Below are positions 1 through 64,000 of a stretch of 64,000 bases of DNA, one piece after another. The notes below the pieces were generated by a model. The model was not told the DNA's origin, made no database searches, and was given only the letters and a program-made list of their open reading frames with translations. The translations under genes were made by a program, and so were the position numbers. The first letter of the stretch is position 1. The number at the start of each line of letters is the position of its first letter. The DNA lies in assembly GCA_964357525.1 (NCBI GenBank), contig CAYHLH010000001.1, forward strand, positions 11,719 through 75,718, read 5' to 3'. Origin of the DNA: an uncultured Candidatus Saccharibacteria bacterium (GTDB lineage Bacteria > Patescibacteriota > Minisyncoccia > UBA6257 > GWB1-50-10).

Positions 1-28
1 TTTTCTTATATCCCTTTTTGCGTCTCAT
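1..28 (-). CDS. 5' end of unidentified gene continuing beyond window start (N-term MRRKKGYKK...)
   Basis: Minus-strand ATG at ~26-28 preceded by the same uORF-stop/7-nt spacer junction (TAA-GATTGGC-ATG) seen at the rpsL copy; body of gene lies outside the window. Confidence 0.3.
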
Positions 29-222
29 GCCAATCTTATTTGCGAGCGGAGCGAGCAATCATAAGATTGCGCACCCGCCCAAGTTTTTTGGATTTTGCCG
101 ACTTCTTTATCATTGTTATTTTCATAATGGTATCAATTCTATTTACCCGTATAATTGCAAAAATTTGGGCGGGTAAGGTTTTGTCATCAAAATTTCTTCG
201 AAATTTTGAACAAAGCCCTTAT
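29..222 (-). promoter_or_regulatory. Conserved upstream leader module, copy A (hairpin H0 + long inverted-repeat stem P1 + short uORF) abutting the gene at window start
   Basis: P1 arms GCACCCGCCCAAGTTTTTTGG (71-91) and CAAAAATTTGGGCGGGTAAGG (158-178). H0 hairpin TCAAAATTTCTTCGAAATTTTGA (186-210) followed by CAAAGCCC. uORF MIARSARK* at 36-62 (minus). Homologous to copies B-G. Confidence 0.6.
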
Positions 223-314
223 GCCTTTTTTCCCTCTTCGCCCCGTACTTCGAACGCTGTCCCGACGCTTCGGTCGGGACTCCGACCTCTGATTTTATCA
301 GAGCGTCGGAGCTG

Positions 315-725
315 TTATGATTTTTTTTCACGTTTTGCTCCATATTTTGACCGTTGTTGTTTTCTCTTATTAACTCCCTGCGTGTCGAGAACTCCCCTCA
401 CGATGTGGTAGCGCACGCCCGGAAGGTCCTTGACCCTGCCTCCGCGGATGACGACCACCGAGTGCTCCTGGAGGTTATGCCCCTCGCCCGGGATGTAGGC
501 GGTCACCTCCATGCCGTTCGTGAGCCGCACGCGAGCGACCTTCCTAAGGGCCGAGTTCGGCTTCTTCGGGGTCGTGGTGAACACCTTCACGCACACGCCT
601 CTCTTGAAGGGCGAGGCGGAAAACACCGGGTTGTTCTTGATCATGTACATACCCAAAGCCGGCGCTTTGTTCTTTTTCTGCGCTCTTGTCCTCCCTTTTC
701 GTATCAATTGTCCTACGGTTGGCAT
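315..725 (-). CDS. rpsL: 30S ribosomal protein S12
   Basis: ORF 315..800 contains [12 protein letters not shown]...[11 protein letters not shown]...; start reset to the ATG at 725 giving a ~136 aa S12-length protein. Confidence 0.9.
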
Positions 726-1005
726 GCCGATGTTATTCGCGAACGGAGTGAGCGACCATATTTTCATATGAATAGTTCGCTCGGTCAAAATGAAAACCAA
801 CGCTTTTCATTTCTCCCTCGCTGCTATCCATAACATCGAGCACCCGCCCAAGTTTTTGGGCGCGTGTCGACTCTTTCACCATTGATTGTTTCATTGTTAT
901 ATTCATTGTGCAGGCCTTTGTTGTTTGAAAATTTGGGCGGGTAAGGTTTGGTCAATCAAAAAACCCTCGCCTACGGCTTGGGTTTTTTGAACCAAGCCCT
1001 TAAAA
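726..1005 (-). promoter_or_regulatory. Conserved upstream leader module, copy B (diverged proximal part, long uORF) directly upstream of rpsL
   Basis: P1 arms GAGCACCCGCCCAAGTTTTTGGG (837-860) / GAAAATTTGGGCGGGTAAGG (927-946). H0 TCAAAAAACCC...GGGTTTTTTGA then ACCAAGCCC. uORF of 32 codons at 733-831 starting ATGGATA like other copies and ending TAA-CATCGGC-ATG(rpsL). Confidence 0.6.
733..831 (-). CDS. candidate leader peptide (uORF, 32 aa: [32 protein letters not shown]) upstream of rpsL
   Basis: In-frame ATG...TAA on minus strand; the start context ATGGATA and the stop-to-ATG spacing are shared with uORFs of other module copies. Confidence 0.3.
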
Positions 1006-1035
1006 CCTACGAGACAAGAATACCCAAGAACGCCA

Positions 1036-1078
1036 AAAAACGCAAGCCCAGTAGAGCTACTTTGTGATTCTACTGGGC
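1036..1078 (-). terminator. Rho-independent terminator downstream of the site-2 protease gene
   Basis: Hairpin CCCAGTAGA...TCTACTGGG followed on the minus strand by CTTGCGTTTTTTGG. Confidence 0.5.
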
Positions 1079-1091
1079 AAGCAGAAAGCAT

Positions 1092-1724
1092 TCAAACCCC
1101 CACAAAAAGGCGGAAGAGGAACTCAACCGCGGGAAAGAGGAAATTGAGCCCCGAAAAGATGAGGACGAGGAGGATGATGAACCCGTAGCGCTCCAAAAAC
1201 GCCTGGGCTGCTTCGGTCCCGCGCGGGAGAAGCCAGAACAGGATCTTGCTGCCGTCCAAGGGAGGGATAGGGATGAGGTTGAAGATCGCGAGGGCGATGT
1301 TGATTATGATGACCGAGGCGATGAGCGGCTCGACGGCGCCGAACCCTCCGCCCGCGCGGTATGCGAGCGCGAACACGAGTGCAAGCACGACGTTCGCCGC
1401 TGGCCCCGCGAGCGCGATCAAAGCCCCTCCCTTCTTAGGGTCTTTCAGATTATAGGGATTGTAGGGAACGGGCTTCGCCCACCCGAACACGACGCCGCCG
1501 GGAATCAAGGATAGGAGGAGCGGGAGCGCCACGGACCCTATGGGATCTATGTGCTTCAACGGGTTCAGGGTCAATCTCCCCGCAAGGCGCGCGGTGTGGT
1601 CGCCGAGCTCGAGTGCCATAAGCCCGTGCGATACCTCGTGCACCACGACGGAAAACAGCAGCACCAACAGCTGAAATACGAAGAAAAATTCCATTTTGTT
1701 CTGAAGCTTGATTATATCACGCAA
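1092..1724 (-). CDS. Site-2 protease family zinc metallopeptidase (M50)
   Basis: HEVSHG HExxH motif and multiple TM segments; the true start may be the internal MEFFF at ~1694. Confidence 0.75.
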   Translation of the reverse strand: MRDIIKLQNKMEFFFVFQLLVLLFSVVVHEVSHGLMALELGDHTARLAGRLTLNPLKHIDPIGSVALPLLLSLIPGGVVFGWAKPVPYNPYNLKDPKKGGALIALAGPAANVVLALVFALAYRAGGGFGAVEPLIASVIIINIALAIFNLIPIPPLDGSKILFWLLPRGTEAAQAFLERYGFIILLVLIFSGLNFLFPAVEFLFRLFVGV

Positions 1725-1748
1725 ATCTCGTATTCTACAGGCACGAAA

Positions 1749-2384
1749 ATGAAGAGGATAATCATCATTCTCATCGCGGTCGTCGTCATTATGGTGGGCT
1801 TTCTGGGCACTCTTTACTACCTCGTCATGCGTTCGGCGCTAGAGGAACCCGAGGCGGGAACGTCCGCGCAAACGGGGATCATGGGACTCTTCTTCAAGAA
1901 TCCCGAAACGGTGAACCCGAGTGCTTTCGTAACCACGACGACGTCCAGCGGCACCACCGTCATACAGATCGGCACAACTACGGTAACGACCGAGGCGCTC
2001 GTTGAGATCCCGACCTCCATCGTGTACATAGCGAGCGAAGCGCCGGAGAAAGTGGTGCTCTCGATCGAGAGCGTCGGCAAGACCGACAAGGGGACGGTGC
2101 TCGTCGCGCTCCGCGTATTCACGCTCGAAGCGTCGCGCGCGACCTCCATTAATCCCGCCGACTTCCTCGCGCTCATCCCTCCCGAGGGGAACGAGACGAG
2201 GCCGGACTTCATCCAGGGCAACTTCACAAACATGGCGCCGGGAGGGAACTACCAGGGGAACGCGATTTTCACGGTGCCCGCAGGGAGGACTTCCATCATC
2301 CTCCAGGTTGGGCGGGGTGAAGGCGTCGTCTTCTTCGAATTCAACTTCGCCAACAAGACATTCCGGCAGGTTGAAATAAGTTAA
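1749..2384 (+). CDS. Hypothetical membrane-anchored protein (N-terminal TM helix, Thr/Val-rich extracellular domain)
   Basis: ORF 1551..2384 trimmed to the internal ATG at 1749 (MKRIIIILIAVVVIMVGFLG...) to avoid overlap with the protease gene. Confidence 0.5.
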   Translation: MKRIIIILIAVVVIMVGFLGTLYYLVMRSALEEPEAGTSAQTGIMGLFFKNPETVNPSAFVTTTTSSGTTVIQIGTTTVTTEALVEIPTSIVYIASEAPEKVVLSIESVGKTDKGTVLVALRVFTLEASRATSINPADFLALIPPEGNETRPDFIQGNFTNMAPGGNYQGNAIFTVPAGRTSIILQVGRGEGVVFFEFNFANKTFRQVEIS

Positions 2385-2597
2385 GATTTTGTATAAAATC
2401 TGAATTCAGTGAGAATTTTATAAACAAAATCTTACCCACCCAAATTTTTAAAAGATAAAACATTATGACGAAACAATTCAATCAATTAAAAGGCAGTCAC
2501 CGCGATATCCCAACAATCGTTCAAAAACTTGGGCGGGTGCTCAATTCTATGGATAAATTTTTATCGCCGACTGACTCAAAAATTTATATATAATCGG
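2385..2597 (+). promoter_or_regulatory. Conserved upstream leader module, copy C (opposite orientation, serving the plus-strand bL28 gene)
   Basis: Reverse complement carries GATTATATATAAATTTTTGAGTC...GATAAAAATTTATCCATAGAATTGAGCACCCGCCCAAGTTTTTG; second P1 arm CTTACCCACCCAAATTTTT at 2431-2450. uORF MDKFLSPTDSKIYI* at 2549-2593 ends 5 nt before the ATG at 2599. Confidence 0.65.
2549..2593 (+). CDS. candidate leader peptide MDKFLSPTDSKIYI (uORF) upstream of rpmB-like gene
   Basis: ATG GAT AAA TTT TTA TCG CCG ACT GAC TCA AAA ATT TAT ATA TAA; conserved in copies D and G. Confidence 0.35.
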   Translation: MDKFLSPTDSKIYI

Positions 2598-2598
2598 C

Positions 2599-2817
2599 AT
2601 GCGCATCTGTTTTTACTGCGGAAAATCGTACAAGGGCGGCGGCACAAGGAAACTCCTTCGCGGCCACTACAACCCGACGAACTTCGGGAAGAAGCGGGCT
2701 AATTTGCAGTGGATGAAGGACGGAAAGACCGGCAAGCGCGTACTCGCGTGCACCTCGTGCATGAGAACGACGATAAAGACGAAAACAAAAAAGGGGAGGA
2801 AGGTCAAAACCCACTGA
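2599..2817 (+). CDS. rpmB: 50S ribosomal protein bL28-like (small Lys-rich zinc-ribbon r-protein)
   Basis: 72 aa; CxxC...CxxC with GHYNPTN..KKRANLQ..RVLACTSCMRTTIK resembling L28 (C.ICG...SH.N..KRR..PNLQ...RV.L.VS..ALRTI.K); identity among small r-proteins not certain. Confidence 0.5.
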   Translation: MRICFYCGKSYKGGGTRKLLRGHYNPTNFGKKRANLQWMKDGKTGKRVLACTSCMRTTIKTKTKKGRKVKTH

Positions 2818-2835
2818 ACAATTCTATGGAATTGT

Positions 2836-3486
2836 TCAGTGATTTTGTAACGGGACGAAGACGAACCCTGGGAATTCCTCCATTTCGAGCTTTCCGAATT
2901 CGGTCTTTTCCATTTTCCACACCGAGAGGCCCAAGGGGATGACCATTCGCCCGCCTCGCGTCGGCTCGCCGCGAGTCGAGGCGGGCCCGCCCGCTTTCAG
3001 CTGTTCCACGAGCGGCTGCGGCAATTCACTTCCGGAGGCGGAGACGAGTATCTTGTCGAACGGGGCCTCGCTGGACAGACCCACTTCCTTCCCCGCCGGC
3101 TCGATGCGCACGTTCTTGAACCCGTACTTGCCGAGATTTGTCTTCCCGAATTCCACGAGTTCGGGGACTATTTCCGTTCCGATTACGCTCCCCTTCTCTC
3201 CTGCGATGCGCGCGAGGAGCGCCGTGGTCCATCCGGAACCGGAACCGACATCCAGGATCTTCTCCCCTTCCTTTGGCTCAAGGAGCTCCAGCATGAACGC
3301 GACGGTGTACGGCTGCGAGATGGTGGCGCCGTATCCTATCGGAAAGGCATTATCTTCATACGCGGCACGCCTGTATGCCTCTGGCATAAAATCGGCGCGG
3401 TCCACCTCAGTAAACGCGCGGACGATAACGGGGTTTTTCAGAACTCCTTTACGCTTAAGATGCTCCACGAGCTCCGCGTTCGCCAT
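2836..3486 (-). CDS. pcm: Protein-L-isoaspartate O-methyltransferase
   Basis: ATISQPYTVAFMLELL...LDVGSGSGWTTALLA motifs. Confidence 0.85.
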   Translation of the reverse strand: MANAELVEHLKRKGVLKNPVIVRAFTEVDRADFMPEAYRRAAYEDNAFPIGYGATISQPYTVAFMLELLEPKEGEKILDVGSGSGWTTALLARIAGEKGSVIGTEIVPELVEFGKTNLGKYGFKNVRIEPAGKEVGLSSEAPFDKILVSASGSELPQPLVEQLKAGGPASTRGEPTRGGRMVIPLGLSVWKMEKTEFGKLEMEEFPGFVFVPLQNH

Positions 3487-3632
3487 TATATTATTTTACA
3501 ACTTATTCAAAATTGAAGCCGGGAATTTCACGTCGCTCCGCTCTTTAAGAACCCACGGTTCTTAACGGATCTCCTCCACGGGAGACCAGCGTGTTCTCCC
3601 GACCCCACTCCTGTCCAATTCCATAACCGGCA

Positions 3633-3665
3633 AATACAAAAGACGGGAAAAATCCTGTCTTTTGT
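3633..3665 (-). terminator. Hairpin terminator downstream of tRNA-Pro
   Basis: GACGGGAAAAATCCTGTC palindrome followed by TTTTGTATTT. Confidence 0.45.
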
Positions 3666-3671
3666 ATTTTG

Positions 3672-3746
3672 TCGGGCTGCCGGGAATTGAACCCGGTCTA
3701 CATGCACCCCATGCATGCGTACTGCCGGTATACTACAGCCCGAGTG
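3672..3746 (-). tRNA. tRNA-Pro (anticodon GGG)
   Basis: Reverse complement folds as a cloverleaf with anticodon loop ATGGGGT and T-arm GGGTTCAATTCCC; coordinates approximate by a few nt. Confidence 0.75.
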
Positions 3747-3810
3747 AAGGAGGGATGCTATCTTTCGAAGAAAGATACAGCCCTAACGCACCAAAATTGT
3801 AGCGAAATAA

Positions 3811-3835
3811 AAAAATATCCGCAATTCGCGGATAT
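3811..3835 (-). terminator. Bidirectional hairpin terminator (ATATCCGCAATTCGCGGATAT) flanked by A/T runs
   Basis: Perfect palindrome downstream of ORF 3887..4267. Confidence 0.45.
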
Positions 3836-3886
3836 TCTAAAAAATGTTTTCAATGGTTACTTCAAGATATAGGAATACTTACGGTG

Positions 3887-4267
3887 TTATTTCACTCCCT
3901 CACCCTCGGCATCAACTTTTCCACCACGAATATGCGTATTGCTGCATGAAGGACACTTTCCTTTATGATCATCCCGTATACGTTCAAACTCGGATCTGTC
4001 GAAATAATAGATTCGTGAACCATCGGGCATTTTCCAATACCAGCATACCGTTGATTCCCTACAATCAGTGACAAACTCAACCTTTTCACCCGCTCTGCGA
4101 ACATCGGTAACTTCAGAAGGTACGAAATTAACGCCGCGGCTCAAATCTTCTGTGTCTGAACGGGGGAATATCTGCCCCTTATCGCCACCACCACCTAAGG
4201 CATTCACTGTAAAACCTAACGCGGAGATTTCATTGATATTTGAATATTTTTCTGCTTTTTTTACCAA
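3887..4267 (-). CDS. Hypothetical protein with C-terminal CPSC zinc-ribbon-like motif
   Basis: 126 aa ORF with a TTG start; AT-rich flanks; no recognisable family. Confidence 0.4.
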   Translation of the reverse strand: MVKKAEKYSNINEISALGFTVNALGGGGDKGQIFPRSDTEDLSRGVNFVPSEVTDVRRAGEKVEFVTDCRESTVCWYWKMPDGSRIYYFDRSEFERIRDDHKGKCPSCSNTHIRGGKVDAEGEGVK

Positions 4268-4367
4268 AACAGAACCCCTTTCGTTTTTATTAAAAATAAA
4301 TGTTATTTAACTAACTAAAAAATACCATATAATATGGTATAAGTCAATAATCAAAAACGGGACCGAA

Positions 4368-5273
4368 CTACACGTGCAGGTACCGGCGGATGGCGATGAC
4401 CGAAGAAAGGATGCCGAGCGCGACGCCGAAGAGCACCTGGTAGAGGAAAAATTTCAGGAAGTTAGCCGAAAAGTACGCACTTAAGGACACTTCGGGTATG
4501 AAATTGGAAACATATGGCGAGATGAACCCGATGATGGGCACCAAGATGAGGAAACTCACGATGGCGCCGATGACGCCGTAGAGGATGCCCTCCACGATGT
4601 AGGGCCCGCGGATGAAGTTGTTCCCCGCCCCCACGAGCCGCATGATGCCGATGGCGTCGCTGTTCGAGAATATGGCGAGCCGGATGGTGTTGAACGTGAT
4701 CATGATGGCGAGGAAGGAGAGGAACGAAGTGAGGATGGCCCCTCCGTTCCTGATGGTGTCGACGAAGGCGATGAGGCGGTCGATGACGAGTTGGTTCTGC
4801 GCATAGGTCACCTTTTCCACCTGTTCGTTGAACGAGGGCTTGTCGAGATAGCTCGCGATCGTCTCATAGTGGCGAGGGTCATTCGCCTTGATGTTCAGGG
4901 ACGCGAGAAGCGGGTTCTCGTCGAGCTGGGAGAGGGTTTCCGTGATGACCGGATCGTCCTTGTGCTGCTCCTGAAATATGCGGAGAGCGTCGTCGCGCGA
5001 GATGTACTCCACCTCTTTCACCTCCGAAAGCCCTTCAAGGGAACGCTTGATGTTCAGGACGGCGTCCTCGGTGACGTTCGTCTTGAAGTACACGCTGATG
5101 TCTATTTTCTCCTGAATGGACTCCACCGCCCCCTTTGCCACGACGTTGAAGACGATGAGGCCCTCGAAAACGATGAGCGCGAGGACCATGATGCTGATTG
5201 TGGATGCGGAAAGCCACCCGTTCCTCATGAAGCTGCTCCATCCGTATTTCACTATGCGAAGAAGTTTTACCAT
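4368..5273 (-). CDS. ftsX: Cell division permease FtsX
   Basis: 4-TM topology with large periplasmic loop, adjacent and co-directional with ftsE. Confidence 0.85.
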   Translation of the reverse strand: MVKLLRIVKYGWSSFMRNGWLSASTISIMVLALIVFEGLIVFNVVAKGAVESIQEKIDISVYFKTNVTEDAVLNIKRSLEGLSEVKEVEYISRDDALRIFQEQHKDDPVITETLSQLDENPLLASLNIKANDPRHYETIASYLDKPSFNEQVEKVTYAQNQLVIDRLIAFVDTIRNGGAILTSFLSFLAIMITFNTIRLAIFSNSDAIGIMRLVGAGNNFIRGPYIVEGILYGVIGAIVSFLILVPIIGFISPYVSNFIPEVSLSAYFSANFLKFFLYQVLFGVALGILSSVIAIRRYLHV

Positions 5274-5292
5274 TGCCTCCTTATTATACTAT

Positions 5293-5976
5293 CTATCCTA
5301 TGATGAACCTCCCGTTCTCCTCGTCTTTCACGACCGCTCCGTTCTCGAGCGTAATGACGCGCTGTCCCAGTGTGTTCACTATCTCCTTGTCGTGCGTCGC
5401 GAGGATGACCGTGCTCCCGAGCTCGTTTATCTTCGTGAGGAGCTTGATGACCTCCCACGTGTTGAAGGGATCCAAATTCCCCGTCGGCTCGTCGGCAACG
5501 AGCACGTCCGGCCTGTTTATCATCGCCCGCGCGATCGCCACGCGCTGTTTTTCCCCGCCCGAGAGCTCCTGCGGGAAATTGTGCGCCTTTTCCCTCAAGC
5601 CCACCATCTCAAGGACCTGCGGGACCAATTCGTTTATCTCCGTCTGCGTGCGCCCCTCAACCTCCAGGGCGAACGCGACGTTTTCGAACGCGGTCTTCTT
5701 CAAAAGAAGGCGGAAATCCTGGAAGATGACGCCGATGTGGCGGCGGTATTCCGGCATCTCGTTCGAACGCAGCTTCTGAACCTCATAGGGGCCGAAGAAT
5801 ACCTGGCCCTTGGTCGGCTTTTCCTCCCCGATGAGGAGCTTGATGATGGTGGATTTCCCCGCCCCCGACCTGCCGACGATGGAAACGAACTCGTTCGGCT
5901 GGATCTTGAAGCTTACCTTGTCCAGGGCTACGGTGCCGTGATTGTAGGTTTTGGTGACGTTTTGGAAGATTATCAT
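5293..5976 (-). CDS. ftsE: Cell division ATP-binding protein FtsE
   Basis: Walker A GRSGAGKST, ABC signature LSGGEKQR, Walker B LVADEP; start set to the internal MIIFQNVTKTY. Confidence 0.9.
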   Translation of the reverse strand: MIIFQNVTKTYNHGTVALDKVSFKIQPNEFVSIVGRSGAGKSTIIKLLIGEEKPTKGQVFFGPYEVQKLRSNEMPEYRRHIGVIFQDFRLLLKKTAFENVAFALEVEGRTQTEINELVPQVLEMVGLREKAHNFPQELSGGEKQRVAIARAMINRPDVLVADEPTGNLDPFNTWEVIKLLTKINELGSTVILATHDKEIVNTLGQRVITLENGAVVKDEENGRFIIG

Positions 5977-6091
5977 GCGATTTTCCCCGATACCGCCGGA
6001 AAAGGCCAGAAAAATGGCGCGATATCGCGGCCTATGAGACAAGTATACACCATTTTCCGCCCCCTGCGCCCCTTGTTGTGGATAAGGAAGA

Positions 6092-6778
6092 TTACCCCTG
6101 GAGGATGTCCAGGTCGCCTTCGAGCACCTTCTCCACCGCGGACCATTTCTTTCCCGTCGCGTGGTCCTTCACCTGCTTGTATGGATGCAGCACGTACGAG
6201 CGTATCTCATGGCCCCACTCGGGACTGACCCTTGTTTTGAGGTTCGCGAGCTCGGTCTCGTGCTTTTCCTTCATGAGCTCGATGAGCTTCGTCTTCAGCA
6301 TCTCCATCGCGCGGTCGCGGTTCGAGCTTTGACTCCTCTCCGCCCTGCACGATACGACGACGCCCGTCGGGATGTGCACCACGCGGACCGCGGTCTCTAC
6401 CTTGTTCACATTCTGCCCGCCGGGGCCACCGGAGCGCGAGAATTCCACCTTGATGTCGCTCTCCGGTATCTTGAGCTTCGCGGTCTCCATTAGGGGAAGG
6501 ATAGGGAGCACCTCCACTAGCGCGAACGAGGTGTGGCGCAACTTCTTCGCGTCAAATGGGGAAATTCTCACGAGCCGATGCACGCCCGCCTCGGAGCGGA
6601 GGCGCGCGTAGGAATCCCCCTTCAATTCGATGATATTGTCGCTTATCTGCGCCGATTTCCAGCCTTTTTTCTCCGCGTAACGGGAATACATGCGAAGGAG
6701 CATTTGCGCCCAATCCTTCGCGTCATCTCCTCCCGCGCCCGCCAACACCGACACTATCGCTCCTTTTGTATTTTCCAT
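6092..6778 (-). CDS. prfB: Peptide chain release factor 2 lacking N-terminal domain 1
   Basis: SPF tripeptide (RISPFDAKK), GGQ motif (SGGPGGQNVNKVETAVR); aligns to RF2 from ~residue 120 onward; ATG is 2 nt from tRNA-Thr. Confidence 0.8.
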   Translation of the reverse strand: MENTKGAIVSVLAGAGGDDAKDWAQMLLRMYSRYAEKKGWKSAQISDNIIELKGDSYARLRSEAGVHRLVRISPFDAKKLRHTSFALVEVLPILPLMETAKLKIPESDIKVEFSRSGGPGGQNVNKVETAVRVVHIPTGVVVSCRAERSQSSNRDRAMEMLKTKLIELMKEKHETELANLKTRVSPEWGHEIRSYVLHPYKQVKDHATGKKWSAVEKVLEGDLDILQG

Positions 6779-6779
6779 G

Positions 6780-6852
6780 AGCCGGAGAGAGGAGTCGAAC
6801 CCCCAACCTTACCCTTACGAAGGGTCTGCTCTGCCATTGAGCTACTCCGGCA
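6780..6852 (-). tRNA. tRNA-Thr (anticodon CGT)
   Basis: Reverse complement GCCGGAGTAGCTCAATGGCAGAGCAGACCCTTCGTAAGGGT...GGTTCGACTCC...CTCCGGC; anticodon loop TTCGTAA. Confidence 0.75.
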
Positions 6853-7297
6853 TACCCCCAACAAACTTACGGCCTTCTTTTGCTCTCTTACTTAACACAC
6901 GCCCTTTTCTCCCACTGCCTTTATTCAACCCTGCATACGTTGGGGTCAGTGAATCGCAGTTCGGACATAGAAGACGAAGGTTGCTCTCTACATTATTGCG
7001 CCAATTGCCATCTATGTGATCAGCCACCAAGGGGCTTTGTTTAGTCACAGGATTTACCTTAGACCATCCGCACAAACAGCAACAGTCGTTGTATTTTCTC
7101 CGCAAATATCGTTTAACATATCTTGAAACTATGCCTAGTCCCTGTAATCCACTTACTTTCCCATCTTTCCACCTCTCGATGTATGACCGATATTGGTATT
7201 CAAGCTGACACACATTACTGCAATAGCGATAATACGAACGCTCCGGTTCTTTGCCACATACCGGACATTTTCTTCTTGGTTTTCGTTGAATCGGCAC
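6842..7297 (-). CDS. HNH endonuclease domain protein
   Basis: CxxC pairs plus HIDG...N...NL..LCPNC HNH motif; 3' end overlaps the 5' end of tRNA-Thr by ~10 nt. Confidence 0.7.
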   Translation of the reverse strand: MPIQRKPRRKCPVCGKEPERSYYRYCSNVCQLEYQYRSYIERWKDGKVSGLQGLGIVSRYVKRYLRRKYNDCCCLCGWSKVNPVTKQSPLVADHIDGNWRNNVESNLRLLCPNCDSLTPTYAGLNKGSGRKGRVLSKRAKEGRKFVGGMPE

Positions 7298-7463
7298 ATA
7301 AGTAATTATACATCAACCCGGGACCAACTCCAAAAGTAACGGCGGTCGTCGATTGTTTGTATTTTAAAGAGCGATAAAAATGTCATCCCCCCGTTGCATT
7401 TCGCGAAGCGAAATTGTTTTGGAGATCTATGGTGGCGATGAATCCGCCCTCCATATTCTTCCC

Positions 7464-7688
7464 TTACTTATTCCTGCGCGTCAAGACGAAGAGATTGTTT
7501 CCCTCGTACTCCAATGTGTAATTGCGGTCGGCGTTGTCCTCAAACTGGCACAACTTGTTTTTCTTCGCCATTTCGAAGAACACCTTCGATTCGGCGGTTT
7601 CCAAGTGGTCCTTAAGGTGATACGCGCCTTCTTTCGCGTCGGAGTCATATCGAACCCTGTAATCGTGTATGTATTTCGTCTCCGCCAT
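7464..7688 (-). CDS. Hypothetical small protein (74 aa)
   Basis: ORF 7464..7892 trimmed to the internal ATG (MAETKYIHDYRVRYDSD...) so it does not overlap the PAP2 gene. Confidence 0.35.
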   Translation of the reverse strand: MAETKYIHDYRVRYDSDAKEGAYHLKDHLETAESKVFFEMAKKNKLCQFEDNADRNYTLEYEGNNLFVLTRRNK

Positions 7689-7696
7689 GCGTTCAA

Positions 7697-8239
7697 TTAT
7701 ACCACCCGTCTCCCGCCTTCCGCCTTCCCTCGGCGGGAAACTAGCCACTTCGCCGCAAGGAACGACACTAGCGCGATGAGGAATCCCGCGACGATGTCGC
7801 TGGGCCAATGGACGCCCGAGGCGACCCGTGCGAGGGAAACGACCGCCGCGGCGACGAAGAACCATAACGCCCATTCCCGGCGCACATGCCACATCGCGAA
7901 CGCGACGGCGAATAGCAATGCCGCATGCCCCGAGGGAAACGAGCCGCCGGACGCGGTGAAAAGCGGCTTCAGGCCAAGAACCTCATACGGGCGGCCGCGG
8001 TCTATGAGAAACCCCACGATCTCCGCAATGACGCCGCGCGAGAGAAGCAGGACGAGCGCGGTGAAAAGCGCATCGTGTATGCGCGCGCGCCTCCCCTTTT
8101 CGGAGAGAAGAAGCCATAAGGCGAAGGCGCCGACGAGCCACGGCAGATAAACCGCCAGGGAGACCAATACGAAATTAAAAAAAGAGAGCCGCTCGGCAAT
8201 CTGGTAGAAGAACTGAAATAAGAGAAGATCGAGGGCCAT
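7697..8239 (-). CDS. PAP2 family phosphatase (undecaprenyl-diphosphatase-like)
   Basis: SFPSGHA and GVHWPSDI PAP2 motifs; membrane protein. Confidence 0.8.
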   Translation of the reverse strand: MALDLLLFQFFYQIAERLSFFNFVLVSLAVYLPWLVGAFALWLLLSEKGRRARIHDALFTALVLLLSRGVIAEIVGFLIDRGRPYEVLGLKPLFTASGGSFPSGHAALLFAVAFAMWHVRREWALWFFVAAAVVSLARVASGVHWPSDIVAGFLIALVSFLAAKWLVSRRGKAEGGRRVV

Positions 8240-8246
8240 TATGCAC

Positions 8247-8447
8247 TTAATTTCTGGTGAACGGCAGAAGCCCTAAAATGCGCGCGCGCTTGATGGCGCC
8301 GGCGAGCTGCCTCTGGTGCGAAGCGCACACGCCGGTGTGCCGCGGATCGATGATCTTCGCCTGCGAGGACACGAAACGCCTCAACACCTCGACGTTCTCG
8401 TGATCGATGATCTTGACATTCTGGGAACAAAAAAAGCACTGGCGCAT
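8247..8447 (-). CDS. rpsR: 30S ribosomal protein S18
   Basis: CFFC...IDHENVEVLRRFVSSQAKI.PRHTGVCASHQRQL..AIKRARILGLLPF. Confidence 0.9.
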   Translation of the reverse strand: MRQCFFCSQNVKIIDHENVEVLRRFVSSQAKIIDPRHTGVCASHQRQLAGAIKRARILGLLPFTRN

Positions 8448-8662
8448 GCCGATTATATATAAATTTTCGAGTCCACCGACGATGAAAATTTATCCATAGA
8501 ATCGAGCACCCCGCACATAATATGCCGATTCGACGATGTATAATATTCTATTTTACTCCTGTTGTTCATAAAATTAATTTTAATGAATCGCTTATGTGCA
8601 GGGTTTAGGTTTGGTAATCAAAAATTCTTCGCCCGCGGCTCGAATTTTTGAACCAAGCCCTA
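8448..8662 (-). promoter_or_regulatory. Conserved upstream leader module, copy D (type-2 P1 stem), between ssb stop and rpsR start
   Basis: P1 arms GAGCACCCCGCACATAA (8504-8520) / TTATGTGCAGGGT (8592-8604). H0 TCAAAAATTCTTCGCCCGCGGCTCGAATTTTTGA then ACCAAGCCC. uORF MDKFSSSVDSKIYI* at 8453-8497, stop 5 nt before rpsR ATG. Confidence 0.65.
8453..8497 (-). CDS. candidate leader peptide MDKFSSSVDSKIYI (uORF) upstream of rpsR
   Basis: ATG GAT AAA TTT TCA TCG TCG GTG GAC TCG AAA ATT TAT ATA TAA on the minus strand. Confidence 0.35.
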   Translation of the reverse strand: MDKFSSSVDSKIYI

Positions 8663-9124
8663 AAACGGAATATCCTCCGATTTTATCTCCTCGTCTATGG
8701 AGACCTCCGGCACCGCCTCATCGCTCGCCGGCGCGTCGGGAGTGAAGTTGTCTCCCGTATCCTGTGAGGAGGAATCCTGCGGGAATCCTCCGCGGTCGCT
8801 GCGGGGTCCGAGCTGCAGCCGCTCCCCGACTATCTCTGTGGTCTTCCTGGGATGCCCTTCCTTGTCGGTCCACGCCCTCGTCTGCAGCCTACCTTCGACG
8901 AGCGCCGACGCGCCCTTCCTTAAGAACTGGTTCGCGATCTCAGCTTGGCGCCCCCACAGGACCACGGTGTGGAATTCGGCCCTCTTCTGCTTCTCCCCGC
9001 TCTTCGAGGTGAAAAAGCTGTTCGTGGCGAGCGAGAGCGTGCACACGGACTGCCCCGTCGGCGTCTGCCGGAAATCGGGGTCCCGCGTCAGATTTCCCAT
9101 GATGAAGACCTTATTGAGGTTCAT
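8660..9124 (-). CDS. ssb: Single-stranded DNA-binding protein
   Basis: MNLNKVFIMGNLTRDPDFRQTPTGQSV OB-fold N-terminus and acidic C-terminal tail ending DIPF. Confidence 0.9.
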   Translation of the reverse strand: MNLNKVFIMGNLTRDPDFRQTPTGQSVCTLSLATNSFFTSKSGEKQKRAEFHTVVLWGRQAEIANQFLRKGASALVEGRLQTRAWTDKEGHPRKTTEIVGERLQLGPRSDRGGFPQDSSSQDTGDNFTPDAPASDEAVPEVSIDEEIKSEDIPF

Positions 9125-9143
9125 TTCCGTTCATTATACTCCT

Positions 9144-9585
9144 TTATTGGAGTATTTCCTCGATCTTCTTTTCCAGCGCTTCGTTCGAAAGCTGGCTACG
9201 ATATACGCGTTCGCGGACGGCGCGGCGCGCGGAGCGCGGGTGTCCCATGGACGGCGGAATGCCCATTGCCTTCTCCTCTTCTCCGGGGAATTCCCTCGTT
9301 GCCATCGCACGGAGCACGTTTTCGGAACGCGTCACGGCGGCAAGCGCCTCCTGGAGCGCGCCGGGGGCCGTGAGCAACACGAACGCTCCGGAAAATCCGA
9401 ACTGCTGTTTTTTCACCGGGTACGCGAGGCGCACTTTGATGAGCGGTTGTTCTTTCGCGATCTCCGCTCCGTGCGCGGAGAGCGCCGCGCGGAGCGCGGT
9501 GGTGTCCTCATCCCTCGTCACGAACGAGAGGCGGTATTCGACGGCATCCTTCTTTTCCCCTTCCATATGCGGAGCAAGCATACCG

Positions 9586-9608
<23 letters not shown>
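9144..9608 (-). CDS. rpsF: 30S ribosomal protein S6-like
   Basis: RLAYPVKKQQFGFSGAFVL motif typical of S6; position rpsF-ssb-rpsR; overlaps the rpoC stop. Confidence 0.6.
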
Positions 9609-13289
<3,681 letters not shown>

Positions 13290-13293
<4 letters not shown>

Positions 13294-16200
13294 GTTTCGC
13301 TTTCCCCCTCGCTCGCTCCTTCGGCATTTTCCTCGTAATCATAGGTGATGTTGAGGCCCAGCGATTTCAGCTCCGCAAGGAGCACGTTGAAGGATGCGGG
13401 AAGGAACGGCTTCTTGATCTCGTGGCCGCGTATGATGGCCTCGAACGCGGCGCTCCTCCCCACCACGTCGTCGGACTTGATGGTGAGCATCTCCTGAAGA
13501 GTGTGCGCCGCGCCGTATCCCTCGAGCGCCCACACCTCCATCTCGCCGAACCGCTGTCCGCCGAGCTGCGCCTTGCCCCCGAGTGGCTGCTGCGTGATGA
13601 GGGAGTAGGGGCCGGTAGAGCGCATGTGTATCTTGTCCTCCACCAGGTGGTTCAGTTTCATCATATAGATGTACCCGACGGTCACCGGCTTCGGGAACTG
13701 GTTTCCGGAAAGCCCGTCGTAGAGCGTGAGCTTCCCGTGTCGCGGGAATCCCGCCAGCTCGAGCTCGTCCTCTATGTCCTTGTCGGTCGGCCCCACGAAA
13801 TTCGGCACGATGGCCCTATACCCCAGGGTATACGCTGCAAGCCCCAAATGCGTCTCGAATATCTGGCCGAGGTTCATGCGGCTCGCGACACCGAGCGGAT
13901 TCAAGACAATATCCACGGGCGTGCCGTCCGCGAGATGCGGCATGTCCTCGATGGGGCGCACCTGAGAGATGACCCCCTTGTTCCCATATCTGCCCGCGAG
14001 CTTGTCGCCCGCGCGGATCTTCCTGAGCTGCGCGACCTCCACCTGTATCTTCTTGATGATGCCGGGCTCGAGCTTGTCGCCACGGTCCCGCGAGAAGATC
14101 TTGATGCCGATGACCCTGCCCTGCTTCCCGTGCGGCAAGACGAGCGAAGTGTCCTTCACGTCGCGCGCCTTCTCGCCGAAGATGGCCCTGAGGAGCCGCT
14201 CCTCGGCGGTGAGCTCGGACTCGCCCTTGGGGCTGATCTTCCCCACGAGGATGTCGCCGTCCCTGACCTCCGCGCCGATGCGGATGATGCCTTCCTCGTC
14301 GAGGTTCCGAAGTTTGTCCTCGGACACGTTCGGGATGTCGGGAGTCGTGAGCTCGGGACCGAGCTTGGTGTCCCGGACGGAACAGGTGTGCGTCTCGATG
14401 TGGATGGAGGTGAAGACGTCCGCGCGCGCAACCCGCTCCGAAACGACGATGGCGTCCTCGAAGTTCGCCCCGTGGAAAGGCAGGAACGCGACGAGCAGGT
14501 TTTTCCCGAGAGAAAGTACCCCGTCCGCGGTCGCCGAACCGTCCGCCAAGGGCATCCCCTTCTTCACCTTGTCGCCAACGGCGACCAGTGGGCGCTGCGA
14601 TATGCACGTGGAGTTGTTGGAACGCTTGAACTTGGGAAGACGGTAGACGCGAGCGCCCGATTCGGTCTTCACCGTGACGGAGAGCGCGTCGACTTCCGTG
14701 ACGGTGCCGCCAACGTCCGCGATGAGCACGCGTGACGAGTCCTGCGCGGCCTTCACCTCGTCCCCGGTGCCCACCAAGGGCGGCTCGGGAAGCACAGGCG
14801 GCACCGCTTGGCGCTGCATGTTGCTGGCCATGAGGACGCGGTTCGCGTCGTTGTGCCCCAAAAACGGCACGAGGGACGCCGATACCGACACGAACTGGCT
14901 GGGAGACACGTCTATGTAGTCAACCTCGTTCCGGTCGCAGGTTCCGGGATTCCCCTTCACGCGCGCGGCGACGCGCTGCGGAACTATCCCGTGTTTCTCG
15001 TCGAGCGGGGTGTCGGACTGCGCGATGTCGTACTTCTGCTCCGCGACGGCGTCAAACCACGCGATCTCCCTCGTCACGACCCCCTTTTCCACCTTGAAAT
15101 AAGGCGTCTCCAAAAATCCATAGTCGTTCACGCGGGCGTTCGAGGCCAAATAGTTCACGAGACCGATCGAGGCGCCCTCGGGGGTCTGGATGGGGCACAC
15201 TCTCCCGTAATAGGAGCTGTGCACGTCCCTGACCTCGAATCCCGCGCGCTCGCGGGTGAGTCCTCCGGGACCCATGGTGGAAAGCCGGCGCTTGTGCTCG
15301 AGTTCCGACAAGGGGTTCACCTGGTCCATGAACTGACTGAGCTGCGAGGACGCGAAAAAATCCCGGACGACCGAGGTCAAAAGCTTGTAGTTCACGAGCT
15401 GGACGGGCTGGAGTTGCGACCGGTCGAACATGCTCATCCTGTCCTGGACGCCCCTACGGAGGCGCGCGAAGCCCACGCGGAGCTTCATCTGCACGAGCTC
15501 GCCGACGGCGCGTATCCTCCTGTTTCCCAGGTGGTCGATGTCGTCGGGAGCGCCTTGCGGGTCGTTGTTCAGGCGGATGACCTCCCTCACTATCGCGACG
15601 AGGTCGTCGCGGTCGAGAAGCCCGCCTTTCTTCTTTTCCGTCACGAGGCGCTGATTCAGCTTGAACCTCCCTACGGGAGAGAGATCGTAGCGGTCGAAGC
15701 GGAAGAACATCGGATCGATGATGCCTTTCGCCGATTCGACGGTGACGAGGTCGCCGGGGCGGAGGCGCTTGTGGATGTCGAGGTACGAATCGTCAAGGGT
15801 CTGCGCCTCGTCCTTCTTCAAGGTCGCCTCGATATGCTTCACCTTCCCCGTGTCCACCTCCTTGAAGGCGGCGGCCATCTCCTCGTTCGACGCGAAGCCG
15901 AAGATGCGGAGGAGCTCGGTGACCGGGGCCTTCCTCTTGCGGTCTATCTTCACGTAGATGGCGCCGTCGGAGTCCGTCTCGAATTCGAGCCACACGCCGC
16001 GGTTCGGAATGACCTTCGCGCCGAAGAGCTTCTTGCCGCGGAACACGTGTTCGGAATAGTAGACGCCCGGGCTCCGGATGAGCTGGAGGATGACCACGCG
16101 CTCGACGCCGTTGATGATGAATGTCCCGCGGTCGGTCATGATGGGAAAATCACCGAGGTACACCTCCTGCACCTTGGACTGCTTCGTCTCGTTCATCACG

Positions 16201-16481
16201 AGCTTCAGGTTCACGCGGAGCGCCGCCTCGAAGGTCTGGTCCTTATCCCTCGCCTGCTCCTCGATGTATTTCGGCGGATCGAACTTATAGTCGAGGAAGT
16301 GGAGTTCCAGCTCCTTGCCGGTGTGGTCCGTGATGGGCGATATCTCGTCGAAAAGCTCGCGGAGCCCCTTGTCCACAAACCATTTGAAGGAATCCGTCTG
16401 GATCTTTACGAAATTGTCCGGGGTGTGCGAAAACCCCTTGTAGGACGAAAAAAGTTTTGTGGTGTGAGGTACCTTAAACAT
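13290..16481 (-). CDS. rpoB: DNA-directed RNA polymerase subunit beta
   Basis: 1063 aa; conserved beta-subunit blocks (GDKLAGRYGNKGVIS, NPLGVASRMNLGQ...), 4-nt overlap with rpoC. Confidence 0.97.
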
Positions 16482-16500
16482 GAAAATTGCGGAAAAACGA

Positions 16501-17556
16501 CTACGAGGAAAGGTATTGTGCGCGCTTCGCGTTGTGTTCCTGGAGGGTTTTTGAAAAATGCGTCTCCTGAGTGTCTGGAGCGGACAGATAGTAAAGGTAG
16601 GGGCTCTCCGCGGGGTTCGTCGCCGCGCGAATCGCGGCCTCGCCCGGATTTGCGATGGGGGTCGGGGTCCATCCGACGCGCTTATAGGTATTGAAAGGGG
16701 AAGCGAGTGAGGTGTCTGACCTCAGGACCCGTATGTCCGCGCACCCCTTCAAAAGCCCCTTGCACTTCGCGTACGAGATGGTGGCATCCACCTGCAAGGG
16801 CATCTTGAGCCCGATGCGCTTCAAGAGCACGCCCGCGACGAGCTCTCTGTCCTCATATTCGGGCACTTCCCGCTCGAGGTAGGAAGCGAGGATGAGCCGT
16901 TCATACCAGTCGCGCGACTCCGAAAGGAGCGGCCACGCGCGCGATGTGAAGATGCTTAGCATTCTCCTCACCACGACCTCGGGAGAGGAATCCTTCTCGA
17001 AGTAGTACGTCTCGGGAAAGAGGAATCCTTCGAGGGACGCGGCGCGGGTGAGGAACGGGAAATCGATGCGTAGCGTTTCTATCGGGAACTTCGTGAGATC
17101 CTCCTCTTCGCCGATGACCCCTTCCTCGACGAGCGTCACCGCGATATCGCGGAGGGTCGCCCCCTCGGGGATCGTGACGAGCACGTCGCCTTTCTTCGCC
17201 GAAGTTATCTCGCTCATGATCTCCGGAACGCTCATCGCGTTCGAGAACTCATAGGCGCCCGGCTGTATCTTCTGCGCGCGGCCGGAGAGAAGCGCGTACA
17301 TTTTGAACACGGCAATGGATTTAATGAGCGATTCGCGGGAAAGGCGCGCGGCGACCGATCGGAAACTTTCCCCTTTCTCGATCGTAAACTCTTTCGCCAC
17401 CGTGCCGCCGTCCGCGGGCTGCAGGCCGTAAAAAAAATAACCGGCGGCGACCACTAAAAACAAAAGAAGCCCCAGCCCCACGAGGACGGACAAGTTCACT
17501 ACCTCTTTCTTGTCATAGTGAGGATTCAAGCTTCTTGCTCTGTATGATACCCACAA
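16501..17556 (-). CDS. mltG: Endolytic murein transglycosylase MltG (YceG family)
   Basis: N-terminal TM and YceG-like domain (LQVDATISYA...). Confidence 0.7.
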   Translation of the reverse strand: MWVSYRARSLNPHYDKKEVVNLSVLVGLGLLLFLVVAAGYFFYGLQPADGGTVAKEFTIEKGESFRSVAARLSRESLIKSIAVFKMYALLSGRAQKIQPGAYEFSNAMSVPEIMSEITSAKKGDVLVTIPEGATLRDIAVTLVEEGVIGEEEDLTKFPIETLRIDFPFLTRAASLEGFLFPETYYFEKDSSPEVVVRRMLSIFTSRAWPLLSESRDWYERLILASYLEREVPEYEDRELVAGVLLKRIGLKMPLQVDATISYAKCKGLLKGCADIRVLRSDTSLASPFNTYKRVGWTPTPIANPGEAAIRAATNPAESPYLYYLSAPDTQETHFSKTLQEHNAKRAQYLSS

Positions 17557-18592
17557 GGAGCGAGGCCGTCAAGATGCTTGAACCCCCGTAGGAGAGGAAC
17601 GGCAAAGTGATGCCTGTGACTGGCACAAGCCCCAAATTCGAGCCGATGTTGATGAGGGAATGAGCGAGAAACACGATGGAGGCGCCGAGCGTCACGAATT
17701 TCCAATAGTTGTCCCCCACCCTGGCGCCGATCGCGGTGAACCGCCAGATTATGAGAAAGTACGCGAGGATTACGAGCGTGCCCCCAAAAAGCCCCCACTC
17801 CTCGACAAGCGCGGCAAAGATGAAATCCGTTTCCGCCTCGGGAAGGAACCCGAGCTGCGACTGCGTCCCGCCCCTGAACCCCTTTCCGAAGAGCTCGGCG
17901 GAGCCGATGGCGACCTTCGACTGGATGACGTTGTAGTTGATGCCAAGCGGGTCGCGCTCCGGAAACACGAACGCCGTGATGCGGTCCTTCTGGTACGGCT
18001 TGAGGACGAAGCTCCAGAGGAGCACGGCGCCGAGAGCCGCAAGGGCGAGCCCCAGGAGAAACCTCCTTAGATGTATGCCGGAGAGGAGCAGGAACCCGAT
18101 CCAGATCGCGAAGATGACTGCCGCGCTCCCGAGATCGGGATGCGCCGCGACGAGAAGCCCCGGCACGCCCGCAAGGAGGAATGAGAACGCGATATTCTTC
18201 CCCTGCCACGCCGCCAGGTACCGCTTCGAGAAGAATCCGGCGAGGACGAGAATGAGCGCGAGCTTCATGAGCTCCACCGGCTCGAACTGGAATCCGCCGA
18301 CGACTATCCAGCTCTTCGTCCCCCGTATGGTCCCGCGCTGGAATTGGGAAACGAGAAGCAACGCGAGGGAAAACGCGTAAAGCCCGTAGGAAAACCACCT
18401 CTGTACCGAAAGCCACCGCCAATCCGCGCGCGAGGCGAGGAAGAAGAGGAGGAGCGCCCCGGCCGCCCATGCAAGCTGCCGGAAGAACAGCTCCATGTCG
18501 AGGGAGGCGAGCATGAGAAGCGAGAACGACAGCAGAAAGAAAATGCTTCCGTAGAGCATCCAATCGGCGTCCCTGAGGCGCGAGGAGAACAT
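17513..18592 (-). CDS. ftsW: SEDS family peptidoglycan glycosyltransferase FtsW/RodA
   Basis: 10-TM protein with the conserved C-terminal segment GGTSQLGFLPEAETDFIFAALVEEWG; start trimmed to MFSSRLRD. Confidence 0.8.
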   Translation of the reverse strand: MFSSRLRDADWMLYGSIFFLLSFSLLMLASLDMELFFRQLAWAAGALLLFFLASRADWRWLSVQRWFSYGLYAFSLALLLVSQFQRGTIRGTKSWIVVGGFQFEPVELMKLALILVLAGFFSKRYLAAWQGKNIAFSFLLAGVPGLLVAAHPDLGSAAVIFAIWIGFLLLSGIHLRRFLLGLALAALGAVLLWSFVLKPYQKDRITAFVFPERDPLGINYNVIQSKVAIGSAELFGKGFRGGTQSQLGFLPEAETDFIFAALVEEWGLFGGTLVILAYFLIIWRFTAIGARVGDNYWKFVTLGASIVFLAHSLINIGSNLGLVPVTGITLPFLSYGGSSILTASLLVGIIQSKKLESSL

Positions 18593-18593
18593 T

Positions 18594-19352
18594 TCACTCC
18601 GCCTGGATGACGACGCGGGTATTCCCGGGATCGATGAGGCGCGCGAGGAGTGCGTCCGCGGGGAACGCGACGGAAAAGTCGCGTACCGAAGAGGCGGGGA
18701 CCGAGGAGAGCACAGAACGCGAGGCATACAGTTCCTTCCCGTACTGGTCGGAGACGACGGCGATTATCTCGATGCCCGACGCGTCAGCGGAACCGTCGTT
18801 CTTAACGGATCCCGACACGCGTATGGTCGTCCCGGAGGCGACGGAGAACGGACCCGAGGAAAGGGAAAGGGACGGAAAAAGCGCCGAGAACGACCTCTCC
18901 CACCGGGGTTCCCCGACAGAGAACTCGATGCGGGCGATGCTTTTCGAGAATGTCTTCACCCCGCGCTCGAGGACGAGCGCGCGCCGCAGAGAAGGAACGG
19001 AGAGCTCTCCCGCCACCTCTTCTATCATCCTCCCGCCGGACTCGAAGATCTTGAGCGAGTAGGGGGCGCTCCGGGCCGCATAGTCGCGGTTCGGATTCAG
19101 CACCTCGAAGAGCGCGACATTCCCGCCCGCAGACGTAAGGACATTCGGTTCCTTCGTGACGCGGAGCGGCTGAAGCTCCACGATCTCGCACGGCGTGCAG
19201 GGCCCGCCGCAATCCGCCTTTTCTTCTCCCTGATTCCGCATTCCGTCCGTGCAGCTTCCAGCGGGCTTCAAAAACGCCTGGTAGGCCCACACGGCGATGC
19301 CCGCCGCGACAAGGACGAACGCCGTTCCGTATATCGTTTGCTTGTTGCTCAT
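18594..19352 (-). CDS. Hypothetical membrane-anchored protein
   Basis: N-terminal TM helix, Cys-rich stretch (CGGPCTPC), Ser/Val-rich domain. Confidence 0.45.
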   Translation of the reverse strand: MSNKQTIYGTAFVLVAAGIAVWAYQAFLKPAGSCTDGMRNQGEEKADCGGPCTPCEIVELQPLRVTKEPNVLTSAGGNVALFEVLNPNRDYAARSAPYSLKIFESGGRMIEEVAGELSVPSLRRALVLERGVKTFSKSIARIEFSVGEPRWERSFSALFPSLSLSSGPFSVASGTTIRVSGSVKNDGSADASGIEIIAVVSDQYGKELYASRSVLSSVPASSVRDFSVAFPADALLARLIDPGNTRVVIQAE

Positions 19353-20047
19353 TTCAATGCTTTTGCCATTGCGCGGAGCTTCCTTAAGTCCGCCGATGCG
19401 CCGCCGACAAGCGCGCCGTCGATCTTACTTTCAGAGAGGAAGGCTTTCACATTCTTCGCATCGACGGAGCCCCCGTAGAGCGTTTTCACCCGTGAAACGC
19501 GCTTGATAAACTTCGCCATCGCGGCGGCGTCGGAAACCGAACATGCGCGTCCGGTGCCGATGGCCCACAAGGGCTCGTAGGCGACGATTACGCCCTTACC
19601 ACTCCTTCCGAGAACGGCAAGCTGGCGCCGCACGTACGCCTCGGCGACGCGCCTCCCTTTTCTCCTGACGCTCCACGGTTCGCCGACGCAGAGAACGGGC
19701 GTGACTTTCATTCCCCGCGCGGCTTTCAGTTTTTTCAAAATCAAGGAATCCGTCTCCCCTATCGCGCGGCGTTCGGAGTGCCCAACGAGCGCGTATCGGA
19801 CCCCGAACGATTTGAGCATCGGGAGCGACACCTCGCCTGTATAGGCGCCTTTCGGCTCATGGAAGAAATCCTGCGCGCCGAGCGAGATCCCCTTCCCTAT
19901 CTTCGAAACGGCGGGCAGAAACGGGAACGGCGGGAATACGACGACCGTGTGCTTGCGTCCCGCTTTCCGCGCCGTGCGGGCGAGGGCGAGCGCCTCGCGC
20001 GGAGCCTTGGGATTCATCTTCCAGTTGAGGCCTATGAATTTCCTCAT
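19349..20047 (-). CDS. tpiA: Triosephosphate isomerase
   Basis: IGLNWKMN, VGHSERR, AYEPLWAIGTG motifs; the N-terminal part of the 499-aa ORF 19349..20848 is an artefactual extension. Confidence 0.9.
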   Translation of the reverse strand: MRKFIGLNWKMNPKAPREALALARTARKAGRKHTVVVFPPFPFLPAVSKIGKGISLGAQDFFHEPKGAYTGEVSLPMLKSFGVRYALVGHSERRAIGETDSLILKKLKAARGMKVTPVLCVGEPWSVRRKGRRVAEAYVRRQLAVLGRSGKGVIVAYEPLWAIGTGRACSVSDAAAMAKFIKRVSRVKTLYGGSVDAKNVKAFLSESKIDGALVGGASADLRKLRAMAKALK

Positions 20048-20946
20048 CCCGCGTGCTCCAAAAACCTCTTGAATACGACGTGCGCGTCCTTTCGCCTCAA
20101 GACGATTCCCGAGAGCGCCGCGAGGTACGGGAGGCGCTTCATCCTCTTGCCGAGGAGCGCCGCCGCCGAGGGGTACGACGCAATGCTCTCGCTCGCGATG
20201 GATTTTGGGTCCCATTTCAATATCTCCTCGCCGCTGCGGCGGTTCCTGGAATGAGGCGAGAATCCCGACGCGATGAGGTCGGAAACTGCTGCGGCGCCCA
20301 TTGCCTGCGGCTTCGCGCCCAAAAGCGCCCCTGTGCGGGACATCTCGTCGATGAACTGCGCGGCGAGCCATCCCTTGGCGTTCGCCCCCCACCCGAGGCC
20401 GTCGGCGATGCCGAGGCCCAGGGCATACAGGTTCTTCAAGACCCCCGCGAGCGCGATGCTCTTTATGTCCGAAACGTGCGCGAACCGCGCGGGGGTGCCG
20501 AAGAACAGCTTCTTGACCTTCAGGAACACCGCGCGGTTCGGCGTCCCGATGACCGCGACGCCGTAGAGCTCGCGGTCGAGCTCCTCGGCGAGGAACGGGC
20601 CGCCGATGAGCGCCACGGGATTCTTCGGACACTCGTCGCGGATGACCTCGTGCGCGAATTTCTTCGTTCCCTTCTCTATTCCCTTTGTGAACACGGCAAG
20701 AACGGCGCCCTTCGCGAGGAACGGCTTCATCGAGCGAAGCGCGCTCCGCAGGCCCCACGACGGCACGCAAATGAACACCACGGAGGCGCCACGGACGGTC
20801 TCCGAGAGCGAGTGGTGGACGTGCGGCTTCTCCAGATCCATGTCCCACACGAACACCTGTTTGCCGTTTCGGCTCAAAAGCATCCGCACCGACTGGCCGA
20901 TACGCCCCCCGCCGATGACGGCAATCTTCATCTTTCCGCGCTTCAT
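20044..20946 (-). CDS. gpsA: NAD(P)H-dependent glycerol-3-phosphate dehydrogenase
   Basis: IAVIGGGRIGQS Rossmann motif, GpsA C-terminal domain; 4-nt overlap with tpiA. Confidence 0.85.
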   Translation of the reverse strand: MKRGKMKIAVIGGGRIGQSVRMLLSRNGKQVFVWDMDLEKPHVHHSLSETVRGASVVFICVPSWGLRSALRSMKPFLAKGAVLAVFTKGIEKGTKKFAHEVIRDECPKNPVALIGGPFLAEELDRELYGVAVIGTPNRAVFLKVKKLFFGTPARFAHVSDIKSIALAGVLKNLYALGLGIADGLGWGANAKGWLAAQFIDEMSRTGALLGAKPQAMGAAAVSDLIASGFSPHSRNRRSGEEILKWDPKSIASESIASYPSAAALLGKRMKRLPYLAALSGIVLRRKDAHVVFKRFLEHAG

Positions 20947-21123
20947 TCCGATGACGAAAGGAAACGCATACGCGCGTTTCCGTACGATTGCGACGATTTG
21001 TTGTATGTTTTCCTTATTTTGTACATGGTTCTTTTCCTAAGTCTTTCCACGGCACACCGAGTGATCTATTCATCATACGGGACTCATATCCCCTTCAGTA
21101 TAGAACCATTTACGGCAAAATAA

Positions 21124-21152
21124 AAAACCCGCTCTGCGGCGGGTCTTTTTAA
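21124..21152. terminator. Bidirectional hairpin terminator (AAAAAACCCGCTCTGCGGCGGGTCTTTTT)
   Basis: GC stem flanked by A-run and T-run. Confidence 0.5.
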
Positions 21153-21168
21153 ATACAATCAACTCTTT

Positions 21169-21606
21169 TTATGCGGCGATGCGGAGAAATTTTTCAAGAT
21201 TCCCAAAGTCGTCCTTGGATTCCACAATAAACGACCTTCCTGCGTCAAACAGTTCATTCGCAAGCATCGCTTGCGACGGATTATCTAACGATTTCTCAAG
21301 GAAATCCAAAACCTTTTTCTCAATGACCAGAATATCGAACCGGAAGCTCTTCATTACATTTTTAAGAGCGTTCACTCCATTCTCCTCTTCATCATCATGA
21401 AAATCGACCCACTCGGTGTCATTCGTCGAAATCCCTCCTTTGTTCGGAACTAACATCTCAAGATGGGCGAATATGTCTTCCGGCCAACTGCACCAATCGC
21501 AAAATGCCACAACGAGCGCCCTTTTTTTCCGCTTTATACCTATAATCCGCCGAATCACTTCCCATACTGCCTCTGCGATGTGGGCAAACACATTCTTTTT
21601 TTTCAT
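21169..21606 (-). CDS. Hypothetical protein (145 aa, CDWC motif)
   Basis: AT-rich ORF in a low-GC island; no family recognised. Confidence 0.45.
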   Translation of the reverse strand: MKKKNVFAHIAEAVWEVIRRIIGIKRKKRALVVAFCDWCSWPEDIFAHLEMLVPNKGGISTNDTEWVDFHDDEEENGVNALKNVMKSFRFDILVIEKKVLDFLEKSLDNPSQAMLANELFDAGRSFIVESKDDFGNLEKFLRIAA

Positions 21607-21748
21607 TTTTCACCTCTTTATTAAAATTTTAAGAATATTCTTTCTGGGAAAATTAAACCCCCGATAACGGGTGCTGTCAAACTTCACCCCTGTGAAAGGA
21701 AAAACCCGCGGGTGAGCGGGTTTAACTTGAATCGGAAAGTGGATGTAA

Positions 21749-22171
21749 CTAAAAACTTATTTCGTCCTCGACGGGAATATACAACTTCTCGATATCGCTC
21801 CTTACGATATCCATCTCATCCGCGCGGACCGTGAAAAACTCCTTCACACCCAGGTTTTTCGACTCCTTTCGGAAGGTCTCAAATTTCTGGTTACCGAACC
21901 GGTTCATATCGTTCATGAAATCCTCATCTACAATCACAAAAACATACATTCCAACTGCAATCTCCTTTTTTCTGTCAATAAATGCCTTCGCCTGATTTAC
22001 TGTCGAGTAAAGGCGTACCGCATATGCGACATCAAGGGCGACCTCAGCATCTTCCCCAAGCTGAAGAGATTCAAACGAGTTGGTAATTATCTTGTAATCC
22101 AAACCCTTGAGAGCTTCAACGGCAAGAGGGATAAAAGAGGGGTTCTTTGCGAGAATTAGAATTTTTTTCAC
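21749..22171 (-). CDS. Hypothetical protein (140 aa), Rossmann/receiver-like N-terminus MKKILILAKN
   Basis: AT-rich island ORF. Confidence 0.45.
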   Translation of the reverse strand: MKKILILAKNPSFIPLAVEALKGLDYKIITNSFESLQLGEDAEVALDVAYAVRLYSTVNQAKAFIDRKKEIAVGMYVFVIVDEDFMNDMNRFGNQKFETFRKESKNLGVKEFFTVRADEMDIVRSDIEKLYIPVEDEISF

Positions 22172-22376
22172 TTCTTCCTCCGTGATTAAATTGATTTGTA
22201 ATTCTTTATCTGTTTTTCATTATACCACATCGAAATATAAAAGTCAATAATTCAGGGATTTTGTCGACCCAGTAGAACTGTGGCATGCCGTGATTCTACG
22301 GGGTCAACCCCCGCAAGCGACAAAAATGGCCCGCTTTTATGCGGACCATGCAATACTTTATTTTTATGTAGGGGTT

Positions 22377-22796
22377 TCAGTCGTCTTCATTCTCATCACA
22401 AGCGCCGTTTTTGCCGCGCACTACATCGCTCGTGATCTTCGTGTTTGGGACAAAAAAATCCGCGATTTGCGATTTGATTTCTTTCTGTTTCAATCCCCCG
22501 TTCGGCGACTGCAGTTTGAATATGACCTTGGCATTATATGCCTTTCTTTTAAGGTTTTTGTACTGGTTTGGTGTCATGTACCCGTGTAATTTTCTATCCA
22601 CCAAAAAATGGGTAAAATCGCCCGACATAAGCCCGTCAAGTAATTTATCCCATTCGTCCTGGGGACCCACGCGATCGCATTCAAACTTCAGTTCCGTGCG
22701 GTTCGATTTGTCCGTATAATGGACGATAAGGGGCAGCACGTTCTCCTTGAACGCCTCGGAGCAGTACGCAACGAGGATTTTGATTTTCTCTTTCAA
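22377..22796 (-). CDS. Hypothetical protein (139 aa), N-terminus MKEKIKILVAY
   Basis: AT-rich island ORF; loosely resembles its two neighbours in length and N-terminal pattern. Confidence 0.45.
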   Translation of the reverse strand: MKEKIKILVAYCSEAFKENVLPLIVHYTDKSNRTELKFECDRVGPQDEWDKLLDGLMSGDFTHFLVDRKLHGYMTPNQYKNLKRKAYNAKVIFKLQSPNGGLKQKEIKSQIADFFVPNTKITSDVVRGKNGACDENEDD

Positions 22797-22930
22797 ATCT
22801 TTGTTCTCCTGTTTAATTTTTGAAAGTTGTTAAATGAGCGTCTGTTTACAATATCAAATGTATGAGAGTTTGTCAACTTGCCCCGAATCAAATGGAGACA
22901 AAACAGCTCGTAAACGAGTTGTTTTGTTTC

Positions 22931-22946
22931 TGTAGCTCCAAGGGGA
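22931..22946 (-). repeat. Partial duplicate of the tRNA-Glu 3' end (acceptor + T-stem)
   Basis: GTAGCTCCAAGGGGAA identical to 23092-23107 of the intact tRNA-Glu ~150 nt away. Confidence 0.6.
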
Positions 22947-23052
22947 AGCTCACCCGCTGGGAAACCCACGGTTTTCCCACAACCTTCCTCCACGGAAGGG
23001 ACGCGGTGGCTTCCCTTCCGACCCATCCCTCGTTCAATTCCCGACAACTACT

Positions 23053-23090
23053 GAAAAGAAATTCCCTCTTGCAAGAGGGAATTTCTTTTC
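23053..23090 (-). terminator. 38-nt perfect palindrome GAAAAGAAATTCCCTCTTGCAAGAGGGAATTTCTTTTC directly 3' of tRNA-Glu
   Basis: Perfect hairpin; likely tRNA terminator/processing signal. Confidence 0.45.
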
Positions 23091-23092
23091 AG

Positions 23093-23164
23093 TAGCTCCA
23101 AGGGGAATTGAACCCCTGTTTACGCCGTGAGAGGGCGTCGTCCTAGCCACTAGACGATGGAGCC
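23093..23164 (-). tRNA. tRNA-Glu (anticodon CTC)
   Basis: Reverse complement GGCTCCATCGTCTAGTGGCTAGGACGACGCCCTCTCACGGCGT...GGTTCAATTCCCC...; anticodon loop CTCTCAC. Confidence 0.75.
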
Positions 23165-23200
23165 ATATAATAATGCTTTTGAATAATAAATTGTTTTAGT

Positions 23201-23279
23201 GCGGGGTAAAAGGGAGATGCCTGCCCCGCACCGAGCTTCGCTCTGGTGCGCGGGTCCTAGCCGTTAGACGATGAGGCCA
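23201..23279 (-). pseudogene. tRNA-Glu-like fragment (5' acceptor + D-arm only) preceded by a GC hairpin
   Basis: GTCCTAGCCGTTAGACGATGAGGCC matches the 5' third of tRNA-Glu; no matching 3' acceptor strand, so not a functional tRNA. Confidence 0.4.
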
Positions 23280-23307
23280 AACACCACCATTGTACCGAAA
23301 GCGGTGA

Positions 23308-23736
23308 TTAAATCAAAAAATACAGGACCGCGGAAACGGCGCCGAGCGCGAGATACGGAAGGGAGATATGAAGCAAAAGCGCGTTCCTGAAGGCGTGGCG
23401 GAGATTATGGTCCGGAAATTTGGGCGCCGCAGTCCCTTCCGGCAGCGTGCCGGTCTCGAAGATTTTCTGGAGCACGCTGGCAATCTCGTCCCGGCGCTTC
23501 TTATAATTCTGGCGGTAGGTTTTGTTGATCCCCTCAAAGAACCAAAAGACGGCTAGGAGAATGACGGAAACCGCGAGGATTTCTTTCGCGTTCGACTGGA
23601 ACGCCCACCCGATGCTCACGCTCCAGAGCGTCACCGCCCATGTCTTTATTGTCGTCGTGAACCCATCGTACTTGTCCATTTGGGACTGCATCATCCCAAG
23701 TTCGTCTTTCAGGATTTCAAATTGATTCGTTTCCAT
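23308..23736 (-). CDS. Hypothetical membrane protein
   Basis: ORF 23308..23769; 3 predicted TM segments; probable start METNQFEIL. Confidence 0.4.
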   Translation of the reverse strand: METNQFEILKDELGMMQSQMDKYDGFTTTIKTWAVTLWSVSIGWAFQSNAKEILAVSVILLAVFWFFEGINKTYRQNYKKRRDEIASVLQKIFETGTLPEGTAAPKFPDHNLRHAFRNALLLHISLPYLALGAVSAVLYFLI

Positions 23737-23765
23737 GGATTTATTATACCGCGCCCAATGCAATC

Positions 23766-25067
23766 TCAATCATACAGCCCCGGCTTTCGCAACCATTCGG
23801 GCTCCTGCCGCACGAGGACGTCTTCCGCCGACGCGAGGTCCAGAAGTATCGCCTTCACCACTCGCTCCATCCGCACGCCCTGGCTTCCCTTCACGAGGAC
23901 GAGGTCATCGCGCTGCATCTTCTGCCCCAATTGCATGCCGAGCTCGTGCACATTTGTGAACGAAAACACCTTCTTCGGGGACATCCCCGCGCGAAGAGCG
24001 GACTCCGCGATGATCTTCCCGCGTATGCCAAGGGTAAAGAGGAGGTCGGCGCTCTCCCGGGCGAGGCGCCCCGCGCGCTCGTGCGCCTCCAGGGTGTGGC
24101 TCCCAAGTTCCAGCATGTCCCCTAAAACGACGATCTTCCGCTTCGCGGGAACTGACTTCAAGACCGCGAGCGCCTCCTCCATTGAGAGAGGCGCGGCGTT
24201 GTAGGTGTCGTCGATGATGAGCGACTGCTTCACGCCCCTCAATATCCTTTTCCTGCCATTAGGCGGAGTGTATTCGCGGAACGCCGTGGCGGCCATAAGA
24301 AGGTTGATGTTGAAGAGTATCCCCGTCGCGACTGCGGCGGCGATGGCGTATGCGGACGATCTGCCGAACGCCCCCGATACCTTGAAAGGCACGGTGCTGC
24401 CGCCGTATGAAAGCTTGAAGCTGATGCCTACCGCCTCCGCGTCGATGAAGTGCTTGAAACCCAAGATGCGCATGTGCGCCCCCTCGGAAAACCCGTAGGT
24501 GATGGTGTGGGCGCGCGTCTCCCTCTGGGAGGAAAGCACGCGCTCGTCGTCGGCGGAGAGTATCGCGAATCCCGTAGCCGGGAGCGCCGCAATGAGCTTT
24601 GCTTTTTCCCTTACAACCCCCTCGACGCCCGCGAAGAACTCTATGTGCACGGGCGTTTCCCCCACCGCCGTGAATATGCCTATGTGCGGCCGCGCGATCT
24701 TCAAAAGCCCCTCCATGTCCCCCGGCCGGTCGATGCCGTACTCCAAGACCAGAACCTCCGGGTAGTCGCCGTTCTTCCGCACGAGCCCCAGAAATCCCTT
24801 AATGATGACGCCGAGCCAGAAAAACGCGCCTTTCGGGGCACCGAAGTCGCCGATGATGGAAAGCGGCAAGCCGAATTCATTGTTGAAATTCCTCGACGCG
24901 GCGCGCACCGAACGCTCCTTCTTGAGGAGCAGCGCCACGGTCTCCTTCGTCGAGGTCTTCCCTACGTTTCCAGTGATGCCGATGATAGCAGGTTCGTGCC
25001 TCAGGACGACGCGCCTGGCGATGAACTTCAGGAGTTTTTTCAGAATGGCGAGGCCGACGGATCTCAT
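23766..25067 (-). CDS. murF: UDP-N-acetylmuramoyl-tripeptide--D-alanyl-D-alanine ligase
   Basis: GITGNVGKTSTKE ATP-binding motif and Mur ligase domains. Confidence 0.85.
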   Translation of the reverse strand: MRSVGLAILKKLLKFIARRVVLRHEPAIIGITGNVGKTSTKETVALLLKKERSVRAASRNFNNEFGLPLSIIGDFGAPKGAFFWLGVIIKGFLGLVRKNGDYPEVLVLEYGIDRPGDMEGLLKIARPHIGIFTAVGETPVHIEFFAGVEGVVREKAKLIAALPATGFAILSADDERVLSSQRETRAHTITYGFSEGAHMRILGFKHFIDAEAVGISFKLSYGGSTVPFKVSGAFGRSSAYAIAAAVATGILFNINLLMAATAFREYTPPNGRKRILRGVKQSLIIDDTYNAAPLSMEEALAVLKSVPAKRKIVVLGDMLELGSHTLEAHERAGRLARESADLLFTLGIRGKIIAESALRAGMSPKKVFSFTNVHELGMQLGQKMQRDDLVLVKGSQGVRMERVVKAILLDLASAEDVLVRQEPEWLRKPGLYD

Positions 25068-25072
25068 CGCTT

Positions 25073-26701
25073 CTATTGTACCCCCTGGTTGTCCGGGGGA
25101 ACATGGTAATACTGCAGGAGGAACTCGGTTAGCTTCTTGAATGTCGTGACGACGGTCTCGCCCGCCGCCTCCCCGTGCGCGGGGCGTTCCATCTTAACGA
25201 GCACCGTGAACCTTGGATTCGAGGCCGGCGCGTACCCGACGAACGTGTGTATCATCTCCTCGGAATATTTTCCCGTCGCGGGGTCGATTATGAAAGCGGT
25301 TCCCGTCTTTCCCGCCACCTTGTAGTTCGGTATCGCGGCGACCTTGTTCTTGACGACTGAGGAAACGAGTATGTCCGTGACGGTCTCCGCGGTCTCTTTT
25401 TTGAGGACCCGCCTAACCACTTCCGGCCTCATGTCCTTTTCGATGAAGGGCTTCATCAGGACCCCGCCGTTTCCGAGCGCCGAATATGCGGAGATGAGCC
25501 CCACGGGCGTCACGGAGATCCCCTGTCCGTACGCGGCGGTGGCGAAATCGATGGCGCGCACTTCCTTCCTCACTAGGTTCCGCAGGTTCCCGCGGATCTC
25601 GCCGGGAAGGCCTATGCCGGTTTCCTCACCCAATCCGAAGGAGGAAAGGTAGCGGTAAAAATCGTCGTGCCCCACGGCGCGCTCCGCGAAGATGGCGCCG
25701 GTGTTCACGGAATTCTGTATCACCTCGCGCATCGTGATGGTGCCGTACACCTTATTTTGGAAATTGCGCACGGTCTTCCCGTTCAGTGTGACGCTCCCCG
25801 TATCCGTATAGGTCGTTTCGGGAGAGAGCTTCCCCGTATCGAGGCCGGCGGAAAGCGTGAAGGGCTTGATGACGCTTCCGGGCTCGTAAATGAGTTGCAC
25901 GGCCGGATTCAAAAAGCTTCCGATGGGAAACGAGCCGTAGCGGTTCGGATCGAAATCCGGCTTCGACGTCATTGCGAGAATTGCGCCGGAGGTCGGCTCC
26001 TGCACGATGATGGTGCCCCCCGTGGCGCCGTATTTCTCGATGAGCTCCTCGAGGAGCCCCTCCGCGTGGTCCTGGACTCCGCGGTCTATGGTGAGACGGA
26101 CCGATTCGCCCTTCGCGAGGCGCTCATCATGAAACTGCTCCGCGCCGTAGAGCGCCGTCTGCGCGTCGTCCTTCATCCCCACAAATCCGATGACCTGGCT
26201 CGCGAGATGGTCGAACGCGTAGAACCTCCCCGGGGAATTCTCTATGCTCACCCCCTTGAGCTTCAGCGCCTGGACCGCCTTTACCTGTTCATCTGACGCG
26301 CGTGGAAGGAGGGGCAGATATTCGCTGCCGGATTCCGCCTTCGCCGCGATCTTCCCAGCGAGCTCGCGGGGATCCATGAGAACGACTGGAGCGAGAGATG
26401 CCGCGGCTGACACCGGGTCCCCGATCTCCTTCGGCGAAACAAAAATGAGGGGATATTCCCTCGTCATCGCGACCGATACGTCGTTCCCCGAGCGGTCCGT
26501 CATGAATATCTGCCCGCGCCGGCGGAGCCGTTCGTCGGCCGCCTCCGCTTCGGGCGACTTCCCGACCTCGCCCATGACGGGCCCGAGGAGGGAAGCGAGG
26601 AATCCCCGCTCGTTCACCTGTATGACGTAGAGCCGCGCGCCGACCGCCGCATACAGCGCGAAAAAGAGTATGAAAACGAATATCGCGCGGCCTTTCGACA
26701 T
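25073..26701 (-). CDS. ftsI: Penicillin-binding protein (class B transpeptidase, FtsI-like)
   Basis: SVIKP (SxxK), SxN and AGKTGTA (KTG) motifs; N-terminal TM. Confidence 0.85.
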   Translation of the reverse strand: MSKGRAIFVFILFFALYAAVGARLYVIQVNERGFLASLLGPVMGEVGKSPEAEAADERLRRRGQIFMTDRSGNDVSVAMTREYPLIFVSPKEIGDPVSAAASLAPVVLMDPRELAGKIAAKAESGSEYLPLLPRASDEQVKAVQALKLKGVSIENSPGRFYAFDHLASQVIGFVGMKDDAQTALYGAEQFHDERLAKGESVRLTIDRGVQDHAEGLLEELIEKYGATGGTIIVQEPTSGAILAMTSKPDFDPNRYGSFPIGSFLNPAVQLIYEPGSVIKPFTLSAGLDTGKLSPETTYTDTGSVTLNGKTVRNFQNKVYGTITMREVIQNSVNTGAIFAERAVGHDDFYRYLSSFGLGEETGIGLPGEIRGNLRNLVRKEVRAIDFATAAYGQGISVTPVGLISAYSALGNGGVLMKPFIEKDMRPEVVRRVLKKETAETVTDILVSSVVKNKVAAIPNYKVAGKTGTAFIIDPATGKYSEEMIHTFVGYAPASNPRFTVLVKMERPAHGEAAGETVVTTFKKLTEFLLQYYHVPPDNQGVQ

Positions 26702-26988
26702 CAGTGCGAGGTGAGATACCGCGGATTGCGCTCCAGCACGAGTCCCGACGCGAGGGCCGCTTCCTCAAGCCGGCGCGCGTCCGTCATCTCGTAGAGCTCG
26801 TTCTTGAGTTCCGCGTTCCTCACGTTCGCCGTTTCAATGGCTTTCCGGAGCGTTCGTTCCTCGGCGCGGAGAGACGCCACCGCGTTGTATTCGAAAACGA
26901 GGAGCGCCCCTCCCACAAGCGTCACGAGCGAAAGCGAGAGGAGAAATCTGAGGTTGTTCTTTTGGCTTGAAGGGTTGAAAATCGTCAT
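26701..26988 (-). CDS. ftsL: Cell division protein FtsL-like
   Basis: 95 aa, single TM plus coiled coil, positioned between rsmH and the PBP gene. Confidence 0.6.
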   Translation of the reverse strand: MTIFNPSSQKNNLRFLLSLSLVTLVGGALLVFEYNAVASLRAEERTLRKAIETANVRNAELKNELYEMTDARRLEEAALASGLVLERNPRYLTSH

Positions 26989-27878
26989 AAAATCTTTATT
27001 GCGCGCAGTTTTGCCGAACGTGCCCGCGGGTTCTGCGCCACTTCGCCGCGGCCGGCCTGGATGGGTTTTTTCGTAACGTGTTCCGCTCGACCTAATCGGA
27101 ACAGTTCCTTAAACCGGTTTTTAACCAACGCGTCCTCGAGCGCATGGAAGGAGATGACCGCTACCCTTCCTCCCGGCTCGATCCACTGGGGGAATTTTTC
27201 CAAAAACCTCTCGAGGCTTCCCAGCTCGTCGTTCACATAGATACGGATCGCCTGGAATGTCTTGGTTGCTCCGTGCAGTCCCCGCTCCTTTCTCTTGCCT
27301 TTGACGGAAAGAACTATGCCGGAGAGTTCCGCGGTCGTCCGTATCCTCTTGCGCTTCCGCTCCCGGACTATCCGCTCCGCGATCGCGCGCGCGCGGCGCT
27401 CTTCGCCGTAGCGCGCGAGTATGTTCTCGAGCGCGGGAACTCCGAAGCTGTTCACCACCTCCTCGGCAGAAACGCCCCCATCCTGGTCATAGCGCATGTC
27501 GAGACGGCCTTCGCGCATGAAGCTGAACCCCCTCCCCGCATCCTCGATGTGCAAGGATGAAAATCCGGCGTCGACGAGCATCCCGGAGGCCGTTTTGATG
27601 CCGGCATCCTTCATGGACAGATCCGCGTCCGCATAGTTCCCGTTCATAAGGAGCACTTTCGTCTTCGTGTCGCGCGCGAGCGCGTCCGCGATCTGGATTC
27701 CGGCGCGGACGAGCGAAGGGTCTCGGTCTATGCAGAGGAGCGTTCCTCCCGGCGATATCGCCTTCGCGATCTCCCTAGCGTGTCCGCCGGAGCCGAACGT
27801 GCCGTCAATGAAGGTCTCTCCTGGCAACGGAGACAGAACGCGTATGGTTTCGTGTAAAAGAACTGGGATGTGCGGCAT
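26985..27878 (-). CDS. rsmH: 16S rRNA (cytosine1402-N4)-methyltransferase RsmH (MraW)
   Basis: MPHIPVLLHE...DGTFGSGGHA. Confidence 0.9.
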   Translation of the reverse strand: MPHIPVLLHETIRVLSPLPGETFIDGTFGSGGHAREIAKAISPGGTLLCIDRDPSLVRAGIQIADALARDTKTKVLLMNGNYADADLSMKDAGIKTASGMLVDAGFSSLHIEDAGRGFSFMREGRLDMRYDQDGGVSAEEVVNSFGVPALENILARYGEERRARAIAERIVRERKRKRIRTTAELSGIVLSVKGKRKERGLHGATKTFQAIRIYVNDELGSLERFLEKFPQWIEPGGRVAVISFHALEDALVKNRFKELFRLGRAEHVTKKPIQAGRGEVAQNPRARSAKLRAIKIL

Positions 27879-27887
27879 GGGCGCGCG

Positions 27888-28322
27888 TCAGATGCCGAGA
27901 TCGCCGAGTTTCTCCGCGATCTCATCCGCCGCGCCTTCGGTCTTCGTTTTGTATGCGTTCCATTCTCCCGCATCCCAGACCTCGAGGCGCGTGCCGACGC
28001 CGATGATGACGGCGTTTTTCGAGAGCCCCGCGAATTTCCGCAAAGGTCCCGGGATCAATATCCTTCCCTGCACGTCGAATTCCACGTCCACCGCGCTGGA
28101 GAGGAGGTGTCTTGAGAATGCCCTCGATAACGACTTCCCTATCGGTAGTCCTGAGAGTTTCTCCTCGACGAATTTTTGCCACTCGCCCTCTCCGAGGACG
28201 AAAAGGCATCTGTCGAATCCCTTCGTGATGATGCCGCCGTGAATGAGCTTCTCGCGGAACTTCGCGGGAATGGCCACCCTGCCCTTAGGGTCAACGGTAT
28301 GTGTGTATTCGCCGAGAAACAT
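27888..28322 (-). CDS. mraZ: Transcriptional regulator MraZ
   Basis: MFLGEYTHTVDPKGRVAIPAKFR duplicated MraZ domain. Confidence 0.9.
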   Translation of the reverse strand: MFLGEYTHTVDPKGRVAIPAKFREKLIHGGIITKGFDRCLFVLGEGEWQKFVEEKLSGLPIGKSLSRAFSRHLLSSAVDVEFDVQGRILIPGPLRKFAGLSKNAVIIGVGTRLEVWDAGEWNAYKTKTEGAADEIAEKLGDLGI

Positions 28323-28500
28323 GGCTCTGTGATCTGAACTCTGAGCGAACGACCATGAGCGAAATGAATTCAGTTATCACGGAGAGCACCCCGCACATAA
28401 CCGATATATTTCGCTCTTCCCACACACAACTCTCAAAACTTGTAAAAACCCCCTTTTGTCGATTGAGAGTGTTATGTGCGGGGTCCGCAGTTTCATAGAC
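28323..28500 (-). promoter_or_regulatory. Conserved upstream leader module, copy E (type-2 P1 stem; degenerate uORF) upstream of mraZ
   Basis: P1 arms GAGCACCCCGCACATAACC (28383-28401) / GTTATGTGCGGGGTCC (28470-28485); proximal segment homologous to copy D but without an intact uORF. Confidence 0.55.
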
Positions 28501-28731
28501 TCGCTCTGCTCGTATGAAACTGGGAGTTATCCCCAGAAGAGGGTACTTATCCACATATTTACCCACAATTCCCCACTTCGCCCTCATACTACACCACAAT
28601 GCGGGAAATGAAAAAGCAAATTTCCGGAGGAGCCAAAAACGCTCTTTTTGCTGTAGAAAAATGGCGTGGTGCCGGAGTTATCAACAGAGCAAAATGCCAA
28701 GCGTCAAAAGATAACGTAGAATTGAGAAATC

Positions 28732-29445
28732 GTGACCTCGAAACATTCTCTTAAAGTACCCCGGCACCTCGCCGTCATTCCCGACGGGAACCGCAGGTGG
28801 AGCGCGATGATGGGCATTCCCCTTTCCGAGGGATACGCGAAGGGCGCGGAAAACTTCCTCGTCATTGCGGAGGCGTCGTTCGCGTCCGGCGTGAAATATT
28901 TCACGATCTGGGGCATGTCAGAGGATAATTTGAAAAAACGGAGCAAGACCGAGATTGCCATCCTCAGGTTCCTCTTTAAAAAGGAATTGCGGAAGCTCCT
29001 GGAATCGGAAAAACTCGTGAAGAACGGGATATCCATGCGCATAATCGGAAACGGGCTCCATATGCTCCGTGACAAGGAAGCGGCGGCGCTCGCGCGCGAG
29101 GTGGAGGAGATCTCTGGTCGGTTCACGAACCGCCGCATGACGCTCCTTTTCGGCTACGACGGGAAAGAGGACATGCTCTCCGCCATCAAGGGGCTTCACG
29201 GCGAAAAAAATCCGCATATCACGTACGAGGGCGTGAAGAAGCATTTGATGACCCCCGACCTTCCGCCTGTGGATTTCCTCATCCGAACGGGCGGCGAACC
29301 GCACTGGTCAGGCGGGTTCCTCATGTGGCTCACCGGCGACAGCGAGCTGTATTTCCCGGATATGTATTGGCCCGCGTTCCACCCGAAGGATTTGAAGGAT
29401 GCGTTCACCGAGTATTCGTCGCGCCGGTCCATGAAGGGAAGATGA
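28732..29445 (+). CDS. uppS: Undecaprenyl diphosphate synthase (isoprenyl transferase)
   Basis: HLAVIPDGNRRW and FLIRTGGEPHWSGGFLMW motifs. Confidence 0.85.
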   Translation: MTSKHSLKVPRHLAVIPDGNRRWSAMMGIPLSEGYAKGAENFLVIAEASFASGVKYFTIWGMSEDNLKKRSKTEIAILRFLFKKELRKLLESEKLVKNGISMRIIGNGLHMLRDKEAAALAREVEEISGRFTNRRMTLLFGYDGKEDMLSAIKGLHGEKNPHITYEGVKKHLMTPDLPPVDFLIRTGGEPHWSGGFLMWLTGDSELYFPDMYWPAFHPKDLKDAFTEYSSRRSMKGR

Positions 29446-29446
29446 T

Positions 29447-29779
29447 ATGACGCACGCGCACCATCACCTCCACAGGCGCAAACGCATCCACGTGCGCCAC
29501 GAGATATATCCACATCCGAATCCGTGGAAGCGGTTCCTCGACCGCTCCGTGCTCTTCGTGGGCGTCGCGGCCCCATTGATGACCTTCTCGCAGGTGTGGC
29601 TCATCTGGACGACAAAAAGCACCGAGAGCATTTCTCCCTCGACTTGGGGAATGTACTTCATCGCATCCATCGTGTGGCTCATCTACGGGCTCGCGCACCG
29701 CGAACTCCCCATCGTCATCTCCAACACGCTTTACGTCGTGGCCACCGCGCTCGTCCTCGTCGGCATCGCGATCTTTTGA
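29447..29779 (+). CDS. Small 3-TM membrane protein, SemiSWEET/PQ-loop-like
   Basis: 110 aa, three TM helices with an FSQV(W) PQ-like motif; assignment tentative. Confidence 0.4.
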   Translation: MTHAHHHLHRRKRIHVRHEIYPHPNPWKRFLDRSVLFVGVAAPLMTFSQVWLIWTTKSTESISPSTWGMYFIASIVWLIYGLAHRELPIVISNTLYVVATALVLVGIAIF

Positions 29780-29853
29780 AATAAAGATCAATCGCGTTTC
29801 CCTTCTTCCGCGATTTTCGGGTAGGCGCTGGGATAAAAGGAAATGCGCTCCGC

Positions 29854-30813
29854 CTACAGCACTTTCACCTGCGAGAGCAGGAAGTAGTGGTTGAAGACGA
29901 TGAGCGACCCCACGAGGAGGAGCATCATCGCGCCGTTCAGTATCAAACGCGGGTGCTGGACGCGTATCTTGATGAAAATCATCAAGGAGAACGCGAGCGC
30001 GATCATGGTGAGCATCATGGCATAGAGGTAGTTCACCATGCGGTGCGGGAGGGAAAAGAATTCCCGGAGGAATCCGAGCGATGCCGAGGCGGGAGGAACG
30101 GACACCCCCGCTGTTTTCGGGGACGCGGGTTGCGGCGGCACCTTTTTATCCGTTTTTTGGACCGTCTTCGCGGGCTCTGCCGTCCTCGGAGCTTCCCCTG
30201 CGGGAGCCGCGGGGGCGGTGAAAGCCGCCACCGGAACCGAAACGGCCGGCGCGGCGGGTCGGCCGAAGAATTGCACCACGAAGAGCGCTTCCCTCCCCTC
30301 GAAGACGCCGCGCGCGACGCCTATGCCGATCTCCGTGAAGCGGCCTGAAAGTATGTTCTCCTTATGGGATTCGGAGCGCATCCACGCACCAACGACGTCC
30401 TCCGATTCGGCGAAGTTCACCGCGAGGTTCTCCCCCGCGTTCGTGTAATCGTAGCCGACACGGTCGAGCCACGACCACGGCGCCTCGCCGCCGGGGCCCT
30501 GGTGCGAAAAATATCCCTCCTGCGCCATGTTCTCGGCTTTCAGCTGCGCCGCGCGGGCGAGGAGCTCGTTGCTCGCCAAGGTCGGCACCTGATATGTCTC
30601 CCTGTTCCGGTTCGTGAGATTCGCGACGACCGTCGGGAGAATGCTCGCCGAATAATTCGTCGCGGGAAGTATCCAGTAGATCTGGACGAGAAAGAGTATC
30701 TCCAGAAAGAGCGCGGCGGAGAACACCACGACCGCCGTTTCCCAATGGAAAAAGCGGGGCTTGAGGTCGTTCCCATCGTGCGGAATGAAATAGTTTTTGA
30801 AAAAATTCGCCAT
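29854..30813 (-). CDS. CAP/SCP (PR-1-like) domain protein with TM segments
   Basis: CAP motifs HKENIL / FTEIGIG; ATG start reset to 30813 (MANFFKNYF); TATAAT box 17 nt upstream. Confidence 0.6.
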   Translation of the reverse strand: MANFFKNYFIPHDGNDLKPRFFHWETAVVVFSAALFLEILFLVQIYWILPATNYSASILPTVVANLTNRNRETYQVPTLASNELLARAAQLKAENMAQEGYFSHQGPGGEAPWSWLDRVGYDYTNAGENLAVNFAESEDVVGAWMRSESHKENILSGRFTEIGIGVARGVFEGREALFVVQFFGRPAAPAVSVPVAAFTAPAAPAGEAPRTAEPAKTVQKTDKKVPPQPASPKTAGVSVPPASASLGFLREFFSLPHRMVNYLYAMMLTMIALAFSLMIFIKIRVQHPRLILNGAMMLLLVGSLIVFNHYFLLSQVKVL

Positions 30814-30875
30814 TTTCTTATGCAAAAATTATAGCATAAAACGCGTTAAAAATCAAATTACCTGAAAATAAAAAC

Positions 30876-30900
30876 CGAGTGGTCGTGCTCGGTTTTTTTT
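30876..30900. terminator. Bidirectional hairpin terminator (AAAACCGAGTGGTCGTGCTCGGTTTTTTTT)
   Basis: GC stem + T run. Confidence 0.5.
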
Positions 30901-30945
30901 GTAGGGTTTTCTCAAGGGTTTATTTTAAGCTCGGTGCACGCCGTT

Positions 30946-31215
30946 CTATGATGTCGCAAATTCTTTACAGTGTAAACTTTCAAGGTGGTACTTGTTTGTC
31001 TCATCCTCATACGGTGAGGTATGTGATGATAAAAACTTTTCGAACTCCGACTCATCCATGGCAAATATCATTTCTATCCATTCTTTCCACGTGGTAAGTT
31101 TGAATCTTGTGCCGTTATCGAAAATGTATTGCTTTGCGATCTCGAATTCATCCTTGGAAAATTTACAGTGTTTGCAGCTACTGACGTACATTTTTTTTCC
31201 ATTATGCATGTGCAT
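30946..31215 (-). CDS. Hypothetical protein (89 aa, CKHC motif)
   Basis: AT-rich small ORF. Confidence 0.35.
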   Translation of the reverse strand: MHMHNGKKMYVSSCKHCKFSKDEFEIAKQYIFDNGTRFKLTTWKEWIEMIFAMDESEFEKFLSSHTSPYEDETNKYHLESLHCKEFATS

Positions 31216-31289
31216 CGGTGACCCTCCTTTCCGTTATAAGATTTTAAAATTCTCACCTTCTTTCTACCCCGCCGGACGCGCGGCGTCAA

Positions 31290-31329
31290 CCCGGTAGTAG
31301 AAACTCGATATCGAGTTTCTACTACCGGG
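31290..31329. repeat. 40-nt perfect palindrome CCCGGTAGTAGAAACTCGATATCGAGTTTCTACTACCGGG
   Basis: Arms identical to the terminal inverted repeats of the element at 37619-37760. Confidence 0.8.
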
Positions 31330-31819
31330 TCAATACCTAAAAAAAGGCCCTCGCGGTGAGGAAGGCCTTATTATTTATACGCATGAACCCAAAGGTTCTA
31401 TATGAATACAGGAGGAGAAAACAAAAAGCTACGACCAGCGTAACTTCGAACGGAACGGGCGTCAATCCCGTTAGAGAAACGGGTTTTGAGTCATGCTCAA
31501 GCGCCGGTTCATACCTTTCGGATAAGGTGTAAAAGAAAATATAAGCATAATGGAATTAAAAACCCGCATGACTATTCTCTAACGGGATCGACCCCCAAAC
31601 GAAAAGCCCACGACGGGGCGTATGAGCGCGAAAGAACCCCGATGAAAGATTCCCGACAAAGAATCAAGTGGGTTTCCGCAATTCAGTGGGTTAGAAAATC
31701 GGAGGTAGTACCAATTCTCTGTCCGACCGAAAGATGTAGGAATCCCTTTGAAAAATAATTTAGTTCGGAATCTTTTCTCCAGGGTTCTGTCTGTATTATA
31801 CCACTCGGGGTTTATGTCA

Positions 31820-31890
31820 AAAGATTGACCCCCACACCAAATTATGTCTGTGCAAGGACCACCCCTAAAACCGGGTATTGGTGTGGGGGT
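31820..31890 (-). terminator. Large hairpin (CCCCCACACCAA...TTGGTGTGGGGG) immediately 3' of ndk
   Basis: 12-bp GC-rich stem with 37-nt loop. Confidence 0.4.
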
Positions 31891-31896
31891 TGATAA

Positions 31897-32418
31897 TCAC
31901 TCCCCGTCCTTATAGTACATGCCGATGGTGTAGTGGGTGTAGTCCGGCTTGTGGCTCACGAGCTCCTCGGGTTTGAACCAGACCCCGATTTCCGTCTCGG
32001 CCTCCTCCCGGTTTCCGGAGGCGTGAATAAGGTTGAAAATGCCGAGCCCGCTCTCGTTCGCCGTTTCCATGGACACGTGGGTGTAGTCCCCTCTTATGGT
32101 GCCGGAGAGGGCGCTTTTCGGCTCCGTCACACCCACCATTTTCCGCGCCACCTCTATCATATCCACACCCTCGAGGACCATGGCGATAATCGGGCCGGAC
32201 ATGAGCATCTGAATCATCGCACGCCTCACATCCTCCCCCCTCCGGCGGGCGACGTCCTCGGTGTAATGCCGAGACGCGGTGTCCTCCTTCGAAACGAGGA
32301 GTTTCAGTCCTACGATCCTGGCGCCGACGCGCTCAAAGCGCGTGAGGATCTCCCCGGTGATTCCGCGCTGGAGCGAGTCGGGTTTGAGAAGGATGAGGGT
32401 TCTTTCCGGTTTTCTCAT
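31897..32418 (-). CDS. ndk: Nucleoside diphosphate kinase
   Basis: NDK fold, NLIHASG active-site His region. Confidence 0.8.
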   Translation of the reverse strand: MRKPERTLILLKPDSLQRGITGEILTRFERVGARIVGLKLLVSKEDTASRHYTEDVARRRGEDVRRAMIQMLMSGPIIAMVLEGVDMIEVARKMVGVTEPKSALSGTIRGDYTHVSMETANESGLGIFNLIHASGNREEAETEIGVWFKPEELVSHKPDYTHYTIGMYYKDGE

Positions 32419-32422
32419 ATTC

Positions 32423-33871
32423 CTATTTTCCGCCAGAGGCGGATCCGCCTTTGGAGGACTTTTTTGCGATCGAAATGCCGAGCTCCTTCAATTGACCATC
32501 CGAAACCTCGGAGGGAGAGCCCATCATGAGGTCCCTGCCGTCGCCCGTCTTCGGGAACGCGATGACCTCGCGGATGTTGGGTTCGTTCAGAAGTACCATA
32601 AGCAGGCGGTCCAATCCCGGCGCGAATCCGCCGTGCGGGGGCGCGCCGTAGCGGAACGCCTCCAGCATGTGGCCGAATTTCTCTTTCTGTTCCGCCTCCG
32701 AAATGCCGAGGCACTCGAATACCTTTTTCTGTTCTTCCGCGCTGTGGATGCGGATGCTTCCGGAACTCAACTCGTAGCCGTTCAGGACCAAATCATACGC
32801 GTTCGCCCTGATCCCGTGTATGTCTTTCCCGGCGAGAAATTTTTCCTTGTCGTCCTCGTGCACCGCGCAAAAAGGATGGTGCATTGCCTGAATTCCGTGT
32901 TGTTCTCCGCCAGAGGCGGATCCGCCTTCGGCGGAGAACATCGGGAAATCCAGAACCCACGCGAACGCGAGCTCGTTCGGGTCTTTCTTGTCTTTGCGCA
33001 GATCGGGTTTGTCCGTTTTGTGTTTTTTCATCGCCTCGGCGTATGACATGCGCGGGAAGGGAACGGCGGAAATCCGCTTTTCGGGGAAAAGCTTCTTCAC
33101 GAGTTTGATGAACATCTCCTCGGTGAACCTGAGCACATCCTCGCGGTCAACGAACGACATCTCGTAATCCAGCTGGGTGAACTCCGGCTGGCGGTCGCCG
33201 CGCGTATCCTCGTCCCTGAAGCAGCGCGCGATCTGAAAATAGCGTTCCAGGCCCGCAACCATGCAAAGCTGCTTGAACTGCTGCGGCGACTGCGGGAGCG
33301 CATAGAAAGTTCCGGGATACACGCGCGACGGCACGAGATACTCCCGCGCGCCTTCCGGCGTTCCCTTCATCAGGATGGGCGTCTCTATCTCGACGAAATC
33401 GTGCGCGTGCATGTATTCGCGGAAGAAGGAAATGACGCTGTCGCGCATCCTCATGTTTTTCTGCATTCGCGGGCGCCTGAGGTCCAGGTAGCGATATTTC
33501 ATCCGTACCTCCTCGGAAACGTCCCTTCCGTCGGCGTTTATCTCGAACGGCGGCGTTTCGGCCTCGTTCAGGATTTCCAAGCCCGTCGCGGAGAGCTCAT
33601 ACTCCCCGTTCGGAAGCTCCTTGTTTTCCATTCCCGCGGGGCGCTTTTTCACCGTCCCTATAAGGGAAATCACCCATTCGGGGCGGAGCATGTCCGCCTT
33701 TTTCTGGAGCGCCTCGTCCTTGGAGGGAAAAACGGCCTGAGCGATGCCGGTGCGGTCGCGGAGGTCTATGAAGATGAGTTTCCCGTGGTCGCGCCGGACG
33801 GCGACCCACCCCTGAAGTGTGATTTCCTTCCCTTCGTGGCTCCCGATGTCCTTTGCGAGTACGCGGTCCAT
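32423..33871 (-). CDS. aspS: Aspartyl-tRNA synthetase
   Basis: Class II motifs (FRDEDTRGDRQPEFTQLDYE, GGFAPGLDRLLMVL); start trimmed to MDRVLAKDIG; carries two in-frame palindromic GGSASGG inserts. Confidence 0.85.
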   Translation of the reverse strand: MDRVLAKDIGSHEGKEITLQGWVAVRRDHGKLIFIDLRDRTGIAQAVFPSKDEALQKKADMLRPEWVISLIGTVKKRPAGMENKELPNGEYELSATGLEILNEAETPPFEINADGRDVSEEVRMKYRYLDLRRPRMQKNMRMRDSVISFFREYMHAHDFVEIETPILMKGTPEGAREYLVPSRVYPGTFYALPQSPQQFKQLCMVAGLERYFQIARCFRDEDTRGDRQPEFTQLDYEMSFVDREDVLRFTEEMFIKLVKKLFPEKRISAVPFPRMSYAEAMKKHKTDKPDLRKDKKDPNELAFAWVLDFPMFSAEGGSASGGEQHGIQAMHHPFCAVHEDDKEKFLAGKDIHGIRANAYDLVLNGYELSSGSIRIHSAEEQKKVFECLGISEAEQKEKFGHMLEAFRYGAPPHGGFAPGLDRLLMVLLNEPNIREVIAFPKTGDGRDLMMGSPSEVSDGQLKELGISIAKKSSKGGSASGGK

Positions 33872-33974
33872 AAACACGATTATTGTATAGAAAAAGCGGC
33901 ATGCGGGCAAATACAAAATAAAAGAGACCTCATGAATAATGAGGTCTCTCAAAACCTGAAACTCGGCAGATGTG

Positions 33975-35012
33975 TCAACGCAAGTCGTCCAACAGCCAGT
34001 CGAGCAGATCCATATGGGCGTTCTGGAGATTCAAGGCGACATCCCCTTCGATTCCCTCTCTCGCCAAAATTTCAGACCCTATATCGAGGAGTAGAGAACC
34101 CATCACCCTTTCCAAGAGCAACGCATTGAAATTCTTGAAAATCCATCCTTTCTCGAAAGATTCGAGATTCCTATCGTATGCTTCAAGCCAATCCATGCTC
34201 GGCTTGTAGAGGTCGAAAAAAACCTCGGAATCCCTCATCCGGAGCAGACATGACCATATATTGAAAAGCAAATCATACCCCTTGGGCCGCCACGACCAGA
34301 AAGCATTTGACATGATGACATACGTTCCGTTGGGCCTCCTCAGTATGTCGTTCGTACTGAGGTGTCCGTGCATGAATTCCATGGGAATTCCGGAAAAGCG
34401 TTTTTTGACCCTTTCCCCGAAGGCCTCGAAACGGTCTCCGAATTCCGGTAAGGGAATCACGCGCTTCTGTTTTTCCGATATGTCTTTCCACTTTCTCGCC
34501 CTTTCAAGGACGAATCGTACGGAATCCTTATCATTCTCGGGAATTGTGAGCCAAGGTTTTCTCACCAGCTTGGTTTTGTATTCCTCATAGAAACCGCAGA
34601 ATTCCCGCATCTCGACTTCCAAAGCATACGGCATTTCGAAAATGCGATTTCCCTTCACCCATTCTTGCAGCATGAAGCCGTATCCCCTGTGGGCATTCCA
34701 TTCCTTGAACACATGCGTTTTGGGAGGAGCGATGCGCTCGCTCAAACTCTGCTCCTTCAATTTGGATATCATCAGGCCCTCTTCGATGTCCGGCTTCAGG
34801 AATTGGATTTTGAGGACCATCGGTTCCGCGCTGACGGAACCTTTCATGATGAAAGTGCTTACCTTCTTATTGTCATAAATGAGACCCCTGAAGACCTCTT
34901 CCTCACTATTGAAACCCGTTTCGTCCCATATCGTCTCGAGTGCGCGGTTGATCTGCTCCTGGGTGGTGCCTTTAAAGCTCGCGTATTTCTCGCTTATTTT
35001 GTTTCCCGTCAT
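33975..35012 (-). CDS. Phosphotransferase enzyme family protein (APH/choline-kinase-like fold)
   Basis: HGHLSTNDIL catalytic-loop-like motif, D..W...D region; lower GC than surroundings. Confidence 0.5.
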   Translation of the reverse strand: MTGNKISEKYASFKGTTQEQINRALETIWDETGFNSEEEVFRGLIYDNKKVSTFIMKGSVSAEPMVLKIQFLKPDIEEGLMISKLKEQSLSERIAPPKTHVFKEWNAHRGYGFMLQEWVKGNRIFEMPYALEVEMREFCGFYEEYKTKLVRKPWLTIPENDKDSVRFVLERARKWKDISEKQKRVIPLPEFGDRFEAFGERVKKRFSGIPMEFMHGHLSTNDILRRPNGTYVIMSNAFWSWRPKGYDLLFNIWSCLLRMRDSEVFFDLYKPSMDWLEAYDRNLESFEKGWIFKNFNALLLERVMGSLLLDIGSEILAREGIEGDVALNLQNAHMDLLDWLLDDLR

Positions 35013-35128
35013 GGAATTTCCTTTCTATTGTTAATTCAATTGTATAAAACTGCTTGAGTTATAGAACGGGAAAACAGTCGCGTCAAGAAAGTGCGTGTTT
35101 ACACTGAGCGAGCGTCAGCGAGTCGAAG

Positions 35129-35246
35129 TGTGCGCAGGGTGAGAGAATCTCACTCGCTTCGCTCTTTGAAAACCTCACGGTTTTCAAGACTTTCCTTCAC
35201 GGGAGCGTTGCGCCGTTCCCGACCCCATACGCGTTCGACTCTCACC
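35129..35246. repeat. Degenerate partial copies of the tRNA-Tyr 3' end
   Basis: GTGCGCAGGGTGAGAGAATCTCACTC (35129-35155) vs GGTGCGCAGAGTGAGAGTCGAACTCAC of the tRNA; plus-strand GTTCGACTCTCACC T-arm copy at 35230-35246. Confidence 0.5.
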
Positions 35247-35286
35247 AAAAACCAAAGTAGTTCTCCATTTAGAGAACTACTTTGGT

Positions 35287-35374
35287 TTGGTGCGCAGAGT
35301 GAGAGTCGAACTCACGGGATCCAAAGGACAAGGGATTTACAGTCCCCTCCCGCCCCCTACGGGACTACCTGCGC
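35287..35374 (-). tRNA. tRNA-Tyr (anticodon GTA), long variable arm, encoded CCA
   Basis: Reverse complement GCGCAGG...GGGACTGTAAATCCC...GTGAGTTCGACTCTCACTCTGCGCACCA; hairpin terminator CCAAAGTAGTTCTC...GAGAACTACTTTGG follows. Confidence 0.75.
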
Positions 35375-35659
35375 GAACCGGTTTTTATAATACTCCAGCA
35401 AATCCTTCAAAGACAAGAGGAGTTTTTTGTCTATGTAGCGGATATGCACCAGCCCGTGTTCCATCTTTCGTCCGTCTTTTCGGAAATCCTTCCGTACATA
35501 CGGCTTAATGAACTGCTTTGTGGAAATATGCGTCAACCTGCTCCAAAATGCGGCAAGTTCCCCGACATTCTGGTCGGCGTAGCAATACAAAAGCACCCGG
35601 AATTTTCTCTCATTAAGCTCGTACACGGAGCGCAAAAAATTAAGGAATACCGCGACCAT
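35357..35659 (-). CDS. Hypothetical ORF (100 aa), possibly a remnant
   Basis: 3' end runs into tRNA-Tyr; out of frame with the HTH ORF just upstream; may be a decayed gene. Confidence 0.25.
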   Translation of the reverse strand: MVAVFLNFLRSVYELNERKFRVLLYCYADQNVGELAAFWSRLTHISTKQFIKPYVRKDFRKDGRKMEHGLVHIRYIDKKLLLSLKDLLEYYKNRFAQVVP

Positions 35660-35712
35660 TTCCGGATCGCTGTTCGTAAAATCAACTATGTCCGCCTATA
35701 CAAACCGTGTTT

Positions 35713-35838
35713 TCACATGAAATACGTTACCGCATCCAAAGAAACACCGAGCGTCTCCGCAATCTCCCGCATGCTCAACTTTTTTCCGTAATAGAGCTCT
35801 TTTACTATCTTCAGTTTTTTATCCGAAATGGCTACCAT
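35713..35838 (-). CDS. Small HTH protein (41 aa; sigma-70 region 4/Xis/TerS-like helix-turn-helix)
   Basis: MVAISDKKLKIVKELYYGKKLSMREIAETLGVSLDAVTYFM; not in the supplied ORF track (below its size cutoff). Confidence 0.3.
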   Translation of the reverse strand: MVAISDKKLKIVKELYYGKKLSMREIAETLGVSLDAVTYFM

Positions 35839-35892
35839 ATTAAAATTATAAAACCCGCCCCCAGTGCAGGTCAAATGAAATGGTACACAGAA

Positions 35893-36303
35893 CTATCGCT
35901 TTATTTTAAAGCGAAACTTTCTTTCTTCCCCGCTTTTTCGACAGTTCGGTGATTTCCCCTCTTCGGTGATGGCGATCCTATCCTCCTCGCTTTCCCCTTC
36001 CGGCGGGGACACCACGAACGATGTCTTTTCCTTGGTGCGGTCGTCCGTCACTTTCGCGATCTTTTCGGTGACGACGTTGTCCGCGCGGAGGATGAATACC
36101 TTGAGGCGGCGGAGGAATTTCTCGAACCACACCTTCAGCACCTCGTCCGCATGCTCGAGCATGAGCGTGAGCTCGTGCGTCCTGATGCGCGAACGGCTTT
36201 CCAGGAACACCTCGTTCGAAACCCTGGGGAGCGCGCGAAGGGCCAACACGATGACCCCCGCAAGCCCCGCGAACACCGCTATTTCGAAGATGAACGACCA
36301 CAT
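35893..36303 (-). CDS. Hypothetical membrane protein (N-terminal TM, charged coiled-coil C-terminus)
   Basis: 136 aa; start abuts leader module copy F. Confidence 0.5.
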   Translation of the reverse strand: MWSFIFEIAVFAGLAGVIVLALRALPRVSNEVFLESRSRIRTHELTLMLEHADEVLKVWFEKFLRRLKVFILRADNVVTEKIAKVTDDRTKEKTSFVVSPPEGESEEDRIAITEEGKSPNCRKSGEERKFRFKIKR

Positions 36304-36500
36304 GCGAATGATGTCTAAATTTTCGAGTGCCGCCGTAGCGATGAAAATTTAGCCACAACATTCAGCACCCGCCTAAGTTTTTGAATTTCTATTACGGACT
36401 TTCCCATGTCTATATTATACATCTTCAAAAATTTGGGCGGGTAAGATTCGGTACTCAAAAATCCCTCGCCTTTGGCTCAGATTTTTGAACCGAGCCCTTA
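36304..36500 (-). promoter_or_regulatory. Conserved upstream leader module, copy F
   Basis: P1 arms CAGCACCCGCCTAAGTTTTTG / CAAAAATTTGGGCGGGTAAG; H0 CTCAAAAATCCCTCGCCTTTGGCTCAGATTTTTGA then ACCGAGCCC; possible GTG-initiated uORF (M)AKFSSLRRHSKI* at 36315-36356. Confidence 0.6.
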
Positions 36501-36941
36501 CAGTTCGTATCTCGCGAAGCGGGCAACGGCGATGTTCTCCCCCACCTTACCAACGACGGAATTCATGAGGTCCTTCACCGTCATTGTCTCGTCGCGGACG
36601 AAGGGCTGCCCCAAGAGCGCTTCGACGGACTCCGGGTCCATCGCCGCGATATGGAGCGCGATGTCGTGCGCGAGCGCCTTGAACGCGTCCGCCTTCGCGA
36701 CGAAGTCCGTCTCGCAGCGGAGTTCCAGAAGCACTCCGACGCGCCCGTTGTGCACGTAGGTCTCCAGGAACCCCGCGCCGGTCGCGCGGCCCTTTTTCGC
36801 CTCCGCCTTCAGAGCCCCCTCTTTCGCGATGATTTCCTTCGCCTTCTCGTAGTCGCCTCCCGCGGCCTCTAGCGCGCGCTTGCACTGCATCACGCCGGCG
36901 CCGGTCTCCTCGCGAAGTTTGATGACGATGTCCTTTGCCAT
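36498..36941 (-). CDS. tsf: Elongation factor Ts (short form, 147 aa)
   Basis: N-terminal UBA-like KLREETGAGVMQCKRAL and TDFVAK motif; downstream of rpsB. Confidence 0.85.
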   Translation of the reverse strand: MAKDIVIKLREETGAGVMQCKRALEAAGGDYEKAKEIIAKEGALKAEAKKGRATGAGFLETYVHNGRVGVLLELRCETDFVAKADAFKALAHDIALHIAAMDPESVEALLGQPFVRDETMTVKDLMNSVVGKVGENIAVARFARYEL

Positions 36942-36944
36942 GGA

Positions 36945-37616
36945 TTATTTCAACGCTTCCCTAATGCGGTTCAAGACCCACGCGACGCTCTTCACGCCGT
37001 GGTCGTTCGCAAAAATGGGGTAATCGATGAGGGTCGGATCGTCATTCGTGTCGAGTATACCTACCGTCGCGACCTTCGCTTTGCGCGCCTCGCGGATGGC
37101 GGTCTCGGAGGAGGACGCATCCACGAAGAAAAGCACGTCGGGAACTTTCGTGAGCGATCTCAAGCCCTCGAAGTGCTCGCGCATCTTCGCGATCTGCTCC
37201 GTGAACTTCCGCTGTTCGTTCTTCGTGTATTTCTCAAATCCCCCCTTTGCCTGCTTTTCTTTCAGTTCCTCGTAGTACGCAATCCGCTTCTGAATGACGG
37301 AAAAATTCGTTATGGTGCCGCCGAGCCAGCGCGTCACCACATAAGGAGCCTTGAGCTCCTCGGCAAATTCCTGGATGAGGCGCTTCGCCGCGGGACGCGT
37401 TCCCGTGAAGAGGAAGAGCGCCCCTGCCGCCTTCTTTTCCTTCATGAGTTCCGCCGCCTTCGAAAGCGAGGCGTCCACGCTATCCGGATTCAGGAGTTCG
37501 AGCTCGTTCTTGGTCCCGCCGATGTGGGGCTTCATTTTTGGATGCGTCTTGCTCCTCTTGTGCCCGAAGAGCACGCCTTCCTGCACCATCTCTTTTACGA
37601 TGTTTTCGTCTAACAT
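36945..37616 (-). CDS. rpsB: 30S ribosomal protein S2
   Basis: VLFGHKRSKTHPKM...; rpsB-tsf arrangement. Confidence 0.9.
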   Translation of the reverse strand: MLDENIVKEMVQEGVLFGHKRSKTHPKMKPHIGGTKNELELLNPDSVDASLSKAAELMKEKKAAGALFLFTGTRPAAKRLIQEFAEELKAPYVVTRWLGGTITNFSVIQKRIAYYEELKEKQAKGGFEKYTKNEQRKFTEQIAKMREHFEGLRSLTKVPDVLFFVDASSSETAIREARKAKVATVGILDTNDDPTLIDYPIFANDHGVKSVAWVLNRIREALK

Positions 37617-37618
37617 GC

Positions 37619-37760
37619 CCGGTAGTAACTCACGCGCTCCATCCCGACCGCGGTCGGGATAGGGTGCGACTGTTCTTGAAAATAATGGAATTGTAACTCA
37701 TGACCTTATCTTTACTCTTTACCTGGAATCGTCACCATACTGCGCGTGACTACTACCGGG
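37619..37760. repeat. ~142-nt element bounded by 19-20 bp inverted repeats CCCGGTAGTAACTCACGCGC / GCGCGTGACTACTACCGGG, in the rpsB 5' region
   Basis: The inverted repeats share the CCCGGTAGTAG core with the 40-nt palindrome at 31290; internal hairpin TCCCGACCGCGGTCGGGA. Confidence 0.6.
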
Positions 37761-37819
37761 CATGTGAATAAAAACAACCTCTGTATGCTACCGAAAACGC
37801 TGCGGAAAGTCAAAGATTT

Positions 37820-37905
37820 TCCTCAGCTTCTTGGCTTATTAGCTGATTACTTTTTAGAAATTAATTTTTTCAGTTTCCTAATAAGCTACGGCCTAAGAAG
37901 CTAAA
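37820..37905 (-). terminator. Long imperfect hairpin 3' of mraY (AGCTTCTTGGCTTATTAGC...GCTAATAAGCTACGGCCTAAGAAGCT)
   Basis: Inverted repeat flanking an A/T-rich loop. Confidence 0.35.
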
Positions 37906-37908
37906 AAG

Positions 37909-38958
37909 CTAAATAAACCTCGCCATGAAGAAAAGTATGAGGCCGAGTATGGTCATCACGCCGGAGATTATCCAGAAACGCATGGTCACCTGCGTTTCGG
38001 GCCAGCCGAGCCCCTCGAAGTGGTGGTGGATGGGCGTGGAAAGGAAGAGCTTACGCCCGAGGAGCTTCTTGTGGAGAACCTGGATGATGACGGAGCCCGA
38101 CTCGATGAGGAGGATGAATCCGAAGAATGGGAGGAAAAGGGCCGTGTTCGTGAACATCGCCATGACCCCGAGGGTGATGCCGAGCCCCATCGAACCCGTG
38201 TCCCCCATGAAGAACTTCGCGGGATGCACGTTGTACCAGAGGAACGCCAAAAGCGCCCCCAATATCGCCGCGTTCATCGCCGCGAGGTCGAACCGGTTCA
38301 TGATGAAGGACACGATGGCCATGGCACAGAACGAGAAGAAGAGCACTCCGCCTGAAAGTCCGTCCAGGCCGTCCGTCTCGTTCGCGGAGAACGCCGTCGC
38401 GACCACCACGAACACGAAGAAAAGCATGTACCACGCGCCGAGGTCCACGAGCCCGAGGAACGGAACGTAGATCTCGCTCCAGCCGAGCCGTATGTGGAAC
38501 CACCACGCGCCTATGAGCGACACCAGTGTGTAGAGCGCGAGCTTGTGCTTGATGGTGATGCCGCCGCCCTTGCCGGACCCCTTCCCGATGATGCCCCAGA
38601 AATCGTCGATGAATCCGACAATGGCGCCGAAAGCCAATGCCGCGAGCGGCACATAGGTCTCGGGGCGGGAAACGAAGTTCAGGTATCCGAGAAATCCGTC
38701 GAAGGCGAGGTCTCCAAGGAAAAGTATGACGGCGAGCCCCAACACCGTACCCCATATGATGACGCCGCCCATCGTCGGCGTGTCGAATTTGTGCTTGTGA
38801 TGCTCGTAAAAAACGGGCGCGGTCGCCGCGTCGCGGATGTTCCTCTTCTTCAGCCCGTACTTGAGGAGCGCGCGGTACACGAAGGGCGTGATGCCCAAGG
38901 CCACGATGAACGCGATGGCGAAAACTATGAGCGCGCGTATGCTTTCGAAAACTTCCAT
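37909..38958 (-). CDS. mraY: Phospho-N-acetylmuramoyl-pentapeptide-transferase
   Basis: 10-TM MraY with MGDTGSMGLG motif. Confidence 0.9.
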   Translation of the reverse strand: MEVFESIRALIVFAIAFIVALGITPFVYRALLKYGLKKRNIRDAATAPVFYEHHKHKFDTPTMGGVIIWGTVLGLAVILFLGDLAFDGFLGYLNFVSRPETYVPLAALAFGAIVGFIDDFWGIIGKGSGKGGGITIKHKLALYTLVSLIGAWWFHIRLGWSEIYVPFLGLVDLGAWYMLFFVFVVVATAFSANETDGLDGLSGGVLFFSFCAMAIVSFIMNRFDLAAMNAAILGALLAFLWYNVHPAKFFMGDTGSMGLGITLGVMAMFTNTALFLPFFGFILLIESGSVIIQVLHKKLLGRKLFLSTPIHHHFEGLGWPETQVTMRFWIISGVMTILGLILFFMARFI

Positions 38959-38963
38959 GCCGA

Positions 38964-39008
38964 TTATATATAAATTTTCGAGTCTGCCAACGATGAAAAT
39001 TTATTCAT
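38964..39008 (-). CDS. candidate leader peptide MNKFSSLADSKIYI (uORF) upstream of mraY
   Basis: ATG AAT AAA TTT TCA TCG TTG GCA GAC TCG AAA ATT TAT ATA TAA; stop 5 nt before the mraY ATG. Confidence 0.35.
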   Translation of the reverse strand: MNKFSSLADSKIYI

Positions 39009-39039
39009 AAAATCGAGCACCCGCCTAAATTTTTGAATC

Positions 39040-39297
39040 TTATTTTTCATTGATAGTGTGAGAGAGAATCTTCTTCATATAATTTCTTCCCCATCCGGTC
39101 TTGAAATATTGTTCACGTTGCATGGCATCCTTTTGATTTCTATACAACTCACAATAAATCAGTTCCCATGGCCTCTTGTTTTTCGTTGAATGTACCCTAC
39201 CTTTTTGATGCTCCTCAACCCGCCTCTTTATATCTTGAGAATAGCCGACATATACACTTTTGTCTCTTTTACTCCTCAAAATGTAGATGCCATACAT
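39040..39297 (-). CDS. GIY-YIG nuclease family protein (UPF0213-like, 85 aa)
   Basis: MYGIYILRS...VYVGYSQDIKRRVEEH...KRPWEL; ORF 39040..39333 trimmed to the second Met because the first 12 codons are simply the P1 arm sequence. Confidence 0.75.
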   Translation of the reverse strand: MYGIYILRSKRDKSVYVGYSQDIKRRVEEHQKGRVHSTKNKRPWELIYCELYRNQKDAMQREQYFKTGWGRNYMKKILSHTINEK

Positions 39298-39354
39298 ATT
39301 CAAAAATTTTGGCGGGTAAGGTTTTCTTACCACGCCACGGCGTGGAGAAAGCCC

Positions 39355-40323
39355 TCAAAACTCATACGCCTGTTCCATCCAGGCAAGCACCGACGCGACC
39401 TCTTTCACCCTGTCGGGGCTCCCCAATATGATAACCGCGATGCGGAAATCTTTGAATGCGAGCACCGCGGCGAGGTTCTGGCGCGCCACATCTGACGTGC
39501 CCGTTTTCCCGCCGAGGAACAGCTTGTCCGAGACGAACGGATTGATGTTCGTTTCCGTTCGGAACTCCGTGGTGTTCGTCGGCTGCACGAGATAGTTCAC
39601 AAGTCGCGTCCAGTTCAGGATCTCCGGATGTTTCTCGTATATGTATTCGGTGAGAATGAACATGTCCTCCGCGCTCGTGAGGTTCGTGTCCGCAAGCCCC
39701 GACGCGTCGTTCAGAATCGTCCCTCGCATCCCGAGCTCGCCCGCCTTCTTGTTCAATAACCGGTTCATCTCCGCCTTTCCTCCCGCGAAATCCTCGAACG
39801 CCGCCGCCGCGCGGTTCGAGGAGGTGAGGAGCATTATCTTCAGGAGATCGCCCGAAAGGTACACTTCCCCGCTTTTGAGCCCTCCCGCAACGCCTTCCGC
39901 GAGCATTGCCCGTTCGGTGACCGGCACTTTCCGCTGATTGCCGTACTGTTCAAGGACCACGACGGCCGTGAGAAGCTTTGAGAGCGACGCCGCGGGCCAC
40001 GTCTCGCGCGTGCGGTAGCGGAAGAACGGGAAATCCTCGTCGAGCGACTGGACGAGCACCGCCTGCGCCTCGATGGTGGGGTCCAACACTTCCCATTTCC
40101 GCTCGGGAAGCCGCTTGTTCGAAGGCCTCGTGTTCTGCGAGAGGGCGTCCGAGCCGTACCCGGTCGATGTCGGCGAGCCCGAAACGTCTATCGTGCGAGA
40201 CGTGAAGAGCGCGCCGAAATCCCCTCCGTAAAAGACGAAGAACACTATGCCTCCCGCGACGAGCGCGGTTCCGACGACCGCGAATGCGGCGTTCCCGGTT
40301 TTCTTGAGGATTTCCCTAAGCAT
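39355..40323 (-). CDS. D-alanyl-D-alanine carboxypeptidase (serine peptidase S11)
   Basis: SLSKLLTAVV (SxxK) motif, N-terminal TM. Confidence 0.7.
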   Translation of the reverse strand: MLREILKKTGNAAFAVVGTALVAGGIVFFVFYGGDFGALFTSRTIDVSGSPTSTGYGSDALSQNTRPSNKRLPERKWEVLDPTIEAQAVLVQSLDEDFPFFRYRTRETWPAASLSKLLTAVVVLEQYGNQRKVPVTERAMLAEGVAGGLKSGEVYLSGDLLKIMLLTSSNRAAAAFEDFAGGKAEMNRLLNKKAGELGMRGTILNDASGLADTNLTSAEDMFILTEYIYEKHPEILNWTRLVNYLVQPTNTTEFRTETNINPFVSDKLFLGGKTGTSDVARQNLAAVLAFKDFRIAVIILGSPDRVKEVASVLAWMEQAYEF

Positions 40324-40912
40324 TTGACTCTGCGGGAGCGTGTGGCGCTTCTTCCTCCTCCATGACCGCGAAATCGTCTAGAGCGCGGTGGTATTTTTCG
40401 TAATCTGGAAGCTCCCCGATGCGCGAGAGCCCCATGTGGCGCAGGAACTCGAAGCTCGCGTGGTAATCGTACGAGTGAGGATGTTTCTCGCTCGGGGTCC
40501 GCTCGACGAGGCCGCGAAGCATGAGGTTACGGAGCGTGAACCCCGAATTCACCCCGCGGATGTAATCGACGGTGACCTTCGAAACGGGGCCGAGATACGC
40601 GACAAGGGAAAGCGCCTCCTGCGCCGCGGGAGTGAGTTCCGTTTTCCATTCCTCCTCGATGATGCGCTTGCGCGCGTCCGCAAACTCCGGTTTCGTGGCA
40701 AGCTGCACTTCGCCCCCGTGCATGATGAGCGTGAGCCCGGATCGCGGGTTTTCCCCCATGTCTTTGGAAAGTTCCCCGGCGAGCGCCTCGAATTCCTCTT
40801 TTTTCATCCCGAGCGCCTTCGCCGCCTTTTCGGCGGGCACCGGCTCTCCGTAATGAAAAAGGAACGCCTGCAATAATGCTATTTTTGATTCTTGGGATGA
40901 GAGTTCACTCAT
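40316..40912 (-). CDS. scpB: Segregation and condensation protein B
   Basis: Tandem winged-helix ScpB architecture; directly downstream of scpA. Confidence 0.75.
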   Translation of the reverse strand: MSELSSQESKIALLQAFLFHYGEPVPAEKAAKALGMKKEEFEALAGELSKDMGENPRSGLTLIMHGGEVQLATKPEFADARKRIIEEEWKTELTPAAQEALSLVAYLGPVSKVTVDYIRGVNSGFTLRNLMLRGLVERTPSEKHPHSYDYHASFEFLRHMGLSRIGELPDYEKYHRALDDFAVMEEEEAPHAPAESNA

Positions 40913-41040
40913 GATATTTAAACAATAATTTAGATTGAATCTTCGAGTTTAATAGTTCTTAACTTGAAATTTAAAGTGCAAAATGATTTTTAATTTTGCA
41001 TTTCACCTTTGCATTTTGAAGTTTGAATTTTGCATTCATA

Positions 41041-41763
41041 TTATGCTTTTTTGCCCTTCTTCGCAACGAAAATCTCGGAAAAATGCCCCTTCTGGTCCAC
41101 GTGCAACGCCTGGTCGCGGACGAGGTGCAGGACCGCGAGGAAGAGGACAACGATCTCGCGCCTAGAGGCGTTCTTCTTGAACTCGCTGAATGCGGTGGGC
41201 TCCGAAGTGATCCTCGCCATGACCTCCTGTATCTTTTGCTTGAGGTTCACGACCTCGCGCGCGATGGTCTCGACGGGCGTGTAGAGGCGCTCCAGGTCTC
41301 CGTACACCTTCGCCATCGCGGCGCGAAGCGTCTCCGAAGTGACGCGCTCGGGAGGGAGGAATACGCGCTCGCTGGACAAAAGGAACTCCCTTGCGCCCAT
41401 CTTGGGCGAGGCGCTCCACGCCTCCGCCAAGTGCCGCTCCGCGTCCTTCAATTCCTTATAGAGCCGGACGCGGGATTCGAGGTTCTTGATGTCGGCCTCC
41501 TCCTCTTCCGTCAAGGGAAGCGAGGGGAGGAGTATCTTCGATTTGATGAAGATGAGCTTGGAAGCGACAACGAGAAAATCGGCGACGAGCGCCCGATAAC
41601 GCGGGTCCTCCTCAAGCGCCGTCACGTAATTCAAAAAATCCCCCGTGACCTCGGCAAGCGAAACGAGGGTGATCTCCATCTTCTTCTCGAGGACGAGGTC
41701 CAAAAGCGTCCCGATGGGCCCCTTATACGAGTCGAGCGAGAGTTCGTAGGATGTGTCAGCCAT
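41041..41763 (-). CDS. scpA: Segregation and condensation protein A
   Basis: ScpA kleisin N- and C-terminal conserved regions (LDLVLEKKMEI...). Confidence 0.75.
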   Translation of the reverse strand: MADTSYELSLDSYKGPIGTLLDLVLEKKMEITLVSLAEVTGDFLNYVTALEEDPRYRALVADFLVVASKLIFIKSKILLPSLPLTEEEEADIKNLESRVRLYKELKDAERHLAEAWSASPKMGAREFLLSSERVFLPPERVTSETLRAAMAKVYGDLERLYTPVETIAREVVNLKQKIQEVMARITSEPTAFSEFKKNASRREIVVLFLAVLHLVRDQALHVDQKGHFSEIFVAKKGKKA

Positions 41764-42802
41764 GCCTCACTACCATTATATCGCCTTCCTGCATCGTGTA
41801 ATCCTTCCCTTCAATGCGCACCCAGCCCTTCTTCTTCGCTTCGTTCCATGCGTCAGCATGCCCTGAGCTCGCCGAACGGGCGGCCTCCAAGAGTTTGTCA
41901 CAAGAGACCACCTCGGCTCTGATGAATTTCTCCTCGAAATCCGTGTGTATCTCCCCCGCCGCCTGCGGCGCCTTTTCCCCCTTGGGGCAGGTCCACGCGC
42001 GGGTCTCGTCCTCCCCCGTCGTGAAAAAGCTCATGAGCCCGAGGGTCTCGTATGCCTTCCGAACGAGCACATCCAAGGAAACCGGGGACGAAAGATCCTG
42101 TATGAGCCAATGCATTCCGGATTTCTGAATTTCCGCCTTAACATTTTCAGAAACATCGGATTCGCTTCCGTTCAAGAGAATGATTTGCGGTTTCGCTGTC
42201 AAAAGGTGAAGTTCATTGATGACCGGTTCGTGCGCGAACTCCGTTACGTATTCGTTCCCTGCCTGCGCAGGCAGGCGCGAAATCTTCTCCTTCACCTTTT
42301 CCAAAATTTCCCTGTTGTGCTTCGCCGACTTCTCTCCCGCGCGTATGTCCTTGTCTATCGATACGATTCGCTTCTCTACGGTTTCCAGGTCCTTCAAAGC
42401 CAATTCGGTCTTGATTGTCTCCATGTCGCGCAACGGGTCGGGCTTTCCTTCCACGTGTATTATCTCGTCATTCTCGAACGCCCTCACGACCTGCACTATG
42501 GCCTTGCAATCGCGTATGTGGGTCAGAAATTGGTTCCCCAATCCCTCGCCCTTGTTCGCTCCCTTCACGAGTCCCGCGATATCGTAGAATTCCACGACGG
42601 CGGGAACCGTCTTTTTTGACTTGCTGATGTCCGTGAGTTTTTTCAACCGCTCGTCTGGAACCGGAACGACGCCCACGTTCTGGTCTATGGTCGCAAAGGG
42701 ATAGTTCGCGATGTGTATGTCCTGCGCGGTCAAATGCTTGAAGAGCGTGGATTTCCCCACGTTCGGAAGCCCAACTATTCCGATTGAAAGTTTATATGAC
42801 AT
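41756..42802 (-). CDS. ychF: Ribosome-binding ATPase YchF (Obg-family GTPase)
   Basis: GIVGLPNVGKSTLF G1 motif, TGS C-terminal domain; start trimmed to MSYKLSIGIVG. Confidence 0.85.
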   Translation of the reverse strand: MSYKLSIGIVGLPNVGKSTLFKHLTAQDIHIANYPFATIDQNVGVVPVPDERLKKLTDISKSKKTVPAVVEFYDIAGLVKGANKGEGLGNQFLTHIRDCKAIVQVVRAFENDEIIHVEGKPDPLRDMETIKTELALKDLETVEKRIVSIDKDIRAGEKSAKHNREILEKVKEKISRLPAQAGNEYVTEFAHEPVINELHLLTAKPQIILLNGSESDVSENVKAEIQKSGMHWLIQDLSSPVSLDVLVRKAYETLGLMSFFTTGEDETRAWTCPKGEKAPQAAGEIHTDFEEKFIRAEVVSCDKLLEAARSASSGHADAWNEAKKKGWVRIEGKDYTMQEGDIMVVRHG

Positions 42803-42892
42803 ATCAAGGTAAGAATAGGACAGGAAAGGGCGGAAGTAAAATAAAAACCCGCACTCTTCCGAGTACGGATTATATAAAACGGATCTTCTCAA

Positions 42893-43495
42893 TCAACCGA
42901 AAGTGAATTCAACTTTGATTAAAAGAGGTGGGAGATTTGAATCGAGGTTCTTAACTGGAAATGTCAATCGTTCATAATTTTTATCCCGCATCATCCAAAA
43001 ATCCGAGTTTAGATGAACAATTTCAGTTTTTTCTTTAAAATCCAAACAGTAATATGGTTTGCACAGATCTAAAAGAAAGTTTCCGCCGTCCCTCCATATT
43101 ACGCGGTCTGTACGCGCAACTCTCTGGTCATAAACATCAGGGACATTATATTCCCACGAAACAAAGCGGTTTAACATCCATCCTTCCTTCATATTATAAG
43201 TTTCGGAAAGGTAGTAAGAGTAACTGTAGCGTCCGTAAGGCGAGAGGGGTGGCGCTACTTTTTCAAAACTTCCTTCATCATTTTCCCAAAGCCCTGTTCG
43301 TACTTCCGTTGTGAGAACTGTCATCTTAGGATAGGGAGGATATGTAAATACCATAAAAAGCAAAAAGATTGGAATAAAAAATGTTTTAATGGGAACATTC
43401 CAGGCCCACGGTCCTGCACCCCAAATGAGAATAGCGACGATTCCTCCGATGAAAAATGCATACACAAATTTCCAGAGGAGAAGTTCAGCAAACAT
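42893..43495 (-). CDS. Hypothetical membrane protein (Trp/Tyr-rich, low GC)
   Basis: 200 aa, two N-terminal TM helices. Confidence 0.4.
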   Translation of the reverse strand: MFAELLLWKFVYAFFIGGIVAILIWGAGPWAWNVPIKTFFIPIFLLFMVFTYPPYPKMTVLTTEVRTGLWENDEGSFEKVAPPLSPYGRYSYSYYLSETYNMKEGWMLNRFVSWEYNVPDVYDQRVARTDRVIWRDGGNFLLDLCKPYYCLDFKEKTEIVHLNSDFWMMRDKNYERLTFPVKNLDSNLPPLLIKVEFTFG

Positions 43496-43794
43496 AATGT
43501 CTCCTTTTTAATAGTTGAGAAATATTGTTAGTTAACTAATAAAGAGTTTACCATAAAAAATTGGTATAGTCAATATGACGAATTTCACCTCCCTACCTGG
43601 ATACTTATTTTGAATTCAAAGGGTATCATTTTTGCTTCGTTTCTCATTATGTCCGATTGCGTCCGTACCGTGCCGATGGAAAGCTTGTAGCTCATACCGC
43701 AAGCGTATCACCGCTTTCTGGAAATGAAAAACCTCCGCTTCCTCCTCGCCCAGTATTTTCCCGCGTACGCGACGCCAAACTAGCTTGTAGCTTA

Positions 43795-44337
43795 TTAGCT
43801 TCTTAGTTTTATATGAAGCCTTCTTTTCCTTCGCGTCCAATATGGACCAGCGTAATTTACCCCGACGCGCGCAGAGTGAATAATGTCCCTTCCTGGAATC
43901 TTTTCCCCTGATTCTATCCAAAGTCCGGATTTCTTCTCCGCGGGCTTTCCGTTCAATTTCCCGTCAATGCGGAAACGTTTGGTGACTCGTGCCGGCCCAT
44001 TCCACAATTCCATAGAATTGGGGAACTGCACGGCTCGAATCAAGATCGCCGCAGGATAACCCTTTTCCCTCGTCACTATATTGAGCATCCAATGCATCCC
44101 GTACGTGAAATACACGTACCAGACGCCCGCCTCGCCGAACATCACGGCATTCCGCTCCGTTTTCCCCCGCGAAGCGTGACTCGCCCTGTCGCGGAACCCG
44201 TCATACACTTCCACTTCCATTATCTTCCCCCTAATGATCTTTTTCCTGACTTTCCTGCACAAAAACGAACCGAGAAGTAACTTCGCTACCTTCTCGGTGT
44301 CCCGTGAAAATGATTTTTGCGGCAATACTCTCCCCAT
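43795..44337 (-). CDS. mpg: DNA-3-methyladenine glycosylase (Mpg/AAG family)
   Basis: VEVYDGF.D.ASHA..G.T.RN..MFG..G..YVYFTYGMH motif block; start trimmed to MGRVLPQ. Confidence 0.75.
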   Translation of the reverse strand: MGRVLPQKSFSRDTEKVAKLLLGSFLCRKVRKKIIRGKIMEVEVYDGFRDRASHASRGKTERNAVMFGEAGVWYVYFTYGMHWMLNIVTREKGYPAAILIRAVQFPNSMELWNGPARVTKRFRIDGKLNGKPAEKKSGLWIESGEKIPGRDIIHSARVGVNYAGPYWTRRKRRLHIKLRS

Positions 44338-44702
44338 CACAAGAGATTCCTTATCTCCGCGAGCACTTCGGCGGGAATCGGGTCGCGCTCGGGGCTTTTC
44401 CCCGGATACCTCCACGCCGTGATGACCCTTATTTTCTTGCCGGTATCCAACGCGAAGTTCTCAAGGCCCTTCAATCTCCTTTTCTTCCCCTTCGCGAGTG
44501 CGTACATCACCCATATCTCGGAATACCGCTTGCTTCCCGCCGGCTGCATCACGGCCACCGTTTCTTCGGCTATCCCCTCCTCCGTCCGCGCGGGGAAGCG
44601 AATAATGCGCTTCACGCGCGATTCGGGGATGGCGTAGTACTGCATCTTTTCCCACGCATGGTCGGTCCATTCGTACCTGTCGTCGTTCTTCGGCTGCTTC
44701 AT
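44337..44702 (-). CDS. Hypothetical protein (~120 aa; H..W..M..R.I...V..V...IRVITAW pattern)
   Basis: ORF 44337..44987 trimmed to MKQPKNDDRYEW; ATGA overlap with the upstream PEBP gene. Confidence 0.4.
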   Translation of the reverse strand: MKQPKNDDRYEWTDHAWEKMQYYAIPESRVKRIIRFPARTEEGIAEETVAVMQPAGSKRYSEIWVMYALAKGKKRRLKGLENFALDTGKKIRVITAWRYPGKSPERDPIPAEVLAEIRNLL

Positions 44703-45151
44703 CACTTGCGCATGAATATGCCGACGAGCTCGGCGCGTTCGAGTATGTGCCCCTTCATTGCTTCCTCCAGTCCCGCTTTCCCGGTCTCCGGCGGAAGCTC
44801 GAGCAAGGCGTCGAGCGCGTAGAGCTTGAAGCGGTAGCGGTGGGGCTTCGAGCCCTTCGGCGGGCAGGGACCTCCCCAACGGTTGCTTCCGAAACTTGTC
44901 TTCCCCTCGACCGCCCCGTGAGGCACGGTATCCTCTTCTATATATTGAGTGCCCGCGGGAATGTTCCACACGAGCCAGTGGTTCCACGTGACGCCGCCGG
45001 TCGCGTCAGGATCGTCCACGACGAGCGCGAACGACCTCGCTCCCTGCGGAGCGTTCTTAAGTTCCAGAAACGGGTTCACGTTGTCGCCCTCGCAGGTATA
45101 CTTTTCGGGGATGATATCCCCGTCTTTGAACGCAGAACACTTCAAAATCAT
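44702..45151 (-). CDS. YbhB/YbcL family phosphatidylethanolamine-binding protein (PEBP)
   Basis: PEBP motifs DPDAP-like (DDPDATGG) and H.RY.F.LYALD. Confidence 0.75.
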   Translation of the reverse strand: MILKCSAFKDGDIIPEKYTCEGDNVNPFLELKNAPQGARSFALVVDDPDATGGVTWNHWLVWNIPAGTQYIEEDTVPHGAVEGKTSFGSNRWGGPCPPKGSKPHRYRFKLYALDALLELPPETGKAGLEEAMKGHILERAELVGIFMRK

Positions 45152-45195
45152 CGTCTTGCCTGAATTTTATCACTCCCGTACTATAAAGGAAAACG

Positions 45196-46287
45196 ATGTC
45201 TTCCCTCGCCATCTACCGCAAATACCGCCCGAAAACCTTCGGCGAACTCCTCGGACAGGAGCTCATTTCCGGAATTTTGAGGGAGGCCGCGAAGCACGAC
45301 AAGATATTTCACGCGTACCTCTTCGCGGGGCCGCGCGGCACGGGAAAGACGACGACGGCGCGCCTCATCGCGAAGATAGCGAACTGCGAGAATCTGGGGA
45401 AAGACGGCGAGCCCTGCAACAAATGCAAATTCTGCTCGGCGATAGACGAAGGGCGGAGCATGGACGTCGTCGAGATCGACGCGGCGAGTAACCGCGGCAT
45501 CGACGAGATCAGGGACCTCAAGGAGAACATCCGCACCGCGCCGTCTCAGGCGAAATGGAAAGTTTTTATCATAGATGAAGCTCACATGCTCACGACCCCC
45601 GCGTGGAACGCGCTCCTTAAAACGATAGAAGAGCCGCCGGGGCATGTAATCTTCATCTTCGCGACGACCGAATCGGAAAAAGTTCCGGCTACAATCTCCT
45701 CTCGCACCCAGCAGTTCCATTTCCAGCGTCCGAGCGTCCGGCAGATTACGGATAAGCTCCTTTATATCGCGAAAGGCGAAAAAACGGATCTATCGGAGGA
45801 AGCGGCCGAACTCATCGGCGCGCAGGCGGAAGGAAGCTTCCGCGACGCCGAGTCGCTTTTGGACCAGCTCATTTCCGCCGGTAAAAAGAGCATACAACTC
45901 GAGGATGTGGAGCGCGCCGTGGGTAAGATCGGCTTCCAAAAGCTCTCGGCGTTCGCCGAGGAAATTTTGAAAGGCAATCTGGAATCGGTGCTGGAAAAAC
46001 TTCACGCCATCGAAGACGAGGGATATAACCTGTCGCAGTTCGCAAAAGATCTTATATCGTACATACGGCGCGTTGCGGTGCTTTCCATGGCCCCGAAAAT
46101 GGAAGCGGTTATGAGGCGCGAGCTCACCGACGACCACCTGAAGCGCCTTAAGGGGCACGCGAAACTCTTCAAGAAAGAGCACATAGAGCTTTTGAAATCG
46201 CTAATCACGGCATACGGACAGATGCGTTACAGCTCGTTTCCAATCATCCCATTGGAGGTCGCATTGATTGAAGGACTGAAGAAATAA
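45196..46287 (+). CDS. dnaX: DNA polymerase III subunit gamma/tau (short, 363 aa)
   Basis: AAA+ Walker A GPRGTGKTT, zinc module CNKCKFC, SRC motif region. Confidence 0.85.
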   Translation: MSSLAIYRKYRPKTFGELLGQELISGILREAAKHDKIFHAYLFAGPRGTGKTTTARLIAKIANCENLGKDGEPCNKCKFCSAIDEGRSMDVVEIDAASNRGIDEIRDLKENIRTAPSQAKWKVFIIDEAHMLTTPAWNALLKTIEEPPGHVIFIFATTESEKVPATISSRTQQFHFQRPSVRQITDKLLYIAKGEKTDLSEEAAELIGAQAEGSFRDAESLLDQLISAGKKSIQLEDVERAVGKIGFQKLSAFAEEILKGNLESVLEKLHAIEDEGYNLSQFAKDLISYIRRVAVLSMAPKMEAVMRRELTDDHLKRLKGHAKLFKKEHIELLKSLITAYGQMRYSSFPIIPLEVALIEGLKK

Positions 46288-46301
46288 TGTAATATTCCAT
46301 T

Positions 46302-46910
46302 ATGAACAAAACCATTCTTATCGTCATAGGCATCATCATCGTCATCATCGGCATTTATATTCTGCTCCCGAAGAGCGTGTCCGAGACGACGGAAACGATG
46401 GAGCCCGCCAAGGTCGAAAACGAGACAAAAAACATGAGCCACCTCATCACGCTCGACACGAATTTCGGCGTCATCAAGTTCGCCACCTATGACGCGGATG
46501 CGCCGAAGACGGTGGAAAACTTCACCGCGCTCGCGGAAAAAGGATTCTACGACAACCTCGCCTTCCACCGCGTCATCAAGGGCTTCATGATCCAGGGCGG
46601 AGACCCGAACGGAAACGGCACGGGCGGCCCCGGATACAAATTCGCGGACGAACTGGATCCAGCGACCGAGTCCTACCGGGCGGGTTACAAGAAAGGCATC
46701 GTCGCGATGGCGAATGCCGGCCCGAACACCAACGGGAGCCAGTTCTTCGTCATGCTCGAGGATTATCCGCTCCAGAACAACTACACGATCTTCGGAAAAG
46801 TGACGGAAGGACAGGATGTCGTCGACCTCATCGGACTCGTGAAGACCGACCAAAACGACAAGCCACTCGAGCCGGTCGTCATCAAAAATGTTACTGTAGA
46901 AACCAGATAA
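46302..46910 (+). CDS. ppiB: Cyclophilin-type peptidyl-prolyl cis-trans isomerase with N-terminal TM anchor
   Basis: FHRVIKGFMIQGGDP..GNGTGGPGY cyclophilin core. Confidence 0.85.
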   Translation: MNKTILIVIGIIIVIIGIYILLPKSVSETTETMEPAKVENETKNMSHLITLDTNFGVIKFATYDADAPKTVENFTALAEKGFYDNLAFHRVIKGFMIQGGDPNGNGTGGPGYKFADELDPATESYRAGYKKGIVAMANAGPNTNGSQFFVMLEDYPLQNNYTIFGKVTEGQDVVDLIGLVKTDQNDKPLEPVVIKNVTVETR

Positions 46911-46916
46911 CTCTCT

Positions 46917-46945
46917 AAAAATCCCGCCGGCGGCGGGATTTTTGT
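46917..46945. terminator. Bidirectional hairpin terminator (AAAAATCCCGCCGGCGGCGGGATTTTT)
   Basis: Perfect GC stem between convergent ppiB and the VIT-family gene. Confidence 0.55.
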
Positions 46946-46950
46946 TTCAG

Positions 46951-47439
46951 CTACTTCAGGAACATTCCCACGGCGACGCCTATGCCTATGGCGACTCCGC
47001 CCAAGACCGCCATCTTGAGGATGCCCTTCGCCGCGTTCGTGTGCGAGAGTTTCGCGCTTCCGAAGCCGAGGAAGCCGAGCGCGACAAGCGAGGCGCCGAT
47101 CGAGACGGGAAGCGCGGTCGCCGCCGGAGCGAAAATATAGGGGAAAAGAGGAATGAATCCAGAAACGAAATAGGAGAAAAACATGACGAAAGCATCAGGC
47201 GCCGAGCGCGAGAGCGGCTCTTCTTTTTTCTCCGCGAATTCTTCGGCAGAATTTTCCGAAAGGAAACTCCCCACCGCCATGGAAAACGCCTCCACGAAGA
47301 CGAGAATGACCCCCGTCGCGAATATCGTCTGCGAGTCGCTTCCCGTCGCGGCGACACCCGAAAGGAGCCCCACGGTGGACACCAGGCTGTCCTCGACCCC
47401 GAAAACGAAGTTCCTCAGAAATCCCGCCTTGCGATTCAT
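46951..47439 (-). CDS. VIT1/CCC1 family membrane protein (iron/manganese transporter-like)
   Basis: MNRKAGFLRNFVFGVEDSLVSTVGLLSGVAA motif; ORF 46951..47628 trimmed to that Met. Confidence 0.6.
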   Translation of the reverse strand: MNRKAGFLRNFVFGVEDSLVSTVGLLSGVAATGSDSQTIFATGVILVFVEAFSMAVGSFLSENSAEEFAEKKEEPLSRSAPDAFVMFFSYFVSGFIPLFPYIFAPAATALPVSIGASLVALGFLGFGSAKLSHTNAAKGILKMAVLGGVAIGIGVAVGMFLK

Positions 47440-47496
47440 TGATTGAAATATACCACATATACCGCGCGGCGGAGAAAAAAATAGTATAATAAAGGC

Positions 47497-48723
47497 GTGC
47501 AGAGCATTAAATCCCTCAAGTCCGCGATAGAGAAACAGATCACCCAATCCGCGGACGACATTTCCATCATCGAGCTGGTGGACCTCCTCGTGGAATACGC
47601 GTACAGCTCCCGCGCGTCCGACATCCACATCGAACCCGCCGAGAAGAGGGTCGTCATCCGCCTCAGGATAGACGGCATCCTACAGGACGAGTTTGCCATC
47701 CCGAAAGAGCTCCACGACGAGATCATAAGCCGCATCAAGGTTCTCTCGAGCCTCAAGACCGACATACACCACGTGCCGCAGGACGGTAGATTCAAGGCGA
47801 AGATCGAGGCGCGGGAAAACATCGACATCCGCGTTTCCATCGCGCCCACCTACTACGATGAGAACGCCGTCCTTCGCATCCTCGCCGAAACTAACCAGGT
47901 TTTTTCCTTCGACGAGCTCGGTTTCACGAAGGAACAGCTCGCCATCGTCGAGAAGTCCGTCAAGAAGCCGTACGGCATGATACTCGTGAACGGACCCACG
48001 GGAAGCGGAAAGACGACGACCCTTTATACCATCCTAAAGAAACTCTCCACGCGGGAGATCTCCATCATCACCATCGAGGACCCCATCGAGTACTCCATCG
48101 AGGGCGTCACGCAGATCCCCGTCTCCACTCAGGCGGGGCTCACATTCGCGAACGGGCTCAGGAGCATCCTCCGCCAGGACCCGAACATCATCATGGTCGG
48201 AGAGATACGCGACTCGGAGACCGCGAACATCGCCGTGAACGCGTCCTTGACCGGCCACCTCATGCTTTCCACCCTCCACACGAATGACGCGGCGACCACC
48301 TTCCCGCGGCTCATCGACATGGGCGTGCCGCCGTTTTTGGTAGCGTCCACACTGAACGTCGCGGTCGCTCAGCGCCTGGTCCGCAAAGCGTGCCCGGCCT
48401 GCAAGAAGGAGCGCTCTCTCGATGCCGCCGAACTCCAGAACTTCGGTGGTGCGGCGGCGGCGATGGGCGTCAAGAAATTGACCACCGCCGGCAAGGGGTG
48501 CGACCAGTGCAACGGCACCGGCTACATGGGAAGGACGGGGATCCACGAGGTCCTCGAGGTGCGCGACAATATCCGCGGCCTCATCGTCGCGCGTGCCGAC
48601 TCGAACCAGATCAAGCAGGCGGCAGTGAAAAACGGCATGCTCACGATGATCGAAGACGGGCTCGTGAAGGCGAGGGAAGGCATCACCACGATCGAGGAGG
48701 TCTTGCGCATCATCTATGAATGA
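47497..48723 (+). CDS. pilB: Type IV pilus assembly ATPase PilB / GspE family
   Basis: Walker A GPTGSGKTTT, Asp and His boxes, C-terminal CxxC...CxxC tetracysteine. Confidence 0.85.
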   Translation: MQSIKSLKSAIEKQITQSADDISIIELVDLLVEYAYSSRASDIHIEPAEKRVVIRLRIDGILQDEFAIPKELHDEIISRIKVLSSLKTDIHHVPQDGRFKAKIEARENIDIRVSIAPTYYDENAVLRILAETNQVFSFDELGFTKEQLAIVEKSVKKPYGMILVNGPTGSGKTTTLYTILKKLSTREISIITIEDPIEYSIEGVTQIPVSTQAGLTFANGLRSILRQDPNIIMVGEIRDSETANIAVNASLTGHLMLSTLHTNDAATTFPRLIDMGVPPFLVASTLNVAVAQRLVRKACPACKKERSLDAAELQNFGGAAAAMGVKKLTTAGKGCDQCNGTGYMGRTGIHEVLEVRDNIRGLIVARADSNQIKQAAVKNGMLTMIEDGLVKAREGITTIEEVLRIIYE

Positions 48724-49807
48724 CGGACGCCCTCCCCTTCCCTTCATAGGGGCGCTTTTGTATTCGGTCCCGTTCCAGGAAAAGGTGAATTTCGCGCGCC
48801 ACCTTTCCATCGGCATCAAGAGCGGCATGCCGCTCATGGAAAACCTCCGCCTCATCCGCGGCCAGACCAGATCCAAGCGCTTCCAGCGCATCCTCGACCG
48901 CATCATGAAGGACGTGGAAAACGGGCAATTCCTCGCCCAGAGCATGAAGCGCTTCCGGGCCACGTTCGGCGACTTTTTCATCAATCTCGTGAAGGTCGGC
49001 GAATCCAGCGGCAATCTGTCGTCGAGCCTGCTCTACCTCGCCGAGGAGCTCAAAAAACAGCGCGAAGTGAGCCAACGAGTGCGCTCGGCCTTGATCTACC
49101 CCTTCATCATCCTCATTGCGACCCTCGGCATCACGGTATTCCTCACCTTCTTCATCTTCCCGAAGATCCTCCCCATTTTCTCGAGCCTTCGGGTGGAGCT
49201 TCCTTTCACGACCCGCCTCGTCATCATGACGCTCTCCTTCATCAAGGAATACGGCATCTGGGTCCTGGGCGGGCTCGTGGCATTCATCATGATGATACGC
49301 GTGCTCCTTTTCATCCCCCTGACCCATCTTTTCTTCGACCGGCTCATACTTTCGGTGCCGGTCGTCTCAAAGACAACCATGAGCCTGACCCTCGCAAACT
49401 TCACGCGCTCCCTATCGGTGCTCCTTAAAAGCGGGATGAACATCGTGGATGCGCTCGCGACCGCGAAGGGGACGTTCCACAACCTCTACTACCGCAGGGA
49501 GGTCGAGCGCATCGTCGAGAGCGTGCGGCGCGGGGAATCCATCGCGCGGTACATCGAGAACCATCCGCGCATCTTCCCCCCGATGGTCGCGGGGATGATC
49601 CGCGTCGGCGAGAGCACGGGAAACCTCCAGGAGAACCTGCTTTACCTCGCCGAGTTCTACGAGAACGAGGTGGACGAGCTCACCAAAAACCTAACCGCGA
49701 TTCTGGAACCCGTCCTTCTCCTCTTTATGGGGCTCCTCGTTGGATTCATCGCGCTCTCCATCATCACCCCCATATACAAGATCACGGAAGGCCTTCAAGT
49801 TCACTGA
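48716..49807 (+). CDS. pilC: Type IV pilus inner-membrane platform protein PilC / GspF family
   Basis: Two GspF repeats, 3 TM segments. Confidence 0.8.
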   Translation: MNDGRPPLPFIGALLYSVPFQEKVNFARHLSIGIKSGMPLMENLRLIRGQTRSKRFQRILDRIMKDVENGQFLAQSMKRFRATFGDFFINLVKVGESSGNLSSSLLYLAEELKKQREVSQRVRSALIYPFIILIATLGITVFLTFFIFPKILPIFSSLRVELPFTTRLVIMTLSFIKEYGIWVLGGLVAFIMMIRVLLFIPLTHLFFDRLILSVPVVSKTTMSLTLANFTRSLSVLLKSGMNIVDALATAKGTFHNLYYRREVERIVESVRRGESIARYIENHPRIFPPMVAGMIRVGESTGNLQENLLYLAEFYENEVDELTKNLTAILEPVLLLFMGLLVGFIALSIITPIYKITEGLQVH

Positions 49808-49822
49808 GCCGCACCGCTGACC

Positions 49823-50254
49823 ATGGAAAAAAAAGGATTCTCAATCGTTGAAGTCATCATCGGACTCGCCTTGTTCGCGCTCATCGTAGCGATAGGAGTC
49901 CCGATATCGCTGAACGCCTATCTCAATTACCTCCTCAATTCCGAAGCGAGGAATTATGTGAGCATTCTCCGGCGGGCGCAGAGCTTCTCCTTCGCGAACA
50001 CGGCGGGAAACCCGCACGGCGTGGCGTTCCTTCCCGACCGGTTCGTGCTCTTCCGCGGGACCTCGTACGCGGCAAGGGACGCGGCATACGACGAGATCTA
50101 CTACATATCGGGCGGGGTCGAGGTTTCGAGCGCTCCGGAGACCGTCTTCTCCTCCATCTCCGGCATCCCGAACCTCTCCGGAACATCGACATTTTCGAAT
50201 GGCAGGCAAACATACTCTGTCTATGTCAATCCTCAAGGAACAATCTACTGGTAG
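49823..50254 (+). CDS. Prepilin-type N-terminal cleavage/methylation domain protein (minor pilin/pseudopilin)
   Basis: MEKKGFSIVEVIIGLALFALIVAIG class III signal. Confidence 0.7.
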   Translation: MEKKGFSIVEVIIGLALFALIVAIGVPISLNAYLNYLLNSEARNYVSILRRAQSFSFANTAGNPHGVAFLPDRFVLFRGTSYAARDAAYDEIYYISGGVEVSSAPETVFSSISGIPNLSGTSTFSNGRQTYSVYVNPQGTIYW

Positions 50255-51656
50255 GAGGGGCGGGCAGTCCCTTCTCGACGTCCTCATCGGGCTCGCGCTC
50301 GTCACGATAGTGATCGCGTTCGGCATCATACTCGTCTTCGGGGGTCAGAACGTGCTCACCGACCGCGAATCCTCTCTCGAGGCGCAATCCCTCGCCGCGG
50401 AGGGCATAGACGGCGCGCGGGAAGTGCTGCACCGCGAATGGGACGAGATCCCGGACGGGACGTACGGACTCGTGTTCGCGAGCGGCACGTGGGCTTTTTC
50501 CGGGACCGAGGACGTTTCCGGGGCGTATCGGCGCAAGATCGCCGTCGCAACCGCGGGCGAGGACGAGCGCGAGGTGAAAAGCGAGGTCACGTGGCAAACG
50601 GAGAACCTGCGGATGCTCGAAGTGGAATACGTGACGAAGGTGACGAATTGGAGGACCGTGCTCCACACCGGCGGGGACACGGGCGGAGGGGGACCTTCCG
50701 GAAACTGGCAAAACCCCCAGTCGCTCGGCTCCGCCGACGTCGGCTCGGGGAACCAGGCGACCGACATCGACGTCGTGGACAAGATCGTCTACATCTCCAC
50801 GGCGGCATCTTCCAAAAGCAAGCCCGACATTCACGCCTTTGACGTACTGAATCCCGCTATGCCCATCCTCATGGACAACATCGAAGTGAACGCCTACGCC
50901 GTGGAAAGCATCGACTGGAACGGCAACTACGTCTATGGCGCCTCTACGGGCGTCATCCCCGACCTGAAAATCGTTGAAGCCGCAAATCCGAACAATCTTC
51001 TCTTTACCGGGGAATACAACGTGATTACCTTCGTGAACGCCTTGAGCGTCTTCAAGGACAACCAAACGGTGTACCTCGGAACGCAGAAAACCTCATGGAA
51101 CGGCGAGTTGTTCTCCATTGACGCGTCAAACCCTGGAAATCCGTCACAGCTTGACGTCTACGAGGCGAACGCCGACGCAAATGACATTTTTGTGAAAGAC
51201 GATCTTCTTTACCTGCCGACCTCAAACGACAATAAGGAACTCATCGTGCTTGACGTGTCAAATCCGAGCAACCTGACCGAGGTTGGTTTTCTAAATCTGA
51301 GCGGCGGCGTCGACGCGAAATCCATCTTTGTGATGAGCCCTGACAGGGTGTTCGTCGGCGTAGGGAATTCTCTTTACGTCGTTGATGCCACAAATCCCGC
51401 CGCGATGACGGTCTTGGGCCAAATAGACGCGGGGGGCAGCGTGAACGACATTTACGCGGTGGGGTACATGGCGTTTCTCGCCACCTCAAATAGCAACAGC
51501 GAGTTTCAAGTGATCAACATCACGGACCCGCAGAATCCCGTCTTGTGGTCGTCGCTGAACTTCCCGCAGGTGGCCACCGGCGTCGACTACGAGGACAACG
51601 TCGTCTACGTGTCCGTGCGCTCCAACGACGGATTGCGCATTATCACCTCACAATGA
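50199..51656 (+). CDS. Pilin-like N-terminus fused to LVIVD-repeat beta-propeller domain
   Basis: Hydrophobic pilin-like helix GQSLLDVLIGLALVTIVIA followed by repeated (D/N)xSNP motifs (IVLDVSNPSNL, YVVDATNPAAM, VINITDPQNP); true start probably a few codons in. Confidence 0.6.
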   Translation: MAGKHTLSMSILKEQSTGRRGGQSLLDVLIGLALVTIVIAFGIILVFGGQNVLTDRESSLEAQSLAAEGIDGAREVLHREWDEIPDGTYGLVFASGTWAFSGTEDVSGAYRRKIAVATAGEDEREVKSEVTWQTENLRMLEVEYVTKVTNWRTVLHTGGDTGGGGPSGNWQNPQSLGSADVGSGNQATDIDVVDKIVYISTAASSKSKPDIHAFDVLNPAMPILMDNIEVNAYAVESIDWNGNYVYGASTGVIPDLKIVEAANPNNLLFTGEYNVITFVNALSVFKDNQTVYLGTQKTSWNGELFSIDASNPGNPSQLDVYEANADANDIFVKDDLLYLPTSNDNKELIVLDVSNPSNLTEVGFLNLSGGVDAKSIFVMSPDRVFVGVGNSLYVVDATNPAAMTVLGQIDAGGSVNDIYAVGYMAFLATSNSNSEFQVINITDPQNPVLWSSLNFPQVATGVDYEDNVVYVSVRSNDGLRIITSQ

Positions 51657-52171
51657 ATCCCGCACACACACGCCGGAAAGGTTCAACCCTCATAGAGATC
51701 TTGATCTACTCGCTCCTCCTCGCGCTCTTCATCAGCGCGGCATTCATCTTCCTCGGCGGCGTTCTCAGTTCGTCGAACACCGCGACGGAACGGAACGAGG
51801 TCGTGGCGGGAAAGGAGTTCATCGAGCGGAAATTCGCCTGGGTATTCGGAAGATCGGGCGGCATCCTCTCCCCGGCGCTCGGCTACCCCGCCCCTTCGCT
51901 TTGGGTCTCGGGCGACGACGCGAACGTGTACCCCGCCTCGTTCACGGTGAGCGGCGAGGAACTCTACCTTTCCATGCGCGATACCGGCGGCGAAGGGCTC
52001 CTGGGGGAGAAATTCCCGCTCACCAACGACCGCGTGAAGGTCATCGGCTTCACCGCGGCCAGATTTCCGTCTTCCCAGTCGGCCGGATTCCTCCGCGTGA
52101 ACGTCACGCTCCAAAGCGCGATCTACCCCACTATCGTAGCCACGTCGACCCGCTTCTATTCAATACGCTGA
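51653..52171 (+). CDS. Prepilin-type pseudopilin
   Basis: ORF 51545..52171 trimmed to MNPAHTRRKGSTLIEILIYSLLLALFI. Confidence 0.65.
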   Translation: MNPAHTRRKGSTLIEILIYSLLLALFISAAFIFLGGVLSSSNTATERNEVVAGKEFIERKFAWVFGRSGGILSPALGYPAPSLWVSGDDANVYPASFTVSGEELYLSMRDTGGEGLLGEKFPLTNDRVKVIGFTAARFPSSQSAGFLRVNVTLQSAIYPTIVATSTRFYSIR

Positions 52172-52172
52172 C

Positions 52173-52556
52173 ATGAACACCCGAGGAGGCTACATCGCCG
52201 TCATCTCCGCCGTGATCATCACCGCCGTCGTCATCACGGTCTCCTTCATGCTTTCGAACAGCAATTACCTCGGGCGGTTCGACACGTTCGTTTCGGAAAT
52301 GAGGGAGGCGGCGCGGAACTCCGCGCGCGGGTGCCTCGAGCACGCGCGGTTGAAGCTCGCGGACGACCCCTCATACTCGGGGAACGAGACTGTGGCGATG
52401 GGAAGCTCCACCTGCTCCATACTCACCATAGAGGTGCAGGGGGACGAGAAGATCATCAGAGTATGGGCGCAAATATCGCGGGAACGGGCAAATCTCCGCC
52501 TCAGGGTGGACGAGGACCTCGAAACGGTCTCCTTAGAGGATGTGGAAAACTTCTGA
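52173..52556 (+). CDS. Hypothetical pilus-associated protein (N-terminal TM, PilX-like position)
   Basis: 127 aa within the pilin gene cluster. Confidence 0.4.
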   Translation: MNTRGGYIAVISAVIITAVVITVSFMLSNSNYLGRFDTFVSEMREAARNSARGCLEHARLKLADDPSYSGNETVAMGSSTCSILTIEVQGDEKIIRVWAQISRERANLRLRVDEDLETVSLEDVENF

Positions 52557-52622
52557 ATCCGGCGCGGGGCGCTGTGATATACTGAATCCATCAAGGTCGA
52601 AAGCATACTATACTATAAAGCC

Positions 52623-53069
52623 ATGTTGAAACATCTTATGCGAAGGAAAGGGGGATTCACGCTCATCGAGCTCCTCGTGGTCATCGGCATCATCGCGGTC
52701 TTGGCGGGTATCGTCATCATCGCCTTGAACCCCGCGCGGCAGTTCGCGCAGGCGCGCAACACCCAGCGGTGGAGCAACGTCCAGGCGATATTGAATGGGG
52801 TCGGCCAGCGAACTGCTGACAACAAGGGCATCTTCGAGACAAACTGCGCGGCGGGGGTGATCCCCACGTCGACGACCGTCATCGGCTCCTCATTCTACAA
52901 CCTCGAGCCCTGCATCATCCCGACCTACATCTCCCAGATGCCGGTCGACCCCGTGAACGGGACCTCCACGAACACCGGCTACAGCATCGCGCGGGACGCG
53001 ACGACGGGAAGGATAACGGTTTACGCGCCCGGCGCGGAGCTGAACGACGTCATCTCCATTTCCCGGTAA
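52623..53069 (+). CDS. pilA: Type IV major pilin (PilA-like)
   Basis: KGGFTLIELLVVIGIIAVLAGIV class III signal peptide; C-terminal Cys pair. Confidence 0.8.
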   Translation: MLKHLMRRKGGFTLIELLVVIGIIAVLAGIVIIALNPARQFAQARNTQRWSNVQAILNGVGQRTADNKGIFETNCAAGVIPTSTTVIGSSFYNLEPCIIPTYISQMPVDPVNGTSTNTGYSIARDATTGRITVYAPGAELNDVISISR

Positions 53070-53085
53070 TCCGGTCCAAGAAAAC

Positions 53086-53116
53086 CAAAAACCCTCCGCC
53101 GAGCGGAGGGTTTTTG
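53086..53116. terminator. Bidirectional hairpin terminator (AAAACCCTCCGCCGAGCGGAGGGTTTTT)
   Basis: GC stem with flanking A and T runs after the pilin gene. Confidence 0.55.
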
Positions 53117-53130
53117 GTTGAACGGCAACT

Positions 53131-53364
53131 TTATTGAATCACGGGGCCTCCCGCCGCGGGAACGCCACATGCCTTGCAGTTCTTCTTGTGCGTCACGAGC
53201 TCATAGATCGCCGCAAGACCGACGAGGACGTAGATGACGCGCGAAATGAGCGCGGACATCCCGCCGAAGAGCATCCCTATCTCCCAGCTGAAGAGGGCGA
53301 GGAGGAGCCAGTTCAAACCTCCAACTATGAGGAGGATGAACGAGATTATGTGCAAACCTTTCAT
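53131..53364 (-). CDS. DUF378 family small membrane protein
   Basis: GGLNW...RVIYVLVGLAAIYEL pattern. Confidence 0.55.
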   Translation of the reverse strand: MKGLHIISFILLIVGGLNWLLLALFSWEIGMLFGGMSALISRVIYVLVGLAAIYELVTHKKNCKACGVPAAGGPVIQ

Positions 53365-53460
53365 GGTATGAATATTGAATATCACCGAGCGACCTTTCTC
53401 CTATACATAATCATTCTAACAAATGGCGCCTACGGGAATTATGGGCTATGATGCAGTTCA

Positions 53461-54732
53461 ATGACAAACCCAGGAAAAGGCTTCCACGGCTTAGGCATTG
53501 CCCCCGGAATCCTCGATATCCTCTCGAAAATGAAGATCACAACCCCCACGCCCATTCAGGAGCGCTCGATTCCGATCGCGATGGAGAAAAACGACATGAT
53601 GGGCATCGCGCAGACCGGAACGGGAAAGACCCTCGCATTCGGAATTCCCCTCGTCCAGCACGCGCTCCAGGGAGCGTCTCTCGCGCTCGTCGTCGTGCCG
53701 ACGCGGGAACTCGCGCTTCAGGTCGGCGAAACGCTCTTCAAGCTCGGCGCGAAGCTCAACATCCGCACGGCGACCCTAATCGGCGGCGAGCCGATATGGC
53801 GGCAGACGAAGGACCTCGCGCGCGCTCCGCACATCGTCGTCGGCACCCCCGGGCGCATCATAGACCACATGGAACAGAAGCATATCTCGTTCGGGAAGCT
53901 GGACGCGCTCGTCCTGGACGAGGCCGACCGGATGCTCGACATGGGATTCGCCCCACAGCTTAAGCGCATACTTTCCTCGCTCCCCAAGAGGAGGCAGACG
54001 ATGTTCTTCTCCGCGACGATGCCCCAGGAGATCGTGAAGCTCGCGAAGGAATACCTGAAACTTCCCGTGCGCGTCGAGATCGCGCGGTCCGGCACGACGG
54101 CGGAAAACGTGACGCATGAGATGTTCTTCGTGGCACAGGAGGAGAAATCCCGCCTCTTGGAAAAAATCCTCTACGACTACAAGGGCTCCGTCCTCGTGTT
54201 CTGCAAGATGAAGCACGGCGCGAAGCGCATCGTGACGCAAGTCCGTTCGCTGGGGCACGCAGCCGCGGAGATTCACTCTAACCGCACCTTGAACCAGCGC
54301 AGGGAGGCGCTCGAAGGATTCAAGGCGGGACGCTACCGCGTACTTGTGGCGACCGACGTCGCCTCACGCGGAATAGACGTTACGAACATAGAACTCATAG
54401 TGAACTATGACCTCCCCTCTTCCGCCGAGGACTACGTGCACCGCATCGGGCGTACGGGTCGCGCCGGCAGGAGCGGGCATGCTATTTCTTTCGCGCGGCC
54501 CAACGAGCGCGGAGACATACGGGCAATAGAACGTCTCATCCGAATCACTCTACCGGTCTCGCGCCTTCCGGAGCTTCCACCAACTAGAGCAATAAAAACA
54601 AGCGAGCGCGCGGAACGCGCAATGAGGGGACGCCCTCCTCGGCGGGACACAAGGCCTGCGGGGCGGACTTCCCGCGCACGTTTCGGAGGCCCCTCGCGCG
54701 GACCCCGGAATTTCACTCGGCGGAGGCGGTGA
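53461..54732 (+). CDS. DEAD-box ATP-dependent RNA helicase
   Basis: Q motif, AQTGTGKT, DEAD, SAT, HRIGRTGRAG motifs; Arg-rich C-terminal tail. Confidence 0.9.
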   Translation: MTNPGKGFHGLGIAPGILDILSKMKITTPTPIQERSIPIAMEKNDMMGIAQTGTGKTLAFGIPLVQHALQGASLALVVVPTRELALQVGETLFKLGAKLNIRTATLIGGEPIWRQTKDLARAPHIVVGTPGRIIDHMEQKHISFGKLDALVLDEADRMLDMGFAPQLKRILSSLPKRRQTMFFSATMPQEIVKLAKEYLKLPVRVEIARSGTTAENVTHEMFFVAQEEKSRLLEKILYDYKGSVLVFCKMKHGAKRIVTQVRSLGHAAAEIHSNRTLNQRREALEGFKAGRYRVLVATDVASRGIDVTNIELIVNYDLPSSAEDYVHRIGRTGRAGRSGHAISFARPNERGDIRAIERLIRITLPVSRLPELPPTRAIKTSERAERAMRGRPPRRDTRPAGRTSRARFGGPSRGPRNFTRRRR

Positions 54733-55693
54733 GCTTCGCGGCTTTGATGCCGTTGAGAATCCCCTCCACCTGTGCGATGCTGTCCGCGTCGTAGATGGAT
54801 ACCGCGATTGCATTCTTATCTATCTTTTTCAATACCTTCAACTTTTCTTTGAGGACTCCCGCGCTTACCGCGTCGGATTTCGTGAGAAAGAGGTGTTCGG
54901 GCTTTTCCAAAAGCCCTTTTTTATAATTCCCGAGTTCCGCGCGTATGACGCGGTAATCCTCCTTGGGATCCTCGGACTCGGCGGAAATGAAGTGGAAAAG
55001 GATGCCTGTCCGCTCGATATGGCGCAGAAACTTGATGCCGAGGCCCTTTCCTCCCGAGGAACCCTCGATGAGCCCCGGAATGTCGGCGAGAATGAGCTCG
55101 TAGTACGCGCCGAGATTCGGATCGAGGGTGGTGAAGGGGTAGTTCGCGACCCTCGCCTTTGCGTTCGTAAGCTCGTTCAGCAGGCTGGATTTCCCGACGT
55201 TCGGAAGCCCCACGAACCCGACGTCCGCGATGAGCTTGAGCTCGAGCCGGAGCTCAAAGCTCTCGCCCGGAGTTCCCGGCTCGGATTCCTTGGGCGAGGT
55301 GTTCACGGGCGAGCGGAAATGGAAATTCCCCCTGCCTCCCCTGCCGCCCTTCGCGAGAAGCGCGCGCTCGCCGCCGCGCGAAATCTCCGTGTCAGTGCCG
55401 TTCGTGAGGTTGTGGATGACCGTGCCTACTGGAAGTTTCAGCACGAGGTCTTTTCCGTCGTACCCGTCGCGGAACTGGCTTCTTCCGTCAAGGCCGTTTT
55501 CCGCGGCGAGGACCTTCTTGAAGCGGAACGTTCCCAGGGCGCCGATATCCGACGTCCCCTCCCCGTACACGCTCCCTCCCCTTCCGCCGGAGGCGCCCGC
55601 GGGCCCCAAACTCATCAGATTCTTGTTGAACGCCACGGCGCCCTTCCCGCCGTTGCCCGCGGATATCCTTATGGTGACGTCGTCAATAAGCAT
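54713..55693 (-). CDS. obg: GTPase Obg (ObgE/CgtA)
   Basis: Glycine-rich Obg fold N-terminus (GNGGKGAV, GGRGG) and G domain GLPNVGKSSLL. Confidence 0.9.
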   Translation of the reverse strand: MLIDDVTIRISAGNGGKGAVAFNKNLMSLGPAGASGGRGGSVYGEGTSDIGALGTFRFKKVLAAENGLDGRSQFRDGYDGKDLVLKLPVGTVIHNLTNGTDTEISRGGERALLAKGGRGGRGNFHFRSPVNTSPKESEPGTPGESFELRLELKLIADVGFVGLPNVGKSSLLNELTNAKARVANYPFTTLDPNLGAYYELILADIPGLIEGSSGGKGLGIKFLRHIERTGILFHFISAESEDPKEDYRVIRAELGNYKKGLLEKPEHLFLTKSDAVSAGVLKEKLKVLKKIDKNAIAVSIYDADSIAQVEGILNGIKAAKLTASAE

Positions 55694-55742
55694 TTACTCA
55701 TCGTAACATGCTTCCCTATCGGCGCTAGAAACCGGCAAACGG

Positions 55743-55907
55743 CTATATCTGTATGATGCCGAGGAGGTGATAGACGAGCATCGCAGGCCAGACGATGGCC
55801 TTCAGGACGCCGAAAAGCGCGGCGGGAAAACTCGTGGCGTTCTGGATGTAATAGACGACCGCCCCGACAAAGCCCAGACCGTATATCGCGCCGGAATCCT
55901 TGTTCAT
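55743..55907 (-). CDS. Small hypothetical membrane protein (54 aa)
   Basis: MNKDSGAIYGLGFVGAVVYYIQNATSFPAALFGVLKAIVWPAMLVYHLLGIIQI; not in the ORF track. Confidence 0.3.
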   Translation of the reverse strand: MNKDSGAIYGLGFVGAVVYYIQNATSFPAALFGVLKAIVWPAMLVYHLLGIIQI

Positions 55908-55916
55908 GTTTCAATT

Positions 55917-56609
55917 CTACAACTTTCTCACCCTCTCGGGGAAATTGGAAATGACCCCGTCTACGCCCATATCCTCCACCGCGCGGATGTCCTCCGGCTC
56001 GTTCACCGTCCACGGGAACACCTTGAATCCCTCATAGTGCGCCTTTTCGACGAACGTGCGGTCTATCAGCTTGAACTGGGGATTCACGGAATAGGCATTT
56101 ATCTTCTTCGCGAACGAGAGCGCCTCAGCGAGGTCGGTCTTCGTAAGCACGCCGAGCCGCATACCGGGATCCATCTTCCTGACACTTTCCAATTCCCCAA
56201 ATATGAATGACGTGATGAGAATGTCTTCCCGCGGGGATTTCCAGAATTTTCGGAGATATTCCAGAACCTCCTTGCCTGTCACCTCCTGCTTAATCTCGAT
56301 GTTGAGCTTTATCTTCCCGTCGGCGAATACCAAGAGTTCGTCCAGGGTCGGGATGTGTTCTCCCTTCCCCGCGTCAAGTTCCTTGAGTTCTGCAAGCGTC
56401 TTTTCGGTAACCTTGCCCGTGCCGTTCGTAACGATACTCAAGTCCTCGTAGTGCGTAATGACTATCTCGCCCGATTTGCACCGCCACACATCGGTTTCTA
56501 TCATGTCGGCGCCGTCCGCGAGCGCCGTCCGGAACGACGCCATGGTGTTCTCCGGGGCTTCCCCGGCGGCGCCGCGATGTCCTATCTCCCACACACTGCG
56601 ATGAGGCAT
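55917..56609 (-). CDS. Glycerophosphodiester phosphodiesterase
   Basis: GDPD motifs HRG (IGHRGAAG) and METDV. Confidence 0.8.
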   Translation of the reverse strand: MPHRSVWEIGHRGAAGEAPENTMASFRTALADGADMIETDVWRCKSGEIVITHYEDLSIVTNGTGKVTEKTLAELKELDAGKGEHIPTLDELLVFADGKIKLNIEIKQEVTGKEVLEYLRKFWKSPREDILITSFIFGELESVRKMDPGMRLGVLTKTDLAEALSFAKKINAYSVNPQFKLIDRTFVEKAHYEGFKVFPWTVNEPEDIRAVEDMGVDGVISNFPERVRKL

Positions 56610-56648
56610 ATAGATCAGTATAGGGAACGTGTTGAAACCGAATTAAAA

Positions 56649-57179
56649 CTAAGATTTCTTGGTTTTCAGATATTCTCCCCTGCTCATAAGGCTTTTTGTG
56701 TCCGTGAGCCTATCAAGAAATATCTTGCCATCCAAGTGATCCGACTCATGCTGAATTATCCGTGCGAGCAATCCTTTTGCTTGAAGTTTGAATTTCTTGC
56801 CGTTTTCATCATAGGCCTCAACGGCAACCTCGTAAGACCTCATTACCTTTCCGAAAAGCCCGGATGAAGCCACACTTCCACATCCTTCGTACGCCGATAC
56901 TTGGCGTTTCGAATATTTTTTTATCTTTGGGTTTATAAAAACTCTCACTTTATCGGTTTCATTCGTTTTTCGTAATTTTGTTTTTCTTATTTCCGTCACA
57001 AATATTCTCAGATTTACTCCAATTTGCGGCGCGGCCATCCCCACAAGGTTATGATGCCTCATCGAGTCAATGAGATTCTTAATCGTGTTTTTTGTGGTCT
57101 TTAAACCGAAAGAAACTACGGCTTTTGATTTCTTTCTTATTACGGGATTCCCAACCTGCGTGGAGATTTTAACAACCAT
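56649..57179 (-). CDS. def: Peptide deformylase
   Basis: GMAAPQIG, EGCGS, HESDHLDG motifs. Confidence 0.9.
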   Translation of the reverse strand: MVVKISTQVGNPVIRKKSKAVVSFGLKTTKNTIKNLIDSMRHHNLVGMAAPQIGVNLRIFVTEIRKTKLRKTNETDKVRVFINPKIKKYSKRQVSAYEGCGSVASSGLFGKVMRSYEVAVEAYDENGKKFKLQAKGLLARIIQHESDHLDGKIFLDRLTDTKSLMSRGEYLKTKKS

Positions 57180-57244
57180 ATGATGAGTATACCAAAATTT
57201 TAATGGTTAAAATTCCGGGTTCCGGCTGGGCGGTTTGGGAGGGA

Positions 57245-57808
57245 TTAAAATTTTTTCCGCAAATAATCGGAAAATTGTCTCCAATTACCTATGTTATCTC
57301 CCCAAAATTGGAGCATGTCTTTTTGGGACATTTCCGAGGTGGTTATCTTATACCCGTCCGGTATGAATACCGAGTTCAACGGGGTGTATCTTTTCCTCCG
57401 CGGTTTCATCGTAATTTTTCCCTCTGTCGAATTGCAAAAAAGTTTCGGTTTTTTACCCGGCTCGCAATACGCCAAGCAATCCTTGAAGACCACAGAACGA
57501 TCTTTCTTCCCCTTCATCAAATTTACGTAGTCCTCCGCCCTAAACCAATGATTGACATATTTCACGAACGGTCCGGGGAAACCATTCAGGGCTTTGATAC
57601 ACGCTCCTGCATCGGTTACAAATACAGGCGCTTTGAATTTTTTGCTCGCCCATTCCACGGAAAATGACGCGATATCCTCCACATTCATACTTTGAATTTC
57701 CGGTGGCGCGATATCCTTTTGAATCAGTTTTATATTCAAGCCGGCAAAAGCTTTTTTTGCAATCGCAAATTTTTGCTTATTCCCCGTCAGAAAAATCAGT
57801 TTTTTCAT
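57245..57808 (-). CDS. rdgB: Non-canonical purine NTP pyrophosphatase (Ham1/RdgB family)
   Basis: LTGNKQK N-terminal motif and Ham1 fold. Confidence 0.7.
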   Translation of the reverse strand: MKKLIFLTGNKQKFAIAKKAFAGLNIKLIQKDIAPPEIQSMNVEDIASFSVEWASKKFKAPVFVTDAGACIKALNGFPGPFVKYVNHWFRAEDYVNLMKGKKDRSVVFKDCLAYCEPGKKPKLFCNSTEGKITMKPRRKRYTPLNSVFIPDGYKITTSEMSQKDMLQFWGDNIGNWRQFSDYLRKKF

Positions 57809-57817
57809 ATAAGACCA

Positions 57818-58063
57818 TTAAAGCACTATTTGGGGCGTTTTAGGAGGGCGAGCCGAAGGTACTGAGATTTGAAAATCGAAGTGCTGACGTATCCGGTTGT
57901 TATGAATTGAAAGAATTTTTACGATTTTTCTTGATTTGAAAAAATAATTCCAAAGCCATTTATGGGCAAGTAGAAGGCCGGTTATTAAAATAGTAAAAAA
58001 TATACTAATAACAAGATTTTCCACGAACCATTTTAATGCTGACAATATAAATTTATTTTCCAT
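57818..58063 (-). CDS. Hypothetical small membrane protein
   Basis: 81 aa AT-rich ORF. Confidence 0.3.
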   Translation of the reverse strand: MENKFILSALKWFVENLVISIFFTILITGLLLAHKWLWNYFFKSRKIVKILSIHNNRIRQHFDFQISVPSARPPKTPQIVL

Positions 58064-58141
58064 CGAATTAATTGCTATTTAACCACAATTTTGTTATTTT
58101 TTCAATTTTTAATTTTCGGACAGGGAATCTCATCCTTCGGT

Positions 58142-58411
58142 CTACTCAGGACTTTCAGCACCGCTCGTTTTTTTTATTAAAGAGAGTTTTTTGTCTCTGC
58201 GCCAGCCTTTGATTTCCTTTTCCCTGCGCCGTGCTTCTACAAGAGTTTTGAACTTCTCTGAATGTGCCAAAGCGACAGGCCGACGGATCTTCGTGTAATG
58301 AGCACCCCATTTTGAGTTGTTGTGCTGTTCTATTCTCCTTTTAAGATTATTCGTACAACCCACGTACAATGATTCGTCGTCGCACCGGAGAATATAAACA
58401 AAATACCCCAC
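58142..58411 (-). CDS. GIY-YIG nuclease family protein (UPF0213-like, 89 aa)
   Basis: MGYFVYILRCDDESLYVGCTNNLKRRIEQH; flanked by repeats that resemble the tRNA-Gln 3' end. Confidence 0.75.
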   Translation of the reverse strand: MGYFVYILRCDDESLYVGCTNNLKRRIEQHNNSKWGAHYTKIRRPVALAHSEKFKTLVEARRREKEIKGWRRDKKLSLIKKTSGAESPE

Positions 58412-58525
58412 AGGGATATTTTATCACTTCGTCATCCTTCGTTTACACTCAGGATTCCTCAGTGCCTTCGTCTTTTCTATATTTAGTGGGTCGCAGACCC
58501 TGAGGAGCACAGGGTGCGACGAAGG

Positions 58526-58700
58526 GCTGCGGGACAGGGAATCGAATCTCTAGGTCTCTGACCGGGACCCCGGTCGCTTCGCGACCTAGGGGCCCCAATT
58601 TTTTGGTTTCCCTAGGTCTCTGACCGGGACCCCGGTCGCTCCGCGACCTAGGGGCAGAGCCATGTGTCCTATCCCTAGGTAAATTTATGCCTTTTCCTGC
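58526..58700 (-). pseudogene. Disrupted tRNA-Gln-like copy interrupted by two 44-nt palindromic elements
   Basis: 3' part GATTCGATTCCCTGTCCCGCAGC and 5' part GGATAGGACACATGGCTCTG match the intact tRNA-Gln; two copies of CCTAGGTCTCTGACCGGGACCCCGGTCGC(T/C)(T/C)CGCGACCTAGGGG lie between them; no acceptor pairing. Confidence 0.5.
58551..58653. repeat. Tandem pair of 44-nt hairpin-rich palindromic elements (third copy at 59029-59074)
   Basis: CCTAGGTC...GACCTAGG outer stem, GACCGGGACCCCGGTC inner palindrome; three copies within 550 nt. Confidence 0.7.
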
Positions 58701-58710
58701 TATCCAAAGC

Positions 58711-58781
58711 TGCGGGACTAGGAATCGAACCTAGATTCCATGGTTCAGAGCCATGTATCCTACCGTTAGATGATCCCGCAG
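58711..58781 (-). tRNA. tRNA-Gln (anticodon CTG)
   Basis: Reverse complement TGCGGGATCATCTAACGGTAGGATACATGGCTCTGAACCATGGAATCTAGGTTCGATTCCTAGTCCCGCAG. Confidence 0.75.
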
Positions 58782-58789
58782 CTTTGGAT

Positions 58790-59025
58790 ACCAATAACTT
58801 TTTAAGCTTACCGCCCCACGGGGTGTACTTCAACGCCCATTCCTTTTTACGAGCTTCAGATAATGATTTAAAGAATTCACTGTATACTAACCGCAAGGGG
58901 CGTCTGAATCTCGTACTTTTGACCTTGCCGCCATTGTGAGTAACAATCCTCTTCTCAAGATTCATACAGGTTCCTGTATAAAAATTTCCATCTTTTTCGC
59001 TTTTCAAAATATAAAGATACGGCAT
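58790..59025 (-). CDS. GIY-YIG nuclease family protein (UPF0213-like, ~78 aa)
   Basis: MPYLYILKSEKDGNFYTGTCMNLEKRIVTHN; ORF 58675..59082 is open through tRNA-Gln, so the 3' end is approximate; start trimmed to MPYLYIL; preceded by the third copy of the 44-nt palindrome. Confidence 0.65.
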
Positions 59026-59189
59026 AAATTTACCGGGACCCCGGTCGCTTCGCGACCTAGGGGCCGTTAGACGATCCCGCAATGGTTTACCTGCGGCAGA
59101 CAGGCATTTTTGATATTAGCGCACTCTATTTTTGAAAACAATCCCGACGTAAGGTCGATACTCCGACTGAAACGTCGGAGGAAATCAAA

Positions 59190-59222
59190 AAGCCGCTTCT
59201 AAAAGGAGCGGCTTTGAATTTT
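59190..59222. terminator. Bidirectional hairpin terminator (AAAGCCGCTCCTTTTAGAAGCGGCTTT)
   Basis: Flanked by A-run and T-run. Confidence 0.5.
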
Positions 59223-59235
59223 TACCGCGCTGCGG

Positions 59236-59508
59236 TCAGACAGCAAACAACCGTACTATCGGATACATCTCTTCTTTGGTGGCGCCTACCAGGGCCTTTC
59301 CGACGCAGAGTTTCCGCAGATCCTCCCCTTTCGCGGCCAAAGCGGCCGCGACCCAAAACGTCGAATCCAAGCTTATCGACCTCACCTCATTCAACAGATT
59401 TTTCCTCTCCTGCTCGCTTACGTCGCCGTATTGGAGCGTGTAAATGCACGCTTCTGCCTGTTCTATCTTCGCAAGACAGCCTACGCTTTTCATTGTCGCT
59501 CCTATCAT
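59236..59508 (-). CDS. Hypothetical protein (~90 aa)
   Basis: Third gene of a three-gene run with ATGA overlaps. Confidence 0.35.
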   Translation of the reverse strand: MIGATMKSVGCLAKIEQAEACIYTLQYGDVSEQERKNLLNEVRSISLDSTFWVAAALAAKGEDLRKLCVGKALVGATKEEMYPIVRLFAV

Positions 59509-59807
59509 GACAACACCTCCTCTTTCTTGAGAAGAAATTTTTCGGGAAGATTGAAAGAACGCACCAGAACATCGTTTATTTCTGTTGGGGTGCCTCCCCA
59601 TCTTCTCGCGAGTTCCCACTTGATGCGTTTCAGCGATTTCTCATTCCTCCAAGGAGTTTCTTCACGTCCACGGCTTAAGGTCCTGACACGTACAACAAAT
59701 GCCTCTATAAGCCATTCATCATCGTGCGTGCTGAAATCTTCGGTTATTTGAGAGTCCGCCGGGATTTCGGATTTCGGCAAAAATTGTTTTTTATACATGC
59801 ACATCAC
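59505..59807 (-). CDS. Hypothetical protein (100 aa)
   Basis: Overlaps neighbours by 4 nt on both sides. Confidence 0.35.
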   Translation of the reverse strand: MMCMYKKQFLPKSEIPADSQITEDFSTHDDEWLIEAFVVRVRTLSRGREETPWRNEKSLKRIKWELARRWGGTPTEINDVLVRSFNLPEKFLLKKEEVLS

Positions 59808-60094
59808 ACACCTCCCTTGCTTTCCGACGGCGTTTCCGAACCGTTGTTGTATATGCTCTCGTCGCCCAAAAACCTGCTCACTGCCTGTTCGAGTTCAATC
59901 AGTTTCTCTCCGGTGGTTTCCTCCGAACCACCGTTCATATGGATGTATATCTTCACAATGTCTTCCTTGAGAACCCTTTCTTTTTCCCTGTATGTGCGAT
60001 CCATTACAACAGTTGTTATAAAGAAGGCCAATAAAAGGATGATGCAGATGATTACCAACACAAAAACCCATGTCGCTATTTTTATTTCTATCAT
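59804..60094 (-). CDS. Hypothetical small membrane protein (96 aa, N-terminal TM)
   Basis: First gene of the small operon, divergent from tig. Confidence 0.35.
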   Translation of the reverse strand: MIEIKIATWVFVLVIICIILLLAFFITTVVMDRTYREKERVLKEDIVKIYIHMNGGSEETTGEKLIELEQAVSRFLGDESIYNNGSETPSESKGGV

Positions 60095-60380
60095 GACTCC
60101 TCCGTTTTTAAATTTATAATTGATCGTTTACTGTATTCATAAATACAACAAAAAGCGTTACGAGTCAATCCACTCACCCTTCTCCGAAGGATGAGGGATA
60201 AGTTTTCTTGCCCGTGCGCTTTTTCTGTAATATCGTAGAACCCTATGCCCAGTAATACAACTTCGATGCGCTCTGTGGAAAAAGTAAAAGCGAAGAGAAG
60301 AGGCTGGGAAAAAGAAACAATGCAAACAAAGAACCACACACCTTGTCGCGGTGTAACCAATCGAAGTTGATATACTGGGT

Positions 60381-61376
60381 ATGCCAAAACCCTACGACAA
60401 GATAAAGATAACGACGAAGGACGCGGTAACGACGATAGAAGGCATCGTCACGCTGGAGGCGATAGAAGAGGAAAAGGCGGACGCTTTCCGCGACATCGTC
60501 GCGAACTTCAAGGCGCCCGGATTCAGGCCCGGAAAGGTGCCGGAAACCATCGTGAGGGAACACGTTTCCGAGAAAGACCTCTTCGAGGAGGGCGCGAACG
60601 AGGCCTTGAAGCTCGCGTATCCCGAAATTTTGGACGAGTTCAATATCCGCCCCCTCACCTATCCGCGTGTGGAGGTGAAGAAAATAGAGCTAGGGAGCCC
60701 GCTCGAGTTCACCATACGTGTGGGCGTCGCGCCGGAATTCAGGCTCCCGAACTGGAAATCCATAGGGAAAAGCGTCCCGTTGGAGACGCCGGAAGTGAAA
60801 GACGAGGATGTGGAAAAATTCCTAAAAGAAGTGGAATCAATGCGCTCCACGAAGGAAAAGCCGTTCCTACTCACGGACGAAACCGCGAAAGAGCTCGGAA
60901 AATTCGAAAACCTCGCGGAACTGAAGGCGAAGCTCAAGGAAAACCTCCTCGTGGAAAAAACCGAAGCGATGAAGGCGAAGCGGCGCGAGGCGCTCTCCAA
61001 AAAGCTCCTTGAGGAGACGAAGATCGAGCTCCCGAAATTCTGGGAGGAGGAGGAAAAGGCGGCGATACTCGCCGAACTGGAAGAGCACGCCCAAAGCCAC
61101 AAGATCCCCAAGGAAAGGTTCCTGGAGGGCTTCAACAAGACCGAGGCGCAGTTCGCCGACGAGGAGCTCATGCACCGAGCGAGGCGGGAGAAGATCAAAA
61201 TGATATTGGACAAGCTCGCCGAGAAGGAACGTCTCCAAGCAAGCGACGAGGAAGTGGAACGCGAAGCGATGCACCTCCGGACCCATTACGGGGAAACGGA
61301 CCACGAAAAATTGAAGGAACTCGCCCGCCAGGGGCTCTTGCGGGAAAAGGCGCTGGAACTCGTGGAAAACGCGTAA
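60381..61376 (+). CDS. tig: Trigger factor (short form, 331 aa)
   Basis: N-terminal ribosome-binding domain with GFRPGKVP signature; C-terminal arm domain; PPIase domain apparently reduced. Confidence 0.75.
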   Translation: MPKPYDKIKITTKDAVTTIEGIVTLEAIEEEKADAFRDIVANFKAPGFRPGKVPETIVREHVSEKDLFEEGANEALKLAYPEILDEFNIRPLTYPRVEVKKIELGSPLEFTIRVGVAPEFRLPNWKSIGKSVPLETPEVKDEDVEKFLKEVESMRSTKEKPFLLTDETAKELGKFENLAELKAKLKENLLVEKTEAMKAKRREALSKKLLEETKIELPKFWEEEEKAAILAELEEHAQSHKIPKERFLEGFNKTEAQFADEELMHRARREKIKMILDKLAEKERLQASDEEVEREAMHLRTHYGETDHEKLKELARQGLLREKALELVENA

Positions 61377-61430
61377 AAAACAGGGACCGCAAATGGGTCC
61401 CTTGGTAATCATCGTTTGTCTTTTCCTTAA

Positions 61431-61886
61431 TTAGCCCCCGTTATCCACATTAACGGGAACAGCCCCTCCACTACACTCTATTTTTTCCTTCGAGTACAAG
61501 TATGTTTTGCTTCCGTCTTGCGGAAACGAAAGATAACTGACATAATAATTTCCCTTCTCTTCGGTGAACCCTACATATACCAGTTCCACTCCGGAGTGGA
61601 AACTATCATTGCAGTTGATCTTTCCTGTAATGCTCACATTGCAGGGGTCACTTGAATCGTCAACACGGATCGAGGCGCCTTCTACCGTATTGTATAAAAT
61701 GGCATGCCCGTTCCTTCTCCGATATAAGTATTTGCAATTCTCAAAGACCTTCCCGTGAAGTTCCTGGATCTTATACACCCCGAAAAACGACTTCATTGAT
61801 TTCTCGATGCGTTTGCAGATTTTCTTGGTCGCTTCATTGAGCGCGAGCTCGCGACCGTTCGTGGATGTGGATAGCGTGGATTTCAA
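61431..61886 (-). CDS. Hypothetical protein (151 aa, Cys-containing)
   Basis: AT-rich ORF, no family recognised. Confidence 0.35.
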   Translation of the reverse strand: MKSTLSTSTNGRELALNEATKKICKRIEKSMKSFFGVYKIQELHGKVFENCKYLYRRRNGHAILYNTVEGASIRVDDSSDPCNVSITGKINCNDSFHSGVELVYVGFTEEKGNYYVSYLSFPQDGSKTYLYSKEKIECSGGAVPVNVDNGG

Positions 61887-61973
61887 TTTTTACCTCCTGT
61901 ATTTTAATAGATTTTTAAAGAAATATTTTTAATATTTCCTTGTCGGGCCTGGAGGGACGGGACTCGGAAACTA

Positions 61974-63200
61974 GTGCTTATTTTATCCCAGAAACGCCTG
62001 CATTGTCAATACCGTGGGTGTGCTATGATGCGAGCAATGGAGCCCTTGGCACACACAATCAGGCCGAAGAACCTCGACGAGTTCATCGGGCAGGAGCACT
62101 TGGTGGGAATCGGAAAGCCCATACGCGCCGCGATAGAAAAACGCCATCTTTTTTCATTCGCTCTTTGGGGGCCGCCCGGATGCGGAAAAACGACGCTCGC
62201 GAAGATTTACGCTTCGTCCCTTGACGCCGAGCTCTTCGAGCTCTCGGCGGTCTCCGCAAGCAAGGAGGACATCAGGAAGATCATCAAGGCGAAAAGCCCG
62301 CCTGGGCAGGCAGGCAAGAAGCCAAAAGTGATATTTTTGGACGAGATACACCGCTTCAATAAGGCACAGCAGGATTTCCTCCTCCCGTCCGTGGAGTCGG
62401 GCGAATTGACGCTAATCGGTGCGACGACCGAAAACCCGAGCTTCGAGATCATCGCCCCCCTCCTATCGCGGATGAGAGTGTTCGTCCTGAACGAGCTCTC
62501 CAAGGAGGAATTGAAGACCATCATCACGCGCACGGGGCTGTCGCTCGACAAGAAGGCCACTGAATGGCTCATCGATATCAGCAACGGCGACGCTCGGCAG
62601 CTCATCGGCATCCTCGAGCAGGCACACAAGCTCTATAAGGACATCAATGTCGAAACCTTGACGGAAACCATCCAGAACCGCTTCCTGCGGTACGACAAGC
62701 ACGGCGAGGAGCATTACAACACCATCTCCGCCTTCATCAAATCCATGAGAGCGTCGGATGCCGACGCCGCGCTCTACTACCTCGCGCGGATGGTGGAGTC
62801 CGGCGAGGACCCGAAGTTCATCGCGCGCAGGATGGTCATCTTCGCCTCGGAAGACGTCGGAATGAGCCAGCCGACGGCCTTGGTCATAGCGAACGATGTG
62901 TTCCGAGCGGTCGAGACCATAGGGCTTCCCGAATGCGCCATCAACCTCGCGCACGGGGTCGTTTACCTATGTCTTGCACCGAAAGACAGGACGGCATACG
63001 ACGGCCTCATGTCCGCTATGGACGACGTGAAGAAGCACGGGAATCTGCCTATCCCCCTTACGATCAGGAACGCGCCGACAAAGCTGATGAAGAACCTCGG
63101 ATACGGCAAGGGATACGAGAAATACGGAAAGGAGAGCCTGCTTCCGGAACGCTTGAAGGGTAAAAAGTACTTCATCCCCAAAAAGAAAACCCCGCAATAA
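61974..63200 (+). CDS. rarA: Replication-associated recombination protein A (AAA+ ATPase RarA/MgsA)
   Basis: Walker A GPPGCGKTT, Walker B FLDEIHRFN, MgsA C-terminal domains; true start probably MMRAMEP at ~62022. Confidence 0.85.
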   Translation: MLILSQKRLHCQYRGCAMMRAMEPLAHTIRPKNLDEFIGQEHLVGIGKPIRAAIEKRHLFSFALWGPPGCGKTTLAKIYASSLDAELFELSAVSASKEDIRKIIKAKSPPGQAGKKPKVIFLDEIHRFNKAQQDFLLPSVESGELTLIGATTENPSFEIIAPLLSRMRVFVLNELSKEELKTIITRTGLSLDKKATEWLIDISNGDARQLIGILEQAHKLYKDINVETLTETIQNRFLRYDKHGEEHYNTISAFIKSMRASDADAALYYLARMVESGEDPKFIARRMVIFASEDVGMSQPTALVIANDVFRAVETIGLPECAINLAHGVVYLCLAPKDRTAYDGLMSAMDDVKKHGNLPIPLTIRNAPTKLMKNLGYGKGYEKYGKESLLPERLKGKKYFIPKKKTPQ

Positions 63201-63365
63201 AGCGGGGTCGCTTGTTCTTCAAGAGAACAAGCGGTCAAAAGATATCCGGCGTTTTTTCCTCGTCTGGACCGAAAATTTCCCTTTGTTCTTCGATAACGTT
63301 ACCCTCCTTTCCTGTTTTTAAACAACAAGATCGGAGTATACGGGAAAACGCAGGAAACACAAGCT

Positions 63366-64000
63366 TCAGAGCAGCTTGAAGCGCTCAAAGTGTACGAACC
63401 GGCGCTTTACGCCCGCCTTGTAGAGCACTCCCCTCACCATTTTCATCATCGGGAGAGGCCCGCACAGGTACACCTCCCTTTCCGCGAAGTCGGGAACCAG
63501 ATGGAACAATTTCTCCTCGTCGAGCGTCCCCGTCTCGCCTCCCCCGCTTCGCCCCTGCTCCAGCGAGGCGAGCCATCCTTCCGGCTCGTTCGTCGCCATG
63601 TAAAAAGCCTTGAAACTCATCCCAAATTCCTCCGCGAGCTCGGAAAACTCGCCGCGGAACGCAAAATCGTCCCGCGTGGAGGCGCAGAACACGAGCACGA
63701 CCTCTTTCCCCGCGCGGAGAGCGTCCTCGACGACCGACCGCAGTGGGGTGATGCCGATGCCTCCGGCAATGCAAAGTATCTTTTTCTTCCTCGCCGCCGC
63801 GGCGGTGAAAAGCCCGTGGGGCCCGTCTATCAAGATCTTCGTCCTCGGAGGGATGCCCTTCATCGCCTTCGTGAAATCGCCGAGCGCCTTCACGGTGACG
63901 CGGAGCTCGTTTGCCTTGGGCGGCATGGAGACGGAGAACGGGTGCGATTGCAGGATGAACCCGGGCGCGAGGAACCTGAGCATCAGGAACTGCCCGCCGC
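63366..64000 (-). CDS. FAD/NAD(P)-binding oxidoreductase domain protein (ferredoxin-NADP reductase-like), 5' end beyond window
   Basis: RxYS-like FAD motif (HPFS), NAD-binding GGIGITP; no stop upstream of 63983 within the window, so N-terminally truncated. Confidence 0.6.
   Translation of the reverse strand, partial: GGQFLMLRFLAPGFILQSHPFSVSMPPKANELRVTVKALGDFTKAMKGIPPRTKILIDGPHGLFTAAAARKKKILCIAGGIGITPLRSVVEDALRAGKEVVLVFCASTRDDFAFRGEFSELAEEFGMSFKAFYMATNEPEGWLASLEQGRSGGGETGTLDEEKLFHLVPDFAEREVYLCGPLPMMKMVRGVLYKAGVKRRFVHFERFKLL

Follow-up and report, generated by a model that had tools for sequence, protein, structure and literature searches.

A gene for a small GIY-YIG nuclease is nested exactly in the loop of a hairpin, P1, in the spacer between a DD-carboxypeptidase gene and mraY in the 64-kb stretch of Patescibacteria DNA analyzed here (the window), and this layout, with the gene in a hairpin of its own, is general, recurring in most of the related genes. 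The sequence of the hairpin arms co-varies with the subclade of the encoded protein. The reading we favor as probable is that the protein is a Patescibacteria relative of the Ssn nucleases, a predicted single-stranded DNA (ssDNA) nuclease, whose gene occupies the loop of the cognate hairpin, the whole resembling an insertion sequence (IS). On this reading, one compact IS-like unit would comprise both the nuclease gene and, around it, the stem that the nuclease recognizes. The Ssn nucleases were first described in 2025 (PMC11893778), and the coupling of gene and repeat found here, with the gene inside the hairpin, is much tighter than that reported for them. Combined with the co-variation of arms and protein and with insertion polymorphism, this coupling lends weight to the view of Ssn-type genes as present or former selfish mobile units.

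The gene and its hairpin

The intact ORF encodes a single-domain protein of 85 aa that matches Pfam PF01541 (E=2e-18) over residues 1-67 and contains no second domain, with sub-threshold matches only in NCBIfam (TIGR01453 covers 42 N-terminal residues, with 25 bits versus a cut-off of 56). The catalytic-type residues Y5, Y16, R26, H30 and E62 are conserved in 18 homologues, and the gene is under purifying selection (dN 0.10-0.25 with saturated dS; dN/dS = 0.064 between the window and the homologue L002). The P1 arms, 20 nt each and complementary at 19 of 20 positions, form terminal inverted repeats that are separated from the ORF by 0 nt at the start codon and by 1 nt at the stop codon, which confirms the preliminary description of a gene that exactly fills the loop. 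The arms placed there at 39012-39036 and 39301-39321 are real, with positions a few bases off those found here (39019-39038 and 39298-39317; Table 1).

When the 396-nt spacer is folded as ssDNA, three structures form, namely P0, a P1 stem closing the whole ORF, and P2 (z = -4.7). Half-sites of the P1 arms are found 11 times in the 64-kb window versus 2.6 expected, a count reached by 0 of 100 shuffles. The repeat has a palindromic consensus (CTT-ACCCGCCnAAATTTTTG ... CAAAAAnTTnGGCGGGT-GC) and is also present elsewhere in the genome of the window and in other Patescibacteria, with loops of only 4-90 nt. The P2 copies at 38959-39018 and 8445-8511 are 93% identical, and the position of P0 is taken in other copies and loci by hairpins of differing sequence in which pairing is kept.

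Table 1. Coordinates of the nested gene, its hairpin module and the other hairpin copies of the window
Feature	Position	Strand	Basis
GIY-YIG nuclease gene, the P1 loop; protein MYGIYILRSKRDKSVYVGYS...	39040..39297	-	ORF list, Pfam PF01541
P1 5' arm, gene-sense ACCCGCCAAAATTTTTGAAT, abutting the GIY-YIG ATG	39298..39317	-	sequence, DNA fold pairing with 39019-39038
P1 3' arm, gene-sense ATTCAAAAATTTAGGCGGGT, 1 nt past the GIY-YIG stop codon	39019..39038	-	sequence, DNA fold
P0 hairpin, flush with the TGA stop codon of the DD-carboxypeptidase gene (39355-40323)	39320..39354	-	DNA fold
P2 nested hairpin, 0 nt from the mraY ATG (mraY 37909-38958)	38959..39018	-	repeat families D8, I1, I2; DNA fold
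28-codon upstream ORF (MKNKIQKFRRVLDFMNKFSSLADSKIYI, then stop)	38964..39050	-	sequence
Copy c1, empty class-A hairpin in the gap from rpsL to the next gene, 70-nt loop	73..174	-	
Copy c2, empty class-A hairpin, 69-nt loop, upstream of rpsL	842..942	-	
Copy c3, empty class-A hairpin, 73-nt loop, with P2 and a downstream plus-strand ATG	2434..2538	+	
Copy c4, flanked by ssb and a small, unannotated Cys-rich ORF (MRQCFFC...)	8509..8603	-	
Seventh hairpin, GCACATAA arm class (CCCCGCACATAA / TTATGTGCGGGG)	28389..28483	-	
Copy c5, empty class-A hairpin, 44-nt loop starting GAAGATGTAT..., between tsf and the next gene	36367..36442	-	

Hairpin copies in the window

Five class-A hairpins and two variants were counted in the window; one of these seven, all of which share a cell with the nuclease, is occupied by the gene. 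Copy c4 has the same P0/P2 frame as the other copies and differs in its arms (CCCTGCACATAA / TTATGTGCGGGG), and the seventh hairpin is followed by a P2-like hairpin and then by an ATG at 28322. In every copy the module is oriented like the genes around it; this holds for copy c3, too, which lies just 1.5 kb from c2 and follows its flanking genes on the opposite strand. A search for P0-P2 frames devoid of any P1 found none. The copies have conserved arms and loops unrelated to each other, and there are no near-identical copies of the kind that would mark a recent burst.

Recurrence in related genomes

The nested layout is present in all four close homologues (L001-L004), with the same arms and with identities of 67-84%. 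These arms are found in four contexts: a T4SS-like locus and the spacers between DD-peptidase and mraY, mraY and amidohydrolase, and L33 and PCMT. Among 81 evaluable relatives, 36 pass a strict test for bracketing inverted repeats (score at least 10 and z at least 4), arms with a CCCnG core and loops of 241-290 nt accompany ~52, and about 25-30 have no bracketing arms detectable by the method used. The arm types seen (ACCCGCCnAA, ACCCCGTTAGATA, CCCCGTGAAATA, ACCCCGTGAGATA, ACCCTGTTAAATA and CCCGTTAGAGA) co-cluster with the protein subclades, and across Patescibacteria orders it is the sequence of the arms, not pairing alone, that is conserved. Empty hairpins of the same classes, with loops of 4-120 nt, are found at the same loci as well as in about 20 genome matches from Patescibacteria. 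As each nested gene names its probable recognition stem, dozens of enzyme/site pairs can be predicted for the development of ssDNA tools.

Probable relationship to the Ssn family

The Ssn proteins are site-specific ssDNA nucleases with short hairpin repeats as their binding sites (Chenal et al. 2025, Nat Commun, PMC11893778). The characterized single-domain relatives cut ssDNA only, at hairpins, and leave double-stranded DNA (dsDNA) uncut; SsnA also cleaves stems that are split or carry loop extensions, the loop being irrelevant to cleavage (PMC11893778), which makes a gene-sized loop plausible. As a proxy for SsnA in the profile comparison, a GIY-YIG protein of Azospirillum was employed (tblastn versus plasmids), the gene of which is flanked by four canonical SRMs (CGTCATCCCCGCGAAGGCGGGGATCCAG) in the same outside-flanking geometry as in bona fide Ssn. 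This protein matches the profile of the nested family with an hhalign probability of 97.9% (E=6e-13), and the family profile gives it 50.3 bits versus 42.5 bits for the best solved structure, 1zg2 (UPF0213). This gap in scores is suggestive, though not decisive, for a place of the nested family in the cd10448 clade together with SsnA of N. meningitidis; B. subtilis YazA is likewise matched, with 42% identity, and cd10448 and UPF0213 (cd10456) are not separated by this comparison. The published SRM pattern, HGTCWYN(0-2)YYVSBRHN(0-5)WNVSBRGN(0-2)RNCYNB, finds the four SRMs at the Azospirillum gene as a positive control and gives one unrelated match in the window versus 0.7 by chance, with no match to any P1 copy. 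Some arm classes (ATTCATCCCGTTAGAG) resemble the left half of the SRM, GTCATCCCCGCG.

The layout resembles the NTS-ssnA-NTS arrangement in several respects. The proteins are of a single domain (~85-100 aa), the gene is bracketed by hairpin-forming inverted repeats that are also found as mostly intergenic solo copies, the repeat sequence varies between protein lineages, and the cores of the hairpins resemble each other (TTACCCGCC or TCATCCCG here versus TCATTCCCGCG), with GCGAAG-type loops. The differences are that bona fide Ssn genes have a complete small hairpin of 20-50 nt on each side and are not nested in one (PMC11893778), whereas here one hairpin surrounds the gene with half-sites 0-1 nt from its codons, that the stems are longer (17-20 bp) with an A/T-rich inner half, and that the hosts are Patescibacteria, which are absent from PMC11893778. 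By analogy with SsnA, the protein would bind the stem formed by the two arms whenever the DNA is single-stranded (e.g., in replication, transformation or transcription) and nick nearby, and the content of the loop would be irrelevant to recognition. Such nicking might help the hairpin, either alone or with the gene, to be copied or retained, or it might modulate the recombination of incoming DNA. We infer both the nuclease activity and the mechanism of mobility from this analogy.

Insertion of the module and probable mobility of the gene

The gap between the DD-peptidase and mraY genes in four relatives is 2, 5, 9 and 9 nt (MraY 76, 75, 81 and 50% identical, respectively), and among the lineages compared, the module with the gene is present at this junction in the window and in one relative only. 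As the related junctions are this tight, the module with its gene is an insertion. Judged from the sequences compared, the whole P0-P1-P2 module was inserted flush with the stop codon on one side and the following start codon on the other. The preliminary description had assumed a conserved leader; a leader that is conserved and ancient is not supported, as it is the module itself that was inserted; likewise, a gene that was not inserted at the orthologous mraY site is contradicted by the 2-9-nt junctions. The comparison of empty and occupied leaders in relatives suggested there yielded one occupied site; the other relatives lack the whole module instead of carrying an empty loop. At tsf, the gap to the next gene in relatives is 4-51 nt, or the site is taken by a module with other P1 arms.

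Presence or absence of the gene and its change of locus between related genomes are directly seen. The metagenome-assembled genome (MAG) GCA_041643275.1 carries an 84% identical GIY-YIG gene beside a TraC/VirB4-like gene, and its own mraY junction is empty. Sister elements are inserted into ORFs, splitting four-helix-bundle genes and one DGR-like gene, with the ORFs restored on excision; those of class B lie at the same codon position (...SNIA / ... / GF...) in diverged four-helix-bundle genes, and dS is 0.43-0.86 for the sister elements versus 1.2-1.8 for the host genes. One empty hairpin lies antisense inside a 23S rRNA gene, and P1 is also found without P0 and P2. At mraY itself, the divergence of the gene is close to that of its neighbors (window versus L002: GIY-YIG 78%, MraY 82.5%, DD-peptidase 74% identity), and at this site it behaves as a long-time resident, not as a gene that moved recently. 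The proposal that the module derives from a mobile element thus holds in part: the contexts, junctions and MAG agree with an insertion-prone, IS-like behavior, and MITE-like decay and target duplication find no counterpart.

Tight junctions at essential genes, namely rpsL-rpsG, ssb with the ORF after it, tsf and mraY, have been invaded by hairpin modules of 200-400 nt. These operon junctions are probably translationally coupled, and the layout of the module suggests how an insertion is tolerated. A further-reaching reading, possible though tentative, is that the hairpin and the GIY-YIG gene in its loop represent a previously unrecognized class of autonomous ssDNA-based mobile elements in Patescibacteria. 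In such an element nicking by the nuclease would occur at the stem of its own two arms, the unit, or just the hairpin, would be copied into tight operon junctions, ORFs, and tRNA and rRNA genes, and the module would neutralize the insertion through its own stop/start context and an upstream ORF acting as a relay that restores coupling. GIY-YIG ORFs have been reported in non-intron insertions of CPR rRNA genes (J Bacteriol 2024, PMC11270868). The nested layout offers a structural explanation for these ORFs, and an autonomous element, if real, would also explain the insertions.

Short loops and the gene

According to the preliminary description, two of the short-looped copies (A and B) keep remnants of the 3' end of the GIY-YIG gene and look as if they belong to a MITE-like series of internal deletions. 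The motif on which this was based is present (TATCATTGTTA at 108, TTTCATTGTTA at 889 and TTTCATTGATA at 39045), with an identical copy at the unrelated site 4228; its four matches compare with 1.27 expected, a number reached by 4 of 100 shuffles. The shared motif, TTTCATTG, is the in-frame start of the small upstream ORF. Smith-Waterman alignment of each loop with the gene gave p = 0.37, 0.41, 0.59, 0.016 and 0.63 against dinucleotide shuffles, which was judged non-significant, an nhmmer profile of five GIY-YIG genes had no match to the empty loops at E<=10, and in-register tests of the 3' end for copies A and B gave p = 0.9 and 0.72. The loops as gene remnants are rejected on these three tests. 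Loop lengths are bimodal, either 1-120 nt or 240-290 nt, and the shortest empty forms are perfect hairpins with loops of 4-5 nt, often GCGAAGC. The deletion series is not upheld by loops that are not detectably gene-derived and whose lengths fall into two groups, and the empty copies are best read as the repeat standing alone, as NTS or REP sequences do, not as decayed genes.

These data bear on a classical transposon, in which the GIY-YIG protein would be the transposase, the arms its terminal inverted repeats and the short copies internally deleted derivatives. Such an element would account for 20-bp inverted termini around a single gene, for the same arms on gene-bearing and short copies, for the presence/absence at the orthologous site and the different locus in the related MAG, and for copy c5 (36386-36423), where the loop, over its first 24 bases, matches the beginning of the gene in register at 15/24 positions (maximum of 13 matches in 450 off-register windows), although three of the matches are an extension of the stem and the ATG is independently favored by the upstream ORF. 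Weak 5' hints similar to that of c5 are seen in L009, L014 and L017. Nevertheless, we regard such a transposon as unlikely, considering that no target-site duplication is visible at the junctions compared, that the copies have conserved arms around unrelated loops without detectable gene similarity and none are near-identical, and that two length groups reaching down to minimal hairpins are not a decay series. Moreover, the sole ORF encodes a GIY-YIG hydrolase; GIY-YIG enzymes hydrolyze DNA, and strand transfer is not known for this superfamily.

The upstream ORF and RNA-level roles

The upstream ORF begins in the last codons of the GIY-YIG gene, crosses the 3' arm and P2, and ends 5 nt before the mraY ATG; its own ATG at the mraY copy is the TTTCATTGATA motif mentioned above. 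In the empty class-A loops, 12 ATGs are in the frame of this ORF versus 1 and 1 in the other frames, and across copies its stop codon lies 5-17 nt ahead of the next ATG. A conserved small protein was considered and rejected, with ~11 of 12 differences being nonsynonymous (c3, c4, c6 and L001, by eye), so that just the frame and the ATGs of the ORF are preserved. Shine-Dalgarno sequences are absent next to the module, for the GIY-YIG gene and the downstream genes alike. A promoter of the sigma-70 type within P2 (TATATAAT, 4 nt ahead of the ATG) that would give leaderless mRNAs was also rejected, with inconsistent spacing and no equivalent in other P2 types. The small ORF probably relays translation across the stretch that separates the loop from the downstream ATG. 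The orientation that follows the genes, the compensatory changes in P0 and P2 and the maintenance of the upstream ORF point to RNA-level roles for the P0-P1-P2 module as a whole.

A purely RNA-level account would go further and make the module a structured intercistronic RNA with a part in processing, stability or the coupling of translation, its arms an RNase III-type stem, cleavage of which would release a nearly leaderless GIY-YIG mRNA, and the ORF a tolerated passenger similar to endonuclease ORFs in peripheral loops of group I introns. The features just listed, together with the lack of Shine-Dalgarno sequences and a 17-20 bp stem that abuts start and stop codons, fit this account. It is, however, also unlikely as an explanation of P1, which is also found on its own, in the absence of P0 and P2, and in antisense orientation within a 23S rRNA gene, and the arms of which are conserved in sequence across orders and co-vary with the encoded protein. 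In 28 oriented hairpins, 27 non-Watson-Crick positions are of the A.C type versus 5 G.T, so the mRNA-sense strand, with A.C mismatches where the antisense strand would wobble-pair, folds less well, which speaks against P1 acting as sense RNA. In Rfam 15, tRNAs alone reach the gathering score in the window, and 38900-39400 gives nothing relevant at E<=10. This account also leaves unexplained why the cargo of the loop is always of the GIY-YIG nuclease family.

Comparison with other known systems

A free-standing homing endonuclease, also proposed in the preliminary description, would break dsDNA in empty-loop hairpins or modules and convert them by repair from the gene-bearing copy; it agrees with the class-B sister elements that repeatedly occupy one site in diverged hosts and are younger than these hosts, with a gene that is always in the loop and hence leaves the stem, its putative target, intact, and with the GIY-YIG ORFs of CPR rRNA insertions, yet we find it the least probable reading and do not retain it, as the protein consists of the GIY-YIG domain alone, its characterized relatives spare dsDNA (PMC11893778), six of the seven hairpins that share its cell are unoccupied, relatives lack the whole module at mraY, and the CPR insertions have been judged outside homing-type spread (J Bacteriol 2024, PMC11270868). 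A GIY-YIG catalytic domain is shared with the I-TevI/Seg homing endonucleases, which differ in size (about 245 aa versus 85 aa here) and in possessing a DNA-binding domain. An ORF in a hairpin loop with the stem still able to form is also typical of endonuclease ORFs in group I introns; there is, by contrast, no ribozyme or intron structure here.

Another parallel is found in REP/BIME repeats with RAYT, and in IS200/IS605, where one gene is flanked by inverted copies of the palindrome on which its product presumably acts. REP/BIME repeats are likewise scattered between genes, in mosaics that include other hairpins, lack a target-site duplication and are recognized as single-stranded hairpins, as predicted here. 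Unlike RAYT, which is a Y1/HUH transposase, the enzyme of the nested units is a GIY-YIG hydrolase, and its gene fills the loop of a single palindrome instead of being placed between two REPs. The MITEs known as Correia elements of Neisseria and the Rickettsia palindromic elements differ in that the hairpins described here have no TA or other target duplication, do not form a near-identical family and carry an Ssn-type nuclease, not a transposase. They share with these hairpins a short length, inverted termini, and an intergenic location that is sometimes exchanged for an in-frame position within genes, and they affect the expression of neighboring genes.

A GIY-YIG gene nested in a hairpin

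The spacer upstream of mraY in this groundwater Patescibacteria (CPR) genome, where most genes of the window lie on the minus strand, carries a small GIY-YIG gene nested in a hairpin. The unit has a defined anatomy, recurs in other genomes and is polymorphic for insertion, its arms co-vary with the encoded protein and its gene is under selection. The MraY protein of the window is also found on a Hainich aquifer contig, and the close relatives are Patescibacteria MAGs. Folding of the spacer as single-stranded DNA (z = -4.7) yields three hairpins, P0, P1 and P2 (see table). The P1 stem, with arms complementary at 19 of 20 positions, encloses the whole ORF and brackets it at 0 and 1 nt, so the preliminary description was correct in stating that the gene exactly fills the P1 loop. 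A Pfam search of the 85-codon ORF product found no domain besides GIY-YIG, and purifying selection on the gene is strong (dN 0.10-0.25, dS saturated). The window holds 11 half-sites of the arm motif where 2.6 are expected.

The closest homologues (67-84% identity) occupy four differing contexts, in every case with the same arms and P0- and P2-type hairpins around the gene. A metagenome scan added 80 relatives with 43-66% identity; a strict test for bracketing inverted repeats was passed by 36 of 81 evaluable loci, and arms with a CCCnG core around loops of 241-290 nt were present in ~52 of the 81. Arm sequence tracks the protein subclade. Empty hairpins belonging to these arm classes also occur in the same loci; their loops measure 1-120 nt, so loop length is bimodal. 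Scanning genomes with the 5' arm gave ~20 true matches, all in Patescibacteria and none with a gene in the loop; eight have loops of only 4-5 nt, several spelling GCGAAGC or GCGCAGC, the classic, very stable DNA mini-hairpin motif. Such tips are frequent, forming the minimal P1 loops of four related loci (L011, L028, L029, L015) and the P0 apices of the window copies, and they also occur in the D4 repeat (58547-58655) and in the Azospirillum hairpin repeat (SRM) of L113; at P2 tips, the sense strand reads GCTTCGC, the complementary sequence. These tips are consistent with function as single-stranded DNA, without proving it.

Features of the mraY spacer, the window and related loci (L-numbers)
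Feature	Position	Strand	Remarks
DD-carboxypeptidase gene-mraY spacer	396 nt; flanks 39355-40323 and 37909-38958	minus	
GIY-YIG ORF, 85 codons	39040-39297	minus	Pfam GIY-YIG, E=2e-18, residues 1-67
P1 5' arm	39298-39317	minus	gene-sense ACCCGCCAAAATTTTTGAAT; directly before ORF
P1 3' arm	39019-39038	minus	gene-sense ATTCAAAAATTTAGGCGGGT; begins 1 base past stop
P0	39320-39354	minus	abuts stop codon of upstream gene; single-stranded DNA fold
P2	38959-39018	minus	abuts mraY ATG; single-stranded DNA fold
Upstream ORF, mraY module	38964-39050	minus	
Upstream ORFs, other copies (examples)	2470-2598	plus	
	8451-8567, 36318-36425	minus	
Hairpins with P1 arm motif (c1, c2, c3, c5)	73-174, 842-942, 2434-2538, 36367-36442		loops 44-73 nt
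Hairpins with different arms (first, c4)	8509-8603, 28389-28483		similar setting
Similar P2 copies	8445-8511, 38956-39022, 2535-2614; L001 3238-3300		
Perfect 42-nt palindrome	31289-31330		ACCCGGTAGTAGAAACTCGAT/ATCGAG...
~20-nt arm pair	37617-37761		GCCCGGTAGTAGTCACGCGC; around ~105 nt; end flush with rpsB ATG
Inverted repeat	31467 to ~31590		ATCCCGTTAGAGA-type; resembles arms of L053, L058, L105
Two more small GIY-YIG genes	58130-59081	minus	each with own flanking repeats
GIY#2	starts 59025	minus	between duplicated tRNA-Gln 5' fragment plus 47-nt hairpin repeat and intact tRNA-Gln
Duplicated tRNA-Gln 5' fragment	59064-59081	minus	
Intact tRNA-Gln	58709-58780	minus	
GIY#3	58142-58411	minus	direct repeats TCCTGAGT...CGAAGGATGA at 58432-58454 and 58130-58151
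Class-B GIY hairpins	L046, L048, L050, L076, L078 (~2480-2780); L056 2484-2752		interrupt protein-coding genes
Class-A P1 hairpin, 38-nt loop	L009 2265-2334 (Yanofskybacteria MAG)		within 23S rRNA gene, antisense to rRNA; Rfam LSU match 1193-4732
Canonical Ssn-type gene of Azospirillum lipoferum (L113)	NC_016623, 255.4-256.0 kb		plasmid; two SRMs each side

Insertion and possible exchange of the modules

Relatives sharing the order ScpA-ScpB-DD-peptidase-MraY-S2-EF-Ts were compared at the mraY site. The P0-P1-P2 module with its gene lies between the DD-peptidase gene and mraY only in the window and L002; the gap is 2, 5, 9 and 9 nt in relatives and an unrelated 148-nt spacer in one, which indicates insertion. 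Three relatives have gaps of 4, 12 or 51 nt at the tsf junction, which holds a 194-nt class-A module in the window and, in a fourth relative, a 180-nt module whose P1 arms differ. Module boundaries are flush (stop codon directly followed by GGGCT…, and …TTCGC by ATG), and no target duplication was seen at the compared module junctions. In the MAG GCA_041643275.1 a GIY gene of 84% identity, between the same arms, adjoins a TraC/VirB4-like gene, and the mraY junction of that genome is empty. Between the window and L002, the GIY-YIG gene at mraY is about as diverged as its neighbours and behaves there as a long-term resident.

One P0/P2 frame can hold a P1 of class A, class B or the GCACATAA class, so P1 behaves as a separable cassette. 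P2 together with the downstream ATG is 86-93% identical between genes that are unrelated, namely mraY and two small ORFs rich in Cys, and in another MAG too. The P1 arms enclosed by the same P0 and P2 differ in class, and together these findings suggest that modules recombine or exchange cassettes. Class-B hairpins in genes for four-helix-bundle (23S rRNA IVS protein-like) proteins occupy a single codon position (...SNIA/../GF...), and one sits within a repeat rich in Asn, immediately upstream of a reverse transcriptase (DGR-like locus). Their removal restores reading frames or long ORFs. Synonymous divergence of the class-B elements is lower than that of their hosts (small samples), whose divergence is mostly synonymous.

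Loops of the other copies and the upstream ORF

The mobile-element interpretation of the preliminary description is partly supported: the insertion polymorphism at the mraY and tsf junctions speaks for it, whereas the other loops do not bear out their proposed role as decayed gene copies. Locally aligned with the GIY-YIG gene, these loops scored no better than shuffled loops, except for a marginal c4 (p=0.016 uncorrected, five tests); a DNA profile from five GIY genes matched no empty loop, and comparison of loop 3' ends in register with the gene was negative. The motif TTTCATTG(A/T)TA, taken to match the stop region of the gene, is present in c1, c2 and at the gene end, but also at an unrelated site (4228), and its count is reached in 4% of shuffles. 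A weak hint in favour of the general idea is the c5 loop, which opens GAAGATGTATAATATAGACAT, identical in register to the gene start at 15 of 24 positions (control maximum 13 in 450 windows). The original observation is half right.

The motif is explained by the start of an upstream ORF: its gene-strand sequence is ATCAATGAAA, and its ATG opens a small ORF that crosses the 3' arm (…QK[LF][GR]RVL…) and P2 and stops 5-17 nt ahead of the downstream start codon. Of 14 ATGs in empty class-A loops, 12 share this frame. Conservation does not extend to the peptide, since near-identical copies differ almost wholly by nonsynonymous changes, and translation rather than a protein seems to be kept. Genes downstream of modules lack a Shine-Dalgarno sequence; the ORF may be a translational relay offsetting the insertion.

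Relation to Ssn nucleases and possible mechanism

The Ssn family, defined in 2025, comprises single-domain GIY-YIG proteins of ~94 aa (CDD cd10448) that bind NTS/SRM hairpin repeats and cleave adjoining single-stranded DNA, and neither double-stranded DNA nor RNA; SsnA needs no loop and still cuts stems that are split or carry loop extensions (PMC11893778). The ssn genes typically lie between repeats ("NTS-ssnA-NTS, identical to IS"), and the paper mentions neither Patescibacteria nor genes within a hairpin (PMC11893778). As a stand-in for SsnA, an Azospirillum plasmid GIY-YIG gene was used, on whose flanks the published SRM pattern has four exact matches. It lies between sufB and sufC, sharing with the Patescibacteria modules the habit of occupying an operon junction. 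The window family profile matched its protein with an hhalign probability of 97.9% (E=6e-13, 50.3 bits), compared with 42.5 bits for a UPF0213 protein, the top-scoring solved structure. Similarity to the left half of the SRM (GTCATCCCCGCG) is seen in some arm classes (ATTCATCCCGTTAGAG). P1 itself does not match the published SRM pattern. From this comparison and the properties of the family, the locus can be read as encoding an Ssn-like nuclease whose gene lies inside its cognate hairpin.

By analogy, the protein would bind the stem single-strand-specifically and nick there, and the nuclease might help to spread or maintain the hairpins or control recombination. P1 as a sense-RNA stem is disfavoured by its non-Watson-Crick positions, 27 of A.C type versus 5 G.T in 28 hairpins oriented by the CTT flank; wobble pairs are possible on the mRNA-complementary strand alone. 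Most of this tally comes from a single conserved position, perhaps a recognition feature instead. The module as a whole bears RNA-level hallmarks: it is oriented with the genes, its P0 and P2 show compensatory changes, and it contains the relay ORF. A role of the module as RNA is compatible with a role of P1 as DNA.

A survey of CPR rRNA insertions (J Bacteriol 2024, PMC11270868) reported GIY-YIG ORFs in non-intron insertions and did not describe hairpins; nesting in a hairpin may explain these ORFs. The loop of the 23S rRNA hairpin of L009 opens GGATATGCGTCC..., resembling a GIY gene start.

The window contains additional hairpin families whose core is (A/G)CCCG. Downstream of the intact tRNA-Gln, a second tRNA-Gln-like gene has its anticodon loop split by two tandem copies of the 47-nt repeat (58547-58593, 58609-58655).

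What the first reader, a model, noticed from the sequence alone, without database searches (positions are those of the whole stretch)
58100..59090. A tRNA-Gln hotspot carries two more GIY-YIG genes, a broken tRNA-Gln copy split by 44-nt palindromic elements, and repeats resembling the tRNA 3' end
The following all lie within about 1 kb on the minus strand:
- an intact tRNA-Gln(CTG) at 58711-58781;
- a GIY-YIG gene whose open reading frame runs through the tRNA;
- a degenerate tRNA-Gln copy at 58526-58700. Its anticodon region is interrupted by two tandem copies of a 44-nt element with several internal hairpins (CCTAGGTCTCTGACCGGGACCCCGGTCGCTTCGCGACCTAGGGG). A third copy of this element sits just upstream of the GIY-YIG gene, at 59029-59074;
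- a second GIY-YIG gene at 58142-58411. It is flanked by direct repeats that resemble the 3' end of the tRNA (CGGACAGGGAATC... at 58120 and GGGACAGGGAATCGAATC at 58527).

This looks like repeated insertion at a tRNA 3' end, but no integrase is present. The GIY-YIG nucleases themselves are candidate agents of the insertion.
Basis: seen in the sequence. Interest (0 to 1): 0.7.

Follow-up and report, generated by a model that had tools for sequence, protein, structure and literature searches.

The report
Nuclease cassettes nested inside tRNA-Gln genes
A 392-base selfish element, made of a minimal GIY-YIG nuclease gene plus its own spare tRNA-Gln, sits exactly inside the D-loop of an older tRNA-Gln gene that belongs to an earlier cassette of the same kind; the same design recurs in dozens of uncultured (CPR-type) bacteria, and I found no published description of it.

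Summary

- **Cassette 1.** It spans 59063-58672 on the minus strand. It holds a palindromic left end, GIY-YIG #1, an intact tRNA-Gln(CTG) and a right end. It lies exactly between G19 and U20 of an older tRNA-Gln.
- **The older tRNA.** It also carries two 46-nt ORF-less copies of the cassette ends, in the anticodon loop (36^37) and the T-loop (53^54). It is the tRNA partner of GIY-YIG #2.
- **A third generation.** GIY-YIG #2 is followed by a T-loop remnant of a still older tRNA-Gln.
- **Recurrence.** Thirty further loci from CPR-type MAGs and metagenomes share the cassette-1 design. The inner tRNA is always intact, while the interrupted outer copy is often decayed. Anticodons match in 16 of 17 loci.
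- **Wider family.** 73 of 98 related GIY-YIG genes abut a same-strand tRNA.

Best reading: these are homing-type GIY-YIG cassettes that break tRNA genes and bring a replacement. The closest known case is phage SegB. No nuclease activity or movement was shown here. I rate it a new variant of a known kind, with high interest.

The parts
59064..59081 (-). 5' piece (positions 1-19: acceptor 5' strand, D-stem 5' strand, D-loop up to G19) of the interrupted, middle-generation tRNA-Gln.
   Evidence: 17 of 18 identical to the start of the intact tRNA (family D5). The same piece precedes the element in about 25 related loci.
58672..59063 (-). Cassette 1 in full (392 nt): left palindromic end, GIY-YIG #1, inner tRNA-Gln and right end. 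It is inserted between G19 and U20 of the older tRNA, with no target duplication.
   Evidence: Sequence. Removing exactly this stretch and the two minis restores a sequence that ARAGORN calls tRNA-Gln. Thirty further loci share the architecture.
59032..59063 (-). Left end of cassette 1: cccctagg, hairpin a (tcgc-gaa-gcga) and the core accggggtcccggt.
   Evidence: family D1. The hairpin-a stem is kept with at least 12 different sequences, and the core is nearly invariant across 17 loci.
58783..59025 (-). GIY-YIG #1, a domain-only nuclease of 81 aa. The open frame continues through the tRNA to TAG 58677-58675.
   Evidence: Pfam PF01541, 3e-13. Closest solved structures are UPF0213 proteins 1zg2 and 1ywl. 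Y5, Y16, G18, R26, H30 and N31 are nearly invariant and E62 is invariant in 32 sequences. 20 of 21 distinct cassettes have no stop codon before the tRNA.
58710..58780 (-). Inner, intact tRNA-Gln(CTG): the replacement copy carried by cassette 1.
   Evidence: ARAGORN. Rfam tRNA 59.9 bits. 21 of 21 stem pairs.
58781..58792 (-). Helix P3, 5' arm (ggtatccaaagc). It also encodes the C-terminal ...VSKA. It pairs with 58699-58710 and extends the acceptor stem of the inner tRNA by 12 bp.
   Evidence: I3: 20-nt arms, 95% complementary. Cognate arms pair at 11.0 of 12 positions against 9.5 for non-cognate arms, with 14 distinct sequences.
58699..58710 (-). Helix P3, 3' arm (gctttggatagc, beginning with the discriminator G).
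59019..59034 (-). Helix P2, 5' arm (ggtaaatttATGccgt). It contains the start codon of GIY-YIG #1.
   Evidence: I2. Cognate arms pair at 15.4 of 16 positions against 12.9 for non-cognate arms, with 15 distinct sequences. The helix is predicted in the minimum-energy fold of the whole element, z = -4.9.
58678..58693 (-). Helix P2, 3' arm (aaggcataaatttacc).
58672..58680 (-). Right end of cassette 1 (acctaggga). It pairs with ccctaggt of the left end, and its TAG is the stop codon of the read-through frame.
   Evidence: The same terminus is found in all tRNA-Gln-type loci. It supplies the stop codon in 14 of 21 cassettes.
58655..58671 (-). Older tRNA-Gln, positions 20-36 (D-stem 3' strand, anticodon-stem 5' strand, anticodon CTG).
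   Evidence: family D4. Relative to the inner tRNA, the D-stem shows a compensatory A-U to G-C change.
58609..58654 (-). Mini B: 46-nt ORF-less copy of the cassette ends, inserted in the anticodon loop (36^37).
   Evidence: Other minis occupy the same position in L042 and L050. Folds with z = -2.5.
58593..58608 (-). Older tRNA-Gln, positions 37-53 (aaccaaaaaattgggg).
   Evidence: The anticodon stem has only 3 of 5 pairs.
58547..58592 (-). Mini C: 46-nt ORF-less copy, inserted in the T-loop (53^54).
   Evidence: The same position is occupied in L020, L006/L039/L040 and L038, and in L005 by a different palindromic mini.
58527..58546 (-). Older tRNA-Gln, positions 54-73 (T-loop, T-stem 3' strand, acceptor 3' strand, discriminator).
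   Evidence: family D2.
58412..58526 (-). Conserved spacer between the tRNA-Gln and GIY-YIG #2. It contains a hairpin and the motif gacgaaggcactgagga.
   Evidence: Aligns with the spacers of L100, L104, L109, L110 and L111. Function unknown; no Rfam match.
58142..58411 (-). GIY-YIG #2, from a very abundant subfamily that normally lies 70-220 nt downstream of a tRNA-Gln. Together with the older tRNA-Gln it forms cassette 2.
   Evidence: Pfam 8.5e-18. 2327 homologues found. In 5 of 6 independent loci a tRNA-Gln, or in L111 the tRNA 3' end at the contig edge, lies upstream on the same strand.
58432..58454 (-). Upstream copy of the direct repeat flanking GIY-YIG #2 (tcctgagtgtaaacgaaggatga).
   Evidence: (family D9).
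58130..58151 (-). Downstream copy of that direct repeat (tcctgagtagaccgaaggatga). It contains the stop codon of GIY-YIG #2.
   Evidence: (family D9).
58118..58129 (-). Remnant (gattccctgtcc: T-loop end, T-stem 3' strand, start of acceptor 3' strand) of the oldest tRNA-Gln, displaced by cassette 2.
   Evidence: Exact 12-mer shared only with 58532-58543. L109 has the equivalent remnant, gag^attccaagtcccgcagc, after its GIY-YIG #2-type gene. 14 of 27 'tRNA-upstream' cassettes carry such a 3' repeat, against 0 with shuffled queries.

Best explanation
The locus is a stack of small selfish cassettes that target the tRNA-Gln gene and make good the damage by bringing a replacement tRNA.

**Cassette 2 (older).** It consists of a tRNA-Gln, a 115-nt spacer and GIY-YIG #2. 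It displaced part of a still older tRNA-Gln, of which only a T-loop-onward remnant survives at 58118-58129.

**Cassette 1 (younger, 392 nt).** It then entered the D-loop of cassette 2's tRNA, exactly between G19 and U20. It consists of:
- a palindromic left end;
- an 81-aa GIY-YIG nuclease gene whose start codon is buried in a helix (P2);
- a complete tRNA-Gln(CTG) held in a 12-bp extension of its acceptor stem (P3);
- a right end that pairs with the left end.

**After insertion.** The invaded tRNA is now a pseudogene. It has picked up two 46-nt ORF-less copies of the cassette ends, in its anticodon loop and T-loop.

**Shown.**
- The exact insertion junctions.
- The conserved composite design in 31 loci.
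- Covarying helices.
- Inner tRNAs that are always intact against outer copies that decay.
- Matching anticodons.
- Uninterrupted tRNA-Gln genes at the homologous position in other genomes.

**Inferred.**
- The GIY-YIG enzyme breaks tRNA-gene DNA in the regions that encode cloverleaf loops.
- Host recombination repair then copies the cassette into the break (homing).
- The resident tRNA promoter transcribes the nuclease mRNA and the spare tRNA together.
- RNase P and RNase Z release the tRNA. This also truncates the stop-less mRNA and so keeps nuclease levels low.
For: **Precise insertion**
- Removing 59063-58672 and the two minis restores a sequence that ARAGORN calls tRNA-Gln. The same holds for 12 of 19 distinct loci.

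**Conserved unit**
- 31 loci, including the window, have a tRNA-Gln 244-249 nt after the ATG on the same strand.
- About 25 of them show the same outer 5' piece, left end, right end and outer remainder.
- Predicted homologous proteins carry the read-in 'APRS..DRGPG' and the read-through 'AAGSSNGRT...LGSNPSPAAL..KRHKHT', which are translations of the end and of the tRNA.

**Replacement logic**
- Inner tRNAs have 21 of 21 stem pairs in 16 of 17 loci.
- Outer copies reach 21 of 21 in only 5 of 19, with a mean of 17.6.
- Inner and outer anticodons agree in 16 of 17 loci. They agree in 8 of the 9 loci whose anticodon stems differ at 4 or more positions (p = 0.02).

**Resident versus imported**
- Outer 5' and 3' acceptor halves covary with each other and differ from the inner tRNA in L006/L039, L007 and L028.
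- The cassettes closest to the window's sit in different isoacceptor genes: the outer tRNA is CTG in the window but TTG in L020.

**Empty site**
- L104 and L110 have an uninterrupted tRNA-Gln, spacer and GIY-YIG #2-type gene, collinear with the window once its inserts are removed.
- L100 has the filled state with a different GIY-YIG cassette.

**Nuclease as agent**
- The cassettes encode nothing else.
- The conserved GIY-YIG motif residues (Y5, Y16, R26, E62) are invariant or nearly so.
- 73 of 98 related genes have a tRNA within 150 nt, always on the same strand.
- 14 of 27 'tRNA-upstream' cassettes are followed by a palindromic element and then a repeat of the tRNA from T54 to its 3' end; shuffled queries gave 0.

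**Structure**
- Helices P2 and P3 and hairpin a covary.
- The whole-element fold has z = -4.9.

**Precedent**
- Phage SegB, a GIY-YIG enzyme, recognises the T-psi-C motif of tRNA genes, homes together with neighbouring tRNA genes and amplifies tRNA+segB segments (PMC2330249; PMC13096335, sections 9-10).
Against: - No nuclease activity, cleavage site or movement has been observed. Everything is comparative.
- The enzyme is only about 81 aa and lacks the DNA-binding domain that SegB and I-TevI use for long target sites. It does not match SegB-type families.
- The carried tRNA has the same D-arm sequence as the target, so a purely sequence-specific enzyme should also cut its own cargo.
- The minis occupy four different positions whose flanks share only G^T or G^A. 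Simple homology-driven homing does not easily explain that.
- About a third of loci have identical anticodon arms in the inner and outer copies. Gene conversion between the copies blurs what was imported.
- No filled/empty polymorphism was found within the window's own population.
- The loci were found through the GIY-YIG gene, so the sampling is biased towards occupied sites.
Confidence: 0.65

Rival explanations
1. The palindromic ends and minis are mobilised in trans by some other enzyme, for example a REP/RAYT-like or IS200/IS605-like single-strand transposase, or host recombination at hairpins. On this view the GIY-YIG gene is a passenger with another role, such as repair or defence.
For: - The minis resemble REP/PATE-type elements: subterminal hairpins, no target duplication and no ORF.
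- A hydrolytic GIY-YIG enzyme cannot perform strand transfer by itself.
- The minis sit at several sites that share little flanking homology.
Against: - No such enzyme is present in the cassette or nearby.
- Different GIY-YIG subfamilies come with their own distinct palindromic elements at the junction: L008, L009, L011-L014 and the cctagcca type. That argues for co-evolution of nuclease and ends.
- Within the 64-kb window the repeat occurs only at this locus, not as a dispersed family. Nearly all copies in about 305 kb of sampled related loci lie in tRNA-Gln sequence.
Confidence: 0.15
2. The inserts are intervening sequences removed at RNA level, which would be a new kind of bacterial tRNA intron. 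The interrupted tRNA-Gln would then still be functional.
For: - The junctions are exact, and excision in silico restores a tRNA in 12 of 19 loci, including the window.
- The element ends pair (helix P1) and would bring the two tRNA halves together.
- Some outer copies are flawless once excised: L001, L007, L028 and L039.
- CPR bacteria are rich in unusual insertions in rRNA and tRNA genes (PMC11270868, PMC13011429).
Against: - Outer copies decay: 14 of 19 have broken stem pairs and 7 of 19 are no longer recognised as tRNAs.
- An intact tRNA with the same anticodon always sits inside the insert.
- There is no group I or II intron, ribozyme or bulge-helix-bulge signal (junction sequences).
- The window's copy would need three separate removals and still has a 3-of-5 anticodon stem.
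Confidence: 0.05
3. Nothing is mobile. The locus reflects local tandem duplication and decay of tRNA-Gln genes, with hairpin repeats accumulating in dead copies and an unrelated small gene nearby.
For: - Tandem and partial duplicates do occur: L056, L011 and L001 at 3690-3815.
- Gene conversion between copies is evident.
Against: - The arrangement is nested, not tandem, with single-base-precise junctions repeated in about 25 loci.
- MAG record titles assign the genome loci to several candidate phyla, although some labels look unreliable.
- The cassette, including its tRNA flanks P2 and P3, is conserved as one unit.
- The inner and outer acceptor stems differ in lineage-specific, compensated ways.
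Confidence: 0.05

Closest known systems
Phage T4/T6 SegB, a free-standing GIY-YIG homing endonuclease in the tRNA gene cluster
   Same: - It is a GIY-YIG nuclease gene lying among tRNA genes.
- Its target includes the conserved T-psi-C stem-loop motif of tRNA genes.
- It spreads together with adjacent tRNA genes.
- It drives recombination-dependent amplification of tRNA+segB segments.
- It is statistically enriched next to tRNAs of many isotypes (PMC2330249; PMC13096335, sections 9-10).
- Here too the T-loop (G53^T54) is a recurrent junction, and tandem GIY-YIG/tRNA-fragment units occur (L011).
   Different: - SegB carries a DNA-binding region beyond its GIY-YIG domain (own knowledge; the papers read here report a 27-bp recognition site and an inactive C-terminally truncated form). 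The proteins here are about 80-aa domain-only proteins of the UPF0213 type with no SegB-family match.
- SegB lies between genes. Here the cassette lies inside a tRNA gene at a single-base-precise loop position.
- Here the cassette carries a whole replacement tRNA (or the part from T54 to the 3' end), has structured palindromic ends and has ORF-less mini derivatives.
- The hosts here are cellular (CPR-type) genomes. Only one distant relative of the nuclease, and no copy of the element ends, was found in viral contigs.
tRNA-targeting integrative islands and prophages (tyrosine integrases)
   Same: Insertion into a tRNA gene is made harmless because the element carries a copy of the displaced tRNA part. 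This leaves direct repeats of the tRNA 3' region at both ends. The 'tRNA-upstream' cassettes show exactly this (14 of 27), and so does GIY-YIG #2 in the window.
   Different: - There is no integrase and no att-site crossover.
- The elements are 0.3-0.4 kb rather than tens of kb.
- Junctions lie in the D-loop or T-loop rather than in the anticodon or T-arm to 3'-end segment that integrases use.
- The D-loop type carries a complete tRNA.
Homing endonuclease genes inside group I introns of bacterial tRNA genes
   Same: A nuclease gene sits inside a tRNA gene, and the host keeps tRNA function despite the insertion.
   Different: Function is kept by a spare gene copy, not by splicing. No intron or ribozyme is detectable. 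The known Patescibacteria tRNA introns are group I, lie in the anticodon loop and mostly lack homing endonuclease genes (PMC13011429).
GIY-YIG-encoding, non-intron insertion sequences in CPR rRNA genes (Tsurumaki et al. 2024, PMC11270868)
   Same: The same host group is involved, and GIY-YIG genes sit inside structural-RNA genes within insertions that are neither group I nor group II introns.
   Different: Those insertions are in rRNA genes and are described as sparse and apparently not spreading by homing. That paper reports no carried replacement gene, palindromic ends or minis, and it never uses the term 'tRNA gene'.
IS200/IS605 with PATE derivatives, and REP elements with RAYT transposases
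   Same: They have hairpin-forming ends, no target duplication, insertion next to a short specific sequence, and short ORF-less derivatives made of the ends only (my own knowledge of these families).
   Different: The enzyme there is an HUH tyrosine transposase, not a GIY-YIG hydrolase. Those elements are dispersed genome-wide, whereas all copies here lie in tRNA(-Gln) sequences.

Membership tests
GIY-YIG nuclease superfamily | Sequence match to the GIY-YIG catalytic domain above the curated threshold | tested here: met
   PF01541: 50.2 bits for #1 and 64.9 bits for #2, against a cutoff of 22.6. The third gene at 39040-39294 is related by tblastn.
GIY-YIG nuclease superfamily | Conserved catalytic residues (two Tyr, Arg, Glu; His/Asn) | tested here: met
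   Y5, Y16, G18, R26, H30 and N31 are at least 90% conserved and E62 is invariant in 32 sequences. Residue roles are assigned by analogy with UvrC and I-TevI from my own knowledge.
GIY-YIG nuclease superfamily | Nuclease activity | not testable with these tools
   Requires biochemistry.
Free-standing homing endonuclease (SegB-like) | Occupied and empty alleles at a homologous site | tested here: met
   An uninterrupted tRNA-Gln + spacer + GIY-YIG #2-type gene in L104 and L110, against an interrupted tRNA in the window and L100. These are different species; no polymorphism was found within one population.
Free-standing homing endonuclease (SegB-like) | Site-specific cleavage of the empty allele | not testable with these tools
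   Requires an in vitro cleavage assay.
Free-standing homing endonuclease (SegB-like) | Nuclease domain joined to a sequence-reading DNA-binding domain; membership in Seg/Tev families | tested here: not met
   The protein is 81 aa and the domain covers residues 1-66. TIGR01453 scores 18 bits against a cutoff of 56. No PHROG match for #1.
Free-standing homing endonuclease (SegB-like) | Co-conversion of flanking markers | tested here: inconclusive
   In several outer copies the 5' and 3' acceptor halves do not match each other, yet each matches a variant common elsewhere (L003, L024, L042, L023, L029). This is suggestive only.
tRNA (inner copy) | Cloverleaf scoring above the Rfam tRNA threshold | tested here: met
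   59.9 bits against a threshold of 29; ARAGORN calls it Gln(CTG).
Group I / group II intron or self-cleaving ribozyme | Match to a curated RNA family | tested here: not met
   cmscan at E <= 10 over 57500-59700 found only the tRNA plus chance-level miRNA and sRNA hits.
MITE (miniature inverted-repeat transposable element) | Terminal inverted repeats shared with an ORF-bearing parent | tested here: met
   The minis and cassette 1 share the ends CCCCTAGG...CCTAGGGA and the core ACCGGGGTCCCGG.
MITE (miniature inverted-repeat transposable element) | Target-site duplication | tested here: not met
   The junctions restore the tRNA sequence with no duplicated bases.
MITE (miniature inverted-repeat transposable element) | Many dispersed genomic copies | tested here: not met
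   There are only three copies in the 64-kb window, all at this locus. In about 305 kb of related loci, nearly all copies lie in tRNA-Gln sequence. Whole genomes were not examined.
Integrase-type tRNA island | Tyrosine or serine recombinase gene | tested here: not met
   None among the ORFs of 56500-61000. The cassette holds only the GIY-YIG gene.
Integrase-type tRNA island | Direct repeat of the tRNA 3' part at the far end of the element | tested here: met
   Window positions 58118-58129; 14 of 27 'tRNA-upstream' cassettes.

The most novel reading that the evidence does not exclude
These cassettes are a new class of DNA transposon rather than ordinary homing genes. On this reading a minimal GIY-YIG nuclease of about 80 aa, of the structure-specific UPF0213/Slx1 type, recognises folded DNA rather than sequence. 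It would recognise its own cloverleaf-like palindromic ends and the hairpin loops that a tRNA gene forms when single-stranded. All observed junctions (13^14, 19^20, 36^37, 53^54) fall in cloverleaf loops. The element inserts without target duplication, spawns 42-67-nt ORF-less derivatives, and survives in essential tRNA genes by carrying a replacement tRNA.
Probability: 0.25. Interest if true: 0.9.

Novelty: new variant of a known kind. Interest (0 to 1): 0.78.

Why it matters
**A third way to invade an essential gene.** Selfish nuclease genes are known to do this through introns or inteins, which splice themselves out, or through integrases, which rebuild the target's 3' end. Here the element simply brings a full spare copy of the gene, expressed from the victim's own promoter.

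**Consequences if the reading holds**
- It explains why small 'GIY-YIG nuclease family protein' genes are so abundant next to tRNA genes in CPR/Patescibacteria genomes (2327 homologues for one subfamily).
- It explains why tRNA-Gln loci there hold pseudo-tRNAs and break assemblies.
- tRNA genes in these reduced genomes would be turned over horizontally.
- It gives a cellular counterpart to phage SegB.
- The 80-aa nuclease with defined structured DNA ends would be a compact system for studying structure-directed DNA cleavage.

**Practical point.** Annotation pipelines currently merge the element end, nuclease and tRNA into one false 115-135-aa protein.

Tried and rejected
- **Rfam families.** A permissive search (E <= 10) over 57500-59700 looked for introns, ribozymes and tRNA-like families. 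It found only the intact tRNA and chance-level hits. A hammerhead-like look of the spacer (CUGAGGA...GACGAAG) is therefore not supported.
- **Strand test.** I counted G-T against A-C mismatches in helices P1-P3 to decide between an RNA (or one-strand) structure and a symmetric DNA structure. The result was 20 against 12 (p = 0.2), which is undecided.
- **Viral contigs.**
  - The 14-mer core gave only chance hits with no element around them.
  - A longer end pattern gave 0 hits.
  - A protein-based scan gave one distant hit.
  - So there is no sign that phages carry these cassettes.
- **Empty site in the window's own lineage.** The upstream 90-aa neighbour has no homologues other than itself. 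All five contigs that carry it are the same genotype or break inside the locus.
- **Naming the organism.** The cluster look-up returned no names. Assignment to CPR-type bacteria rests on three things: bacterial marker genes (def, trigger factor, mraY), the 0.1-um groundwater sample names and the MAG labels of related loci.
- **Assembly artefact.** Rejected, because independent assemblies agree.
- **Literature.** Seven full-text searches found no description of GIY-YIG+tRNA cassettes nested in tRNA genes. The library is incomplete, so this is absence of evidence only.
- **Not attempted.** Structure prediction of the nuclease was skipped as not decisive.


Full report
**1. Observation check**

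All features lie on the minus strand.
- ARAGORN and Rfam find one intact tRNA-Gln(CTG) at 58710-58780.
- Two ORFs match the GIY-YIG domain above Pfam's threshold.
  - GIY-YIG #1 starts at ATG 59025. It has no stop codon until TAG 58677-58675, so its frame runs through the tRNA.
  - GIY-YIG #2 lies at 58142-58411.
A partial third copy lies at 59032-59063.
- The 12-mer GGACAGGGAATC occurs exactly only at 58118 and 58532.
- Independent assemblies of the same groundwater population give the same sequence.

**2. Anatomy of the window**

- At 59081-59064 lie the first 18 nt of a tRNA-Gln (tgcgggatcgtctaacgg), matching the intact copy at 17 of 18 positions.
- Directly after G19 begins a 392-nt insert (59063-58672), made of:
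  - a left end, cccctaggtcgcgaagcgaccggggtcccggt;
  - a 16-nt strand containing the ATG (helix P2);
  - the 81-aa GIY-YIG #1;
  - a 12-nt strand (helix P3);
  - the intact tRNA-Gln;
  - the complementary P3 strand, then the complementary P2 strand;
  - the right end, acctaggga, which pairs with the left end.
- Directly after that, the interrupted tRNA resumes at U20 (taggacacatggctctg).
- It is broken again after the anticodon by a 46-nt ORF-less copy of the ends (58654-58609).
- It continues (aaccaaaaaattgggg) and is broken a third time between G53 and T54 by another 46-nt copy (58592-58547).
- It finishes with ttcgattccctgtcccgcag (58546-58527).

With the three inserts removed, the sequence has acceptor 7/7, D-stem 4/4, anticodon stem 3/5 and T-stem 5/5 pairs. 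ARAGORN calls it tRNA-Gln(CTG).

**3. The design is conserved**

- The 31 closest homologues of GIY-YIG #1 (60-80% identity) mostly carry an N-terminal 'APRS..DRGPG' and a C-terminal 'AAGSSNGRT...LGSNPSPAAL..KRHKHT'. These are translations of the palindromic end, a tRNA and the right end.
- I fetched 17 genome loci and 80 metagenome loci. Thirty of them share the window's layout, with a tRNA-Gln (CTG or TTG) 244-249 nt after the ATG on the same strand.
- About 25 of these show the full layout: outer 5' piece ending ...taa(t/c)GG, left end, cassette...cctaggga, then Taggac... and the rest of the outer tRNA.
- By their record titles, the genome loci come from MAGs labelled Harrison-, Jorgensen-, Sacchari-, Buchanan-, Yanofsky- and Uhrbacteria.

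**4. Nested helices covary**

| Element | Cognate arms | Non-cognate arms | Distinct sequences |
|---|---|---|---|
| P2 (start-codon region against right end) | 15.4 of 16 paired | 12.9 of 16 | 15 |
| P3 (12-bp extension of the inner acceptor stem, including the discriminator) | 11.0 of 12 paired | 9.5 of 12 | 14 |

- The stem of hairpin a is kept with at least 12 different sequences. The core ccggggtcccgg is nearly invariant.
- The whole element folds with z = -4.9, and the minimum-energy structure contains P2 and P3.
- The minis fold as a closing stem plus two or three hairpins, with z between -2.5 and -6.5.
- G-T against A-C counts (20 against 12) do not show whether the structure matters as RNA or as DNA.

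**5. Which copy is functional**

- Inner tRNAs have all 21 stem pairs in 16 of 17 distinct loci. The exception is a register artefact caused by an 8-nt D-loop.
- Outer copies, after exact excision, have all 21 pairs in only 5 of 19 (mean 17.6). Seven of 19 are no longer recognised as tRNAs.
- In L006/L039, L007 and L028, the outer 5' and 3' acceptor halves pair with each other yet differ from the inner tRNA through compensated changes. The outer halves therefore belong to one resident gene, and the inner tRNA has a different origin.
- Inner and outer anticodons agree in 16 of 17 loci. They agree in 8 of the 9 loci whose anticodon stems differ at 4 or more of 10 positions (p = 0.02). This is expected if only insertions that replace the lost function survive.
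- About a third of loci have identical anticodon arms in both copies, so gene conversion between them also occurs.

**6. The minis**

- ORF-less elements of 42-67 nt share the ends (CCCCTAGG...CCTAGGGA) and the core.
- They recur at four positions of tRNA-Gln sequences: 13^14, 19^20, 36^37 and 53^54. All are in cloverleaf loops, and none shows a target duplication.
- In about 305 kb of related loci nearly all copies lie in tRNA-Gln sequence. Within the 64-kb window they occur only at this locus.
- Every example I inspected lies in an interrupted or truncated tRNA copy, with an intact tRNA-Gln elsewhere in the same locus.

**7. GIY-YIG #2 and the third generation**

- GIY-YIG #2 belongs to a very large subfamily, with 2327 hits at 70-83% identity among the best.
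- In 5 of 6 independent loci of close homologues, a tRNA-Gln lies 70-220 nt upstream on the same strand. It is followed by a spacer that aligns with the window's.
- L104 and L110 carry an uninterrupted tRNA-Gln there. This is the empty state for cassette 1.
- L100 (a Giovannonibacteria relative) shows the filled state with a different GIY-YIG+tRNA-Gln cassette.
- In L109 the GIY-YIG #2-type gene is followed by gag^attccaagtcccgcagc, a remnant of an older tRNA-Gln from the T-loop onward. A 5' remnant lies upstream.
- The window's gag^attccctgtccg (58118-58131) is the same kind of remnant.
- More widely, 14 of 27 distinct cassettes with a tRNA just upstream are followed by a palindromic element ending ...cctagcca. 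After it comes a repeat of that tRNA from T54 to its 3' end. Shuffled controls gave none.
- The window therefore records three generations of tRNA-Gln: the remnant, the interrupted middle copy tied to GIY-YIG #2, and the intact inner copy tied to GIY-YIG #1.

**8. The wider family**

- 73 of 98 loci have a tRNA within 150 nt of the GIY-YIG domain, always on the same strand.
- The tRNAs are of many isotypes: Gln, Arg, Val, Ile, Cys, Lys, Thr, Pro, Met, Gly, Leu, Asp and Ala.

**9. Mechanism**

- **Shown:** precise, duplication-free insertion into loop-coding positions of tRNA genes; a conserved unit of structured ends, nuclease gene and tRNA; an intact carried tRNA against a decaying target; empty sites in other genomes.
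- **Inferred from established knowledge of GIY-YIG homing enzymes and of SegB in particular** (PMC2330249; PMC13096335):
  - the nuclease breaks tRNA-gene DNA, and recombination repair copies the cassette into the break;
  - the resident tRNA promoter drives a transcript from which RNase P and RNase Z release the tRNA.
- **Translation control (also inferred):**
  - 20 of 21 distinct cassettes have no stop codon before the tRNA, and 14 stop at the TAG of the right end;
  - tRNA processing would therefore leave a stop-less mRNA;
  - helix P2 buries the start codon;
  - both features would keep a dangerous enzyme scarce.
- **Open problems:**
  - the enzyme is domain-only, at 81 aa. Its nearest solved relatives are UPF0213 proteins, with a weak SLX1 match;
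  - the cargo tRNA carries the same D-arm as the target;
  - the minis occupy sites with almost no shared flanks.
  - These three points favour recognition of folded DNA and leave room for a transposon-like mechanism.

**10. Comparison with what is known**

- The closest match is phage SegB. The proteins here fail the sequence-family and domain-architecture tests for it.
- The cassettes resemble integrase islands in restoring their tRNA target, but they have no integrase.
- They resemble intron-borne homing genes in living inside a tRNA gene, but no intron is present.
- CPR rRNA genes are reported to hold GIY-YIG genes in non-intron insertions (PMC11270868). The survey of Patescibacteria tRNA introns does not mention GIY-YIG.
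- Seven literature searches found no description of this architecture.
- I therefore class it as a new variant of a known kind. There is a real chance (about 0.25) that it is a distinct class of structure-directed mobile element.

**11. Caveats**

- All evidence is comparative.
- The loci were found through the nuclease gene.
- No whole genomes were examined.
- Neither nuclease activity nor mobility was demonstrated.

Noticed in passing
window 39040-39294 (minus strand): A third small GIY-YIG gene sits in an AT-rich island between a DD-carboxypeptidase-like gene and mraY, with no tRNA nearby. It is flanked by a 19-nt inverted repeat (cccgccaaaatttttgaat-ATG ... attcaaaaatttaggcggg). That repeat would bury the start codon in a helix, as P2 does in cassette 1. 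Not all cassettes of this family are tied to tRNAs.
   Followed up: partly
L234, L235, L236 (same population as the window): Other assemblies of this population end inside or just before cassette 1. The repeated tRNA-Gln pieces and minis apparently break short-read assemblies. Such loci are probably under-represented in MAGs.
   Followed up: no
L011 2900-3650: An intact tRNA-Arg(CCG) is followed by two tandem units of GIY-YIG gene, palindromic element and tRNA-Arg fragment from T54 onward. This resembles the SegB-driven segmental amplification described for phage T6.
   Followed up: partly
L056 970-1310: An intact tRNA-Gln(TTG) is followed 4 nt later by a copy carrying a 67-nt mini between positions 13 and 14; downstream of the mini the two copies are identical. 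A third, truncated copy with the same mini lies upstream. This points to recent duplication or gene conversion around the nuclease gene.
   Followed up: no
L001 3690-3815: There is an extra partial duplicate of the inner-tRNA 3' end, right end and outer tRNA positions 20-53. It ends in a truncated element at 53^54, which is evidence of repeated rearrangement at one locus.
   Followed up: no
L016 2900-3360 (MAG labelled Chitinophagaceae): A distant GIY-YIG gene is flanked by direct repeats of about 60 nt that contain a tRNA-like T-arm and acceptor 3' end, with a palindromic insert in one copy. The phenomenon may extend beyond CPR bacteria, unless the contig is mis-binned.
   Followed up: no
window 58412-58526 and the spacers of L100, L104, L109, L110, L111: The roughly 115-nt spacer between the tRNA-Gln and GIY-YIG #2-type genes is conserved in loci from several different samples and assemblies (hairpin cccttcgtcgc...; motif gacgaaggcactgagga). 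It has no Rfam match. Its function is unknown; it may be a leader or regulatory RNA.
   Followed up: partly
window 58397-58425 (minus strand): A 13-bp hairpin (gataaaatatccc-tgt-ggggtattttgtt) encloses the GTG start codon of GIY-YIG #2. This is another case of a buried start codon in these nuclease genes.
   Followed up: no
window 56000-62000: This stretch has 45-49% G+C in a window that is mostly 52-63%. The low-GC zone extends beyond the cassettes into the neighbouring def and HAM1-like genes.
   Followed up: no
protein predictions P0003-P0027 (public databases): Gene callers merge the element end, nuclease and tRNA into single 105-140-aa 'proteins'. Their N- and C-terminal tails are translated non-coding DNA, which is a systematic annotation artefact for this family.
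   Followed up: yes
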